Of a DNA stretch of 64,000 nt, positions 1-64,000 are shown in pieces; the first letter of the stretch is position 1; every line of letters starts with the position of its first letter. The DNA is from an uncultured Veillonella sp. (lineage in GTDB: Bacteria > Bacillota > Negativicutes > Veillonellales > Veillonellaceae): the NCBI RefSeq assembly GCF_934230905.1, contig NZ_CAKQFJ010000006.1, positions 8,813 to 72,812 of the forward strand, read 5' to 3'. The notes beneath the pieces were generated by a model. The model was not told the DNA's origin. It did no database searches and was given only the letters and a program-made list of their open reading frames with translations. The translations under genes and the position numbers were made by a program.

Positions 1-170
1 AGATTCAACTGTAGGACCTCGCATCTATGCAGAAGAGGATGAATTTTATATCCCAGTGCCTATGTTTTTGGTGAAAGCTATTAAATAGAATTCGTATTAC
101 GCTAGACAACACAAAACCCACTCTATGAAATATATCATGAGTGGGTTTTCATTATATGAGGTATATAATC

Positions 171-1469
171 TTAGTTTTTAAAATACTCTTGAGCCTTACC
201 GATTTCGTTACGCAGTTTTTCTTCATCAATAGTCAATAGTTCTTTATTTTTCATAAGAACCTTACCGGCTACAATAACTGTATTCGCATCAGAGCTATTA
301 GCTGAATATACAAGTGCAGCTACATCGTTGTAACGAGGCATCCAATGCATACCTGATACATCATATAATACGATATCTGCACGTTGACCAACAGCAATCT
401 TGCCGAGATCATTATAGCCAAGAGCTTTGGCCCCTTCTACAGTCCCCATGTTCCAAGCCGCTTGTGCAGGAATAGACTTAGGATCATATAGACGAGCCTT
501 ATGTAATGTTGCTGCTAGACGTACCTCTTCAAGCATATCCGCATTATTGTTAGATGCCGAACCATCTGTACCAAGACCTACAGTAATGCCTTTTTCTATC
601 ATTTCAGGAATAGGCGCAATACCACTAGCTAATTTCAAATTAGATTGTGGATTATGAGCTACGGCTACATTATTTTCAGCCATAATAGCCATATCTTCTT
701 CTGTTACATGTACGCAGTGAGCTGCCAATGTAGTATTCCAGAATAAACCTAAGTCATGCATATGAGCAATTGGTGTCTTACTAGTCGCTTTCATAACATT
801 CTCTACTTCCCCTTTAGTTTCGGATAAGTGCATATGAATCCCACAATTAAGCTCATGAGATAAAGCAATGACCTTTTCCATGTACGCATCTGGACAAGTA
901 TATGGCGCATGAGGTCCTAATAGAACCTTGATGCGATCGTTATCATAACCATGATAGGTACGGAACAAATCTGCATTTTCCACAAGTGCTTGATCAGCTG
1001 TAGGAGAAACACCTGCAAGACCACGGGACAATACAGCACGAATACCGGTTTCTTTCACTACATCAGCTGTTGTATTCATAAAGAAATACATGTCACTAAA
1101 AGTGGTTGTACCAGAACGTAGCATTTCTGCAATGCCTAGTTGTGTGCCCCATTTAACCAAATCATCATTTAACTTAGCTTCTGTTGGCCAAATGGCAGTT
1201 TCAAGCCAATCCATAAGCTCTAAATCATCCGCATAATTACGGAATAAACCCATTGCAATATGCGTATGTGTATTAACAAGTCCTGGTGCAGCCAACTGCC
1301 CTTTTCCATCTAATGTTTCTTTTGATTCTACAGATTTTGCTTCTTCTGCAGTTAATATAGCAGTAATATAACCATTTTCAATTTCAACGGCATGATTTTT
1401 TAATGTTCCGTTGTCGGTAAGAACATCTACATTGGTAATTAATAAATCTGACATAATGCCTCCTTGCAT
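171..1469 (-). CDS. mtaD: 5-methylthioadenosine/S-adenosylhomocysteine deaminase (amidohydrolase superfamily)
   Basis: 432-aa amidohydrolase fold with an HxH metal motif (GLVNTHTHIAM) and a C-terminal HxxxD/DxGS pattern typical of MtaD/TrzA/SsnA-like deaminases. It sits next to ahcY, mtnA and mtnP. The likely start is the internal Met at about 1454, which has an AGGAGG 4 nt upstream. Confidence 0.7.
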   Translation of the reverse strand: MQGGIMSDLLITNVDVLTDNGTLKNHAVEIENGYITAILTAEEAKSVESKETLDGKGQLAAPGLVNTHTHIAMGLFRNYADDLELMDWLETAIWPTEAKLNDDLVKWGTQLGIAEMLRSGTTTFSDMYFFMNTTADVVKETGIRAVLSRGLAGVSPTADQALVENADLFRTYHGYDNDRIKVLLGPHAPYTCPDAYMEKVIALSHELNCGIHMHLSETKGEVENVMKATSKTPIAHMHDLGLFWNTTLAAHCVHVTEEDMAIMAENNVAVAHNPQSNLKLASGIAPIPEMIEKGITVGLGTDGSASNNNADMLEEVRLAATLHKARLYDPKSIPAQAAWNMGTVEGAKALGYNDLGKIAVGQRADIVLYDVSGMHWMPRYNDVAALVYSANSSDANTVIVAGKVLMKNKELLTIDEEKLRNEIGKAQEYFKN

Positions 1470-1526
1470 AGGTAAAACCGAGTCAAAATAGACTCGGTTA
1501 AATTCACGTTCAAGCTAACGATTATA

Positions 1527-2771
1527 TTAGTTTACCTTTGTTAAATAATCAATTTGATCTTGTGTTAATGCATCTAAATCATATCCCATGGAGTGTAACT
1601 TAATTTTTGCCACTTCTTCATCAAGTTCATGAGGCAATACATATACTTTAGGCTCCATGTTTTTACCATTATGTAATACATGTTCTGCAGCCAATGCTTG
1701 CATAGCAAAAGATAAGTCCATAATTTCAGCTGGATGACCATCACCTGCTGCTAAGTTTACAAGACGACCTTCTGCCAATACATAAATTTTACGACCATCA
1801 GACATTGTATAGCCTTCGATATTTTGACGAACACGTTCATGACTTACGGCTACTTTTTCTAAATCATGTACATTTACTTCACAGTCAAAATGGCCAGCAT
1901 TACAAAGAACGGCTTTGTCCTTCATTACTTCATAATGTTCTTTTACAATAACATCTTTACAACCTGTTACAGTACAGAAAATGTCGCCGATTTTAGCAGC
2001 TTCTATCATAGGCAATACAGTAAAGCCATCGAAAACTGCTTCAATAGCTTTAATAGGATCAACTTCTGTAACAAATACGTGAGCGCCTAAACCTTTCGCA
2101 CGCATAGCAACGCCTTTACCACACCAGCCATAACCAGCAACAACAACATTTTTACCTGCTACTGTAAGGTTTGTAGTACGCATAATACCATCCCATACAG
2201 ATTGGCCTGTACCATAGCGATTATCGAATAAGTATTTGCAGTTAGAATCATTTACAGCAATCATAGGGAATGTCAATTGTTTAGCATGTTCCAATGCATA
2301 TAATCGATGAACACCAGTTGTCGTTTCTTCACTACCACCTAACAAACGTTCTTTTGCATCAGTACGTGTAGTATGTAATAGGTTAACAAGGTCCCCACCA
2401 TCATCAATGATAATATGAGGTTTATGATCCAACGCTTTGTTAAGGAACATAAAATATTCTTCATCAGTACAATTATACCAAGCATATACAGTAAGGCCCA
2501 TATCTACAAGACCAGCCGCTACATCATCTTGTGTAGAAAGAGGGTTTGAGCCTGTAACAATAACATCAGCGCCACCGCGTTTTAAAACAGTTGCAAGGTA
2601 TGCAGTTTTAGCTTCCAAGTGAACAGAAACAACAATCGTTTGACCTTTGAAAGTTTGTTCTTTTTCAAAACGATCGCCTAATGTATTTAGTGTAGGCATA
2701 AAATTAGAAACCCAGTCGATTTTTTTACGGCCTTCAGCTGCGAGATTAATATCTTTAATTAATGATTGCAT
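1527..2771 (-). CDS. ahcY: adenosylhomocysteinase (S-adenosyl-L-homocysteine hydrolase)
   Basis: 414-aa protein with the NAD-binding GxGxxG motif ([12 protein letters not shown]) and overall archaeal/bacterial short-form SAHH architecture ([13 protein letters not shown]...). A hairpin plus T-run follows at about 1478–1505. Confidence 0.9.
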
Positions 2772-2868
2772 ATATACTCCTTCATTCTTTAGTTAATAAA
2801 TTATATACATGTTGTTGAAAAAACTTACTTTTAATAATTATACTATATATTTAAACCCATCATGAAAA

Positions 2869-3942
2869 CTATTTCGTTCTCACAATCGATTGTAAACGAG
2901 TAATGGACTCTTGATAATCAGGTGTTAATACACCTTCCTCAGTAATAATGGCAGTAACCAAATCATGAGGAGTTACATCAAAAGCAGGATTTAATACATG
3001 AATACCTGTAGGCGCAGATGGCACCCCTTGAAAGTTTAACACTTCATCATCAGCACGCATTTCAATAGGAATATCCTTACCATCTTTGAGTGTAAAATCA
3101 AATGTACTATATGGAGCTGCCACATAAAATGGAATATTATGGAATTTTGCAAGTACTGCTAATCCGTAGGTACCAATTTTATTGGCTACATCACCTTCCG
3201 TTGTAATCCGATCGGCACCGACGATAATAGCGTCGATTAGTCCTTGTTGCATTGCATAGGCCGCCATATTGTCTGTCTCTAATGTAACAGGAATGCCATC
3301 TTCATGGAGTTCAAAAGCCGTTAAACGGGCTCCTTGCAATAATGGACGTGTTTCATCGGCGTACACCATTTTCAATTGGCCCTGTTCATGTAGTTTACGA
3401 ATCACACCAAGTGCAGTACCTAAACCACCTGTCGCTAAAGCACCAGCATTACAATGCGTTAAGATTCGTAAATTCTGTTTTTCTTTAAATAAGGTGGCCC
3501 CATTAATAGCCATATGTGTGTTGAGTTTTACATCCTCTTCATGGATAACAATAGCCTCTTTTATGATGCGGTCTATAATTTCATGCATAGACGCAAAGGG
3601 ACCGGCTTTTACAATCGCTATAACACGATTAACCGCCCACGCTAAATTAATCGCTGTCGGTCGAGTTTCCTTTAATTCTTCACTCCACTCATAAAAAGTT
3701 GATAGTTGTTCAGAAAAAGGAACCTCTAAACGATTCGCCTCCACAGCTGCTAAAATAAGACCATAACCAGCAGCGACGCCGATAGCAGGAGCTCCACGGA
3801 CACGAAGCATCTTTATTGCCTCTGCCACTTGTCGCCAGTCGGTACAATGTATATATTCCACATGAGTTGGCAATTTTGTTTGATCTAATAAAATGAGCGT
3901 ACCATCACGCCATTCAATATTTTTCATGAGACCTCCCTCCAC
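2869..3942 (-). CDS. mtnA: S-methyl-5-thioribose-1-phosphate isomerase (eIF-2B alpha/beta/delta-like)
   Basis: 357-aa MtnA/e2B2 family signature (GAPAIGVAAGYGL; TRPTAINL; NAGALATGGLGTALGVIR). The start is probably the internal Met at about 3927 (MKNIEWRDG...). Confidence 0.8.
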   Translation of the reverse strand: MEGGLMKNIEWRDGTLILLDQTKLPTHVEYIHCTDWRQVAEAIKMLRVRGAPAIGVAAGYGLILAAVEANRLEVPFSEQLSTFYEWSEELKETRPTAINLAWAVNRVIAIVKAGPFASMHEIIDRIIKEAIVIHEEDVKLNTHMAINGATLFKEKQNLRILTHCNAGALATGGLGTALGVIRKLHEQGQLKMVYADETRPLLQGARLTAFELHEDGIPVTLETDNMAAYAMQQGLIDAIIVGADRITTEGDVANKIGTYGLAVLAKFHNIPFYVAAPYSTFDFTLKDGKDIPIEMRADDEVLNFQGVPSAPTGIHVLNPAFDVTPHDLVTAIITEEGVLTPDYQESITRLQSIVRTK

Positions 3943-3970
3943 ATTGTCATATCAAAATGGATACAATCTC

Positions 3971-4765
3971 TTATAATTTAAATCCGCCATATTCGGCCAT
4001 ACGATGATGAGCTGCATAGTCTGCATTTATATCAATAACCTCAATCGTTCCTAAAATAAGGGCTTTCAATTGAGATGCCATTTCCCCCATCATTTCAACT
4101 ACTTCACTGTGAGTTAGAGCATTTTCAGAAATACCAGCTGCGTAGTTCGTAATCATAGAAATTGTAGTATACGCCATTTCCGCTTCGTTTGCTAAATTAA
4201 CCTCTGGTACATTCGTCATGCCTACGGTATCGCCACCAAGCATGTGGAACATCTTAATCTCCGCAGGTGTTTCAAAACGTGGCCCTTCTGTACATACATA
4301 AGTTCCACCATTATGAATAGATAGATTTTGATCTTTACCTACGGTTTCAATAATTTGACGAAGTTCAGGGCAATATGGATTGGTTACATCCAAATGTGCT
4401 ACTGGACGATCGCCACCTTCATAAAATGTGGTAACACGATTTTTTGTAAAATCAAGAAATTGATCTGTTAATACAAAATGGCCAGGTTCAAAATTTTTAT
4501 TTAATGACCCTACAGCTGTTGTGGAAATAATAAATTTAACGCCTAGCTTTTTTAACCCCCAAATATTAGCGCGATAATTAATTTTATGTGGAGGAATCGT
4601 ATGGTCTTTACCATGACGGGCCACAAAAATTACAATTTTTCCTTTATATGTACCTTGTACATAATCAATTTCACCATAAGGAGTCATCAAAGATTCTTCA
4701 TGAATATTTTCAAATATAGACGGATCATAAACACCTGTTCCGCCAATAACACCGATTGCACTCAT
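3971..4765 (-). CDS. mtnP: 5'-methylthioadenosine phosphorylase / purine nucleoside phosphorylase (PNP-I family)
   Basis: 264-aa protein. N-terminal 'IGVIGGTGVYD', 'FVARHGKDHTIPPHKINYRANIWGLKKLGV' and 'TNVPEV' motifs are characteristic of MTAP. Confidence 0.75.
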   Translation of the reverse strand: MSAIGVIGGTGVYDPSIFENIHEESLMTPYGEIDYVQGTYKGKIVIFVARHGKDHTIPPHKINYRANIWGLKKLGVKFIISTTAVGSLNKNFEPGHFVLTDQFLDFTKNRVTTFYEGGDRPVAHLDVTNPYCPELRQIIETVGKDQNLSIHNGGTYVCTEGPRFETPAEIKMFHMLGGDTVGMTNVPEVNLANEAEMAYTTISMITNYAAGISENALTHSEVVEMMGEMASQLKALILGTIEVIDINADYAAHHRMAEYGGFKL

Positions 4766-4913
4766 AGTTGCCTCCTATTAAAAATACTCTATTAATCTAT
4801 TTTCGCACATAATAATAAAACAGGCTATAGAAAAATACTATAACCTGTATATTTTATGAATAATTTACTAATTATAGTCAGTTCAATACTAATCATTTAT
4901 ACGACTATACCAA

Positions 4914-5792
4914 TTATTGAATAGGTCCTTTAGGTGTAAACATATCTTCCAATTCTTTTCGAGGGAAATGATACTTTTCATTACAATAATGACAGACTAA
5001 CTCTGTAATTTCATCTTCTAACAATGAATTTTTATCATTTTCTCTCAAAGTCATAAGAACACTCGCAAAACGATCACGACTACAACGACACTTAAAAGAT
5101 ACTGGCTGATTATAAACTTCATTAACAGTGAGACCATCTAGTACTTTTTCTACAAGGCCTTGACCATCTGGATGCTCTTTTAAATATTCTGTTACAGGTC
5201 CTAATTCATTGATATTTTTTTCTACCATTGCTAATGCGGCATCAGTAGCATCTGGTAACGCTTGTACAATAAAACCACCAGCTACAATCGTGTGATAATC
5301 TGGATCTACTAAAACTCCCAAACTGATAGTGGATGGGACCTGTTCAGATGTATATAAATAATATGCTAAATCCTCTGCAATTTCACCACTTTGAATAGGA
5401 CTCGTAGAAGTATAATCCTGAGCTAGTTTCGTAAATCTTGTAACTTGTACCTCTCCATGATGACCAACAGCAGCACCTACATCTAACTTTCCAGCATGTT
5501 TTAATGGTACATCTACATGTGGTTCATCCACATATCCACGAACTGTATTATCAGAAAATGCATCTACATGTACAACCCCTAACGGACCATCACCTTTAAT
5601 TCTAAGACTAACATTTTCATGATTTTTAAAATCACCTGCCAGTAAGATGGCTCCCGTCATAGTACGTCCTAAAGCAGCCGTTGCTACAGGCCACAAATCG
5701 TGACGTACACGAGCAGTTTCTACCGTATCCGTAGTAACTGCTAATGACATACGTACCCCTTCACGGGTAGTAAAACGTTTAATATAATCCAT
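4914..5792 (-). CDS. hslO: 33-kDa redox-regulated chaperonin Hsp33
   Basis: Hsp33 fold with a C-terminal CxC…CxxC zinc centre (FKCRCSRD…VCHYCNEKY). The ORF-track start at 5909 overlaps ribH. The true start is probably MDYIKRF at about 5792, with an AAGGA upstream. Confidence 0.85.
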   Translation of the reverse strand: MDYIKRFTTREGVRMSLAVTTDTVETARVRHDLWPVATAALGRTMTGAILLAGDFKNHENVSLRIKGDGPLGVVHVDAFSDNTVRGYVDEPHVDVPLKHAGKLDVGAAVGHHGEVQVTRFTKLAQDYTSTSPIQSGEIAEDLAYYLYTSEQVPSTISLGVLVDPDYHTIVAGGFIVQALPDATDAALAMVEKNINELGPVTEYLKEHPDGQGLVEKVLDGLTVNEVYNQPVSFKCRCSRDRFASVLMTLRENDKNSLLEDEITELVCHYCNEKYHFPRKELEDMFTPKGPIQ

Positions 5793-5808
5793 TCTATTTT
5801 TCCTTATA

Positions 5809-6270
5809 CTAGATTTGATTGATAAGATTAACCATTTCGATAGCACCCATAGCGCAATCGTAACCTTTATTACCCGCTTTTGTACCAGCACGTTCAATAG
5901 CTTGTTCAATATTTTCAGTTGTTACGACACCGAACATAACAGGGATACCTGTTTCTAAAGAAACGTGAGCAATACCTTTTGCAACTTCATTACAAACATA
6001 GTCATAATGTGTAGTGGCTCCACGAATAACGGCACCTACACAAATAATAGCATCATAACGACCAGATACAGCTGCTTTTTTTGCAATCAACGGAATTTCA
6101 TAAGCACCAGGAACCCAAATGACTGTAATATCTTCTTGTTTAACATCATGACGCAATAAACAGTCTTCAGCACCACCAATTAATTTAGATGTAATAAACT
6201 CATTAAAACGAGAACCGATAATAGCAAATTTCTTACCAGTACCAACCAAATTACCTTCTTGAACCATCAT
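5809..6270 (-). CDS. ribH: 6,7-dimethyl-8-ribityllumazine synthase
   Basis: 153-aa lumazine synthase ([21 protein letters not shown]…[23 protein letters not shown]). It is the last gene of the rib operon. Confidence 0.9.
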
Positions 6271-6321
6271 GTTATAGCCTCCTATAAATTTAGCTTAAAT
6301 GTCTATATAACGAAAGAAATA

Positions 6322-7524
6322 TTAGTCTTCTAACATATGTCCCATTTTTTCTTCTTTTGTTTTTAAATAGCCTGCATTAAATTTGTTTGCAGGAATAATG
6401 AGAGGTACACGTTTGTGTACATCGATTCCCCAATGTTCTAATCCATGGCGTTTTTCAGGGTTATTCGTCAATAAACGGATACTCTTAATACCTAGGAATC
6501 GAATAATTTGAGCCGCTAAGGAATATTCACGCATATCTGCAGGAAAACCTAATTGTTCATTCGCTTCTACCGTATCAAAGCCTTGTTCTTGTAATGCATA
6601 AGCCTTAATTTTATTTGTTAAGCCAATACCACGGCCTTCTTGACGCATATACACGACAACGCCTTTTCCTTCTTTTTCGATAGAGCGTAATGCATTTTCT
6701 AATTGTTCACCACAGTCGCAGCGTTTAGAACCAAACACATCACCTGTTAAACATTCAGAGTGAATACGTACTAGCACATCTTCACAATCTTGTACATCGC
6801 CCTTAACGATTGCAAGATGTTCTTTATGATCCAAATCATTTTTAAATACAAAAATATTAAAATCACCAAATTTTGTTGGCAATTGGGAGCAAGCGCCCAA
6901 TTCAATCATATCTTCATGTTGTTTACGATATTCAATGAGTTCTGCTACGGATGCAATTTTTAAATCATGTTCCTTAGCAAATTCTATTAAATCTGGCAAA
7001 CGTGCCATATCTCCATCATCTTTAGTGATTTCACAGATAACAGCAGCCTCTTGTAAACCAGCAAGACGGCAAAGATCTACAGATGCTTCTGTATGACCTT
7101 GGCGTACGAGAACACCACCTTCTTTATATACCAATGGAAATACGTGGCCAGGTCGACGGAAATCAGCAGGTTTTGCATTTGGATCTAATAATTTTTGAAT
7201 CGTATATGCCCGTTCTGCTGGTGATACACCCGTTGTCGTATCTACATGATCTACGGTAACAGTAAAGGCTGTTTCATGATTATCCGTATTTTTCGTAACC
7301 ATAGCCGAAATACCGAGACGTTCTAACGCTTCTCGTCTCATTGGTGTACATACGATGCCACGTGCATATTTAACAAAGAAGTTTATGTTTTCTTGAGTAG
7401 CAAACTCGGCAGCGATGATTAAATCTCCTTCATTTTCCCTACTTTCATCATCAACGATAATAACAGGTTTACCAACTTTCATATCTTGAAGAACTTCTTC
7501 AATTGTATTCAATGTATAATTCAT
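6322..7524 (-). CDS. ribBA: bifunctional 3,4-dihydroxy-2-butanone-4-phosphate synthase / GTP cyclohydrolase II
   Basis: 400 aa. N-terminal DHBP synthase (RENEGDLI) and C-terminal GTP cyclohydrolase II with CxCGxxL… (CDCGEQL) and RQEGRGIGL motifs. Confidence 0.9.
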   Translation of the reverse strand: MNYTLNTIEEVLQDMKVGKPVIIVDDESRENEGDLIIAAEFATQENINFFVKYARGIVCTPMRREALERLGISAMVTKNTDNHETAFTVTVDHVDTTTGVSPAERAYTIQKLLDPNAKPADFRRPGHVFPLVYKEGGVLVRQGHTEASVDLCRLAGLQEAAVICEITKDDGDMARLPDLIEFAKEHDLKIASVAELIEYRKQHEDMIELGACSQLPTKFGDFNIFVFKNDLDHKEHLAIVKGDVQDCEDVLVRIHSECLTGDVFGSKRCDCGEQLENALRSIEKEGKGVVVYMRQEGRGIGLTNKIKAYALQEQGFDTVEANEQLGFPADMREYSLAAQIIRFLGIKSIRLLTNNPEKRHGLEHWGIDVHKRVPLIIPANKFNAGYLKTKEEKMGHMLED

Positions 7525-7541
7525 GGAGACAACTCCTCCTT

Positions 7542-8198
7542 TTACATAAATCCATTCTCTACTAATAAAGATTCTATGGATTTTTGTGACTTACTTGTAT
7601 GTATAGGCTCATCTAATGTCATAAAATGACGAATATAACGGCCTGTAATATCTGTTTCTAAATTTACCTCTGTACCAATTGACGCATGTCCTAGTACAGT
7701 TTCGCTTAATGTATGGGGAATAATAGATACAGAAAAGGTTGATTCTGTTCTCTCCATAATCGTTAAGCTAATGCCATCGATTGTAATGGATCCTTTATAA
7801 ATAACGTAATCCATAATCGATTTTGGTGCTGAAATTGTAAAAATAACAGCGTTATCTGTGCGTTTCATATTAACAATACGACCTGTACCATCCACATGAC
7901 CAGCCACAATATGACCACCAAATCTTCCATTAGCCGCCATCGCTCGTTCAAGATTTACGGGTTGGTTTACCTTTAAATTGGTAAACGTCGTCATACTAAT
8001 CGACTCAGGCATTACATCTGCTGTAAACTGATGATTACTAATTGATGTAGCAGTTAAACATACGCCATTAACCGCTACAGAATCGCCGATTTTTAAATCA
8101 TCAAAAATTATCTTGCCACCAATCGTCAATAATAAGGATTGGGCACCTTTTTTAACGCTTACTATTTTACCAACCTCTTCAACGATGCCTGTAAACAT
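7542..8198 (-). CDS. ribE: riboflavin synthase alpha subunit
   Basis: 218 aa with MFTGIVEEVG and two lumazine-binding repeats (GDSVAVNGVCLT / GSITIDGISLT). Confidence 0.9.
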   Translation of the reverse strand: MFTGIVEEVGKIVSVKKGAQSLLLTIGGKIIFDDLKIGDSVAVNGVCLTATSISNHQFTADVMPESISMTTFTNLKVNQPVNLERAMAANGRFGGHIVAGHVDGTGRIVNMKRTDNAVIFTISAPKSIMDYVIYKGSITIDGISLTIMERTESTFSVSIIPHTLSETVLGHASIGTEVNLETDITGRYIRHFMTLDEPIHTSKSQKSIESLLVENGFM

Positions 8199-9396
8199 AG
8201 GAGCCCTCCCTTCCTAAACGATAGGATTCTATACGAATATTATTATCTAGTACTCGAGAACTAGCAAATTCAAGTGTAGGTGCATCATGTAATGTAGGAA
8301 AACCAGTGCCACCAACTGCTGAGGTGCTATTCGTTCCGCCAATGACAAGATTGCCTATATAGGTAACAATTTTATCAAAGGCCAACAATTCGACAAAAGA
8401 ACTGATAATGGTGGAACCACCTTCAACAAGCACTGATGTGTATCCTTGTTTCCCAAGATGTTCCAAACACGCTTGAATATCTATCTTCTTAATATCGATA
8501 GCTACATCAGTGGTACGTCCTTGACGCGCAGATTTTGTTGGGAGTTCCTCTACAATCGCTCCAGCATTAGTTAAATCAATCCTACGCTGTTTTGAACACC
8601 CCTTCGCTACATAAACGATAACCTTTCGATTGGGTATCGTAAATACCTTTGCATCCGTTGGCGTACGCCCTTGACTATCCAAAATAATAATATCTGGCTG
8701 ATGCACCTCTAATGTATTATCTAAGGGCTCATCATACATGTCGATAATCGATTTATATAATTCATCTTTAGTTAGTCTACAATTTAGCAATGGATCATCA
8801 GATAATATAGTGCCAATACCAACAAGCATTGCATCATGAGATGCGCGTAGCACATGACCATCCTTACGGGAACTTTCATTCGTTATCCATTGAGACTCAC
8901 CTGTGAATGTAGCTATTTTACCATCAAGAGACATCGCACTTTTAAGAGTAACAAATGGTTTATGAGTTTGAATAAACGTAAAAAAATGTTCATTCATCTT
9001 AATACATTCATCCGCACATATACCTGTAGTTACAGAAATACCAGCCGCTTCAAGTATTTGAATTCCCTTACCAGCTACTAAAGGATTAGGATCAGTACTA
9101 CCAATCACGACACGAGTAATACCTGATTCTACAACACGTTTTGCACAAGGCGGTGTCTTTCCATAGTGCGCACAGGGCTCAAGAGTTACATATAAGGTAG
9201 CCCCTTTAGCTTGTTCACCGGCTACATCTAGGGCATGTACTTCGGCATGGGCTTCGCCGGCCTTATGATGATATCCTTCACCAACTATTGTATTATCTTT
9301 TACTACGACGGCACCAACCAAAGGATTTGGCGATGTATGTCCTGTTGCCATTTTTGCAAGACGAATGGCACGTTTCATATATAATTCGTCGTTCAT
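8179..9396 (-). CDS. ribD: bifunctional diaminohydroxyphosphoribosylaminopyrimidine deaminase / 5-amino-6-(5-phosphoribosylamino)uracil reductase
   Basis: CMP/dCMP-type deaminase zinc motifs (HAEVHAL…PCAHYGKTPPC) plus a C-terminal reductase domain. The ORF track shows a double Met; the second ATG (about 9396) has a GAGG RBS at better spacing. Confidence 0.9.
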   Translation of the reverse strand: MNDELYMKRAIRLAKMATGHTSPNPLVGAVVVKDNTIVGEGYHHKAGEAHAEVHALDVAGEQAKGATLYVTLEPCAHYGKTPPCAKRVVESGITRVVIGSTDPNPLVAGKGIQILEAAGISVTTGICADECIKMNEHFFTFIQTHKPFVTLKSAMSLDGKIATFTGESQWITNESSRKDGHVLRASHDAMLVGIGTILSDDPLLNCRLTKDELYKSIIDMYDEPLDNTLEVHQPDIIILDSQGRTPTDAKVFTIPNRKVIVYVAKGCSKQRRIDLTNAGAIVEELPTKSARQGRTTDVAIDIKKIDIQACLEHLGKQGYTSVLVEGGSTIISSFVELLAFDKIVTYIGNLVIGGTNSTSAVGGTGFPTLHDAPTLEFASSRVLDNNIRIESYRLGREGSYVYRHR

Positions 9397-9407
9397 CATA
9401 ATACCTC

Positions 9408-9585
9408 AATAAAAAAAGGACTATACACATAGTCCTTGGAGCATCAAACATACACATGAAATCATGTAGTATCGTCTTTTCTCATCCAGACTTTACTGTC
9501 GGTATCGGAATTACACCGATTCATGCCAAAAGGCTCGCGGACTATAACCGCCGGTAAGGAATTTCACCTATCCCCAAAGACTTAT
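9408..9585 (-). ncRNA. FMN riboswitch (RFN element) with intrinsic terminator, in the leader of ribDE(BA)H
   Basis: Read on the minus strand the region gives GGGGATAGGTGAAATTCC…ACCGGCGGT…AGTCCGCGAGCC…AATTCCGATACCGACAGTAAAGTCTGGATGAGAAAAGA, matching the conserved RFN aptamer cores. A hairpin (AGGACTATGTGTATAGTCCT) plus a T7 run follows, just upstream of the ribD RBS. Confidence 0.85.
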
Positions 9586-9729
9586 CATATTAATTTATGT
9601 ACTAATAGTATCACTTTTATAATATTTTCGCAAGATTATACAGTAATTAATGAGAAGAATTATTAAAACTTATGATAATAAATTAAATTGTTTGATATAA
9701 TATTATTTTAAGTGATTCATATATAAATT

Positions 9730-9745
9730 TGTGATATTTATCACA
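9730..9745. promoter_or_regulatory. perfect TGTGA-N6-TCACA palindrome (CRP/FNR-family or Rex-like operator candidate), about 87 nt upstream of poxB
   Basis: Sequence TGTGATATTTATCACA lies inside the 235-nt very AT-rich poxB leader. It matches the generic CRP/FNR half-site arrangement. No cognate regulator is present in the window. Confidence 0.3.
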
Positions 9746-9831
9746 TAATAAGAAATTATGAAGTACTAGAATTTATTTGTAAGTTAAAAATAAATATTAA
9801 TTAATTTTCATTATTACTAAGGAGTGATAGT

Positions 9832-11577
9832 ATGTCAAAAAAACGTATTTCAGACGTTATAATAGAAATATTAGCCAACGCAGGTATTGATAAAATTTAT
9901 GGTATCACTGGTGATAGTCTAAACTCGGTAAATGATAGTTTAAGACGTAATGGAAAAATTAAATTTGAACATGTGCGCCATGAGGAGTCTGCTGCTTTTG
10001 CAGCTGGTGCCGAAGCTTTACTAACAGGTAAGTTAACCGTTTGTGCTGGTAGCTCAGGACCTGGTAACCTCCATTTAATCAACGGCTTATTTGATTGTCA
10101 TAGAAACCGTGTACCAGTACTTGCTATTGCCTCTCATATCCCACAGTCAGAAGTAGGTCTCAACTATTTTCAGGAAACTCATCCAGAAAATCTATTTAAA
10201 GAATGCTCTTGTTTCTGTGAACTCGTTTCTAATCCAAAACAAATGCCTGAAATTTTATTCCGAGCAATGAATGCTGCTGTTGGCAATCGAGATGTAGCTG
10301 TAATTGTTCTACCAGGTGATGTAGCCGTTATGGAAACAGAGGTTGATGAACTACCTACCTGGCATGCACCTAAACTACCACGCGTAATTCCTCAAGCAGA
10401 AGATATTTTAGAGATGGTTCAACACATTAACAATGGCAAACGTATTACACTTTTCTGCGGAGCTGGTTGTGCCGGTGCACATGACGAAGTAGTTGAACTT
10501 GCATCTAAATTACATGCCCCTGTAGTGCATGCTTTCAGAGGCAAAGAATGGGTTGAATGGGATAATCCTTATGATGTAGGCATGACAGGATTACTCGGTT
10601 ATACATCTGGATATCGTGCTATCGAACAATGTGATACACTCATTATGCTAGGCACCGATTTCCCATACCGTCCGTTCTACCCTGAAAAGGCTAACGTAAT
10701 TCAAGTAGACATCAATCCATCAGCACTTGGTGCACGTGTTCCATTAACTCAAGGCATTTTTGGTTCTGTGAAAGATACATTACAGGAATTACTACCTCAC
10801 CTTACGCAACGAAATGATACAGAATTTATCGATACGATTCGCAAGGCCTATACTAAATTTCGCAATGATTTAGATGGCTATGCCGTTGCCGAACAAGATG
10901 GCGTAGCAATTCACCCTCAATATTTTGTAAATCGCCTTAATAAATTAGCTGCTGATGATGCTATCTTTACCTTCGATGTAGGCACTCCAGTTATCTGGAC
11001 AGCACGCCATATCCAAACAAATGGCAAACGTCGTATCATCGGTTCATACAACCATGGTTCTATGGCTAATGCAATGATGCATGCAATAGGTGCTCAAAAT
11101 GCATGTCCTAACCGCCAAGTTATTTCCCTTTCCGGTGACGGTGGATTTACAATGATGATGGGCGAAATGCTTTCATTGAAACAATTAAATCTTCCTGTAA
11201 AAGTATTCGTATTCAACAATGAAGAACTTAGCTTCATTGCCATGGAAATGAAAGCATCTGGTTACCTAGATTATGCTACGGACTTTGTAAACCCTGACTT
11301 TGGTAAACTTGCTAAAGCAGCTGGCATCAAAGGCATTAGCATTACAAATTCTAGTGAAGTTGATGAAAAAATCAAAGAAGCTTTAAATTATAATGAAGGC
11401 CCTGTCATTATCAATGTCCGTGTAGATAAGCAAGAACTTGCTATGCCTCCTAAAATTGCCTACCAACAAGCAAAAGGTTTTAGTAAATACTTGATTAATG
11501 CAATTCTTGATGGCCGTGGTACAGAACTCAAGGAAATGGCAAAGACGAATTGGATGAAATATAAATCCTTATACTAA
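9832..11577 (+). CDS. poxB: pyruvate dehydrogenase [ubiquinone] / pyruvate oxidase, E. coli PoxB-type (ThDP/FAD)
   Basis: 581 aa. Long collinear similarity to E. coli PoxB as I recall it (GITGDSLN…GNLHLINGLFDCHRNRVPVLAIASHIP…GYFQETHP…; ThDP motif GDGGF…NN; C-terminal AKGFSKYLINAILDGRG…AKTNW lipid-activation peptide). A strong RBS (AAGGAG) is present. Confidence 0.85.
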   Translation: MSKKRISDVIIEILANAGIDKIYGITGDSLNSVNDSLRRNGKIKFEHVRHEESAAFAAGAEALLTGKLTVCAGSSGPGNLHLINGLFDCHRNRVPVLAIASHIPQSEVGLNYFQETHPENLFKECSCFCELVSNPKQMPEILFRAMNAAVGNRDVAVIVLPGDVAVMETEVDELPTWHAPKLPRVIPQAEDILEMVQHINNGKRITLFCGAGCAGAHDEVVELASKLHAPVVHAFRGKEWVEWDNPYDVGMTGLLGYTSGYRAIEQCDTLIMLGTDFPYRPFYPEKANVIQVDINPSALGARVPLTQGIFGSVKDTLQELLPHLTQRNDTEFIDTIRKAYTKFRNDLDGYAVAEQDGVAIHPQYFVNRLNKLAADDAIFTFDVGTPVIWTARHIQTNGKRRIIGSYNHGSMANAMMHAIGAQNACPNRQVISLSGDGGFTMMMGEMLSLKQLNLPVKVFVFNNEELSFIAMEMKASGYLDYATDFVNPDFGKLAKAAGIKGISITNSSEVDEKIKEALNYNEGPVIINVRVDKQELAMPPKIAYQQAKGFSKYLINAILDGRGTELKEMAKTNWMKYKSLY

Positions 11578-11617
11578 AAGTTACCAAAACTACAAAAATA
11601 AGTAACAAAATATTCAA

Positions 11618-11655
11618 AAAAGAGGTGTCATCAAATGATGACACCTTTTTTCTAC
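11618..11655. terminator. bidirectional rho-independent terminator between convergent poxB and polC
   Basis: Hairpin AAAAAGAGGTGTCATC-AAAT-GATGACACCTTTTTT with A/T runs on both sides. Confidence 0.6.
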
Positions 11656-11691
11656 GCATATGTAATCACTTATAGTTATAACTATTACAAT

Positions 11692-14600
11692 TTAACCAAA
11701 CAAAGACATCTGTTCATCTTCTGGTAAATCACCACAGCATTTAAGCTCTTTCATCGTTTCGATGATGGTAGCAGAAACCTTACAACGACGCTGCAAATCT
11801 TTTAAGGATGTAAACGGTTTTGTCTCCCGTTCTTCTACAATTGCATCAGCAACGGTTTCACCAAGCGAATCGATAGCCAAGAATGGTGGTAATAGAGCTC
11901 CATCTTTAATGCTAAAGCGACGAGCACCAGAATGTTGAATATCTACATTGATAAATCGATAGCCTCGTTGATACATTTCCATAGATACCTCTAAAGCGGA
12001 CATCAAATCCTTTTCCTTAGGACTGGCACTACGGTCGAGAGCTTTGATACGATTAAATTCTTTCAATTGTGTATTTAAATCACCTGTCATGATCCGTAAA
12101 TCAAAGGCTTTTGCACGTATGGAAAAATACGCAGCATAGAAAGCCAACGGATGATATACCTTAAACCACGCAATACGGAAAGCCATCATAACATAAGCAA
12201 CCGCATGGGCACGCGGGAATAGATAAGAAATCTTTTTACAAGACTCAATAAACCATTCAGGAATATTATTTTCTCGCATTTCTTTTTCAAATTCCGTAGT
12301 TGCTTGCCCTTGTTTATTTCTCTTTTCAATGCCCTTCCCTTTACGAACATTTTCCATGACAAAGAAACTATTTTTCTTATTCATACCACGATGAATTAAA
12401 AAATTCATTACGTCATCACGGGTAGAAATAGCTTCATTCAATTTACAAGTGCCATTTTTAATAAGTTCCTGTGCATTGTCGAGCCATACATTCGTACCAT
12501 GGGAGAACCCAGAAATACGAACAAGGTCAGAGAAGGTTTGCGGCCGTGAATCTTCCAGCATGCCCCGTACAAATTTTGTACCACATTCCGGTACGGCAAG
12601 ACTAGCCACTTGGTCCCCTTGTAACTGTTCTGGGGTCAATCCAATCCCCTCTGTAGAAGAGAATAGGCTTAGCGTTCTAGGATCATCAAAAGGAATCGTT
12701 TTTGCATCAATACCGGTCAAATCCTCTAACATACGAATAATCGTCGGATCATCATGCCCCAGAATATCGAGTTTTGTCATACGACCTTCTATAGAGTGAT
12801 AATCAAAGTGAGTCGTTAATACGCCACTCTCTTTTTTATTTGCCGGATGTTGAATCGGTGTAAAATGATGCACATCCATATCACGAGGACAAACCATAAT
12901 ACCACCTGGATGTTGTCCTGTCGTATTTTTTACATTTGTAAAGCCTTTTGCGAGGTGTTCAAGGAATCCACTACGAGCCTGAATATTTCTAAGTTCCGCA
13001 TATTTCTTTACATACCCAAATGCAGTCTTATCTGCAATAGTACCAATAGTCCCCGCCTTAAATACATTATCACGACCGAACAATTCTTCCGTGTATTTAT
13101 GAGCCTTCGCTTGGTAATCACCAGAGAAGTTCAAATCAATATCTGGAACTTTATCACCTTCGAAACCAAGGAAAATGGCAAATGGAATGTCATGGCCATT
13201 CGTTTGTAATGGATGACCGCAATTAGGGCAATCACGGCGTGGTAAATCGAATCCACCGGCGTATTCACCATTTTCATAAAATTCCGACCACTTACATTCA
13301 GGGCAAATATAATGAGGTGGCAATGGATTTACTTCCGTAATTTCCGACATTGTCGCTGCAAAGGACGAACCTACAGAACCACGAGAACCTACGAGATATC
13401 CATCATCTAGCGATTTTTTTACCAGCTTATGTGCGATATAGTATAGAACACCATAACCATTGCTGATGATACAATCGAGTTCATAATCTAGTCGTTCCTG
13501 TACAACACGAGGTAATGGATCACCATAAATCTTCTTCGCATTTACATAACACATTTCTGTGAAAGCTTCATCAGCCCCTTCGATTTTAGGGGAATATGTA
13601 CCATCTGGCACTGGTTTAATATCTTCAATACTATCGTTGATAGCCCGTGTATTTGCAACAACGACCTCATACGCCTTTTCTTCACTCAAATATGGAAATG
13701 AAGCTAACATTTCATCAGTAGTACGTAAATGTAAATCAGGTTGCTCATCCGCATCGGGGAACCCACAAGCTGTTAACATAATCTCACGATATATTTTTTC
13801 CTCTGGCGTTAAATAATGAACGTCACACGTAGCACATACACGCTTATTAAGAGCATCTCCTAATTCAATAACAGTCTTATTCATATCAATAAGAGCTTGT
13901 TCATCTGGTACAATACCCTTACGAATCAAGAATGTATTATTTGTATGTGGTTGAATTTCAAGATAATCATAGAATGACGCAATTGTTAATAGCTCTTCTT
14001 TAGAGGCCCCTTTAACGATAGCCTGCATTAATTCACCAGCTTCACAGGCAGACCCTATGAGAATACCTTCACGATGCTCTTCAATGATAGAACGAGGTAA
14101 ACGAGGTCTCCGTTTATAATATTCCAAATGGGATATGGAAATCATTTTATACAGATTACGTAAGCCTACCATATTTTGAGCTAACAAAATAATATGATAA
14201 CGAGGCGCCTCATCTTTTCGTTTTACAACATCTAAGGATAATTCCTTTTCTAAATCCGCATCATCTACAAGATAACCTTCAACGCCATAAATAACCTTAA
14301 CCCCTAACTCTTTCCCCAGTGCTTGTGCCTCTGGAAAGGCTTGTACAACACCATGGTCCGTAATGGCAACCGCAGGATGTCCCCATTTTTTGACGGTTTT
14401 AAATAAATCCTTAATCGATACGAGTGCATCCTTATCACTCATCTTCGTATGTAAATGGAGTTCAACACGAGAATCTGGCCTATTTTCTGTCCGTTCATTT
14501 GTATTGTCTTCTTCAATAGCTTCGATACTACGTATAGATAAAATGTAGTCCTTATCAAATCGATCATCAAAGTTGACACTACCTTGAACACGCACCTTTT

Positions 14601-15417
14601 GCAATTTCTTTAATTGCTTTAATAAGGCATCCCCTTCTTCCGGACTATTTGTAAATTTGATAAACTTCATACTGTTCGTATCATCTACAATACTGCCATT
14701 GACGATACTTTTACCAGTCCTAGTATCGCGTTTATCAAGACCAACGAACACACCTTCAAAGATGACACTTTGTGTTTCTACGGTTCCCATAATACTAGAA
14801 GCTGTGCCTTCAATACGTGGACCTAAAATCATACCCTCATCAGTAGGCGCATCCTTAGGAGCACGTTGAGGATATTTCTTACCACCTTTGTGTTGTGATT
14901 TTCCATTAGATAAAGACGTAGATGATGAGCTGCTAGATATAGATGGATTTCTTGTAGTTACAGACTCATACGATGTGGAATCTGGATTAAAATAGTCCAA
15001 TTCCACCGCATCCATAAATGGCACAAACTCATCTGCATAATCAATTTCATCATCATTATTACCAGCGAAGGACTTGCCTCTCTCTGGCATGTTTTCTTCC
15101 TCTAATTTTTGTCGATGCGCTTCAACGTCTTCAATAAATTCACCTACACCACAACCACCTGCATAGTAGTACGGTGCAAATTCTTCATCCTCGTCATCTA
15201 CCTTCCACGCAAAGCAGCAAGACGTAGTTGCATTGGTAGGAATTGTATCAAAGGAAATATTTTTTTCTTTGTACCAAGCAGCTAATCGTTCTTGTAATGA
15301 CACCAATGTTTTAAACGCTGAATCTGCTGCTTGAATGGTTACCTGTTTATCATCACAATTCACATAGAAAGCAGGTTTACTATTCTGTTTTGGTACTACT
15401 CGATAACGTACTTTCAT
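11692..15417 (-). CDS. polC: DNA polymerase III alpha, PolC-type (Gram-positive replicase) lacking the 3'-5' exonuclease insert
   Basis: 1241 aa with the PolC OB domain, PHP domain (RVELHLHTKMSD…ITDHGVVQAFPEA), PolC zinc module (CPECKWSEF…CPNCGHPL), polymerase core and the characteristic C-terminus (…DLPEDEQMSLFG). The roughly 180-aa exonuclease domain normally inserted after '…IYGxExxxVDD' is absent. Confidence 0.9.
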   Translation of the reverse strand: MKVRYRVVPKQNSKPAFYVNCDDKQVTIQAADSAFKTLVSLQERLAAWYKEKNISFDTIPTNATTSCCFAWKVDDEDEEFAPYYYAGGCGVGEFIEDVEAHRQKLEEENMPERGKSFAGNNDDEIDYADEFVPFMDAVELDYFNPDSTSYESVTTRNPSISSSSSSTSLSNGKSQHKGGKKYPQRAPKDAPTDEGMILGPRIEGTASSIMGTVETQSVIFEGVFVGLDKRDTRTGKSIVNGSIVDDTNSMKFIKFTNSPEEGDALLKQLKKLQKVRVQGSVNFDDRFDKDYILSIRSIEAIEEDNTNERTENRPDSRVELHLHTKMSDKDALVSIKDLFKTVKKWGHPAVAITDHGVVQAFPEAQALGKELGVKVIYGVEGYLVDDADLEKELSLDVVKRKDEAPRYHIILLAQNMVGLRNLYKMISISHLEYYKRRPRLPRSIIEEHREGILIGSACEAGELMQAIVKGASKEELLTIASFYDYLEIQPHTNNTFLIRKGIVPDEQALIDMNKTVIELGDALNKRVCATCDVHYLTPEEKIYREIMLTACGFPDADEQPDLHLRTTDEMLASFPYLSEEKAYEVVVANTRAINDSIEDIKPVPDGTYSPKIEGADEAFTEMCYVNAKKIYGDPLPRVVQERLDYELDCIISNGYGVLYYIAHKLVKKSLDDGYLVGSRGSVGSSFAATMSEITEVNPLPPHYICPECKWSEFYENGEYAGGFDLPRRDCPNCGHPLQTNGHDIPFAIFLGFEGDKVPDIDLNFSGDYQAKAHKYTEELFGRDNVFKAGTIGTIADKTAFGYVKKYAELRNIQARSGFLEHLAKGFTNVKNTTGQHPGGIMVCPRDMDVHHFTPIQHPANKKESGVLTTHFDYHSIEGRMTKLDILGHDDPTIIRMLEDLTGIDAKTIPFDDPRTLSLFSSTEGIGLTPEQLQGDQVASLAVPECGTKFVRGMLEDSRPQTFSDLVRISGFSHGTNVWLDNAQELIKNGTCKLNEAISTRDDVMNFLIHRGMNKKNSFFVMENVRKGKGIEKRNKQGQATTEFEKEMRENNIPEWFIESCKKISYLFPRAHAVAYVMMAFRIAWFKVYHPLAFYAAYFSIRAKAFDLRIMTGDLNTQLKEFNRIKALDRSASPKEKDLMSALEVSMEMYQRGYRFINVDIQHSGARRFSIKDGALLPPFLAIDSLGETVADAIVEERETKPFTSLKDLQRRCKVSATIIETMKELKCCGDLPEDEQMSLFG

Positions 15418-15419
15418 TT

Positions 15420-16400
15420 TTATCCCTTATACCCACAATAGGTCAAACATAAATCCCTAAATCGCCACATATCCCCTTTACTTGTGCGACTATCTAATAT
15501 CACCTCATATAATCCTTTTAAGAGTGCTTTTAAAGCCTTTATAGAAATACGAGAACTTGCTTCATAGGCTAGTTTTATGGGGTACGGTTTATAAGAGGCC
15601 CCATTTTCTTTACAAAAATTTTCTACCTGTTTAGCTGTCATACCTGCGGCACGACATTCGCTTACTAATAATTGAAGCCGCAACTGTCCTTCAATATAGC
15701 CCATAGCTCGATCAATTTCTTTATAGCTAAACATAAACGGAAATAATTCTAATAAAGTATTCACATCTTGTTTTAATAATGCCTCTTTAAAGGTAAAAAT
15801 ATTTTTAGCCCCATAATTACTACTATGTTCCATTAAAAAGGACCTATCGATTTTCTTGTGATTACCTAATAACAAAAAATATCTATCAAACTCAGTACGC
15901 ATAAACGCAACTGGCACATCTTGCCATAATTCCAATAGATGAGATACATAATCGTATCCATCAGGCGTCAGCGTATATCCATTAGATGTGCAATACTGAC
16001 GAATCCACATCAATAAATCATCGCCTTCTAATCGTTTACATTCCTTATTAGGAATAGATTCTAATATCTTTTTATTTTGTTTTAATCGTTTGTCCACCAT
16101 ATCGTGATAGATAATAAGTACTGGATTATCACCGGTATAATTCATCAGTAACTCGGCCAGTGCATCCCATTCTTGACTCTCTTTTTGGCCTGCTTTTTTC
16201 AAGATAGGTAGATTGATAAGACAAAATACCTTGGCATCGCCAAATAAAGAATCCTCCATCAATTGTTCTGATATTTTGGAAGGACCTGCTTCATCATACA
16301 ATACGCGCACATCTAGATTTTTATGAGATAAGAAAAACTTTTGTTTCTCTTCTTCTATGAGTTGTGGTTCATTACCATAGATTAGATATACTTGATTCAT
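15420..16400 (-). CDS. holA: DNA polymerase III delta subunit
   Basis: 326–332 aa HolA-like protein (YLIYGNEPQLIEEEK…) in the conserved comEC-holA position. The best start is MNQVYLIY at about 16400, preceded by AAGGAGG. Confidence 0.8.
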   Translation of the reverse strand: MNQVYLIYGNEPQLIEEEKQKFFLSHKNLDVRVLYDEAGPSKISEQLMEDSLFGDAKVFCLINLPILKKAGQKESQEWDALAELLMNYTGDNPVLIIYHDMVDKRLKQNKKILESIPNKECKRLEGDDLLMWIRQYCTSNGYTLTPDGYDYVSHLLELWQDVPVAFMRTEFDRYFLLLGNHKKIDRSFLMEHSSNYGAKNIFTFKEALLKQDVNTLLELFPFMFSYKEIDRAMGYIEGQLRLQLLVSECRAAGMTAKQVENFCKENGASYKPYPIKLAYEASSRISIKALKALLKGLYEVILDSRTSKGDMWRFRDLCLTYCGYKG

Positions 16401-16414
16401 CGCTAGTCCTCCTT

Positions 16415-18610
16415 TCATAATCGATAATCTGGAATATATTCATAGCCCCACAAATGAACATATTCTGCATCTGGATCAATATCTCGCAACGCTCCTCTAG
16501 GCATACTCACAAGCACAGGGCGATTCGAATGTAACGCTAACATTTGATTTACCATATACGACTGAGAGGTAATCAAAATAGCGTTCCTCATATTATTTAA
16601 TTGTAGTTTTTTTTCACCATTTTGTCTATTATAGACCATCACAGACGATATATCATTTTTGTATAAAGTAGTATTTTTGCCAGTGGATTGAAATCGCTGA
16701 ACATGCGCATTTTTTAATGGAATACCAAAACTTTGAAGTCCATTTCTTATGCGAATTTCACTCGCTTTCATCGGTATATTATCAGGTGTATCAATATATA
16801 CAGTTGCTACCTTTTCATAAGGCCTCACAATGAGCATTGTATTGGATTGTTTCATGGGTATAATATGCATAATCGTTTCATTTTTATATAAGATGCCACT
16901 ATAAGCTATAGCAATTATGCCGATTCCCATAAGTACAATTCCTGTTGTTAAAGCTCTAAACCTAAGCTTTAACGATACTAGATTAATATATAGTAATTCT
17001 ATACATCCATAATATAACATCCCTAATGTGGTAGAAATGGTACCTATCCACCATAAACAAATAGAACTATTAGCGAGATGCGCATTTACATATAAACTGA
17101 TAGTTAATACCCAGTCGATTACTTTCCACACCATACCTATTGGTATAAGTAAAGATATTACGGTACAGACAAATAACATAACAATGGCTATATCGAGTAA
17201 AGGTGTAATAATAATAGCTGCAAAGAGACTTGCTAAACTCAGATAGTGAAAATAATAAAGCTGAAATGGTATCAATAAAAGCTGTGCACTGATACATAGT
17301 ACTAGTGGCGCTTTCACAATCGGTGGCAATACTGTCATCCAGCGATATAAAGGCATACCAAACAATAAGAGTCCATAGGTAGCACCAAATGATAGTTGGA
17401 AACTTACATCCAAAATTAGTAATGGATCATAGAGTAAAAATAGGATGGCTGTTACTGCTAATCCTTGTTTTGCAGTATATATACGCCCTTTTAGATAAGC
17501 TAAGGCTAGCCATACTCCCATAATAGTGGAACGCACAACAGGAGCACTGAAACCAACTACCATACAATAAAAGATTGATAAAATAATACCACCTATCATG
17601 GCATATCGTTTCTTGATACGACATAATCTACATATGCCATATACAATAGAGAATAATAAGGCAATATGAGAACCCGATATAGATAAAATATGAATAATGC
17701 CAGTATAGCCAAATTGACGTAGCACATCTTGGCCTAATTCACCATAATGACCACCTAAAACTAGAGAGATTCCTAACCATTTCGTTGTATCAGATAAATA
17801 TTGCTGCATCAATGCTTCAATAACATTACGCATAGAACCAATTATATAAAGCCAACGTTGGTAGTAACCAATATATGGGTCTAACTTGTACTGCTTAAGT
17901 GAATCTAAATCTACTATGGTATAGGTACCACCAAATATGATCCCTCTATCATCATTACGAATGGCTTTATTCCTTTTATCGATAGTTCCTCTTTCCTCTG
18001 TAAGATATAGCGATTTAGGTGTGCCATGAACGATAATTGAATCTCCTAAGCGAAGATGTGTTGAATTTTCTTGTATTGTTACCTTTATATGACCATCAGC
18101 CTTTATATGTACACCTTTAGCAGTGTCTTTATACGGTTCTAAGCCCAGCAATACAGCATTAAACGTTTTATACACTTTGTTATCGATGACGGTCATATCT
18201 ACAGGAGTATCAATTAGTAAAGCATAATCTCCTTCTTGTGATACAAAAAATTTTGTATGACCTACATACTGGTTGATTTGATGATTAACATGTACATATG
18301 ATAGAGTACCTAACACAAGGGAGATGATAATAGTGACTATCATATATTTATAAGACAAAGAAGGGTTTACTTTATATCGAACCATAGATTTGCATAATGT
18401 ATATAATACGTAAACTATAGCTCCCCCAATACAATACCAAGATGTATCAAGCAATATATAATGATTACTATATGCATATAAACTACCCAATATGATGCCA
18501 CAAAGTATATAATGGGCCATTTCCGAATAAGTAATAAGCATATTCATCGTCAGGTAAGTTGCAATATTAGATCGTAATTTTATCACGTAATTTTTTAAAT
18601 ACCCCATCAC
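16415..18610 (-). CDS. comEC: DNA internalisation competence protein ComEC/Rec2
   Basis: 731-aa polytopic membrane protein with an N-terminal DUF4131-like region and the ComEC/Rec2 competence domain (…GYTGIIHILSISGSHIALLFSIVYG…). The C-terminal roughly 170 aa lack the HxHxDH motif. The start may be an internal Met at about 18547. Confidence 0.85.
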   Translation of the reverse strand: MMGYLKNYVIKLRSNIATYLTMNMLITYSEMAHYILCGIILGSLYAYSNHYILLDTSWYCIGGAIVYVLYTLCKSMVRYKVNPSLSYKYMIVTIIISLVLGTLSYVHVNHQINQYVGHTKFFVSQEGDYALLIDTPVDMTVIDNKVYKTFNAVLLGLEPYKDTAKGVHIKADGHIKVTIQENSTHLRLGDSIIVHGTPKSLYLTEERGTIDKRNKAIRNDDRGIIFGGTYTIVDLDSLKQYKLDPYIGYYQRWLYIIGSMRNVIEALMQQYLSDTTKWLGISLVLGGHYGELGQDVLRQFGYTGIIHILSISGSHIALLFSIVYGICRLCRIKKRYAMIGGIILSIFYCMVVGFSAPVVRSTIMGVWLALAYLKGRIYTAKQGLAVTAILFLLYDPLLILDVSFQLSFGATYGLLLFGMPLYRWMTVLPPIVKAPLVLCISAQLLLIPFQLYYFHYLSLASLFAAIIITPLLDIAIVMLFVCTVISLLIPIGMVWKVIDWVLTISLYVNAHLANSSICLWWIGTISTTLGMLYYGCIELLYINLVSLKLRFRALTTGIVLMGIGIIAIAYSGILYKNETIMHIIPMKQSNTMLIVRPYEKVATVYIDTPDNIPMKASEIRIRNGLQSFGIPLKNAHVQRFQSTGKNTTLYKNDISSVMVYNRQNGEKKLQLNNMRNAILITSQSYMVNQMLALHSNRPVLVSMPRGALRDIDPDAEYVHLWGYEYIPDYRL

Positions 18611-19187
18611 TGATACCCTTTACATGTTTAATATCTTCTATGGATGTAAAAGCTCCCTTGCTTTGACGATACTCATCAATTCGTTTTGCCATAGTAGGAC
18701 CAATACCTGGTAGTGAATCAAGTTCTTTGATGGTAGCCGTATTAATATTAACTTTTTGATTTCGTAATAGTGATTCAGGATTTCCATGAAAATTAAATCT
18801 AATATGAATATGTTGGCCACTTTGAACATTTTCTGCTAAATTAATAGATTCAACATCTCCATAAGGTAATGCACCACCAGCCTCTTTTATGACATCTCCA
18901 ATAGTAGACCTTGATGGCACCTTATAAAGACCTGGAGATTGAATAGCACCTGTCACATATACAATAACTGTATTTTCCTCATCATTCGGTACTGCATCAT
19001 TATTAGTGGAAATAGAATTACTATCTTGATTAGCTGTACTATTCACTTTTGATGTATCGGCTGCTAACACAGATGAATCTGGCATGATGGTGCTTCCTTC
19101 TGTTATAATAGGCCATAGGAAATAAATTCCTACTAAAATACACAGGATTATTACAATCCACTTATGTGACAAAATTATTTGTTTCAT
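18567..19187 (-). CDS. comEA: competence protein ComEA (membrane-anchored tandem helix-hairpin-helix DNA receptor)
   Basis: Signal anchor (MKQIILSHKWIVIILCILVGIYFLW), linker, then C-terminal HhH motifs (NINTATIKELDSLPGIGPTMAKRIDEYR…). The start is at about 19187 with an AGGAGGTG RBS; the upstream extension in the ORF track is probably spurious. Confidence 0.85.
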   Translation of the reverse strand: MKQIILSHKWIVIILCILVGIYFLWPIITEGSTIMPDSSVLAADTSKVNSTANQDSNSISTNNDAVPNDEENTVIVYVTGAIQSPGLYKVPSRSTIGDVIKEAGGALPYGDVESINLAENVQSGQHIHIRFNFHGNPESLLRNQKVNINTATIKELDSLPGIGPTMAKRIDEYRQSKGAFTSIEDIKHVKGISDGVFKKLRDKITI

Positions 19188-19339
19188 ATGGTCACCTCCT
19201 ATTGTAAAGGTTTCCATATATAACAAATAACTCCTACCTGTGATTCTATTAGTCACACAAGCAGGAGTTATATAAATCATGTCGAATTAAAGGAATATAC
19301 TTTCACAGTATAGCCCATTACTATGTAAAGGAGCCTATA

Positions 19340-20569
19340 ATGAATCAAGAATTATTACGTAAATACGCTCGTACCTTATTACAATCTGGCATTAATTTAC
19401 AACAAAAACAAACACTCATCGTATCAGTTGATGTAGACAATAAAGATTTTGCAGTCATCGTTACAGAAGAAGCCTATCAATTGGGTGCCAAAGAGGTTAT
19501 TATCAATTGGCGCCATACCCCAATTACACGCCAACGCTTATTACATGCTGATGCTTCAGTCCTTGAGTCACCGGCTAAATGGATTCCTGTATATTACCAA
19601 CAATATGTAGAGGAAAAAGCTGCCTTTTTATCACTTATCAGTGCCAATCCAAAGGCATTAGCAGGCATTCCTACAGAGCGCATTAGCCTAAACTCACGCA
19701 ATCTTAACAAAGTTCTGTCATTCTACCATACAGCCATCATGAACTCGTCTGTAACATGGTGTGTAGCCTCTGTGCCAACAGTACTCTGGGCAGAACTTCT
19801 TGGATACGAAGGTTCTGATGAAGAAAAAATTGACCAACTATGGCATACATTACTAAAATTATGCCGTCTCAATGACGTGGAACCAAAAGAAACTTATGCG
19901 CATCACATGGCTAAGCTACGTCATCGTCGTGAAGCATTAAACGCTCTTGATTTAAAAGCATTGCGATACACATGTAAAAATGGCACAGATTTACTTCTTG
20001 AATTACCGGAAGACCATATTTGGCAAGGTGGCGAAGAGCTCTCCAAAGAGGGGATTACATTCAATGCTAATATTCCTACAGAAGAAGTATTCTGTGCCCC
20101 TCAATGGAATGGTGTAAATGGTACAGTAGTTAGTACAAAACCACTGATTTACCAAGGTAATCCAATTTCTAACTTCTCCTTTATCTTTGAAAACGGTAAA
20201 ATTATTGATTACACAGCTGAAGAAGGGTTAGATATTCTTAAAGAACTCATCGAAACAGACGAAGGATCTCACTATCTAGGTGAAGTAGCCCTTGTGGATC
20301 ACTATAGTCCTATTAGTCAGTCCAATAGAATTTACTATGAAACATTATTTGATGAAAATGCATCCTGCCATTTAGCAATCGGTGCGGCCTATCCAACTTG
20401 TCTAAAAAATAGCGACGGTTTATCTGAAGATGAACTCAAAGAACGTGGTCTGAACCACTCTCTTGCTCATGTTGATTTTATGATTGGTCACGAAAACATG
20501 AATATTAAAGGCATTACAAAAGACGGCCAACAAGTAGATATCATGATCGACGGCCGCTTATTGGTATAA
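19340..20569 (+). CDS. aminopeptidase, M29 family (AmpS/PepS-like)
   Basis: 409-aa protein with full-length similarity to thermophilic metalloprotease M29 / aminopeptidase II (…CHLAIGAAYPTCL…HVDFMIG…). Confidence 0.8.
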   Translation: MNQELLRKYARTLLQSGINLQQKQTLIVSVDVDNKDFAVIVTEEAYQLGAKEVIINWRHTPITRQRLLHADASVLESPAKWIPVYYQQYVEEKAAFLSLISANPKALAGIPTERISLNSRNLNKVLSFYHTAIMNSSVTWCVASVPTVLWAELLGYEGSDEEKIDQLWHTLLKLCRLNDVEPKETYAHHMAKLRHRREALNALDLKALRYTCKNGTDLLLELPEDHIWQGGEELSKEGITFNANIPTEEVFCAPQWNGVNGTVVSTKPLIYQGNPISNFSFIFENGKIIDYTAEEGLDILKELIETDEGSHYLGEVALVDHYSPISQSNRIYYETLFDENASCHLAIGAAYPTCLKNSDGLSEDELKERGLNHSLAHVDFMIGHENMNIKGITKDGQQVDIMIDGRLLV

Positions 20570-20582
20570 CAAACATCATATA

Positions 20583-20680
20583 AAAGGGATGGTACATCCT
20601 CCGTAAGCTCCACCGGCCAGGCCTGACTCCGGCCTTCGGCCTCCGCAGGGCCAAAGTCGCTTTCGAAGGATACACCATCC
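20583..20680. terminator. GC-rich extended stem-loop / bidirectional terminator between pepS and comEB
   Basis: AAAAGGGATGGTACATCC…GGATACACCATCCCTTTTT outer stem enclosing a GC-rich core (CCGGCCAGGCC…GGCCTTCGGCC…). It is flanked by A- and T-runs. Confidence 0.5.
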
Positions 20681-20692
20681 CTTTTTACTCTA

Positions 20693-21172
20693 TTATAATG
20701 TTATTTCCAATATGCGACCCGTCGATTGATATTCAATAATATCTACGCCGGCCGTCTTTAGCATACGTTTTGAAGCCTTCACCTCTTTAGTATCCTTGTA
20801 TAAATCATCACGATAGATAACGGCCTTTATACCGCTTTGAATGATAGCCTTTGCACATTCATTACAAGGAAACAATGTTACATAAATCTTAGACCCTTCT
20901 AAAGAACCACCGCGATAGTTTAGAATCGCATTTAATTCACTATGAACGGTATAGAAATATTTATTATCATCCGCCGTATCCCGTTCCCACGTAAAATCAT
21001 CATCACTACAATTTAAGGGCATGCCATTATAACCGATGGATAAGATCTTATTATCATTGCTGACGATACAGGCCCCCACTTGTGTATTAGGATCTTTGGA
21101 TCGTTGCGCAGCCAAAATAGCAACGCCCATAAAGTATTCATCCCAAGAAATATAATCGCTACGTTTTGCCAT
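20693..21172 (-). CDS. comEB: dCMP deaminase (ComEB)
   Basis: 159 aa with zinc ligands HSELNAI…PCNECAKAI, the typical deoxycytidylate deaminase fold. Confidence 0.85.
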   Translation of the reverse strand: MAKRSDYISWDEYFMGVAILAAQRSKDPNTQVGACIVSNDNKILSIGYNGMPLNCSDDDFTWERDTADDNKYFYTVHSELNAILNYRGGSLEGSKIYVTLFPCNECAKAIIQSGIKAVIYRDDLYKDTKEVKASKRMLKTAGVDIIEYQSTGRILEITL

Positions 21173-21196
21173 AATAACCTCTCTAGATAATAAAGC

Positions 21197-21233
21197 CCCC
21201 TTCTACCTATGTAGTTGGGGGCTTTCATTATAT
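21197..21233 (-). terminator. rho-independent terminator after leuS
   Basis: Hairpin AAAGCCCCC-AACTACATAGGTAGAA-GGGGGCTTT followed by a T-rich tract on the minus strand. Confidence 0.5.
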
Positions 21234-21255
21234 TAACAAATCATATATAGAAATA

Positions 21256-23724
21256 TTATTTTACAACGATATTCACAAGTTTACCTGGTACGTAGATAAC
21301 CTTAACGATTTGTTTACCTTCTGTAAATTCTTGAACACGGCTAGATTCTTTAGCCAATGCTTCCAATTCTTCTTTCGTAATATTCACAGAAACAGTTAAT
21401 TTATCGCGAACCTTACCATTAACTTGAAGAACCACTTCTACTTCGTCTACTTTAAGAGCAGATTCTTCGTATGTTGGCCAGTTCATCATATGAACAGATT
21501 CAGTTTCGCCAAGTTCATGCCACAATTCTTCTGTAATATGTGGCACGAATGGAGCTAATAACAACACGAGATTATGTGTTAACTCATTAGCAAGATCAGC
21601 ATTTACGGATTCTGCTTTGTCCTTGTGTGCATACATAGCATTAACAAGTTCCATAATCGCACTAATTGCCGTATTAAAGTTGAAGTTATTATCTAAATCT
21701 TCTGTAACCTTTTTGATAACACGGTGTAATTCGCGGCGTAATGCCACTTCGTCTTTTGTAAGGTCACCCGTATGATTTTCTTTTGCTGCTTGGTCATACG
21801 CATCAACAATACGCCATACACGACCTAAGAAACGATAAGAACCTTCAACACCTTGGTCACTCCAATCAAGATCGCGGTCAACTGGTGCTGCAAACAAGAT
21901 GAATAAGCGCGCTGTATCAGCACCGTACTTATTGATAATTTCTTCTGGAGAAACCACATTGCCTTTAGATTTAGACATCTTACTGCCTTCTTTAAGTACC
22001 ATACCTTGTGTCAAAAGACCACGGAATGGTTCGTTAGCTTCAATGAGGCCTAAATCATGGATAACTTTCACAAAGAAACGAGAGTATAACAAGTGCAAGA
22101 TAGCATGTTCAATACCACCAATGTATTGGTCAACGTTCATCCAGTAATTAGCAATTTTGGAATCGAATGGTGCTTTATCGTTCAATGCGTCAGTGTAACG
22201 CAAGAAGTACCAAGATGAATCGATGAATGTATCCATAGTATCTGTTTCACGACGCGCAGGACCACCACATTTAGGACATTTAGCGTTCATGAAAGCTTCG
22301 GATGTTGCCAATGGGGATACAGCACCGGATTCAAATTTAACATCTTCAGGAAGACGTACAGGCAAGTCTTCTTCTGGTACAAGTTGTTCACCACATTTGT
22401 CGCAATATACAACAGGGATTGGCACGCCCCAGTAACGTTGACGAGAGATAAGCCAATCGCGAAGTCTGAAATTTGTCTTGCCTTCACCGATACCACGTTC
22501 ATGAAGTGCAGCCGTAATATTTTTACGAGCCTCTTCAGATGTTTGACCATCAAAATCACCAGAATTAATCAACACACCATCTTCGTGGTCAGATTCTTCC
22601 CATGTATCGAAATTGTAGTTTTCACCATTGTGAGAAACAACAGGTTTAATAGGCAAATCGTATTTATGAGCAAATTCCCAGTCGCGTTCGTCATGAGCAG
22701 GAGAACCCATAACGGCACCAGTACCATAATCTACGAGAACATAGTTAGCAATCCAAATAGGCACTTGTTCACCAGACATAGGATTTACCGCATAGGAACC
22801 GGTAAACATACCTTCCTTAGGTGCTTCTGTAGATGTACGATCGATGTCGCTCATGTTGCGCATACGCGTGATAAAAACATCTAAATCAGCTTTGTTAGGT
22901 GCTTTTTCAATTAAACGTTCTACATATGGATGTTCAGGAGCCAATACAACGTAACTTACACCGTAGATTGTATCTACACGAGTCGTATATACGGAAATAC
23001 GTTCCTTAATGGATGGCACATCAAAAGAAAATTCTGTACCTTCAGAGCGACCAATCCAGTTCTTTTGCATCAATTTAACGCGTTGAGGCCAACCATCAAG
23101 TGTATCGAGATCATCTAACAAGCGATCTGCATATTCAGTGATACGGAGGAACCATTGAGATAAATCTTTTTTCTCTACAGGATTATCACAACGCCAGCAA
23201 AGACCATCAATAACTTGTTCGTTAGCTAATACAGTGTGGCATGTTTCACACCAGTTAACTTTTGCTTCTTTTTTATAAGCTAAGCCTTTTTTATAGAATT
23301 GTTCAAAGAACCATTGTGTCCATTTATAGTAATCTTCTTTACATGTAGCAACTTCACGATCCCAATCATAAGAAAGGCCCAATGCTTTTTGTTGCTTTTT
23401 CATGTTCTCAATATTATCAAGAGTCCATGTTTTAGGTGCAATACCATGTTTAATAGCTGCATTTTCTGCAGGCATACCAAAGGAATCCCATCCCATTGGA
23501 TGCAATACGTTAAAGCCATTCATTTTCTTAAAACGCGCTACTACGTCACCGATGGAATAGTTGCGCACATGGCCCATATGCAAATTACCAGATGGATATG
23601 GAAACATTTCTAATGCATAGTACTTCTCTTTAGTTTCGTCATATTCAGTTTTAAAAGTATGGTTCTCATCCCAATACTTTTGCCACTTTTTCTCAATATC
23701 TTGGGCTACATATTTTTCGTTCAT
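21256..23724 (-). CDS. leuS: leucine--tRNA ligase
   Basis: 822 aa with class-I HIGH (HMGHVRN) and KMSKS motifs plus the CP1 editing domain. The upstream gap is only 80 nt, with no room for a T-box leader. Confidence 0.95.
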
Positions 23725-23804
23725 GTAGGTGCCTCCTCAAATCTGTGTATGATTCTAATCAATAGTATTATTGTACTACTTCGCACTATAAACCGTCAAT
23801 TTAT

Positions 23805-25424
23805 CTACTTTTTTACTACTTGAACAGCAGGAACAATGGATGCTATATCATTATCAGCTTTTTGCTTTTCATTCACCGCCTTTGCATCTGCTTTTTCATG
23901 TTCTTTAGATGCTTTAGCTTCGGCTTTCGCCTTTTCTTTTGCAGCTTTAGCTTCTGCTTTTGCTTTTTCCTTAGCCGCTTTAGCTTCTGCTTTTGCTTTT
24001 TCTTTCGCTGCTTTTTCAAGAGCCTTACGTTCTGCCTTAGTTAATGGTTTTTCTACAACAGGTTTAGGTATTTCTACAACTGGCGTTGCATTTGGTACCC
24101 CTTTACCTAAATCTACACCTTGTATCATTGTAATAGTATTATCGTCTTCAAAGCCCTTACGCCATGCCGCAAAACCGGCTAATTGCATTTCTTTCACAAG
24201 ATTCAATTTATAACCTAAAGATTTATTATCTTCAAACCAAATTTTATCAACACCATTTGATGTCGGAATTGCTGCATAGTATGATTTTAATGTATCATTC
24301 CAAGTGATATTTGATGCATAATTAGAAAAATAAATTGCTTCATTTTTTATCGCTAGTGTTTCACCATGTGCAACTCCGCCAGATTCATGCCATATACGAG
24401 TATAGAATGGTATCCCCAATACAAGTTTTTGACTTGGCACCTCTTGTATCATTTTTTCAGTATGGTTTCTAACCCAAGGATAACTTGCTACAGGTCCTGC
24501 ATTACTACTTTTTGCCCATGTTTCATCATAGGCCATCAAAACAACATAATCTACACTATTAGCAAAAGATTTACGGTCATAAACAAGAGACCAATTCGGG
24601 CTATTAGAATACCCCGTTACATCTATGGAAGACTGAATATTATACTTATGTAATTCATCAGCTAAATAAGCTACAAACTTAGTTAATTTGTCACGATCTG
24701 AATAGTCTATATTTTCAAAATCAAAATTATAACCATCAAAACCATAAATATATGCGTATTGAACAAGATTTTGAGCATATTTTTTCCATACTGCTTCATC
24801 TGCTAAAATGCCACTTGTAAAATCTGGGTCAAAACGATTTGTAATCAGAGGCCATACATGATATCCATTAGATTTGTAAGATTTCACATAATCAATATTA
24901 ATATTAGGACTAGATTCCAAACCTAAACTGTGTAATTTAAACCAACTAGGGGAAATAATATTATCACCACTACTATTTAGTTTTTTTGCATAAGGAGCAC
25001 CTTGATTAGGCCATGGATCAAAAGCCCAGGACAATGGGCCTTGGACAGGCTTATTTTGTAGAACCTGCATTGTTTCTGGAGCAGCCATAAGTTGAATATG
25101 ATCCCCATCCTTCGTGTAGGTGACCCCAATCAATGGCGTTGTACCTTCTATATCAACATACTCAGCACCATCACGTTTTGTAATTGGTAATTTCACAGGT
25201 TCCCCAACAGCTTTAGGATTCATTGTAATAGTCGAACCATTAAGCTCTAGTTGTGGTACATAAATAGTATAAGATGTTTTATACTGGTTAGCCTCATAAT
25301 TACGATTAGTAGTATTTAGGTATTGTTGTAATGGCACCAAAACCTCAGCTTGCACTGTATTACCAGAAATACTAGTTAATACAGCAGCTGCTAATGTAGT
25401 GATCATAGTAATTTTACGTAACAT
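23805..25424 (-). CDS. secreted glycoside-hydrolase family 18-like protein with N-terminal amine-oxidase-like domain and C-terminal K/A/E-rich repeat tail
   Basis: Signal peptide (MLRKITMITTLAAAVLTSISGNTVQAE), a GH18 catalytic-motif-like DGYNFDFE, and a C-terminal (EKAKAEAKAAK)×3 low-complexity tail. Confidence 0.55.
   Translation of the reverse strand: MLRKITMITTLAAAVLTSISGNTVQAEVLVPLQQYLNTTNRNYEANQYKTSYTIYVPQLELNGSTITMNPKAVGEPVKLPITKRDGAEYVDIEGTTPLIGVTYTKDGDHIQLMAAPETMQVLQNKPVQGPLSWAFDPWPNQGAPYAKKLNSSGDNIISPSWFKLHSLGLESSPNINIDYVKSYKSNGYHVWPLITNRFDPDFTSGILADEAVWKKYAQNLVQYAYIYGFDGYNFDFENIDYSDRDKLTKFVAYLADELHKYNIQSSIDVTGYSNSPNWSLVYDRKSFANSVDYVVLMAYDETWAKSSNAGPVASYPWVRNHTEKMIQEVPSQKLVLGIPFYTRIWHESGGVAHGETLAIKNEAIYFSNYASNITWNDTLKSYYAAIPTSNGVDKIWFEDNKSLGYKLNLVKEMQLAGFAAWRKGFEDDNTITMIQGVDLGKGVPNATPVVEIPKPVVEKPLTKAERKALEKAAKEKAKAEAKAAKEKAKAEAKAAKEKAKAEAKASKEHEKADAKAVNEKQKADNDIASIVPAVQVVKK
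23900..24030. repeat. about 33-bp tandem repeat ×3–4 encoding the KAEAKAAKEKA tail of the GH18-like protein
   Basis: Plus strand reads gcagctttagcttctgcttttgctttttcctta… near-identically several times. The antisense ORFs 23820–24213 are artefacts of this repeat. Confidence 0.6.
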
Positions 25425-25555
25425 ATATATCTCCTGTTATTGACTCTTAATAGTTCCTGTTTACATAACAATTCTTATATTATATCATACATATATTGAC
25501 ACTTATAATTTCTATACTTGTAAAAGCATGAACGATTATTCATAAAGGAGTTTTT

Positions 25556-26383
25556 ATGCATCAATATTTATTTTTTATAGGAGGTTTTCCTATAAGAGCA
25601 TATGGTACCATGTTAGCACTTGCTATCATTTGTGGTGGTTCTGTTGCCTATTTCTTACTAAAAAAAGATGGTCGTGGCTGGCACCAACACATTATTGACT
25701 TTTCTATTACAGTTGCTATTGCAGGACTTATTGGTGCCCGATTATGGGACGTCTTTTTTTTCGATTGGCAATATTATGGCAATCATTTACTAGAGATTCC
25801 ATTTGTATGGCAAGGTGGCATGGCCATTCAAGGCGGTGTTGTTCTTGGTACCTTAGCAGGTTATTGGTACCTTCGAAAACATAACATCGATTTTTGGGCT
25901 TTTGCTGATATATTTGCACCGGCTCTCATTTTGGCACAATCAGTCGGGCGTATGGCAAATCTATTTAATGGCGATGCCTTTGGACATCCTACAGGTGGAA
26001 ATTTCGGTATTCTCTACCCTGAAAGCACACTCGCTTATCACACATATGGTAATCAACCATTATGGCCAGCTGAAATTTGGGAAGGACAAATTGACATACT
26101 AATCTTTGTCGCTTTAATACTATTTAGCTCCTTCAAACATGCTAAAGGTCAAGTCTTTGTACTATACGCTATTTTATACTCAGCAGCGCGATTCTGTCTA
26201 GAGTTCTTACGCGGTGATTATGTAAATCTTACAATGGGACTTAAATCCGCACAGATGACGAGCCTCATTGTTATGATTGTAGGTATCTGTTTATTTATCT
26301 ACTTTGGTTATCTAGATAAAAAGCAACAAACCGTAGCAGAATCAGCACCAGAAGCACCACAAAAACAAAAGAAACGTAAATAA
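25556..26383 (+). CDS. lgt: prolipoprotein diacylglyceryl transferase
   Basis: 275-aa polytopic membrane protein with Lgt signature regions (…YGTMLALAII…; HPTxLYE-like PEST region 'HPTGGNFGILYPES'). Confidence 0.85.
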   Translation: MHQYLFFIGGFPIRAYGTMLALAIICGGSVAYFLLKKDGRGWHQHIIDFSITVAIAGLIGARLWDVFFFDWQYYGNHLLEIPFVWQGGMAIQGGVVLGTLAGYWYLRKHNIDFWAFADIFAPALILAQSVGRMANLFNGDAFGHPTGGNFGILYPESTLAYHTYGNQPLWPAEIWEGQIDILIFVALILFSSFKHAKGQVFVLYAILYSAARFCLEFLRGDYVNLTMGLKSAQMTSLIVMIVGICLFIYFGYLDKKQQTVAESAPEAPQKQKKRK

Positions 26384-26387
26384 TAAA

Positions 26388-26436
26388 ATCCTTCATTCAC
26401 GGATACACAACATTCATGAATGAAGGATTTTTTATA
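26388..26436. terminator. bidirectional terminator between lgt and trmFO
   Basis: AAATCCTTCATTCA-loop-TGAATGAAGGATTTTTTAT hairpin. Confidence 0.5.
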
Positions 26437-26482
26437 TCTATTCAATTCTTCTAAATGATTGACCATAAGCGACAAGCATCAT

Positions 26483-27799
26483 TTACAGTTGTTCTTGTGC
26501 CTTTAATGCGTCAAGTTCTTCTAACGCACGATTGGCAATGAGAGCATTTTTTTCTTTTTTCTTCCGAATTCGTTGAGGCCATGATTCCATAATGCCAAAG
26601 TTAACATTCATAGGCTGAAAATTAGATCCTTCGTACGAAGATATATAATGGCTTAATGACCCAATAGCCGTTGTCTTAGGGAAGTTAATAAATGCTTTAT
26701 CATCTAGGTAGCGTTTCACCTGTAATCCTACCATAAGCCCTGATGCGGCCGATTCAAGATACCCTTCTACACCAGTCATTTGACCAGCAAAAAATAGTCG
26801 ATGATCAGACTTTAATTGGAAGGCATGATTGAGTAATTCTGGCGAATTTATATATGTATTGCGATGCATCACACCGTACCGTATAAATTCCGCATTTTCA
26901 AGACCAGGAATTAAACCAAATACACGCTTTTGCTCCCCCCATTTTAAATGTGTTTGAAAACCTACGAGATTAAACATGGTCCCTTCTTTGTTTTCTTTAC
27001 GCAGTTGAACAACTGCATAAGATTCTTCATTAGTGCGTTTATCTACTAACCCTACTGGTTTTAATGGACCATAGCGCAAAGTATCCTCACCGCGAGATGC
27101 CATAATTTCTACAGGCATACAGCCCTCAAAATAGATTTCCTTTTCAAAATCCTTTGGCTGTACAGCCTCAGCATGAGTCAATTCATGCAAAAAGTGTTTA
27201 TACTCATCTTCATTCATAGGGCAATTAAGATAGTCTGCATCACCTTTATCGTAGCGGGACGCAGCGAATACCTTATCATAGTTAAGAGACTCCGACGTCA
27301 CAATAGGAGCCGCTGCATCATAGAAATAAAATCCCGTATTACCTGTTAATTCTCTAATTGCAGAACCGAGTATTTCAGATGTTAATGGTCCAGAAGCAAA
27401 GATAACTGTTCCTTCTGTAGGGATTGATGTTACCTCTTCATGATGCACAGTAATATTAGGATGACTTTTAATTTTATCTGTTACCATAGCACTGAATAGA
27501 TGCCGGTCAACTGCTAAGGCACCACCAGCAGGTACAGCCGTAGCATCCGCACACTCCATAATAAGAGAACCCAATCGACGCATCTCTTCTTTTAGTAATC
27601 CTACAGCATTTTCTATATTACCAGCACGCAAGGAATTACTACAAACCAATTCAGCAAATTGATCTGTTTGATGGGCAGGAGAACTCTTTACAGGGCGCAT
27701 TTCATATAGATCAACAATAACACCTTGATTAGCAAGTTGCCATGCCGCTTCCGATCCAGCTAATCCAGCTCCAATAACAATAACTTTATTTTCACTCAC
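26483..27799 (-). CDS. trmFO: methylenetetrahydrofolate--tRNA-(uracil54-C5)-methyltransferase (FADH2-dependent)
   Basis: 438 aa with N-terminal FAD GxGxxG ([18 protein letters not shown]) and GidA-like fold. It lies downstream of topA as in Bacillus. Confidence 0.9.
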
Positions 27800-30119
27800 T
27801 CTTGGTATCCTCTTCTTTCTTCACTGAATCATCAGTTTTTTTCTTTCTCGTTTTCTTCGGCGGTCTAGTTGGACATGTTTCATTTGAGCAAAATTTTTTC
27901 GTCGTACCATTTTTATACGTTTTTTCAACGATAATACTGCCACATGTATTGCAGAACTCATGAGTTGGCTTATCCCATAACGTAAAATCACATTGTGGAT
28001 ATCGATTACAACCATAGAACACACGGCCTCGTTTAGATTTTCGTTCTACAATTTCTCCTTCACCACATTTAGGGCAAACAACATCGGTACCAACAGTAAT
28101 AGGTTTCGTGTTCTTGCACTCTGGGAAGTTAGAGCAAGCTAAAAATTTACCATAACGACCAAATTTATAGACCATTGGATGCCCACATAGTTCACAAGTT
28201 TCATCACTTTCCATAGAAGCAATTTGAATCTTGTCTACATCACTAGCATCGTCTAATTCTTGTTTGAATATATCATAGAAATTAGATAATACTTTCACAT
28301 ACGTATCTTTACCATTAGCGATAGCATCCAATTCCTCTTCTAATTCAGCAGTAAATCCAGTATTAATGATTTTTTCGAAATAGTTTACTAAAAAGTCCAC
28401 CACTACAAAACCTAACTCTGTAGGGATAAATTGCTTATTATTCGTCTCTACATAGTTACGACTCACTATAGTATCTAAAATTGGCGCATACGTACTTGGC
28501 CGTCCAATACCTAATTCTTCCAATGTTTTGATAAGACTGGCCTCAGAATACCTTGCTGGTGGTTGTGTGAAGTGTTGTTCTGGGTCAATGAGCACAGTTT
28601 CCACTTCATCAGATTTCTTCAATGCCGGTAATTGTGGTGTATCTTCTTTTTTACTATCTTCGTAGACTGCACTAAATCCAGGGAATAATACACGTGAACC
28701 AGTCGCCTTAAATGTATAGATACCATCAATATCAAGTTCAATGGTGGTAGACTCATTTTGTTGAGGGGCCATTTGACTAGCCATAAAACGATTCCAAATC
28801 AAAGTATATAACTTTAGTTCGTCACGATTTACAAATGGTTCTACCATTTTAGGTGTCAATTCAAGAGATGTAGGGCGAATGGCTTCATGTGCATCTTGAG
28901 CAGATTCTTTTTTGCCATATACATTAGGCTTGGATGGACAATAGTCATCACCATAAGTTCTCTTAATATAATTACGAGCCTGTTCCTGCATATCCTTAGA
29001 GATACGTGTAGAATCAGTACGCATATAAGTGATTAAACCTACATGTCCATATGAACCAATCTCTAAACCTTCATACAAATGTTGGGCAATCATCATGGTT
29101 CGTTTAGCTCCAAAATTGAGTTTACGAACACCATCTTGTTGCAATGTAGATGTAGTAAAAGGAGGTGCTGGTTTCCGGCTTCGTTTACTTTTCTTAACCG
29201 ATGTAACTGTAGCTGTATGATCTGCAATAGACTTCTGAATAGCTAATGCATCAGCTTCACAATGAATATCCAGTTTATCACCATTGATATGAGTCAGTTC
29301 AGCGATAAACTTTTCATTTGATTTAGTTTTAAATTGTCCTTCAATTGACCAATATTCTTGAGGAACAAAGGCTTGTATTTCACGTTCTCGTTCACAGATA
29401 AGACGCACAGCTACCGATTGAACACGACCAGCGCTTAAACCTTTACATACCTTCTTCCATAATAATGGGCTTAATTTATACCCTACAATACGGTCTAACA
29501 CACGGCGAGCTTGTTGTGCGTCGACCATATTCATATCTACAGTACGTGGGTGTTCTAAAGCCTCTGCAACAGCGGTTTTCGTGATTTCATTAAATGTAAT
29601 CCGACAGTTAGTCTTAGTATCTACATTGAGGATATAGGCTAAATGCCAAGAAATAGCTTCTCCTTCGCGGTCCGGGTCAGTTGCGAGCAACACAGCGCTA
29701 CTTTCATCAGCATGAGCTACCAACTCATCAATCACCTTTTTACGTGCTACAAGATTGCTATATCGTGGGGTAAATTCATGATCAATATCGATACCCATTT
29801 GAGACTTTGGCAAATCCCGAAGATGCCCCATACTTGCTTTTACAATATAATTAGGCCCTAAAAATTTTTCTATTGTTTTAGATTTAGCCGGTGATTCCAC
29901 TATAACAAGTACTTTACCATCAGGATTATATACCCGCGGTTGCCTTTGTTCTGGCGGCATCGATGTAGCCATGATAGATTTATCATGTACAATACCAACT
30001 GGGGTTAATGCCTCTTTAGGCCCTTTTTTCTTAGCCGTAGCCTTTTTCTTTTTTGTTTCTTCTTTTGAATCTTTGGGTTCCCCAATAACGATAGATCGTT
30101 TAATGGACAAGTATATCAC
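27792..30119 (-). CDS. topA: DNA topoisomerase I
   Basis: Toprim ([13 protein letters not shown]) and the catalytic region, followed by three C-terminal Zn ribbons and a basic tail. The ORF-track start (GTG at 30119) gives an about 50-aa Lys-rich N-terminal extension overlapping dprA. The true start is more probably the Met at about 29972 or 29960. Confidence 0.9.
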
Positions 30120-31239
30120 TCCCGATTATATTAATATAGCCCTTAGAATGAACCTTTTCAATCATACGTTTCATTTCTAAGTCTAATAGAATGCTTTGTA
30201 GTCGTTGTAATGGAATATGTGTATATTTGATTAAATCCGCTACACTAATACAATGATCTGTAGGAATATGATTCAATACCACCTTCCATTCCATATTAAA
30301 GCTTAACATATCGGACCCTTGCGTATCAACTACACGAGGTGTTAGGTCATAATCATCAATCAAATCTTGTGCTTTAGTCAATACATTGGCACCTTGACGT
30401 ATAAGCCAATGATTTCCTTCCGCGACATTACTCAAAATACTTCCAGGGACAACATAAATTTCTCTGCCCTCATTGGCGGCCATATCTGCCGTTATTAAAG
30501 ATCCACTACTAGCTTTCGCTTCTATCACGATAATAACTGATGAAAGACCACTAATGATACGGTTTCTTGCAGGAAAATGTACGCTTGAAGGTGGTGTACC
30601 CGGCGGATACTCTGATAACAACAAACCATTATTTGCAAGTACTCTATCAAATAGCCTTTTATTTTCCGGAGGATATACAATATCTAACCCACAGCCCATG
30701 ACAACAATTACTTGCCCTTTACCAGCTAAAGTACCTTCGTGGCTGTGACTATCAATACCTCTTGCGCCTCCACTGACTATTGCCACATTATAAGCCGCTA
30801 ATTCTTTACCTAAACGCAATGCTACATTACGTCCATAATCTGAACATTTACGAGCCCCTACCATGGCAATTTTCATTGTCTCGTCCTCTAATAGAGATAT
30901 ATTACCTCGTACAAATATAACCGCTGGAGGATTATATATTTCTTGCAATCGTCCTGGGAATAAAACATCAAGGTATGTAATATATTGTATATGACAATTT
31001 TGAAGAGCTTTATAAAGATTTTGTAACCGCTCATTTGTTGCTTCTTTTTCAATCTGCTTATATTTAGTAGAAGGAATTCCCAGTATAGATTTTAAATTTT
31101 TTCGTGTTTGTAATGCACACCAAGCCTCATAGGGACCTCCAAAATTATCTACTAAATCACGTATAGTAGCTGCGCCTAGTGAGGTAATACTTTGCATAGC
31201 CGCTATATAAAAATTACTTTCATACTGTTGCTCCATCAT
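30100..31239 (-). CDS. dprA: DNA processing protein DprA (Smf)
   Basis: 379 aa with a Rossmann-like DprA core (…VVSGGARGIDSHSHEGTLAGKGQVIVVMGCGLDIVYPPEN…) plus a C-terminal winged-helix-like domain. Confidence 0.85.
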   Translation of the reverse strand: MMEQQYESNFYIAAMQSITSLGAATIRDLVDNFGGPYEAWCALQTRKNLKSILGIPSTKYKQIEKEATNERLQNLYKALQNCHIQYITYLDVLFPGRLQEIYNPPAVIFVRGNISLLEDETMKIAMVGARKCSDYGRNVALRLGKELAAYNVAIVSGGARGIDSHSHEGTLAGKGQVIVVMGCGLDIVYPPENKRLFDRVLANNGLLLSEYPPGTPPSSVHFPARNRIISGLSSVIIVIEAKASSGSLITADMAANEGREIYVVPGSILSNVAEGNHWLIRQGANVLTKAQDLIDDYDLTPRVVDTQGSDMLSFNMEWKVVLNHIPTDHCISVADLIKYTHIPLQRLQSILLDLEMKRMIEKVHSKGYINIIGSDILVH

Positions 31240-32815
31240 AATCTCCTATTCTCGACATATGAAATGGCGTATATCGATATAACATAGCTTCTGAAATATG
31301 TTCTTTTTCTACATAAAATGAACCCTCCATATCTGCTATGGTTCTACTAACCTTAAGCAATCTATCAAAGGTACGGCCTGTAAAATAAAATCTTTCATAT
31401 ACATCACTCAGTAAACTCCAACATTCATCACGTATATTACAAAGCTCACGAATAGCACGATGTGGCATAGCTCCATTTGTTTTAAATGAACATTCTTTAA
31501 AACGTTCTAATTGCACAGTGCGCCCCAATTCAACTAATACTTTCATATCAGCACTACTTAAAGACTCCGAATGTATGTATAACATATCATCAAAACTAGG
31601 CCGCTCCACAGAAATGAATAAATCAATACGATCTAATATGGGGCCAGATATTTTATTCTGGTATTTCATTAATTCTGTCGATGAGCACACACACTCTTTA
31701 TTCATATCACCATAATAACCACATGGACATGGATTAGCAGCCAATACACATATAAAATTAGCAGGATACTCGTAACTATTTTGCAATCGATTTACAGTTA
31801 TCATATGAGATTCTAAAGGTTGTCTTAAGGCATCCAGTACGAAACGTGGAAATTCAGGGGCTTCATCCATGAATAGTACACCATTGTGAGCTAATGTAAT
31901 TTCTCCAGGTTTTGCATTACTTCCACCACCAATTATGCTAGATAAAGTAGCCGTATGATGCGGACATCTAACAGGTCGTTGATGAATAAGCGTATTTTTC
32001 TCTAATAGACCAGCTACATCATGAATACGTGTCGTCTCAAGCTGTTCTTCCCAACTCATGTCAGGCAAAATAGTAGGTAATCGCTCTGCTAACATAGTTT
32101 TACCTGCTCCCGGAGAACCTGTCATCATTACATGATGGACACCAGTTGCAGCTATAATCATAGCTCTCTTAGCTAATTCTTGACCTTGTACATCTTTATA
32201 ATCCATACTAGGATATATTTGATTATCTTTTTGACATTCATTTGTAGAATTAGTACCTTCTTCAGGCTGTATCACTGTTCTAACAATTTCCGTTAACGTT
32301 TTAGCTCCATGAGATGTAATATTTCTCATATGATGAAGTAACGATGTATTATCTAAACTAGTAAAAATAGTTTGAATCTTTTCATCACAAGCTTTTATTG
32401 CCATACTAAGAATGCCTTGCGTTTTTTTTAGATTACCATCTAAAGATAATTCACCTATAAATAAAGATGATTGTAATACTGTGGCTAGTTTTGCTTTTCG
32501 TAACTTGATTTGACCAGATGCGGCTAAGACACCTATTGCTATGGGTAAATCTAAACCAGAGCTACTTTTTCGTACCTCTGCAGGCCCCAAATTAACAACA
32601 ATACGTCGCATAGGAAAATCGAAACCGCTATTTTTTATAGCCGCTCGTACACGCTCACGAGATTCTTTAACCGCTTGATTTGGCAATCCAACAATATCAA
32701 AAACAGGTAATCCCTGTGAGATATCTACTTCTACAGTTACTACGACGCCATCTAAACCATCTATAGTAGCACCAAACACTTTTGCATACATAATCGTGCC
32801 TCCTACATAAAGCAT
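31220..32815 (-). CDS. comM: YifB/ComM family Mg-chelatase-like AAA+ ATPase
   Basis: N-terminal Lon-like domain, Walker A (MTGSPGAGKTMLAERL), Walker B (VLFMDEAPEF) and a C-terminal ChlI domain. Confidence 0.85.
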   Translation of the reverse strand: MLYVGGTIMYAKVFGATIDGLDGVVVTVEVDISQGLPVFDIVGLPNQAVKESRERVRAAIKNSGFDFPMRRIVVNLGPAEVRKSSSGLDLPIAIGVLAASGQIKLRKAKLATVLQSSLFIGELSLDGNLKKTQGILSMAIKACDEKIQTIFTSLDNTSLLHHMRNITSHGAKTLTEIVRTVIQPEEGTNSTNECQKDNQIYPSMDYKDVQGQELAKRAMIIAATGVHHVMMTGSPGAGKTMLAERLPTILPDMSWEEQLETTRIHDVAGLLEKNTLIHQRPVRCPHHTATLSSIIGGGSNAKPGEITLAHNGVLFMDEAPEFPRFVLDALRQPLESHMITVNRLQNSYEYPANFICVLAANPCPCGYYGDMNKECVCSSTELMKYQNKISGPILDRIDLFISVERPSFDDMLYIHSESLSSADMKVLVELGRTVQLERFKECSFKTNGAMPHRAIRELCNIRDECWSLLSDVYERFYFTGRTFDRLLKVSRTIADMEGSFYVEKEHISEAMLYRYTPFHMSRIGDYDGATV

Positions 32816-33204
32816 TGGGGCATATAGTGTATTGTAGCTTTAAGATCTTCATGCACATATACCTCCACTACATCAAAAGACAATTCTCTCCATTTACGAT
32901 TCTGGGAACGTAAATCACGAATAAAATACATAGCAGCTTGTTTAATATGCTTTTGTTTACGTTTTGATACAGCTTCACGAGGTAATCCATGGGTGATACC
33001 ACGACGTGCCTTTATTTCAATAAAATGATAGGTCAGCCCATGTTTGGCAATAATATCTATTTCACCTACCTTTGTTTTATAATTAGTGGTAATAATCTTT
33101 AAACCTTGTTGCTCAATGTAATGGCGAGCAATATTTTCTCCCCAATCTCCTAAGGCTTTTGCATCTAATAGATTACACGGATGTGTTTGATTACTTGTAT
33201 TCAT
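32803..33204 (-). CDS. yraN: YraN/UPF0102 family endonuclease-like protein
   Basis: 133 aa matching UPF0102 (…RHYIEQQGLKIITTNYKTKVGEIDIIAKHG…HFIEIKARR…). Confidence 0.8.
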   Translation of the reverse strand: MNTSNQTHPCNLLDAKALGDWGENIARHYIEQQGLKIITTNYKTKVGEIDIIAKHGLTYHFIEIKARRGITHGLPREAVSKRKQKHIKQAAMYFIRDLRSQNRKWRELSFDVVEVYVHEDLKATIHYMPQCFM

Positions 33205-33276
33205 AGTGACCTCCTTATGTATATAGATACTTTCGAATACTTATATATACAACATAAGACGGTCACACCTTTACTG

Positions 33277-33325
33277 TAAATAGAAAAGAGGTTCCTAATA
33301 GTCACCTAGGTGACCAATAGGAACC
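33277..33325. terminator. about 48-nt near-perfect palindrome (23-bp stem) between rnhB and yraN
   Basis: AAAGAGGTTCCTAATAGTCACCT|AGGTGACCAATAGGAACCTCTTT centred on CCTAGG, followed by T-rich sequence. Confidence 0.55.
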
Positions 33326-33376
33326 TCTTTTCCTTTAATTTTTCATCTTTATTTCACAGTATAAAAACCCATGTAT

Positions 33377-34177
33377 TTACTTGTCTTCTCGATGCCATCC
33401 AACAATTGACTTAACGGGTTCAAAACTCTTTCTGTGCAAAGGTGTAACACCTTGCTGCTCAACAGCCTCTTTGTGGAGTTCTGTATAATATCCCTTATGT
33501 ATGCCAAAACCATAACCAGGATATTCTTCATCCAGGCTTTTCATATATCGATCCCGTGTAACTTTCGCAATAATAGATGCCGCTGCAATATTAGCACTTT
33601 TACTATCACCTTTGATAATAGATTCAACAGGTATCGTTAAATCAGGTAATTTCATGGCATCAACTACAACCGCCTCTGCAGGTACATCCAGAGTGCGAAT
33701 AGCCTCATACATCGCTTGTCGTGTAGCCTCATAAATATTAAGCTCATCGATTTTTTCCGGACCATAGGAGATACAGCTGACCGCTACTGCTTCATCCATG
33801 ATGATATCATACAATGCTTCACGTTTCTCTTCAGTTAACTTTTTAGAATCATTAAGGCCTGGAATTAATGTCATAGGCGGTAAAATAACGGCAGCCACCG
33901 TAACTGGACCTGCAATAGGACCTCGCCCTACCTCATCGACACCAGCCACATGATATAGCCCTTCATCGTAGAATATACCTTCATAATCGTACATGCTCAT
34001 CAAGCGTTGTTGTTCTTTTAGCTCTTTTTCTTGACGTTTAATATAAGAAGCCGCTAATTTCTGAACGGAACTACGAGTATCATCTTGTGCTAATGGTAGA
34101 ATTTCCAAAGCTTGTTCTGTTTCAAAAAGTGCCTTAATATCGGCTACCTTTAACTTAGTGAATGTTTCCTTATCCAT
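33377..34177 (-). CDS. rnhB: ribonuclease HII
   Basis: RNase HII catalytic core (HVAGVDEVGRGPIAGPVTVAAV…DSKKL…) with an about 60-aa N-terminal extension. The start is at about 34177 (MDKETF), with a GGTGAGGA 8 nt upstream and a 4-nt overlap with rbgA. Confidence 0.85.
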   Translation of the reverse strand: MDKETFTKLKVADIKALFETEQALEILPLAQDDTRSSVQKLAASYIKRQEKELKEQQRLMSMYDYEGIFYDEGLYHVAGVDEVGRGPIAGPVTVAAVILPPMTLIPGLNDSKKLTEEKREALYDIIMDEAVAVSCISYGPEKIDELNIYEATRQAMYEAIRTLDVPAEAVVVDAMKLPDLTIPVESIIKGDSKSANIAAASIIAKVTRDRYMKSLDEEYPGYGFGIHKGYYTELHKEAVEQQGVTPLHRKSFEPVKSIVGWHREDK

Positions 34178-35075
34178 TATGTGCATCCTCACCATCTTCA
34201 GGATAATAAGGCTCTTCATTAACTTGGTCTAGCGTAATTGTACCAAGCTTTGTATTGCGATAGTCTTGCAAAATAATGCGACGTGCCTTATCAAGATCGA
34301 CAACACCACCGCTGACAAGACAGCCACGACGACGACCAATGCTTTCAAGAATTGTATCCACATCGGCCATCTCTTCTTCTTTTAATTTGTAGCGTTCAAT
34401 CAAGATATTAGGTGTATTCGTCAATAGATGGTTTAACAATTGCTTAATTACGTGCTCTAAATCATATACATCATCAGAAATGGCACCTGTCATAGCAAGA
34501 CGTGCAGCAGCCCGTTGGTCCTCTAATTTAGGCCATAATACGCCTGGCGTATCAAGCAATTCCATATTCTTACCAATTTTAACCCATTGCTGACCACGGG
34601 TGTGACCTGCCTTGTTAGCCGTACGGGTTGCTGCAGAACCAGCCAATGAATTAATCAATGTAGATTTCCCTACATTAGGAATACCTAAGATGATGGTACG
34701 TATGGATCGGCTACGAATCCCCTTTGCTACCCAACGGTCAATGATAGGTTTGCTGAGACGTTCTACGGTAGATACTAATTTTTTATTACCCTTCCCAGAT
34801 TTGGAATCGATGGCTAATACGGTAATCCCTTGTTGCGTAAAGAATTCAGTCCATTCCTTCGTTGCTTTTGAATCTGCTAAATCAACCTTATTTAACAATA
34901 CAATATGCGGTTTTTGACCAACTAACTCAAGGATAACCGGATTCGCACTCGAACGGGGAATACGTGCATCTAATAACTCGATAACAACGTCTACCTTTTT
35001 GATATACTCCGTTATCATGCGCGTAGCTTTCGCCATATGCCCAGGGAACCAATGTACAATAGGTGAATCTGCCAT
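34170..35075 (-). CDS. rbgA: ribosome biogenesis GTPase A (YlqF/RbgA)
   Basis: Circularly permuted GTPase (…FPGHMAKA…NKVDLAD…GIPNVGKSTLIN…DTPGV). The start is at about 35075 (MADSPIVHWFPGHM). Confidence 0.85.
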   Translation of the reverse strand: MADSPIVHWFPGHMAKATRMITEYIKKVDVVIELLDARIPRSSANPVILELVGQKPHIVLLNKVDLADSKATKEWTEFFTQQGITVLAIDSKSGKGNKKLVSTVERLSKPIIDRWVAKGIRSRSIRTIILGIPNVGKSTLINSLAGSAATRTANKAGHTRGQQWVKIGKNMELLDTPGVLWPKLEDQRAAARLAMTGAISDDVYDLEHVIKQLLNHLLTNTPNILIERYKLKEEEMADVDTILESIGRRRGCLVSGGVVDLDKARRIILQDYRNTKLGTITLDQVNEEPYYPEDGEDAHNG

Positions 35076-35177
35076 ATAATATCCTTTCCACATACGTTCT
35101 ATCCTTTCAGATAGCAATGTATGTATCTATATTTCATTCGATTATTTATTTGCCTATCTATATTGTAACAAAAATAA

Positions 35178-35202
35178 AAGGCTGCCAACGGCAGCCTTTT
35201 AT
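35178..35202 (-). terminator. terminator after rplS
   Basis: AAAAGGCTGCC-GTTG-GCAGCCTTTT hairpin plus a T-run on the minus strand. Confidence 0.6.
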
Positions 35203-35207
35203 GAACA

Positions 35208-35549
35208 TTAGCGTTTTTCGCGAATACGAGCAGCTTTACCTGTAAGGTTACGTAAGTAGTACAATTTAGCACGACGAACAACACCATGACGCATAACTTC
35301 AATTTTAGCTAAGCGTGGGCTGTGAAGTGGGAATGTACGTTCTACACCTACACCAGATGCAATACGACGAACTGTGAAAGTTTCACGTACGCCACCGTTT
35401 TGACGTTTAATTACCAAGCCTTCGAATACTTGGATACGTTCACGGCTACCTTCCACTACTTTTACGTGTACACGTACTGTGTCACCAGCGCGGAATGTAG
35501 GGATGTCTGTACGAAGTTGTTCTTGTTCGAGTACGTTAATAATGTTCAT
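35208..35549 (-). CDS. rplS: 50S ribosomal protein L19
   Basis: L19 signature (…[34 protein letters not shown]…). The start is at about 35549 with an AGGAGGAAAC RBS. Confidence 0.9.
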
Positions 35550-35719
35550 TGTTTCCTCCTGTTTGCAGACATTCAATACCTACACCTTATAGGCAGCGGA
35601 CTGTCTCAAATTAACAGTAATATATTATCATAAGTCAATGTACAATGCAAGAACTTAAACACTATGTTTATATAGATTTATATATTTAATGTACTGTAAC
35701 TCTATACACAAAATATGTC

Positions 35720-36091
35720 TTAATCAATGCGACAAATTAAATCATAAAGATCTTGTCTATCTTCAACAGATAAATGTCTAAAACGATGAGCCAATTGCTT
35801 ATCTCTATTCTCCACTAATTTCTGTGCCTCAGCTTTTCCAATATCAGTTAATGTCACAACGGTGGTCCGCTTATCCATTGTATCTATAGTTTTTTTTACA
35901 AATCCCAAATGTATAAGTACATCAAGCTGTTCCGATACAGTAGCAGGTCGAATCTGTAAACTATCCACTAATACACGTTGACTCGTTCCCGTACCAATCG
36001 TATATAATTCCATAAGTAATCTATATCGTGAACCTTCACGTTTAGCCGTCACATTACGGATGGCATTAAACAATTCAACATCTGTAATCAT
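35720..36091 (-). CDS. MarR-family transcriptional regulator
   Basis: 123-aa winged-HTH protein (…YRLLMELYTIGTGTSQRVLVDSLQIRPATVSEQLDVL…). Confidence 0.7.
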   Translation of the reverse strand: MITDVELFNAIRNVTAKREGSRYRLLMELYTIGTGTSQRVLVDSLQIRPATVSEQLDVLIHLGFVKKTIDTMDKRTTVVTLTDIGKAEAQKLVENRDKQLAHRFRHLSVEDRQDLYDLICRID

Positions 36092-36159
36092 AATGACATC
36101 TCCTTACAACTTTGTATACTTTTATGTATTCGACATGGATGTCAAAAATCCTGCATAAA

Positions 36160-36181
36160 GAAAAGGCAACCGTAGTTGCCC
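36160..36181 (-). terminator. terminator after glyS
   Basis: GGCAAC-TACG-GTTGCC hairpin followed by TTTTCTTTAT on the minus strand. Confidence 0.5.
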
Positions 36182-36238
36182 TTCCTCAGTTTCACATAAT
36201 TAAGACAAATATAACTTCCTAATTATATAAAATATATA

Positions 36239-38290
36239 TTATTTTAATGCACTAATATCGCCAATAATAGCCATTACGCTATATGCCAACCGAACAAGTT
36301 GTAAACGGTTAGCTTTAATAGCTTCGTCTTTGTCCATGACCATAACATCTTCAAAGAATTTGTTGATTACAGGCACCAATGTAGCAGGTACTGCTACAAC
36401 AGCGTCATAGTCGTTGTTATCCCATGCATCGATACTTGCTTCGGATGCTTTCGTAGCCGCTTCATACAAGGCGCGTTCTGCATCTTCTTTTAATAGACTT
36501 TCATCAACACCGGTATATGTTACATCTTTCACAAGATTATACATACGTGTGAAAGCTTGCACTAATTCAACATTTTCATCAATGCGGTTAGCCAAGAGAG
36601 CTTTCACAAGGCCTTCAGCATCAGCAACGGACAATTCATTGTTAGATAACAATAAATCGATTACATGATGAGGCACTTCACGGTCAAGGAAGATATTTTT
36701 TAAACGCAATGTAATGAACTCTTCTACTTGGCCAAGCAATTCATCTTGTTTATCTGCAGGCACATTAAGAAGATTCATGGATTCCACGATGATTGGGCGC
36801 AAGGAAATATTCCATTCGCTGTTGAGCAAGATGTTCAAGATACCAATTGTTTGGCGACGCAATGCATATGGATCTTGAGAACCTGTCGGAATCAAGCCAC
36901 GGCTAAATGTAGCAACAATGTTATCGATTTTGTCGATAATGGACAACACCTTACCAGCTTCTGTTTGAGGCAATACATCACCTGCAAAACGTGGCAAGTA
37001 TTGTTCAAAAATAGCTTCCGCCACTTCTGGGGATTCACCGTCAAGTAATGCGTATTCTTTACCCATTACACCTTGTAATTCGGTAAATTCTGTAACCATA
37101 CCTGTAGTGAGGTCAGTTTTGGCAAGTTCAGTAGCACGTTCCAATACGAAGCGCGCATCTTCGTGTAATTCACATTCTTCACTAAATACACGGCCTAATG
37201 TTAACAAACGTTCTGTTTTGTCAGCCAAGTTGCCAAGACCTTCTTGGAACACGATTTTTGTCAAACCATCTTGACGGTCGATAAGAGCTTTCTTACGGTC
37301 TTCATTAAAGAAGAATTTAGCATCATCAAGACGAGCACGCAATACGCGTTCATTACCAGCTTGCACTACTTCGATGGAATGGTCGGAGCCGTTACGAACT
37401 GTCAAGAACATTGGCAACAATTTACCGTCTTGATTAACCAATGGGAAATAACGTTGATGGTCTTTCATAGGTGTAATGATAGCAGCATCTGAAAGTGCCA
37501 AGTAAGATTCTTCAAAGCCACCACACAATGCTGTAGGCCATTCAACAAGATAGTTGATTTCTTCTAACAAATCATCATCCCAAACGATGGATGCCTTTTT
37601 AGAAGCTGCAATATCATGTAATTGTTTAGAAATCAATTCACGACGTGCGTCTTGATCAACCATAACAAAGTTTTCTTTTAATGTGTCTACATAGGATGCT
37701 GAATTTTTGATAGTAATTTCATCAGCACCTAAGAAACGATGACCACGTGTTACATTACCAGATTTAACGGTAGCAAATTCTACAGGAATGACTTCTTCAT
37801 CAAGTAATGCTACAAGCCAACGTACAGGACGTACGAACTTAGCATCTAAATTGCCCCAATGCATGGATTTAGGGAAGTTAAGACCTGTAATCAATTGTGG
37901 CAACATATCAGTTACAATATCTTTTGCAGGTACGCCTGCCGTTTTAGTTTCAGCGTAAATATAGCCGTCTTCTACAACGAGATCAGCTACATCTAGACCT
38001 TTACCACGAGCAAAACCGATAGCTGCTTTTGTAGGATTGCCATCAGCATCATATGCAATAGACGCGGAAGGACCTTTGTGACGTTCGCTGATTTCAGCAG
38101 ATGTGTCAGCAAGACCTTTCACGATAAGAGCCAACCGACGTGGTGTGCCGTATGTTGCGATGCTTTCAAAAGGAAGATGGGCATCATTTAATTTTGTTTC
38201 AGCCAATTGTTTCAATTGACCTAAGATATTTGGCATAAAGCCGGCAGGAATTTCTTCTGCACCGATTTCAAATAATAAATCCTTTGCCAT
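36239..38290 (-). CDS. glyS: glycine--tRNA ligase beta subunit
   Basis: 683-aa GlyS (tetrameric α2β2 type), directly downstream of glyQ with a 1-nt spacer. Confidence 0.95.
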   Translation of the reverse strand: MAKDLLFEIGAEEIPAGFMPNILGQLKQLAETKLNDAHLPFESIATYGTPRRLALIVKGLADTSAEISERHKGPSASIAYDADGNPTKAAIGFARGKGLDVADLVVEDGYIYAETKTAGVPAKDIVTDMLPQLITGLNFPKSMHWGNLDAKFVRPVRWLVALLDEEVIPVEFATVKSGNVTRGHRFLGADEITIKNSASYVDTLKENFVMVDQDARRELISKQLHDIAASKKASIVWDDDLLEEINYLVEWPTALCGGFEESYLALSDAAIITPMKDHQRYFPLVNQDGKLLPMFLTVRNGSDHSIEVVQAGNERVLRARLDDAKFFFNEDRKKALIDRQDGLTKIVFQEGLGNLADKTERLLTLGRVFSEECELHEDARFVLERATELAKTDLTTGMVTEFTELQGVMGKEYALLDGESPEVAEAIFEQYLPRFAGDVLPQTEAGKVLSIIDKIDNIVATFSRGLIPTGSQDPYALRRQTIGILNILLNSEWNISLRPIIVESMNLLNVPADKQDELLGQVEEFITLRLKNIFLDREVPHHVIDLLLSNNELSVADAEGLVKALLANRIDENVELVQAFTRMYNLVKDVTYTGVDESLLKEDAERALYEAATKASEASIDAWDNNDYDAVVAVPATLVPVINKFFEDVMVMDKDEAIKANRLQLVRLAYSVMAIIGDISALK

Positions 38291-38291
38291 C

Positions 38292-39167
38292 TTATTTATC
38301 TCCTTTCAAAAGTGGGAATCCTAATTCTTCACGTTTAGCGAGGTATTGTTGTGCACAAATACGAGCTAGTGCACGTACGCGGCCGATGAAAGCAGTACGT
38401 TCGCTAATGGAAATAGCGCCACGGGAATCAAGCAAGTTGAATGTGTGGGAACATTTCAAAACATAGTCATAGGCTGGTAGTACATAACCGGCACCGCAAA
38501 CGCGTTTTGCTTCTGCTTCGTACATATCAAACAATTTGAAAAGCATATCTGTATCAGCTAATTCAAAATTGTAAACGGATTGTTCAACTTCATTAGCATG
38601 CCAAACGTCACCATATGTAACGTTTTCATTCCATTTAAGGTCATATACGTTTTCTACGCCTTGAATGTACATAGCCAAACGTTCTAAACCGTATGTAATT
38701 TCTACGGAAACTGGTTTACAGTCGATGGAGCCAACTTGTTGGAAATATGTGAACTGCGTTACTTCCATACCGTCGAGCCATACTTCCCAGCCAAGGCCCC
38801 AAGCGCCCAATGTTGGAGATTCCCAGTTATCCTCTACGAAACGGATATCGTGATCTTCAGCGTGAATACCAAGTGTTGCCAAGGATTGTAAGTATAATTC
38901 TTGAATGTTATCTGGTGATGGTTTTACGATAACTTGGAATTGATGATGTTGGAACAAACGGTTAGGATTATCACCATAACGACCATCTGCTGGACGACGA
39001 GAAGGTTCTACATAACATACAGCCCATGGTTCAGGACCAATTGCATGCAAGAATGTAGCAGGATTCATTGTACCTGCACCCTTTTCGATGTCATATGGAT
39101 TTTGAACGATACAACCTTGTTCACTCCAAAACTTTTGTAGATTTAGTATAATCTCTTGAAATGTCAT
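38292..39167 (-). CDS. glyQ: glycine--tRNA ligase alpha subunit
   Basis: Highly conserved GlyQ ([19 protein letters not shown]…). The start is at about 39167 with a GGAGG RBS; the upstream extension in the ORF track is probably spurious. Confidence 0.95.
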
Positions 39168-39224
39168 TGCTGCCTCCACTTTACACAACCGACATAAAAT
39201 CAACCATTTCGTTACAAACAAAAA

Positions 39225-39470
39225 AAGTCCCTGTAACGAAAAACGTTACAGGGACGAGTATACCCGCGGTTCCACCCTATTTGGCTTGCGCCCTCTTTTT
39301 TCTATGTTGGCCTTTACTAACAGATTTCTGCGTTCCTGCCAATGCTCTACAGCGCCTTCAACCAAATGTGAGCTTACACCATCCTCACTCGCTAGAGAGG
39401 TTTACTACTCTGCTTCATCGCATATATTATACACAATATTGTAGCAATACAGAGGGATGAATGTCAATAT
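39225..39470 (-). ncRNA. T-box riboswitch leader (glycine-specific) of glyQS
   Basis: Minus-strand T-box core AATAGGGTGGAACCGCGGG. A terminator (GTCCCTGTAACG-TTTTT-CGTTACAGGGAC plus T6) lies immediately upstream of the glyQ RBS. There is a GGU/GGC-containing specifier region, and the glyQS context is classical. Confidence 0.8.
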
Positions 39471-39501
39471 AGATATAAATTAATGGGTACCAGTAATGCG
39501 G

Positions 39502-39993
39502 TTACTTTACATATAAGGATTTAAGAATCCAAAGAATTATAGAGCCTCCAGCAATCAATCGTTCCCAATTATTCATATCAGCATATAATACAACCCAGAG
39601 GAGTAATATAATATAGATAGCCAACCAAATGTAATCATAAAATGTATAAGAATTAAAAGAAAATCTGAATAAAGTATATTTCCTATTATCTATTTTTATA
39701 ATTCTGTCAATCCATCCAATCACAAACCATATCCAAAAGGAAATTAGAGAGTTTCCTTCACGTATATACCTTCGATAAATAAGTTTAAGAAGTTTTCTGC
39801 GACGAATAATTGGCCATCCAATAATCAAATTAGTAATAGATGAGACTACAAATCCGCCCCATAAAGCATATAATCCATCCACCGGCAATGCTTTTAGTAC
39901 ACTTGAACCCCAACATAATGTGGATATTATAATACCCAACAATCGAAATCTAACTAATCTTAAAAGATTATACTTTATTTTATATACATTCAT
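39502..39993 (-). CDS. hypothetical polytopic membrane protein (island gene; 4–5 TM; weak DUF805-like 'RRR…W' region)
   Basis: 163 aa, very AT-rich codon usage, hydrophobic helices. A 4-nt ATGA overlap with the upstream soluble paralog suggests translational coupling. Confidence 0.5.
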   Translation of the reverse strand: MNVYKIKYNLLRLVRFRLLGIIISTLCWGSSVLKALPVDGLYALWGGFVVSSITNLIIGWPIIRRRKLLKLIYRRYIREGNSLISFWIWFVIGWIDRIIKIDNRKYTLFRFSFNSYTFYDYIWLAIYIILLLWVVLYADMNNWERLIAGGSIILWILKSLYVK

Positions 39994-40634
39994 TTATTTA
40001 TCCTATCCGTAATAGGTATTTCTTTTCTATAAAAGTATCTTAAATCTAAATCTTTATTTATCCAAAATTTAGATATCTGACTTCTAATAAGCCAAAAATC
40101 TTCCTTACAAATTATACCTTTATCAATCAAGCTTAAATTGCCTTGAATGGCATCCCAAGCAATAATATAGTAATCATGACCAGAAATATTAATTCTTATT
40201 GCTATATCAATACTATTTATTTCATCTGAATAAAATGTAGTAAATTCATCATTAACAATACTAATCTGTTCTATGGTTCCATTAATATCATTTGGTACTA
40301 TTTGATGGTAATCTGTATCTTCATTCATTTTAATACAACGTTTTATTTCAAAATTAGGATATTCATCATACTCTTCAGTTTCTATATAATCATTAACAAT
40401 CTCAATGTATGAATCCTTAATTTGTAAATATATCACTACATCATTATTTTCATCTAATTTTTTTTGCCTCCTATCTGGAGAAAATCCAAATAATTTTTGA
40501 GAAAAAATATTATCTACATGTTGATTCATTATACCTGCAAGTATATCTAAACTCTTTTTATTTATATGATTGATCATAATTTCTACTCTACTTCTTGATG
40601 ATATTTGACTCTTTAATATCGTTTTTTTAATCAA
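39990..40634 (-). CDS. hypothetical cytoplasmic protein, paralog A of a two-member family (island)
   Basis: 214 aa, acidic, no TM or signal peptide. About 35–40% identity over about 150 aa to the ORF at 42728–43312 (IYLQ…DYPN…IVNDEF…IDIA…NISG…YY…WD…ISxFWIxK…YFYRKEIxIxDRxN). Confidence 0.6.
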   Translation of the reverse strand: MIKKTILKSQISSRSRVEIMINHINKKSLDILAGIMNQHVDNIFSQKLFGFSPDRRQKKLDENNDVVIYLQIKDSYIEIVNDYIETEEYDEYPNFEIKRCIKMNEDTDYHQIVPNDINGTIEQISIVNDEFTTFYSDEINSIDIAIRINISGHDYYIIAWDAIQGNLSLIDKGIICKEDFWLIRSQISKFWINKDLDLRYFYRKEIPITDRINK

Positions 40635-40967
40635 CTTTCCTTATGATTCTGCGTCCTGAACATTTTATTTAACCTATTATTTACTATTCCTTATTCGCTT
40701 ATGTCACATTTAACCATATAATACAATCAAAATTGTACATTTCTATATCATCATTTTGTACATTCTTTGAGCATCATTTCCATATTCATAAGATACCAAC
40801 ATATATGAATGATCTTATCTCCCAATTTTATTAATATGAAATTACACATAGTATAAGATTGCCATTAAAAATAACAATATAGTAAACAGAGAAAATAGGT
40901 AATAAATCCATTTATTATCACTATTTTTAAATATTAGTGAAAACAGGTAATTACTAGCTGAATATCT

Positions 40968-41441
40968 TTATGCTTTACTCTTAGCAAATATCATATAAAG
41001 ATGAGCACCAATAATTAGATACGATACATCATCAATATAGTTAGAAACTATTCCCACAACAATAAGAAAAATTGGATAACTCCATGCCGGTAAAGTTGAA
41101 ATAGATTGGATGCGCCTCATCCCTGCTAAAAAATACCAGGATATACAAAGCATACCTAGTAAACATATCAAAATATAATATATCAAATAAGATCCATAAC
41201 TGATGTTCTCTATAGTATCAAGTCTACTAAATAAGAAGATATCAAAATAAAGTCCTATTATAGACATAAAACTATACGCAAAAAAATTTCCACCACTCAA
41301 TCGAATTGAATAGTCAAATCCTTTTATATGAAACTTACATCCTAATATAATACCAAAAAAAGAAAATACTGGTATAATCCACCAAGTATAACTTACTAAA
41401 AAATCATGCACCACTATCTTCCTCCTTTTTATATTGCTCAT
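40968..41441 (-). CDS. hypothetical membrane protein, degenerate DUF805-like C-terminal motif (island)
   Basis: C-terminal 'MRRIQSISTLPAWSYPIFLIVVGI' resembles the RRLHDxxxSxxW…P motif of its neighbours. The ORF-track start at 41495 overlaps the upstream ORF. The start may be ATG at about 41441, or a GTG preceded by AAGGAGG at about 41413. Confidence 0.4.
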   Translation of the reverse strand: MSNIKRRKIVVHDFLVSYTWWIIPVFSFFGIILGCKFHIKGFDYSIRLSGGNFFAYSFMSIIGLYFDIFLFSRLDTIENISYGSYLIYYILICLLGMLCISWYFLAGMRRIQSISTLPAWSYPIFLIVVGIVSNYIDDVSYLIIGAHLYMIFAKSKA

Positions 41442-41709
41442 GCCTAATATAGAGTGTAACAAATAGGCTAATAATGAGTACAGGAAAAATAACAAGACTC
41501 ATTGTTTTTGTATGATGATCTGTTAGAATTAAAATAATTTTTAATAATGAGGATACTATAAGTAGAATTGGGCTCAACACAAATAAGAATTTATTTCGAA
41601 TTATTTGTCTTCCTAATAATGTTTGTACTGCGACCACACAAAAGAAACCTAGATAAATTAATTTGCTCATTTTCCTCACACATATAATATTAATTAGACT
41701 TACAAACAA
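41404..41709 (-). CDS. hypothetical small membrane protein (island) with DUF805 N-motif-like 'GRQIIRNKFLF'
   Basis: 101 aa with 2–3 TM helices. It overlaps the next ORF out of frame, so it is possibly one half of a frameshifted DUF805 gene. Confidence 0.35.
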   Translation of the reverse strand: MFVSLINIICVRKMSKLIYLGFFCVVAVQTLLGRQIIRNKFLFVLSPILLIVSSLLKIILILTDHHTKTMSLVIFPVLIISLFVTLYIRHEQYKKEEDSGA

Positions 41710-41711
41710 AT

Positions 41712-42617
41712 TTAGCTTATATTCCTTAAACTATTTATATCCCAACTACTTTTCATAAATATCCTATATATAATAAAAATATTTAAATACGGAACCAATA
41801 ATAATATGACCCAAAGCCCACTATATAAACTATCGTGTAATCTACGAATACATAATGTCAAAATTGATAAAATAGTATAAAAATATAAGACATAAAATAT
41901 ACCTATTGATATAGGTGTAAGTATTTCTATTCCTGTCTCGTCTTTAATCATAAAAAGTATTGAGATAAAATTTACGATTAAGCTAATAATCATACCAAAT
42001 GATCCTATACCAAAAAGAGCCTCTACTCTTTTAGCTCTGCCTTTAAGAGAGAATGACTGATGTATATAAATATCCCTCATATACTCTAGTAATCCATTTT
42101 TATTCTCTAAAGTTATCTTGTTATTTAAATAACCAACAGATTTTGTTGGTGAAATCAATTGAACACTACTATTTCCATATTGATTATTGCCATGATTACA
42201 TGGGAGTAGGCATAAAAATATTGTTGGTATAAAAATAACACCTAATTCGATGAGCAAAATTTTCTCAAAAAATGCTATATTTAATCCATTAACTACAAAT
42301 AGATCATACATATAATATCCATATATACTACAACTTGTTATTAACCATGAATATATCCATTTTCCTGATAATCCAAAATCATGTAATCTACGTCTGCTTA
42401 ACTCTATAACTAAACATACACCCATTAGTTTAAAGATATAACGTAAATAATACATCTCTATTAATTGGATAGACAAAGTGTTTATAATTGCATTACTAAC
42501 AAAATAGGTAAAGAATAAACCTATTGATATAAATAGATATGCCTTCTTATTTAGCCTCGTATTATTGAGCAAATCATATATATTTTGTTTTAGAAGTTGA
42601 ATCTCTTCACGTATCAT
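41712..42617 (-). CDS. tandem DUF805-domain inner-membrane protein (island paralog 1)
   Basis: 301 aa. The C-terminal half carries the full DUF805 signature (KGRAKRVEALFG…CIRRLHDSLYSGLWVILLLVPYLN). The N-terminal half is a degenerate copy (…ELSRRRLHDFGLSGKW). The N-terminus is paralogous to the 43346–44332 protein. Confidence 0.6.
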   Translation of the reverse strand: MIREEIQLLKQNIYDLLNNTRLNKKAYLFISIGLFFTYFVSNAIINTLSIQLIEMYYLRYIFKLMGVCLVIELSRRRLHDFGLSGKWIYSWLITSCSIYGYYMYDLFVVNGLNIAFFEKILLIELGVIFIPTIFLCLLPCNHGNNQYGNSSVQLISPTKSVGYLNNKITLENKNGLLEYMRDIYIHQSFSLKGRAKRVEALFGIGSFGMIISLIVNFISILFMIKDETGIEILTPISIGIFYVLYFYTILSILTLCIRRLHDSLYSGLWVILLLVPYLNIFIIYRIFMKSSWDINSLRNIS

Positions 42618-42727
42618 CTAATTTATCTTACGTTCCTCTCATGCACATAGTAGTTATTCTCCTTCATATTCTCATTAGAAAATCTTAGTACAAAATACAC
42701 TTAATATATCTTTATAATGCGATCATA

Positions 42728-43312
42728 TTACAAATTATTTAATCGATCGTGTATAGAGATTTCTTTTCTATAAAAATACTTAAAGTCAGGAGATTTACCA
42801 ATCCAAAAATTACTAATTCTATCACGAAGTTTGTAATAATTTTCGGAAGTTATATTACTACCATCAATCCAACTTATTGTATCAGGAATTGAATCCCACA
42901 AAATTAGATAATAAATAGCACCAGAAATATTAAACTTCAAAGCTATATCTACACAAATAATATCATTATCCCACCACGACGAAAATTCATCATTTACAAT
43001 CTTAATATCATTTATAATTCCAGTTATATTTAACGCATATAATGAAAATTCACTCAACAAATAATTATCATTTAAATTCTCATATTCCTCAAAACCTAAA
43101 TTAGGATAATCATCTAAATCAGGGCCTAAAATTGACTTATTTATAAATTTAATAATTTGATTCTCAAATTGTAAATATATACAGCCATCCGATATATATT
43201 CTATTTCACTTTCATCAAAAGAATTATCTCTAAGTACAAATACATTATTTACATTTTTACCTATACAATTATATATATTCTTTAGATATTCGACATTAAT
43301 CAAACTCTTCAT
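42728..43312 (-). CDS. hypothetical cytoplasmic protein, paralog B of the two-member family (island)
   Basis: 194 aa, acidic. It shares conserved blocks with the 39990–40634 protein and lies 33 nt downstream of a tandem-DUF805 gene. Confidence 0.6.
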   Translation of the reverse strand: MKSLINVEYLKNIYNCIGKNVNNVFVLRDNSFDESEIEYISDGCIYLQFENQIIKFINKSILGPDLDDYPNLGFEEYENLNDNYLLSEFSLYALNITGIINDIKIVNDEFSSWWDNDIICVDIALKFNISGAIYYLILWDSIPDTISWIDGSNITSENYYKLRDRISNFWIGKSPDFKYFYRKEISIHDRLNNL

Positions 43313-43345
43313 AAACTAATATCTCCTATATTTACATTCCTCTTT

Positions 43346-44332
43346 TTAATTCATCTCAACACCTATAATTGATGGCTTAAAAAGAATTAAATATAAAACA
43401 TATATGTTTATATAAGGAATCCATAATCCCAATATCCATAACGCACTTGCTCCAGAGTCATGTAATCTTCTAATGATCATACATACGTTAGCCAATAGTA
43501 ACCAATAATAAAAAATATATGCTATATAATCGTGCCACATATGAGATATAAATTGACTTTGAATCATAGAACTTATAATTTGATTTAATAGAGCAATAGT
43601 TATAATAAATATAATATTACACCATATAATCTGTGCTCTACTTTGTCTACCTTTGATATTCAACATATCGATAATAAATGTTTTTTTCATCACCTTTAAA
43701 ATGTGATTTAATCCGATGTATTCAACGATTGATTCATCTGATTTTCTATATTCAATAAGATCATGATATATAATCTTATGATTGCCTACTAAAGCACTAT
43801 AACTAGCTGAACCATATTTTAAGTCCCTTGGAATATGCTTAAGTAAAATAAACAAAAAAGCAAGTAACATGATTCGTATTGACATCCAAAAATAAAGAGA
43901 AAATTCAAATGTAACCGAATTTAAACCTGTACAAAAAACACGATGAATATATATTCCACCAAAGAATATTAAAGCAAAAGCAAAGCAATAACTAACAAGT
44001 TTCCCGCCTGTATGTAAATCACTATCATTAAAACGATACTGTATTAGTCTTAACATTCCTATAGAACAAATAAGCAACTGTAAAATTGCTAATATAATAT
44101 AGTCAGATTCAGTAATCCTTAAATCACTTATTATAAACAAATCAAAACTTTGAAACTCTAATCTAATTATTCCTTCGCTTAAGGCCGCTAATAGATAGCC
44201 CATTATATATAATGTATAAAATATTAATAATAATAAAGCCATAGTATATTCAATTTTATTTAAACGAATATTATGCTTAAGCATTATCAAATTTTGCTTT
44301 AAAATATAATACTCATCCTGTATATAGCTCAT
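43346..44332 (-). CDS. tandem DUF805-domain inner-membrane protein (island paralog 2)
   Basis: 328 aa. The C-terminal half is a DUF805 domain (KGRQSRAQIIW…IRRLHDSGASALWILGLWIPYINIY). The N-terminal half is degenerate (…RLIQYRFNDSDLHTGGKL). The N-terminus (LKQN…RLNK.EY) is paralogous to the 41712–42617 protein. Confidence 0.6.
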   Translation of the reverse strand: MSYIQDEYYILKQNLIMLKHNIRLNKIEYTMALLLLIFYTLYIMGYLLAALSEGIIRLEFQSFDLFIISDLRITESDYIILAILQLLICSIGMLRLIQYRFNDSDLHTGGKLVSYCFAFALIFFGGIYIHRVFCTGLNSVTFEFSLYFWMSIRIMLLAFLFILLKHIPRDLKYGSASYSALVGNHKIIYHDLIEYRKSDESIVEYIGLNHILKVMKKTFIIDMLNIKGRQSRAQIIWCNIIFIITIALLNQIISSMIQSQFISHMWHDYIAYIFYYWLLLANVCMIIRRLHDSGASALWILGLWIPYINIYVLYLILFKPSIIGVEMN

Positions 44333-44418
44333 ATTCCCTCGCTCTTAAGCTAGTAAAATTGTAATATATTAATCTTATATTTATATCACATTATATAAGA
44401 ATATTAATAAATTTTAAA

Positions 44419-44462
44419 CCACCTATCAAAGATTACCAGTCATCTTTAATAGGTGGTTCATT
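44419..44462. terminator. nested hairpin (10-bp outer stem AACCACCTAT/ATAGGTGGTT, 6-bp inner stem) downstream of larA at the island boundary
   Basis: AACCACCTATCAAAGAT-TACCAGTC-ATCTTTAATAGGTGGTT. Probable lar operon terminator. Its outer arms nearly match the element at about 48765–48813. Confidence 0.5.
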
Positions 44463-44510
44463 AAATTACCCTGAGAAATACGATCTAAGAGTTCAATATG
44501 TTATTGTAAA

Positions 44511-45797
44511 TTACGCTTTCACCACAACAGATACGCCATCAGGAATAACTGTAATGCTTGCATCTTTACCTTTTAATTCCAAGGCTTTGTTCAATGCTTC
44601 ATCAAATGTGCTAGCATGTTGTAAATGCATGTCGGTAAGCATCTTAGGGTCGCATTGATCTGTTACAATGATAACTGTAAATTGATCTAAAATACGAGCC
44701 AAGATTTGCATTTCCCATTGGTCTGGAATTGTTTCATTACGAGTCACCTTAGCAATGCGATCTAATAATTCACGAGGTGTTTTGGCATTTTTAAGGTTTT
44801 CGTATAGTGATTCCCCACCATGACCATCATTACAAGCGGCAATCATGATGATAACGCCATCTTTTTTACAAGATGCTTCGGCAGCGGTCATACCTTTTAC
44901 AGCTTGATATACGTTTTGGTCTAATGGATACCCACCATTTGTAGTGATAACGATGTCTGCTGGTACAGCTTTCACACTGGCTAGTTCAGACACAAAAGCA
45001 CAGCCTGTTTCATGAGCTTGTTCCATATCACCCGCAAAAGCATTGATAATATGTTTTTCCGCATCGATAACAACATTTAAAATAAATGCTAATTTCGCAG
45101 TACGACCCGCATATACCATATCCTTATGAATTGGATTGTTCTCGATAATACCTGTACGAGCATATGGGCTATTGATAAATTCAGCACAGTGATTTGCCAT
45201 TACAGTTACTTCAGAAGCAATGCCTGGCAATACGCTTTTTCTACCTCCAGAGAAACCAGCAAAGAAATGTGGTTCAATAAATCCTTCAGAAATTAATAGC
45301 TCAGTTTCCACAGCTAGTTTATTGATAATGCAGTCCCCACCGGATGGCAACACGCCGATTTTAGTCATTTGGCTAGCATCACCAGAGATATGGTTTACAA
45401 TCTTTTCATTGGCTACAATTTCAGGACCGAATTTATCTACCATTTCTTCATGCGTAGTAGGACGATGGAAACCAGTTGCTAATAAAATGGTAATATCGAT
45501 GGATGGATTAGCTTCACGAATACGGCGAAGTAAAATTGGCATCGTAATTTTACTAGGTACTGGACGCGTATGGTCACTTGTGATGATGACCATGTTGGAT
45601 TTACCCTTTACCAATTCTTCCAAGCGTTGGCTACCGATAGGATTATCTAACGCATGTTCTACCAATGCTTCTTGTGAAAGCTCTGCCTTATAAGAATGGG
45701 CTTTAGATTCTAATACACCTGCCACATTTTGATCAGGAATATTGATATCTACAAATCCTTTTGCATAGGGTACATTAAATGTTTTCATAGGAATCAC
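44511..45797 (-). CDS. larA: lactate racemase (nickel-pincer nucleotide dependent)
   Basis: 428 aa with long collinear identity to Lactobacillus plantarum LarA as I recall it (ITSDHTRPVPS…GFHRPTTHEEM…LPSGGDCIINK…GFIEPHFFAGFSGGRKSVLPGIAS…HKDMVYAGRTAKLAFILNVV…TNGGYPLDQNVYQAVKGMTAAEA…). Confidence 0.9.
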   Translation of the reverse strand: MIPMKTFNVPYAKGFVDINIPDQNVAGVLESKAHSYKAELSQEALVEHALDNPIGSQRLEELVKGKSNMVIITSDHTRPVPSKITMPILLRRIREANPSIDITILLATGFHRPTTHEEMVDKFGPEIVANEKIVNHISGDASQMTKIGVLPSGGDCIINKLAVETELLISEGFIEPHFFAGFSGGRKSVLPGIASEVTVMANHCAEFINSPYARTGIIENNPIHKDMVYAGRTAKLAFILNVVIDAEKHIINAFAGDMEQAHETGCAFVSELASVKAVPADIVITTNGGYPLDQNVYQAVKGMTAAEASCKKDGVIIMIAACNDGHGGESLYENLKNAKTPRELLDRIAKVTRNETIPDQWEMQILARILDQFTVIIVTDQCDPKMLTDMHLQHASTFDEALNKALELKGKDASITVIPDGVSVVVKA

Positions 45798-45843
45798 TCC
45801 TTAACTTAACACTAACAAACTATAAATAACCCGCTACGACAAA

Positions 45844-47067
45844 TCAATCCTCCTTCTTACGCAATTGTCGTTTAAGGTCTAACAAACTCATATCATTTTG
45901 CTTAGCAATGGCAGCTAGTGAATCATATTCATATTTATGTCTCTTTACACCAAATCCACTACTTGTTTTGAAAGCAATTCTGTTACCTTCCCAGTCTATG
46001 TCTCCTGCAGACCGGTTCAAAATATATCGTTCACAACGATGGTAACGAACACCAAGGCTTGTAGTGTGTTTGAATATTAAATCTCGCAGATTCTCGATAT
46101 CGTCTACCTTACAAAGAACTGTCAACATCGTACCAGGTCGTTGTTTTTTCATCATAATCGGTGTGGTAAATACATCTAAGGCTGGTGAAAGTAATAACTG
46201 TTCTACTGCATAGCCGATTTCTTCTGGTGTCATATCGTCGAGATTACAGGACATTTCAATGATTATATCTTCTAAATCATTGTTTATTTCAAGAAAGGCG
46301 CGAATACAATTCGGTCTTTCAAATTGTTTCGTGCCAAAGCCATAAGATACCTTTGTTGGTGTCATAACTGGCATATGGCTAAAAGCTGTACCAAAATATT
46401 GGGCTAACGCTGCACCGGTAGGCGTACATAGCTCACCATTAATTTGATAGTCTGCGTACATTGGTATACCGGCTAATAATTCCATCGTTGCTGGTGCTGG
46501 TACAGGTAGTTCTCCATGAGCGCAGTGAACAGTGCCAGTTCCTACATGTATAGGTGAGATAATAATCTCATCAAACTTCAATGCCTCTAAGAGTACACAA
46601 ACGGCCACAATATCTGCAATAGCATCAAGCATGCCCAGCTCGTGGAAATGAATTTGTGTTACTGTTGATTTATGAACCTTGGCCTCCGCTTCAGCTACCA
46701 GATTATATACGTTTATAGCATTCTGTTTACACGTATTGGAAATAGATAAGCTATTAATTATATCCGTTACACCTTGTAAGCCTCGGCCCTGCACATGATG
46801 TTCGCTATGTACATGGTAATCTGAATGGTCTTCATACGTATCTGTCTCACCATGTTCAGATTCTTCTATACCATTAATAGTTACTGCTACCCGATAGCCT
46901 TCCAATCCTTTATCTTCTTTTGGTATTAGTGCATAGGTGACATTAGGTATCCCTATTTGATTAAGCCGTTCTATCCATGTTTCAGGATTATCTACTAAAC
47001 CGAGTAATGTAGCGGTTAGCATATCGCCGGCAATACCCATTTGGCAATCTAAAAATAGTCGTTTCAT
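45844..47067 (-). CDS. larC: nickel-pincer cofactor biosynthesis protein LarC (CTP-dependent nickel insertase), unsplit
   Basis: 407-aa single ORF, LarC/DUF111 family (MKRLFLDCQMGIAGDMLTATLLGL…). It overlaps larB by 4 nt. Confidence 0.85.
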   Translation of the reverse strand: MKRLFLDCQMGIAGDMLTATLLGLVDNPETWIERLNQIGIPNVTYALIPKEDKGLEGYRVAVTINGIEESEHGETDTYEDHSDYHVHSEHHVQGRGLQGVTDIINSLSISNTCKQNAINVYNLVAEAEAKVHKSTVTQIHFHELGMLDAIADIVAVCVLLEALKFDEIIISPIHVGTGTVHCAHGELPVPAPATMELLAGIPMYADYQINGELCTPTGAALAQYFGTAFSHMPVMTPTKVSYGFGTKQFERPNCIRAFLEINNDLEDIIIEMSCNLDDMTPEEIGYAVEQLLLSPALDVFTTPIMMKKQRPGTMLTVLCKVDDIENLRDLIFKHTTSLGVRYHRCERYILNRSAGDIDWEGNRIAFKTSSGFGVKRHKYEYDSLAAIAKQNDMSLLDLKRQLRKKED

Positions 47068-47819
47068 TTACTTTCACCTATCTGATTAATCATGTTCGCC
47101 GTATAAGCAGCACCAAACCCATTGTCTATATTAACAACGGTAACACCACTGGCACAAGAGTTGAGCATAGATAAAAGCGCCGTAACACCACCAAATGCGG
47201 TTCCATAACCAACACTAGTTGGTACGGCGATAACAGGTACATCCACAAGGCCACCAACAACACTTGCTAAAGCCCCTTCCATACCGGCAATGACAACGAT
47301 AACCTTAGCAGACATAATAGTATCTAAATGTTGTAACAAACGATGAATACCCGCCACACCTACGTCAAAAATTCGATTGACCGTATTACCATAAAATTCA
47401 GCTGTAATAGCACATTCTTCAGCCACTTTATAATCACTTGTACCGCCGGTAACAATAGCTATACTTGACTCTGTTTTCTTCGTAGGCATATCACCAGTGT
47501 AGCCGATATGAGCATCCTTGATATATGTCAAGGAATGGTGTTCTTGAACCTCTGCAGCCACATCAGGTGCTAAGCGTGTAATCAATATATGACCTTGCCC
47601 ATTAGACTGCATGGAGGAGATAATACCCACGATTTGTTCACTAGTTTTACCGGCGCCATATATAACCTCCGGAACACCTTGTCGTAATTGACGATGTAAA
47701 TCAACGTTGGCATACCCTAAATCCTCTATCGGTTTCATTTTTAGCTTTAATAAGGCTGCATCCACATCTACCTGTCCATTTTTTACTTTCTCCAAAAGGG
47801 ATCTTATAGTATCGCTCAT
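47064..47819 (-). CDS. larB: nickel-pincer cofactor biosynthesis protein LarB (PurE-like nicotinic acid adenine dinucleotide carboxylase/hydrolase)
   Basis: 251-aa PurE/AIR-carboxylase-like fold (…IAIVTGGTSDYKVAEECAITAEFYG…). It overlaps larE by 4 nt. Confidence 0.85.
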   Translation of the reverse strand: MSDTIRSLLEKVKNGQVDVDAALLKLKMKPIEDLGYANVDLHRQLRQGVPEVIYGAGKTSEQIVGIISSMQSNGQGHILITRLAPDVAAEVQEHHSLTYIKDAHIGYTGDMPTKKTESSIAIVTGGTSDYKVAEECAITAEFYGNTVNRIFDVGVAGIHRLLQHLDTIMSAKVIVVIAGMEGALASVVGGLVDVPVIAVPTSVGYGTAFGGVTALLSMLNSCASGVTVVNIDNGFGAAYTANMINQIGESK

Positions 47820-48571
47820 GAACGCACCTCTAAATCTAATACAACATCATCAAACATAGATTTAAAAAATATGAGAATCTCAATCCTATTCTTAATAACA
47901 ATAGCAATTTGATTCTCTGGGACTTGAATTTTAGCAGTATTTCCTATCAGACGAACACGAAAATCTGATAGACCTAAGGAAAACAAATACCCTTCCGCTC
48001 GTTCAATGTGTTCTAAATCATGACCTGTTATACGTTGTCCCGCTTGAAATCTTGTAGCTAAACAAGCATAGGATGGTTTATTCCACGTAAACAAATTGGC
48101 TTGATGAGCTAAATCACGAATCATAGATTTTGTTAGATTACATTCTCGTAATGGCGACTTAACAGATAGCTCCGCTATTGCTTTCATACCTGGTCGATCT
48201 TCCACATCATCACTCGCATTGGTTCCATCACATAAAACCGTAAAACCATCACGTTTAGCATGTTCACTTATCGTTGTGAATACATGATGTTTACAGTAAT
48301 AACAACGGTCACTTGGATTGCTCATTACATCATCATGTACAAGCACATTAATATCTATAATTTCTAGAGGAATACCAATAAACTCGGCAATTTTCTTTGC
48401 ATCTTCTAATTCAAACTGTGGCACAAACTGAGATTTTACAGTATACGCTTTGCAAGGAATACCTGATTTTTTTGCGGCATATGCTAAATAAGATGAGTCT
48501 ACCCCGCCAGATAAAGCTACTGCAACATTATCAAAGCTATTTATATAATCTATTAATTTCATAATATGCAA
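47816..48571 (-). CDS. larE: nickel-pincer cofactor biosynthesis protein LarE (ATP-dependent sacrificial sulfur transferase, PP-loop)
   Basis: 251 aa with the PP-loop SGGVDSS and the cysteine-containing motif (…CYYCK…). It is the first gene of the lar operon. Confidence 0.85.
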   Translation of the reverse strand: MHIMKLIDYINSFDNVAVALSGGVDSSYLAYAAKKSGIPCKAYTVKSQFVPQFELEDAKKIAEFIGIPLEIIDINVLVHDDVMSNPSDRCYYCKHHVFTTISEHAKRDGFTVLCDGTNASDDVEDRPGMKAIAELSVKSPLRECNLTKSMIRDLAHQANLFTWNKPSYACLATRFQAGQRITGHDLEHIERAEGYLFSLGLSDFRVRLIGNTAKIQVPENQIAIVIKNRIEILIFFKSMFDDVVLDLEVRS

Positions 48572-48764
48572 TCCTTTAATAGGTTTCTATACTCTTTAAT
48601 TTATAAAAATAAAATAGAGTTACCCTAATAAGAACTCTATTACTACTATTACATTAAATTAAACAATTACTATTATATTTAGTATAAATTGTTTTATAGA
48701 TATTTTCTAACTCATAAAAAAGATAAATATTTATGTATTAAATTACATTTTTTCTATATAAGAA

Positions 48765-48813
48765 AACCACTTATCATAAATAGGTTTATCTCCCCTATTA
48801 AAAATAAGTGGTT
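48765..48813. terminator. nested hairpin (outer stem AACCACTTAT/ATAAGTGGTT, inner ATAGG/CCTAT) between recO and the lar promoter region
   Basis: AACCACTTATCATAA-ATAGGTTTATCTCCCCTAT-TAAAAATAAGTGGTT. Same outer-arm sequence (9 of 10) and nested architecture as the element at 44419–44462. Confidence 0.45.
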
Positions 48814-48879
48814 TATAATTCATAAAAATTTATGATAAGCAATCATATAAATAATGTCCAAGTAATTTATTAGAACACT

Positions 48880-49581
48880 TTATAAACTCATCAAAAATTT
48901 TACACTTTGTAATTGTTTTCCTATTTCATGTTCACAATAAGAAAATAGTAATTTTTCTAATTCTTTCCATACAGTTCTAGGAAGTTCAATAGGCGCTGTA
49001 TCACCCCATTGATAAGCCAACATATTTGGCATCGCTTTGCGTAATGCAATAGATGGATTCATATGCGTATGCAAACGTAATTCGTTCCAAAATAAATCAA
49101 TTCCATCTCCTGTAGCAAATGCTTCCTGCTGTGGCATTATACCTGCTAACGACAACATCTGCCATCCCAATATGATGGTCCCTAGTCGTACATTTCTTTG
49201 CCGTATGGATTTAGAATAGTTGACCACAGCATCGAATACCTTACGATCTACATCATACAACGCAAAAAGTTCTTGTATAAGTTCACTAGCTACAGAGGCA
49301 TAGGCAATATTATCTAAATTCGTATCAAGTGATTCTACCACATAGGACCCATCAATTTGGGTAACTTTCACAAATTCTCCATCCTGTACAACTGTAATAT
49401 ACATAGCACTGAATGGACGTAGATAGGAAGCATTGCGCAATGTTTGTAGTCGTTTATGTGGTATAGATGCCTTAATAATACCTAACGATGGAGTTATAAA
49501 AGTAAATACTGAATAAAGCTTATATTTTTTTCGACTCACTACGATAGCAGGTGTATTAAATCCTCCATTAAGATTATTCAT
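48880..49581 (-). CDS. recO: DNA repair protein RecO
   Basis: 233 aa. The N-terminal OB-fold-like region and the conserved position directly downstream of era support the call. No obvious C-terminal Zn finger. Confidence 0.65.
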   Translation of the reverse strand: MNNLNGGFNTPAIVVSRKKYKLYSVFTFITPSLGIIKASIPHKRLQTLRNASYLRPFSAMYITVVQDGEFVKVTQIDGSYVVESLDTNLDNIAYASVASELIQELFALYDVDRKVFDAVVNYSKSIRQRNVRLGTIILGWQMLSLAGIMPQQEAFATGDGIDLFWNELRLHTHMNPSIALRKAMPNMLAYQWGDTAPIELPRTVWKELEKLLFSYCEHEIGKQLQSVKFLMSL

Positions 49582-50902
49582 GATTATCTTCCGGTACAGG
49601 TTCTAATTCCGGTAAAGGAGTCACTCGCAATCGAGAAATACGATATCCTTGCATCTTAATGACTTCAAAAGTATATCCATAAGCATCTACAGTATCACCT
49701 ACGATTGGAGTACGTTCTAATAAACCAAAAATATATCCACCAATTGTATCAGAATCAGAATCCTCAATATGAATATTCATCATTTCAGATACTTCATCCA
49801 CAAGAACCTTACCATCAAACTCAAAGGAACCATCTGCATAGCTCATCGTTGCTGGTAAATGGGATTCATGTTCGTCTTGAATATCCCCGACCAATTCCTC
49901 AATGATATCTTCTAATCCTACTAGACCTACCATACCACCATATTCATCGACAACAACAGCTTGATAAATACGACGAGTCCGCATATATTGCAACAAAGTA
50001 GAAAGTTTCATAACTTCAGGAACAGTTAAAATATCGCGTTTAATATTACGCAAATCTTTTCTAGCTTGATTCTGACGTTCCATCAAATCCTTAATGTGTA
50101 CAAGGCCTACAATATGATCTTTATCTTCCACACACAATGGGTATCTTGTATGCGACGTAGACCGAATTACCTTCATGGCTTCATCATATCCATCTTCCAC
50201 AAAAATACAGTCCACATCTTGGCGTGGCACCATAACCTCTTTTGCCATACGTTCCACAAAATTAAATACATTATCTATCAACTCAGATTCTACTTGATTT
50301 AACTGACCTTCTTCATGACTTCGAGAAATCATCATACGTAGTTCCTCTTCAGTGTATACAAGGTCTAATTCAGTTAAGTATTTTGTTTGGTAAAACTTAA
50401 GGATACAATTGGATATTTTACTAGCTAACCAAACAAAAGGATATACAATGCGACCAACTCCAACAACAATACGGCTATGCATATTGACATACTTTGTAGG
50501 AAATGATAACCCCAATGCTTTTGGTACGATTTCACCAAAAATAAGTACGATAAGGCTAATGATGATTAGCAATAAAAGGTCCAAAATATGATGAACCCAT
50601 GTACCATGAATATTAAATACATCCATAATACCCGCTACAAAGCTATTAAAAATATATGTACCAGTCCCCGCTAAGGCGAGAATGAAAAAGAGTATAAGAA
50701 ATTGTGTAGTATTTAAAAAGTACTCAGGATTTTGATAAAGCTTTAATAAAAATTGACGATCTTTCTCTAATAATATCGTCATATCCTCCACATGTTCTTT
50801 GCGCAAACGAGCAAAGGAAAATTTTGCAACAACTAAAAAGTTAATTAAGAAAATACATACTATGCCAAATAGAATCGGTAACAGGGCATCTATACTATCC
50901 AT
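49574..50902 (-). CDS. CNNM/CorC-family transporter-associated protein (DUF21 TM domain + CBS pair + CorC_HlyC domain)
   Basis: 442 aa. An N-terminal 4-TM DUF21, tandem CBS motifs and the C-terminal CorC/HlyC transporter-associated domain (…GYIFGLLERTPIVGDTV…). Confidence 0.8.
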   Translation of the reverse strand: MDSIDALLPILFGIVCIFLINFLVVAKFSFARLRKEHVEDMTILLEKDRQFLLKLYQNPEYFLNTTQFLILFFILALAGTGTYIFNSFVAGIMDVFNIHGTWVHHILDLLLLIIISLIVLIFGEIVPKALGLSFPTKYVNMHSRIVVGVGRIVYPFVWLASKISNCILKFYQTKYLTELDLVYTEEELRMMISRSHEEGQLNQVESELIDNVFNFVERMAKEVMVPRQDVDCIFVEDGYDEAMKVIRSTSHTRYPLCVEDKDHIVGLVHIKDLMERQNQARKDLRNIKRDILTVPEVMKLSTLLQYMRTRRIYQAVVVDEYGGMVGLVGLEDIIEELVGDIQDEHESHLPATMSYADGSFEFDGKVLVDEVSEMMNIHIEDSDSDTIGGYIFGLLERTPIVGDTVDAYGYTFEVIKMQGYRISRLRVTPLPELEPVPEDNHE

Positions 50903-50936
50903 AATAATCCTTTCTATCGTAATGACACAACAAAAT

Positions 50937-51836
50937 CTATTTTTTATAACCTAATTCTGAAAGCATACCAGATTTGTTACGCCAATCCTTCTTAACCTTA
51001 ACCCATAAATCAAGATACACTTTTGTGGCTAATAGCTTTTGAATGTCCATGCGCGCTTCCGCACCAATCTTGCGTAGTAACGCACCTTTATTACCAATGA
51101 TAATCCCCTTTTGAGAATCCCGTTCACAATAGATAGTAGCACGAATATAGGTTGTTCCATCATCACGGGTCTTCATTTCATCCACATCAACAGCAATAGC
51201 ATGAGGGATTTCATCACGAGTAGACAATAAAATCTTTTCTCGAACGATATCGGAAATAATCAATCGTTCTGGTTGGTCCGTAATCATATCTTCTGGGAAG
51301 TATTGAGGACCTTCTGGCAAATATTTACCTAACACATTAAGCAATTCAGATAAATTTTCTTTATTCTTTGCCGAAATAGGGATGACACCAGTAAATGGAT
51401 ACGCATCTTGATAGGACACGATAGCTTCTAATACTTGTTCTTTTTGTAGTGTATCGATTTTATTGACTACGAGGAACACCGGTACTTTCACACGTTTCAA
51501 TTGTTCAATGATGAAATTGTCCCCAGGGCCACGTTTTTCATTGCCTGCCACAACAAATAGAACAGCCTCTGTCTCTTTTAAGGATTCAATAGCTGCATCG
51601 ACCATGAATTCACCTAATTTATGTTTTGGCTTATGTACACCGGGTGTATCCATGAATACGATTTGCTTCTCTTCATCAGTGTAAACACAAATAATGCGGT
51701 TACGCGTAGTCTGCGCCTTATCAGACACAATAGCAATCTTATCGCCTATTAAGGCATTAATCATCGTAGACTTGCCTACATTTGGTCGCCCTACAACAGC
51801 AACAAAACCGGATTTAAAATGTTCTGCTTTATTCAT
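50937..51836 (-). CDS. era: GTPase Era
   Basis: G1 (GRPNVGKST), G3 (DTPG), G4 (NKID) and a C-terminal KH domain. The probable start is [11 protein letters not shown] at about 51836; the ORF-track start would overlap ybeY. Confidence 0.9.
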
Positions 51837-52305
51837 TATATGGTTGATCCTCTCGTACATACCCTAAATTAGAAAGCACAAATTCTTCTTCTGTGCGCAT
51901 TTCTTTTTTATCTTCATCGGTCATATGGTCATAGCCTAAGATATGCAAACAACTATGTGTTGTCAAATAGGCTAATTCCCGTTCAAAACTATGTCCGTAT
52001 TCGATGGCTTGTTCATGAGCTCGCTCTAAGGAAAGTATCATATCCCCCAATAGATGATGTTCTTCTTCACTACCTTCATAATCGTCCCCTTCATTAAGGG
52101 CAAAAGACAATACATCTGTGGGCCGATCAATGCCACGATACTCTTTATTGAGTTCATGAATTTTCTTATTATCACATAACAGAATGCTTAGTTCATCATC
52201 TTCGAGTCCATATACACGGCTCACTTCATCGCAAACCTTTCGTATAACCTCTTCAATCTTAGCATCTCGGGCTATACCATCATCATAACTAATTTGTATA
52301 TGCAT
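51829..52305 (-). CDS. ybeY: endoribonuclease YbeY (rRNA maturation factor)
   Basis: 158 aa with the HxxxHxxGxxH metal motif ([11 protein letters not shown]). Confidence 0.9.
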
Positions 52306-52310
52306 AATTC

Positions 52311-53279
52311 TTATTCTTCCTTTGAAAGCTTTTGATGGTACGCATCATAGGCTTTAACAATACGACCTACCAAATCATGACGCACCACATCTTGATCCGT
52401 AAAGTAAACCATATGAATGCCCGGCACTCGTTTTAATACCTTTTCTGCTTCATATAAACCAGAAGTTACACGAGGCGGCAAGTCAATTTGTGTTTTATCA
52501 CCATTGACGACCATTTTAGAGTTATTACCTAAACGTGTTAAAAACATCTTCATTTGTTCTGCCGTCGTATTCTGTGCTTCATCCAAGATAACAAATGCAT
52601 TCTCCAGTGTACGACCACGCATATACGCTAGTGGTGCTACCTCGATTGTGCCCCGCTCCATAAATCGTTGAACTTGTTCAATACCAAACATTTCGTGCAA
52701 CGCATCATACAAGGGACGTAAATATGGGTCTACTTTATCTTGCAATTCTCCAGGTAAGAATCCGAGCCGTTCACCAGCCTCTACGGCAGGTCGCGTCAAA
52801 ATAATCTTATCTACATTACGATTCTTTAAGTAAAATGCTGCCAATGCAACAGACAAAAAGGTTTTACCTGTACCAGCAGGACCGATGCCAAAAGTAATCG
52901 TATTCTTTCGAATACTATCTACATATTGCTTTTGACCTTCCGTCTTTGGCGTAATACTTTTACCACGCATTGTTACTGATAATGTATCTTCAAACATAGT
53001 ATGAAGAGCATCACCCTTGCCATTCATGACCATCTTAGCCGCAATGCGGACCTGAGATTCTGTGATTGTGCTACCTTCTTTATATAAAAATACTAATTCC
53101 TCTAGGGTACGGTATAGAGCATCTACATACATATCATCACCCTTTATAACAACCGTATCTCCACGCGATACGATATCTACAGGGATGACCTCATTCATCA
53201 TTTGTAAATATCTATTATGTTGACCTAGTATAGATTGTGCTAAGTCATAGGTAGGAAAGGTAAATACCCGTTCGCTCAT
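52311..53279 (-). CDS. phoH: PhoH-like ATPase
   Basis: 322 aa with Walker A ([13 protein letters not shown]) and the PhoH family fold. Conserved phoH-ybeY-era arrangement. Confidence 0.9.
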
Positions 53280-54253
53280 GCTTGTCCCCCATCTATAAAT
53301 TTACGTACTGCTTTACCATTTAAATAATCACATAAATCGCCTTGATGTGCATCTAGTTCATCCATCATATCATCAATTAAATCCTGTACACGCCACCAGC
53401 CCATAGACCAATTGGTGAATAATGTATTATCCTCTGGAGCACGACCCACTAATCGTTGCAATACGATATCTGGATGGAGATGGCGTAAAAACTGAACAAC
53501 ACGCTCTGCATACTCCTCGGCACTAATCAAGGTAATTTGACCTTCTTCATACCATTTAGCCATCAATGTATGTTTCACAATATACAAAGCATGTAACTTT
53601 ACTTGATCAACCCCAAGAGACGATAAAATCTTGGCCCCTTCAATGGTATCCTCCATCGTATCCCATGGCAAATTGACAATCATATGTGTGGTCACATTAA
53701 ATTCATAGCGCTTAATGCGGAGCACCGCATCGATAAACTGCGCTAAATCATGGCCCCGATTGATTTTCTCAAGTGTATGATAATTAACAGTTTGCAATCC
53801 TAACTCAATATAAATATCCTTATGAAACCGCTGTTGTATGTCCTGTAATACATCTAAATACTCATTAGAAATACAATCAGGTCTCGTAGCGATTGCAATC
53901 CCTACGGCTTCATCAATACAACCTTGTTCCATATAGGATTTAAAATCCTCTAATGGTAAATAGGTATTACTAAAATTTTGATAATAAGGAATAAATTTCT
54001 TCGCCTTATATTTAGGGCCAATATGTGCAATATTTTCCTTTAATTGCATGCGCACCGTCATCCATGCAGGTCTATTTTCATAACCTGCGCCGATTTCTCC
54101 ACAGAATGTACAGCCCCCAACACCAGCTGACCCATCTCGATTAGGACAGGTTAACGGTAATGCAACAGGTAATTTATATACCTTTTCACCATATGTTTCT
54201 TTATAAAATTTTGACACCATCCGGTACCGTTTCGGTCTCGTTGTATCTGACAT
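53276..54253 (-). CDS. radical SAM protein, TIGR01212 (YhcC-like) family
   Basis: 325 aa with the CxxxCxxC-type cluster region (…LTCPNRDGSAGVGGCTFCGE…). It overlaps the phoH start by 4 nt. Confidence 0.7.
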   Translation of the reverse strand: MSDTTRPKRYRMVSKFYKETYGEKVYKLPVALPLTCPNRDGSAGVGGCTFCGEIGAGYENRPAWMTVRMQLKENIAHIGPKYKAKKFIPYYQNFSNTYLPLEDFKSYMEQGCIDEAVGIAIATRPDCISNEYLDVLQDIQQRFHKDIYIELGLQTVNYHTLEKINRGHDLAQFIDAVLRIKRYEFNVTTHMIVNLPWDTMEDTIEGAKILSSLGVDQVKLHALYIVKHTLMAKWYEEGQITLISAEEYAERVVQFLRHLHPDIVLQRLVGRAPEDNTLFTNWSMGWWRVQDLIDDMMDELDAHQGDLCDYLNGKAVRKFIDGGQA

Positions 54254-54267
54254 AACACTCCTCTATA

Positions 54268-56013
54268 TCATTGTATGTTTTCAGGGCGAATAAATGGGGC
54301 TACCTCTTGATTCACATCTATGATCACTGTGAAAGTCCCTTCTGGAATATGTTGAATTCCTAAATAAGATGCTGTTTCACGGCTCATGGTCATTTCCACA
54401 TATTGCTGGCGAATTTTACGCCATTCTTTAAAAGTATAATTGGGAATAAATGTAGACGCAATCTCTTCATTGCGCCAAAACGCTTCGCCTACTTGTAGCA
54501 ATTCCTTTGTTTGTTTAGGCAATCCTACTACTTCGCTACGCACCTTACCACGATAACTTACCAATGTATCATATTGCAATAACTCTGCAGCTATCGTATC
54601 ACCTTTTGCAAGGAAGAAACGATATAAGAATTCAATTTGGTCTATATCCTTAAGATTAACCTTGTGATTACCTTCCTTGAGCCATGCACGTGTCATGTCA
54701 CAAAAATAGGTAAATGCATCTGTTTCACCGTGAATCAATTGTTGTCCGATATAACCAAAGGTCGTTCTAAAGCGCTCACTATTATAAAAACGCTCAAATA
54801 CATCTTCAAAATATTTCAAGAAACGTACTTCATCATAAGGTAATACATGCGTACTCAAAACCTCATATGGTGCCAACGGATCTGCTACGTACTTGTATTC
54901 ACTCATTCGTCGTACACCAGATCCTTTTAGTAATTTTAAGAATCCTATTTGTAATGCATGAGGTTGTAAGCTAAATAGATCGTTAAAAGATTGTCCAAAT
55001 CGATTAAAATCCTCGTGAGGCAATCCTACAATAAGATCCATGTGAACATGCGTACGTCCTGCTTGAATAATAGGACGTATAGATTTTTGGATGTATGGCC
55101 AATCATTATAGCGATTAATAGCATCCAATGTTTTCTTGTGTGTGCTTTGTACACCTACCTCGATTTGAATGCGTCCAGGTGGCGTTTCACAAAGAATGTT
55201 GGTTTCCCACTCTGTCATAAGCTCCGGTTCCATTTCTAAGTGGAAATTCATATCTGTATCGCTATCTCTCATGAACTCCATAAGTGGTCTATGATGATGC
55301 GGTGCACAGTTAAAGGTGCGGTCTACAAATTTTACTTGCTTCACACCATGATCAATAAACCATTGCAATTCTTCTAATGTCCGCTCTTGAGGAAAGAATC
55401 GTACAGTATTCTTATTACCCGACAAACAGTACTGACAAGAAAAAGGACAACCACGAGAGGATTCATAATAAATAATCTTATGCTCTAAATCGTCCATATC
55501 TTCCTCTGTATATGGGAATGGTATGGTAGATAAATCACGAACCTCTACGGCCTCTGCCGAGCCTAAAATACTACCATTCCTACGTCCCCTCACACCGGGA
55601 ATCACAGGGTCTAACCCATCATTACCAAGTTGTAATGCCGTTACAAGGGCATGGAATGCTTCCTCGCCCTCACCTTGTACAATATAATCGATATTCGGAC
55701 ATCGTTCTAATAGTTCATCAGCTGTGAAAGAAACCTCTGGTCCGCCCAATACTATTTTAATATCTGGTCGTACGGCTTTCACCATGTCCACCACATGCAA
55801 GGTCATTTCAATATTCCAAATGTAGCAGGCAAAACCTAGAACATCGATATCATGCTCTGTAATGTCGCTGAGAATATGCAAAACAGGCATATTAATAGTA
55901 TATTCCACTATATCGTATGCCTGTCCATGGGCTTCACCATAAGCCTTGAGATATCTCAAGGCAAGTGAAGAATGTATAAATTTTGAGTTTAATGTTGATA
56001 GAACTACGTTCAT
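54268..56013 (-). CDS. B12-binding-domain radical SAM protein with C-terminal DUF4080-like region
   Basis: 581 aa. N-terminal cobalamin-binding-like domain, radical SAM core (…SSRGCPFSCQYCLSG…) and a long C-terminal extension. Confidence 0.7.
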   Translation of the reverse strand: MNVVLSTLNSKFIHSSLALRYLKAYGEAHGQAYDIVEYTINMPVLHILSDITEHDIDVLGFACYIWNIEMTLHVVDMVKAVRPDIKIVLGGPEVSFTADELLERCPNIDYIVQGEGEEAFHALVTALQLGNDGLDPVIPGVRGRRNGSILGSAEAVEVRDLSTIPFPYTEEDMDDLEHKIIYYESSRGCPFSCQYCLSGNKNTVRFFPQERTLEELQWFIDHGVKQVKFVDRTFNCAPHHHRPLMEFMRDSDTDMNFHLEMEPELMTEWETNILCETPPGRIQIEVGVQSTHKKTLDAINRYNDWPYIQKSIRPIIQAGRTHVHMDLIVGLPHEDFNRFGQSFNDLFSLQPHALQIGFLKLLKGSGVRRMSEYKYVADPLAPYEVLSTHVLPYDEVRFLKYFEDVFERFYNSERFRTTFGYIGQQLIHGETDAFTYFCDMTRAWLKEGNHKVNLKDIDQIEFLYRFFLAKGDTIAAELLQYDTLVSYRGKVRSEVVGLPKQTKELLQVGEAFWRNEEIASTFIPNYTFKEWRKIRQQYVEMTMSRETASYLGIQHIPEGTFTVIIDVNQEVAPFIRPENIQ

Positions 56014-56077
56014 AGTACCCCTTTAGCATCATCGAATGGACTTGCCACCGTCTTGTCATAATAGATATATTATACCA

Positions 56078-56443
56078 TTAAAACAAGCCTAAGATAAAGG
56101 AGATAATAGCCCCTACTAGGACTACTACACCAACGATTGACAAGATGATGCCCCCGAAAAATACGATAGCTGCTAAGATTGCAGCTAATACAATAATCAT
56201 AATGATACGGCTTAGCCAACTAGAACCGCCAAAATGATATACTTTCACGCGAGGACCATAATCTTGAAATTGATCATACTGTGTACGTTCATTTTGTTCG
56301 TAAGAGGGCGTCGTTTCTACATGTACGGACTCGCCCGATTCATCGATAGTAACACCATCAAAATCACGGCGCTCTGTATCGCTTAGGACACGCGTCTTAG
56401 TTTCTTGTTCTTTATTTTCATTCATTGTATATTGGTTATTCAT
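56078..56443 (-). CDS. hypothetical acidic protein with C-terminal double transmembrane anchor
   Basis: 121 aa. The N-terminal about 70 aa are polar, acidic and Q/E/T-rich. The C-terminal about 45 aa are strongly hydrophobic (IIMIIVLAAILAAIVFFGGIILSIVGVVVLVGAIISFILGLF). Confidence 0.45.
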   Translation of the reverse strand: MNNQYTMNENKEQETKTRVLSDTERRDFDGVTIDESGESVHVETTPSYEQNERTQYDQFQDYGPRVKVYHFGGSSWLSRIIMIIVLAAILAAIVFFGGIILSIVGVVVLVGAIISFILGLF

Positions 56444-56591
56444 GATATATTCCTTATCACAAAACTATTAATCAATTTTATACAATTTATTATACCATAA
56501 TAGTCATGAAAACAAAATATCCCCTATGATAAATATACCATAGAGGACAATTCGTTTATGCAATATTAAGATGAACTAAGTCAAGACAGTC

Positions 56592-58040
56592 TTAGTCGTT
56601 TAAGAATTTTTGTAATAATTGGTTAACCATACCAGGGTTAGCACGGCCTTTAGATTCTTTCATAACTTGACCTACCAAGAAACCGATAGCTTTGCCATTA
56701 CCGCCCTTAAAGTCAGCCACTGGTTGTGGGTTATTAGCGATAACTTGTTTTACGATTTCTTCAATAGCGCCAGTATCTGTAATTTGAACAAGACCTTCTT
56801 CTTTTACGATAGCATCAGCATCCTTGCCGGATTCCCACATGGATACGATAACTTTTTTTGCAATTTTACCAGAAATGGTTCCTTTTTCGATAAGAGCAAT
56901 CATACCGGCCAAGTTTTCAGGGCTTACCTTAGATTCACCAAATGTTAAACCGCTCTCATTGATCATCTTAGACAAGTCACCAAGCATCCAGTTAGCCACA
57001 GTCTTAGGATCTGCGCCAGCTTTCACAGCTGCATCTAAATAATCAGCCGTCTTACGAGCCATGGTGAGAATGGTTGCATCTTCACGAGACAAGCCATATT
57101 CGGATACAAAGCGCGCAATTTTAGCGTCTTGTAACTCAGGCAAAGAACGACGTACTTCTTCGATTTTTTCGTCCGTAATTACGATTGGTACCAAGTCTGG
57201 TTCTGGGAAGTAACGGTAATCATTTTCTTCGTCCTTTTTACGCATACCAAGAGTAATACCTTGTGCATCGTCCCACGTACGTGTTTCTTGGTCTACTTTG
57301 CCGCCTGCTTCGATAAGCTTAGCTTGACGCAATGCTTCGTACTCAACAACCTTTTGAATAGCTGTTAAGGAGTTAACGTTTTTAGTTTCTGTACGTGTAC
57401 CAAATTCTTTGGAGCCACGAAGGCGTACGGATACGTTACAGTCACCACGCAAGGAACCTTCTTCCATACGACCGTCAGATACTTCTAAGTATTGCAAAAT
57501 AGAACGCAATTTTTCAACGTATGCTCTCGCTTCTGAACCAGAGCGAATATCTGGTTCAGATACGATTTCAAGAAGCGGTACGCCTGTACGGTTATAGTCA
57601 ACATTAGAAGAATTGGAGTCGGAAATCGTATTACCGCTATGAACCAATTTACCAGCATCTTCTTCCATGTGAATACGTGTAATACCGATGCGTTTAGTTT
57701 CACCATTTACTTCAATGTCTAAGTGACCATTCAAGCAAATTGGCAAATCGTATTGAGATGTTTGATAGTTTTTAGGCAAATCAGGATAGTAATAGTTTTT
57801 ACGGTCAAATTTGTTGAATTTAAGAATTTCACAATTCAACGCTAAACCTACTTTGATAGCAAATTCTACTACTTGTTTATTCAACACAGGCATAGCACCA
57901 GGTAAGCCGAGACATACTGGGCATACATGTGTATTTTGATCACCGCCGAATTCAGTGGTACAACCACAGAAGATTTTAGACTTAGTCTTAAGCTCTGTAT
58001 GAACCTCTAAACCAACGACTGTTTCGTATTTACTACTCAT
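56592..58040 (-). CDS. gatB: Asp-tRNA(Asn)/Glu-tRNA(Gln) amidotransferase subunit B
   Basis: GatB signature (…[13 protein letters not shown]…). The start is at about 58040 with an ATGA overlap onto the gatA stop. Confidence 0.9.
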
Positions 58041-59497
58041 AGAGAAACCTCCCCAGTTGGTGCTACTAATTGACAATCTGGACGTGCTTGTTCAAAGGTG
58101 AAAGCTGCACGTAACAATGTTTCTTCGCCCATTGCAGGACCCAATAATTGCAAGCCAATTGGCAAATTATCACTGCTCATCCCCGCAGGAATGCTAATAC
58201 CAGGAATACCTGCTAAGTTAGCTGGAACTGTACAAATATCTTCTAAGTACATAGCCAATGGATCATTGATTTTTTCACCAAACTTATACGCTGTATTAGG
58301 GGCTGTTGGAGCCAATAACAAATCAACCTTGGAGAAGGCTGCATCAAATTCATTTTTGATAACTCGACGTACTTTAAGAGCTTTCAAATAATACGCATCA
58401 TAATAACCTGCACTCAATACATAAGTACCGAGCAAGATACGACGTTGTACTTCTGGGCCAAAGCCTTCTGTACGAGTTTTAGTAGACATTTCTACCAAAT
58501 TATCTGCAGGCACACGCAAACCATAGCTTACTCCATCATAACGAGCCAAGTTAGAACTTGCTTCTGCCAATGCGATAATATAGTACGCAGACAAAGCATA
58601 TTTTGTGCTAGGCAAGGAAACCTCAACGATTTCAGCCCCTAATTTTTTATATGTTTCAATTGCTTCATCGATAGCCTTGCGCACTTCTACATTAAGACCA
58701 TCGCCAAAGAATTCTTTTGGTACACCAATTTTTAAATTCTTAACATCGTTTACAAGTGCTTTTGTATAATCTACACGTTGCCCCGGAATAGATGTAGAGT
58801 CTTTAGGATCATGACCAGCAATGGCATTTAAAACCAACGCTGCATCAGTTACGTCCCGTGTAACAGGTCCAATTTGATCCAAAGAGGATGCAAAGGCAAT
58901 CAAACCATAACGAGATACATTACCATAGGTTGGTTTCATACCTACCACACCACAGAAAGATGCTGGTTGACGGATAGAACCACCTGTATCGGAGCCTAAT
59001 GCCCAAATAGCAGAGCCGCTAGATACGGCAGCTGCACTACCACCAGAGGAACCACCTGGTACACACTCCAAATTCCATGGATTAGCCGTTTTAGCTAATG
59101 CGGAATTTTCTGTAGAACCGCCCATGGCGAATTCATCCATGTTAAGCTTACCTAAGCTAACTAAGTGATTAGCATGTAATCTCTCAATAACAGATGCGTT
59201 ATATGGAGGAATGAAATGTTCCAACATTTTGGATGCACATGTAGCAGGTTGATCTTTAATACAAATATTATCCTTAATAGCGCCAGGAATACCTGCTAAT
59301 GGGGAAATAGCTTCACCCTTTGCAATAGCTTCATCAACAGCTTTAGCAGACTCTAATGCTAATTCGTGGGAATCAGATAAATACGTATGTACCTCTGGTT
59401 CCACTTTTGCTTTGTGACTAATTACTGCATTTGTTAATTCTATAGCACTGATTTCTTTGTTCACTAATTTAGTGTGTAATTCATGAATTGTTGCCAC
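58037..59497 (-). CDS. gatA: Glu-tRNA(Gln) amidotransferase subunit A (amidase)
   Basis: 486 aa with the amidase signature ([11 protein letters not shown]…). Confidence 0.9.
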
Positions 59498-59508
59498 AGT
59501 GAAACCTC

Positions 59509-59799
59509 CTATTCTTGTACAACGCGCGGTACTTTAAAGTACCCATCTTCTTCTTCAGGTGCATTAGACAATGCTAAGTCGTGATCTAAAGAAGGTTTAG
59601 TTTCATCTTCTCTAAATACATTATGCAAAGGAACAGCATGAGCCATTACTTCTACATCATCTAATTCTAATTCATTTAATTCTGCTACATACGTTAAGAT
59701 ATCGGACAATTCCTTCTCAACGCTAGCCATTTTATCTTCTTTTACTTCTAATCGGGACAGTAAAGCGATTTTTTTTATTTCCTCTTGGCTGATTTTCAT
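59509..59799 (-). CDS. gatC: Glu-tRNA(Gln) amidotransferase subunit C
   Basis: About 96 aa ([19 protein letters not shown]…). First gene of gatCAB. Confidence 0.85.
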
Positions 59800-59863
59800 C
59801 GGTCCACATCCTTTCATATCTTTTAATTATAAAGCATATGACATATATTTTCAAAATAAAGGA

Positions 59864-61873
<2,010 letters not shown>

Positions 61874-61890
61874 CTATATCATACAATGAT

Positions 61891-64000
61891 TTAACCTTTT
61901 TTTACCGGTGCAAACTTAGCCATAACTACCCGAACACCTTGTGTAGGGAATTCAATGGTCAGCTTCATGCCAGCCCCCTCACCAGAAACATTGACGACCT
62001 TACCATTTCCCCATTTACTGTGAATAGCAGTATCCCCAACCTTCCAATCAGCAATAACTTCATTGCGAATAATCGGTTTTGTTACTGGACGACTAGCTAC
62101 AGACATATGTCTTGGTACTGTTGGTTTGATATCATCAGGAATTTTACGTTTTGCACGTAAACTATCAACTAATTCAGCAGGAATTTCATCGATAAAGCGC
62201 GATGGTAAATAACTGCTAGTACGACCAAATACGGTACGAGTTGTAGCATTAGAAATGTATAATTCCTTCTCAGCACGCGTAATCCCTACATACGCAAGGC
62301 GTCGTTCTTCTTCGATTTCCTCTGGATTCATCAAGGTACGACTATGTGGGAATAACCCCTCTTCTAAGCCACCAAGAAATACAATAGGGAATTCAAGACC
62401 TTTCGCCGCATGCAATGTCATCAAGGTAACCTTAGATTCTTCTTGTTCAAAAGAATCTACATCGTTTACTAAGGCCACTTGTTCTAAGAAATCCTCAACA
62501 GTACCTGTAGGATTCGTATCCTGGAAATCCTTAGCTACAGATAACAATTCACCAATATTTTCTGCCCGCGCTTGATCCTGTGGATCTGTACTTTCCTCTA
62601 GTTGAGCCAAGTATCCAGTTCGATCAAGAATAGCTTCTAAAATATCAAGGACGGATTTATCATCCATTTCTGCAACAAGCGTAAAAATTAAAACACCAAA
62701 CTCTTCAAGTTTTTCCTTTGTTTTACCCTTAATAGTATCAACCAAATGCAATTGTGTTAAGGTCATAAATAAAGATGTAACATTTTCACGAGCATAGTCT
62801 TGTAATTTAGATACCGTAGTAGCACCGATACTACGCTTTGGTACATTGATAATACGCAACAAACTTAAATCATCGAATGGATTATATAATACGCGCAAAT
62901 AGGCGAGCACGTCTTTAATTTCTTTTCTATCATAGAACTTCGTACCACCTACCATAGTGTACGGTAAGGCGCGTTTAATCAATGCTTCTTCTAGTACACG
63001 GGATTGTGCATTAGTACGATACAAGATTGCCATATCACCATACGGTACGCCATGAATATCGTGTTTTTTTACAATTGTATCGCCTATGAAAGCAGCCTCT
63101 TCATGTTCTGATTGGGCCGTAAAGTGCTGAATTTTAGCGCCTTCTACCTTATCAGTCCAAAGATTCTTTTCTGGACGTCCTTCATTATTATCGATAACCG
63201 CATTGGCTGCATCCAAGATAATCTTGGTAGAACGATAATTCTGCTCTAATTTAATAGATGTACAATTTGGATAATCCTTTTCGAAATCGAGGATATTTTG
63301 AATATCTGCACCACGCCATGCATAAATACTTTGATCAGCATCACCTACGACGGCGATATTCTTCCAATGAGATGATAATAAATAAGCCAATAAATATTGA
63401 GCGTGGTTCGTATCTTGATACTCGTCAATCATAACATATCTAAAACGTTTGCTGTATTTTTCCAACACGGCAGCGTTAGACTGTAATAATTTAACCGCTA
63501 CGAGTAAAAGATCATCGAAGTCTAAAGCATTATTTTTACGCAACTCTCGTTCGTAGTACTCATATACATCAGCTACCTTTTGTTGGTAAAAATCTCGTGC
63601 TTGTTTTCTATAATCAGAAGCAAACATTAACTTATTTTTTGCATCAGATATAGCACTGATCATAGCACCTACAGGATAGTATTTATCGTCTAGATTAAGA
63701 GCCTTCAAGGCTGCTTTTATAACAACTTGAGAGTCAGATGTATCATAAATTGTAAAATTACTGTTATAACCCAAAAAATTATCTAATTCAAAGCGTAAAA
63801 ATTTAGCACAAAAGCTGTGGAACGTACTTAGCCAAATTCGATTAGCTACATCACCAACAAGTCCTTCAACACGGCTTTTCATTTCCTTAGCCGCCTTATT
63901 GGTAAATGTGATGGCTAAGATTTCATAAGGATTTACACCTTGAGCCAATAAATATGCTATACGTACAGTTAATACCTTTGTTTTCCCTGATCCTGCACCT
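61891..64000 (-). CDS. pcrA: ATP-dependent DNA helicase PcrA (UvrD family), N-terminus beyond window end
   Basis: The helicase motifs continue to the window edge (…GAGSGKTKVLTVRIAYLLAQGVNPYEILAITFTNKAA…). The ORF-track 'M' at 63948 is internal. Confidence 0.9.
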   Translation of the reverse strand, partial: GAGSGKTKVLTVRIAYLLAQGVNPYEILAITFTNKAAKEMKSRVEGLVGDVANRIWLSTFHSFCAKFLRFELDNFLGYNSNFTIYDTSDSQVVIKAALKALNLDDKYYPVGAMISAISDAKNKLMFASDYRKQARDFYQQKVADVYEYYERELRKNNALDFDDLLLVAVKLLQSNAAVLEKYSKRFRYVMIDEYQDTNHAQYLLAYLLSSHWKNIAVVGDADQSIYAWRGADIQNILDFEKDYPNCTSIKLEQNYRSTKIILDAANAVIDNNEGRPEKNLWTDKVEGAKIQHFTAQSEHEEAAFIGDTIVKKHDIHGVPYGDMAILYRTNAQSRVLEEALIKRALPYTMVGGTKFYDRKEIKDVLAYLRVLYNPFDDLSLLRIINVPKRSIGATTVSKLQDYARENVTSLFMTLTQLHLVDTIKGKTKEKLEEFGVLIFTLVAEMDDKSVLDILEAILDRTGYLAQLEESTDPQDQARAENIGELLSVAKDFQDTNPTGTVEDFLEQVALVNDVDSFEQEESKVTLMTLHAAKGLEFPIVFLGGLEEGLFPHSRTLMNPEEIEEERRLAYVGITRAEKELYISNATTRTVFGRTSSYLPSRFIDEIPAELVDSLRAKRKIPDDIKPTVPRHMSVASRPVTKPIIRNEVIADWKVGDTAIHSKWGNGKVVNVSGEGAGMKLTIEFPTQGVRVVMAKFAPVKKG

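Follow-up and report, generated by a model that had tools for sequence, protein, structure and literature searches.

A likely orphan immunity gene array at a CDI-type two-partner-secretion hotspot upstream of glyQS in a Veillonella atypica-like strain

Integral-membrane immunity proteins are known from the pore-forming colicins and from CdiI of E. coli EC93. In gut Bacteroidales, orphan immunity genes reportedly form clusters without toxins; these acquired interbacterial defence (AID) clusters, attributed to the work of Ross et al. in 2019, are said to target T6SS effectors and to be carried by mobile elements that encode recombinases. Contact-dependent inhibition (CDI) systems are known to include orphan cdiA-CT/cdiI modules (Poole et al., 2011, PMC3150448), Salmonella Typhi has a toxin-less cluster of orphan T6SS immunity genes described as an immunity islet (PMC7400221), and polymorphic toxins of the TPS type have been noted in Veillonella (PMC3482391). 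We analyzed a 64-kb stretch of DNA from a V. atypica-like strain (hereafter the window), in which an AT-rich island of seven open reading frames lies between larA and glyQS. The observed gene positions, the co-variation of toxin and immunity genes, the shuffling of cassettes and the selection on them make it likely that the island is an orphan immunity gene array at a CDI-type two-partner-secretion hotspot. A toxin-less immunity array is a known arrangement, which here is most likely made of protein families without an earlier assignment.

The features of the island are listed in Table 1. Its GC content was 0.261, compared with 0.384 and 0.372 in the flanks. As the original prediction had stated, the seven genes were co-oriented and bordered by the glyQS T-box on one side and the larA hairpin on the other. 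The T-box at 39247-39427 matched RF00230 with 77.2 bits (E=3.6e-17), and the promoter-like site at 39467-39438 read TTGACA-18-TACAAT with a TG upstream. None of the seven proteins matched an integrase or transposase family in Pfam or NCBIfam, no tRNA was found in 36000-48000, and no direct repeats flanked the island besides the matches between paralogs. By these signs, and by presence or absence as a whole block between relatives, the island did not qualify as a mobile genomic island.

Table 1. Positions of the island, its genes and its borders in the window.
Feature	Position	Strand	Evidence or remark
Island, 7 ORFs	39502-44332	minus, all co-oriented	ORF list; window from V. atypica-like strain
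larA intrinsic terminator hairpin	44415..44460	-	19-bp stem, then T-rich tail; upstream island border
mem1, 328-aa tandem DUF805 membrane protein	43346..44332	-	Pfam DUF805 43 bits, E=7e-11
solB, 194-aa acidic cytoplasmic protein	42728..43312	-	pI 4.3, no TM segment predicted
mem2, 301-aa tandem DUF805 membrane protein	41712..42617	-	Pfam DUF805 68.4 bits, two stretches
small1, 88-aa membrane protein, ~3 TM segments	probably 41404..41670	-	ATG start, GAGGA ribosome-binding site
small2, 148-aa polytopic membrane protein	probably 40968..41414	-	AGGAGG ribosome-binding site, then GTG
3' remnant, 39 codons, of 109-aa membrane-protein cassette	40845..40961	-	tblastn
solA, 195-aa acidic cytoplasmic protein	39990..40577	-	start corrected by alignment
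mem3, 163-aa basic membrane protein	39502..39993	-	ATGA overlap with solA
glyQS promoter-like site and T-box leader	39247..39467	-	downstream island border

Both mem1 and mem2 scored above the Pfam gathering cut-off for DUF805 (PF05656) of 25.7 bits and contained the RRLHD motif, and their full-length sequences were 27% identical. The two tandem DUF805 paralogs were thus confirmed, while the DUF805-like motifs proposed for the three short membrane proteins were not: small1, small2 and mem3 gave no Pfam match to DUF805 at E<=1, and hhalign alignment to DUF805 returned probabilities of 0.2-0.9%. The soluble proteins solA and solB were paralogs as predicted (35% identity, E=1e-36), with pI values of 4.7 and 4.3, respectively, and no predicted TM segment. 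Alignment placed the start of solA at M20 of the ORF originally listed. Neither protein matched Pfam, NCBIfam or PADLOC, including the immunity families Imm*, SUKH/SMI1_KNR4 and CdiI_*, and searches against PDB sequences gave no match. Outside Veillonella, the sol family had a single homolog among 1.84 billion proteins (P0097; E=1e-5, hhalign probability 95.7%). The gene of this homolog sits in an immunity array behind an LXG toxin, beside SUKH, CdiI_4 and Imm8 genes.

The slot upstream of glyQ was occupied in other Veillonella by a putative two-partner-secretion toxin locus encoding TpsB and a TpsA/CdiA-like protein of about 2,300 aa. In L014, L027 and L032, this locus lay upstream of glyQ, and V. 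tobetsuensis (L013, L015) had it between larA and glyQ. The TpsA of L014 carried a TPS domain (E=5e-42), and ShlB, TPS and Fil_haemagg_2 matches were found in related loci. The TpsA proteins shared a W(H)YNP(N/K)P junction, beyond which four C-terminal types diverged, so that the relatives show the polymorphic C-terminus behind a conserved pre-toxin motif. L028 was a mosaic, with a pre-toxin region common to L014 and a C-terminal type switched at WYNPNP. The Pfam PT-VENN domain was not detected in TpsA, and the TpsA C-termini matched no Pfam family or solved structure.

Homologs of solA, solB and mem2 stood directly 3' of TpsA. In L014, the order was TpsB, TpsA (2,279 aa), a 23-nt gap, an ortholog of solB (81% identity) and glyQ. 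Orthologs of solA (76-87% identity) began 9 nt past the TpsA stop in L015, L030, L031 and L035, preceded by a conserved GAGGTAATT spacer. The last 75 residues of TpsA, the sol-type tip, were 87-100% identical among solA-linked proteins and just 55-59% identical between these and the solB-linked one, whereas the preceding 185 residues were 92-97% identical. The tip had a pI of about 9, compared with 4.3-4.7 for the sol proteins. In L017, a 3' relic of the toxin was retained upstream of solA, with an alignment score of 89 compared with 9.1 ± 1.3 for shuffled sequences. The solA and solB products appear to be orphan CdiI-type immunity proteins against the A and the B variant of the sol-type tip, respectively.

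In six contigs (L025, L026, L027, L028, L038, and L039), one of which is the V. rodentium genome, a conserved 11-nt overlap joined the TpsA stop to a mem2 homolog (43-58% identity); in L027 and L039, glyQ lay directly 3' of the DUF805 gene. Identities of toxin and immunity protein tracked each other between the DUF805-linked loci, the pairs being 100/100, 94/94, 52/60, 54/43, and 45/43%. Position just 3' of the toxin gene and co-variation with its C-terminus, the hallmarks of a CdiI-type gene, were thus found for solA, solB and the mem2 family. A third tandem DUF805 gene stood behind a third TpsA C-terminal type (L029, L032, L033), and a homolog of a 152-aa cassette behind the fourth (L037). 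These data suggest that mem2 belongs to the immunity family found behind DUF805-type TpsA C-termini and is an orphan member of it. Since it matches the toxin-linked proteins at no more than 43-58% identity, its cognate toxin variant would lie outside the sample.

For the other membrane genes, an immunity role is proposed by analogy and co-location. Among the loci retrieved, no partner toxin was found for mem1, mem3, small1 or small2. The product of mem1, which was 27% identical to the toxin-linked DUF805 protein of L032 and had orthologs at 89-91% in V. atypica KON and L018, is by this analogy a candidate orphan membrane immunity protein. The GTG start of small2 overlapped the small1 stop by 11 nt, and the two genes occurred or were missing together across strains, small2 being part of the common V. 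atypica-type arrangement (L047-L052). Database gene calls agreed with their boundaries, with small2 called in 148- and 147-aa forms, and the exact small1 protein is present in a public collection as an uncharacterised Veillonella protein.

The original prediction had read the island as a duplicated cassette of a DUF805 membrane protein and a soluble partner, possibly for immunity, defence or abortive infection. Two-gene modules of this kind on a horizontally acquired island, such as an anti-phage or abortive-infection sensor/effector pair, are suggested by the 33-nt spacing of mem1 and solB and the ATGA overlap of solA and mem3, both of which were confirmed, and by the AT-rich patch. A PHROG moron family labelled 'membrane protein' also gave weak matches to the DUF805 proteins (E=4e-9 and 9e-6). 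But the membrane gene tied to the second soluble gene is not DUF805, and a membrane/soluble partnership was rejected since sol genes in the five sol-linked loci and tandem DUF805 genes in the six overlapping ones each stood alone behind TpsA, with neighbours that changed between strains. A PADLOC-DB search with the seven proteins gave no significant match, the best being CorA at E=0.45. Integrase and tRNA were absent, and dS equalled that of the flanks. We regard such modules as very improbable. The predicted role in immunity was upheld in the form of immunity to polymorphic contact-delivered toxins, and phage defence and abortive infection gained no support.

The cassettes in the slot were shuffled, with at least five orders or subsets seen across related strains. 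In L003 and L005, mem1 was deleted with a 5' stub left behind, and the larA terminator hairpin was kept upstream of the island. The remnant at 40845..40961 was 92% identical to residues 71-109 of an intact V. atypica KON gene (L016 9401-9730) and is a scar of cassette replacement. In L040, the 5' half of mem3 was located upstream of solA. The idea of a recently acquired foreign island was not borne out either: every Veillonella locus that the sol query retrieved had sol genes or their remnants upstream of glyQ, and when mem1, mem2 and solB were compared with V. atypica KON or L003, their dS was about 0.2, as in the flanking core genes. The immunity genes of toxin-bearing loci likewise had a GC content of 0.24-0.28, so that low GC is a property of the cassettes.

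A decaying remnant of a lost toxin locus, functionless and carried by drift, might leave a similar picture. The dN/dS values of the island genes (0.2-0.56; 0.24-0.30 for mem1 and 0.23-0.28 for solB) were 10-30 times those of the flanks (0-0.03), mem3 was frameshifted in V. atypica KON and L017, V. parvula had sol fragments only, and the window itself contains the gene remnant. The frameshifts indicate that some cassettes may be decaying, and mem3 diverged fast, being 49% identical to its L018 counterpart, whereas solA there was 87% identical. On the other hand, all seven ORFs in the window were intact, and dN/dS stayed clearly below 1 over a dS of about 0.2. The sol orthologs were 84-92% identical between species, with identical or near-identical copies on many contigs. 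The island genes are maintained by purifying yet relaxed selection, and we consider decay of the whole island improbable.

The island could also be an ordinary housekeeping cluster of Veillonella membrane proteins with no connection to toxins. DUF805 is widespread in bacteria, and the searched literature that mentions it describes no link to toxins or immunity. However, gene content varied between close strains, and the genes adjoin polymorphic TpsA C-termini tightly and co-vary with them. The sol family, moreover, is confined to Veillonella apart from the homolog in the immunity array. Relatives did not all carry these seven genes in one conserved order and with ordinary GC content, as would be expected of a core cluster. 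The locus was hypervariable, and the housekeeping explanation is hardly credible.

In the window, tblastn found neither TpsA nor TpsB, and no orphan toxin fragments were present, whereas such fragments lay downstream in L032 and L036. Because TpsA and TpsB are absent here and present in relatives, we classed the window as an orphan immunity array and not as a complete system. It is unlikely, though less so than the readings above, that the genes are not orphans and that TpsBA loci elsewhere in the same genome make the island self- or spare immunity. Toxin absence was established for the 64-kb window only. In V. rodentium, the TpsB-TpsA-DUF805 locus sits at another site, beside cbiK, and genomes of the V. 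tobetsuensis type carry an extra solA behind a TpsA in addition to the solB and solA close to larA. Against this, the cognate immunity gene adjoined its toxin in every toxin-bearing locus examined, and the slot between larA and glyQ was free of toxin genes in L016, L018 and L047-L052 as well, with both flanks seen.

Taking the island as an orphan immunity array, we propose the following mechanism. In toxin-bearing strains, the slot encodes TpsB and TpsA, and the gene just 3' of TpsA would be the cognate immunity gene. By binding to them, solA and solB would neutralise two variants of a single basic toxin tip at the TpsA C-terminus. The tandem DUF805 proteins would sit in the membrane and give immunity to other C-terminal types, presumably to toxins that work at the cytoplasmic membrane or pass through it. 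The V. atypica-like strain would then carry four or more specificities of immunity (mem1, solB, mem2, and solA) and probably further ones in small1, small2 and mem3. With these and with no toxin or transporter gene at the locus, it would withstand contact with toxin-producing Veillonella neighbours and be spared the cost of the toxin.

Among described systems, CDI systems (PMC3150448; reviewed in PMC9086364) resemble the Veillonella loci, as both have TpsB and a very large TpsA that carries filamentous-haemagglutinin repeats and a TPS domain. Both also have a polymorphic C-terminus after a conserved junction with a small co-varying gene directly 3', and further downstream lie orphan toxin fragments and immunity genes that have been displaced. 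Unlike CDI systems, the window holds immunity genes alone, without cdiBA or orphan toxin fragments. The Veillonella junction is W(H)YNP(N/K)P, with no PT-VENN detected, the toxin and immunity families are without a Pfam model, and their host belongs to the diderm Firmicutes (Negativicutes). The AID clusters and the Salmonella Typhi islet share with the island the multi-specificity immunity array without toxins, the variability between strains and the presumed protection against neighbours. In contrast to these T6SS-related clusters, the island is chromosomal, carries no mobility genes at its fixed slot and is connected with T5b/TPS toxins.

Like colicin immunity proteins and the CdiI of EC93, the toxin-linked tandem DUF805 proteins are polytopic inner-membrane proteins encoded beside a toxin gene. 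They differ in that they have no sequence relationship to those proteins, and that no TM segment was predicted in the linked TpsA C-termini. By gathering score and RRLHD motif, mem1 and mem2 belong to the YhaH/YhaI-like inner membrane proteins of DUF805. Unlike the usual members, they carry a tandem duplicate of the domain in a single chain of 300-330 aa, in a type of gene that is coupled to TpsA by an 11-nt overlap. If the proposed reading is true, this DUF805 subfamily gains a suggested function, namely immunity.

The island (39502-44332) consists of seven ORFs, all co-oriented on the minus strand between larA (44511-45797) and the glyQS leader, and its GC content was 0.261 compared to 0.384 and 0.372 in the flanks. 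The count and the base composition thus bore out the original prediction of seven co-oriented low-GC genes, and the ATGA overlap of solA with the membrane gene downstream, which had also been described, joins mem3 to solA. As had been claimed, no tRNA was found in the island region and no integrase or transposase family matched any of the seven proteins; nor did any PADLOC or NCBIfam model. The glyQS T-box leader at 39247-39427 (minus strand) scored 77.2 bits against Rfam (E=3.6e-17); since this is under the gathering score of 93, it was missed at the gathering threshold and found in E-value mode only. A strong promoter-like site (TTGACA-18-TACAAT with a TG upstream) was located at 39467-39438 (minus strand). 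Another promoter-like site, at 44390-44429, might drive transcription of the array, which could otherwise come from larA read-through. A second AT-rich dip with a GC of 0.22, at 48572-48879 between recO and larE, holds a terminator-like hairpin and matched no Rfam family; it looks like an ordinary intergenic region.

Genes of the island in the window and the elements at its boundaries
Feature	Coordinates	Strand	Description
larA terminator hairpin	44415-44460		boundary on the larA side
mem1	43346-44332	-	328 aa; 1st in transcription order
solB	42728-43312	-	194 aa; 2nd
mem2	41712-42617	-	301 aa; 3rd
small1	41404-41670	-	88 aa; 4th
small2	40968-41414	-	148 aa; 5th; GTG start, 11-nt overlap with small1 stop
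solA	39990-40577	-	195 aa; 6th; start corrected to M20 of the listed ORF
mem3	39502-39993	-	163 aa; 7th; ATGA overlap with solA
glyQS promoter-like site and T-box	39247-39467	-	boundary on the glyQS side

The sol genes were also found behind toxin genes at homologous Veillonella loci. In a V. parvula MAG (L014), genes for TpsB, the two-partner-secretion transporter (621 aa), and TpsA, the CdiA-like exoprotein (2,279 aa, with a TPS domain at E=5e-42), are followed after a 23-nt gap by a solB ortholog (81% identity), the T-box and glyQ. The solA ortholog begins 9 nt past the TpsA stop codon in V. tobetsuensis (L015) and three metagenome contigs (L030, L031, and L035), in each case preceded by a conserved GAGGTAATT spacer. 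The last 75 residues of the toxin were 87-100% identical among solA-linked alleles and 55-59% identical between solA-linked and solB-linked ones, and the preceding 185 residues of the two groups shared 92-97% identity. These alignments showed that the predicted toxin tip co-varies with the type of sol gene.

The tandem DUF805 genes occupy the same position. On six contigs, the gene for a mem2 homolog (43-58% identity) and that for a TpsA of 2,260-2,358 aa overlap at the TpsA stop codon, by exactly 11 nt each time. One of these is a V. rodentium genome, where the pair lies at a different chromosomal site and adjoins cbiK, while in contigs L027 and L039 glyQ is directly downstream of the TpsA-linked DUF805 gene. 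The paired identities of toxin C-terminus and DUF805 protein were 100/100, 94/94, 52/60, 54/43, and 45/43%, showing that the two putative partners track each other. Behind a third C-terminal type comes yet another tandem DUF805 gene, the third, overlapping by 4 nt (L029, L032, and L033), and behind a fourth a homolog of the 152-aa cassette of V. tobetsuensis-type islands (L037). The switch between types falls after a conserved W(H)YNP(N/K)P motif, and no PT-VENN domain was detected at this junction. Contig L028 is a mosaic, with the pre-toxin region of L014 and the toxin domain of DUF805-linked alleles. Two contigs (L032, 8867-9730; L036, 8877-9740) have orphan TpsA pre-toxin and C-terminal fragments between glyQ and the DUF805 immunity gene. 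These fragments have neither a TPS domain nor a proper start, and the final one, which terminates in a hydrophobic tail, is followed by no immunity gene. The position behind TpsA, the co-variation, the C-terminal switching and the orphan fragments together define polymorphic toxin loci of the CdiA/CdiI type with their orphan modules (PMC3150448), and TPS-exported polymorphic toxins have been noted in Veillonella (Zhang et al., 2012, PMC3482391). None of the four toxin C-termini matched in Pfam or PDB profile searches, so that no toxin activity could be assigned.

The island in the window is a toxin-less form of this TpsBA locus, and tblastn with TpsB, full-length TpsA and the TpsA C-terminus gave nothing in the 64 kb. 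Its relatives differ in content and order. V. atypica KON (L016) carries mem1, 116-aa and 63-aa genes, mem2, a 109-aa gene, solA and a frameshifted mem3; L018 carries a 118-aa gene, mem1, 114-aa and 79-aa genes, mem2, the 109-aa gene, solA and mem3; and the commonest V. atypica-type form (L047-L052) reads mem1, small1, small2, the 109-aa gene, solA and mem3. The V. tobetsuensis-type order is solB, genes of 114, 79, 152, and 150 aa, solA, a 99-aa gene, DUF3100, an M20 peptidase, an IS element and TpsBA. An 11-kb array (L040) contains three sol copies, another tandem DUF805 gene and the 5' half of mem3 upstream of solA. At 4454-6005 of L040, within this toxin-less array, a 181-aa ORF that has no canonical start codon precedes a 330-aa tandem DUF805 gene by 14 nt. 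The ORF may be an orphan toxin C-terminus and the DUF805 gene its cognate immunity gene; no similarity was seen between the ORF and the TpsA C-termini compared.

Several loci retain scars. In the window, the presumed non-coding gap between small2 and solA preserves, at 40845-40961 (minus strand), the final 39 codons of the 109-aa membrane-protein gene at 92% identity, a gene that is intact in V. atypica KON (L016, 9401-9730). In L003 and L005, the first ~27 nt of mem1 remain, fused upstream of solB, and in L017 ~130 nt of a toxin 3' end lie upstream of solA (score 89 vs. 9.1 ± 1.3 for shuffles). No such relic was found upstream of solA in the window (score 10 vs. 9.9 ± 1.5 for shuffles). These scars document a turnover of cassettes. 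Together with the varied subsets and orders, they indicate that the membrane and soluble genes are independent cassettes rather than the partner module originally proposed.

Both mem1 (43 bits) and mem2 (68.4 bits, two stretches) exceeded the Pfam DUF805 cut-off of 25.7 bits and were 27% identical over their full length, so the assignment of two tandem DUF805 paralogs held. Its extension to the short membrane proteins did not, as small1, small2, and mem3 gave no Pfam DUF805 match at E<=1 and an hhalign probability below 1%. Across the small1/small2 junction (41404-41441, minus strand), the extended frame of small2 reads RRKIVVHDFLVSYTWWII, resembling the DUF805 motif RRLHDxGxSGWW. Neither Pfam nor hhalign backs homology here, so that either chance or the ancient splitting of a DUF805-like gene into this pair might account for the likeness. 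A homology search with concatenated mem1, mem3, small1, and small2 scored none of 8,000 word-sharing candidates. With a pLDDT of 56, the mem2 model from AlphaFold was unfit for a fold search; only a 4+3 arrangement of helices could be read from it, with low confidence. In the literature search, no paper mentioning DUF805 tied the domain to immunity.

The two soluble proteins share 35% identity (E=1e-36), are acidic (pI 4.7 for solA and 4.3 for solB) and have no transmembrane segment. Neither matched Pfam, NCBIfam or PADLOC; in PHROGs solA had no match, and solB a marginal one to a family of unknown function (E=8.5e-4), in which no single stretch passed. The solB model was beta-rich (pLDDT 73.5, pTM 0.76), and a structural search with it gave no convincing neighbor. 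A word-indexed search returned Veillonella-like proteins only, while an exhaustive profile search of 1.84 billion representative proteins gave 18 matches, among which four full-length types were recognized: solB, solA, a third subfamily (P0086) and a distant homolog (P0097). Among species-representative genomes, sol genes or remnants occurred in Veillonella only, and wherever the flank was seen they sat upstream of glyQ (V. atypica KON, V. tobetsuensis, V. parvula, and uncultured Veillonella). P0097 (169 aa, E=1e-5, hhalign probability 95.7%) was the sole homolog found outside the genus. Its gene belongs to a classical immunity-gene array downstream of an LXG (type VII) toxin gene (L011, 166-7411, and L012), together with genes for SUKH/SMI1_KNR4, CdiI_4, and Imm8 domains. 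A further profile match, the 1,808-aa repeat protein P0099 (E=5e-4), was judged spurious, the match consisting of four short segments of this highly repetitive sequence.

Against KON, L018, and L003, the dN/dS of the island genes was 0.20-0.56 compared to 0.00-0.03 for larA and glyQ, which showed purifying but relaxed selection on the island. The dS of mem1, mem2, and solB (~0.2) equaled that of the flanks, indicating that these genes diverged along with the chromosome. Immunity genes in toxin-bearing loci had a GC of 0.24-0.28, as AT-rich as in the window, against 0.35 in the TpsA body. The cassettes as such are thus low in GC, and the idea of a patch acquired recently by this strain was not upheld. 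The dS of solA between the window and L015, L016, and L003 was 0.06-0.16 vs. 0.20-0.35 for glyQ, which suggests either recent cassette exchange between Veillonella species or strong codon constraint. The glyQS nucleotide identity to the window was 95.6-95.8% in toxin-bearing L034 and L036 and 94.8% in V. atypica KON; with such similar values, toxin-bearing and immunity-only forms coexist at about the species level.

Veillonella are abundant early colonizers of the human mouth and gut, and competition between their strains is, to our knowledge, almost entirely unexplored. We tentatively propose, at somewhat less than even confidence, that tandem DUF805 proteins are membrane-embedded immunity proteins against a new class of TpsA/CdiA C-terminal toxins acting at the cytoplasmic membrane, that sol proteins are a new cytoplasmic immunity family, and that toxin-less V. 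atypica, stockpiling at least four specificities at a former toxin locus, persists in oral and gut biofilms alongside toxin producers of the genus. The solA and solB products would bind and neutralize two variants of the basic toxin tip (pI ~9) in the cytoplasm, the tandem DUF805 proteins would neutralize other toxin types at the membrane, and the array would shield the strain from toxins of its neighbors. If this is true, the larA-glyQS slot is a CDI hotspot of the genus, with four previously undescribed toxin C-terminal types each paired with an immunity gene, and immunity-only strains are documented beside toxin-bearing strains of about equal relatedness. Immunity at the membrane would become a testable role for one branch of the widespread DUF805 family, the first function for PF05656, and the locus would open the study of strain competition in Veillonella.

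The toxin and transporter of a CDI system are absent from the window, while solA, solB, and the mem2 family have the position and the co-variation of immunity genes. In its probable mode of action, the locus resembles an orphan cdiI array or an immunity islet that lacks toxins. What appears to be new is the candidate immunity role of sol, which has no Pfam model, and of tandem DUF805, the four predicted toxin C-termini, the W(H)YNP(N/K)P junction with no PT-VENN detected, and a Negativicute host. As orphan immunity arrays are already established, the advance lies in the families and the organism rather than in the principle.
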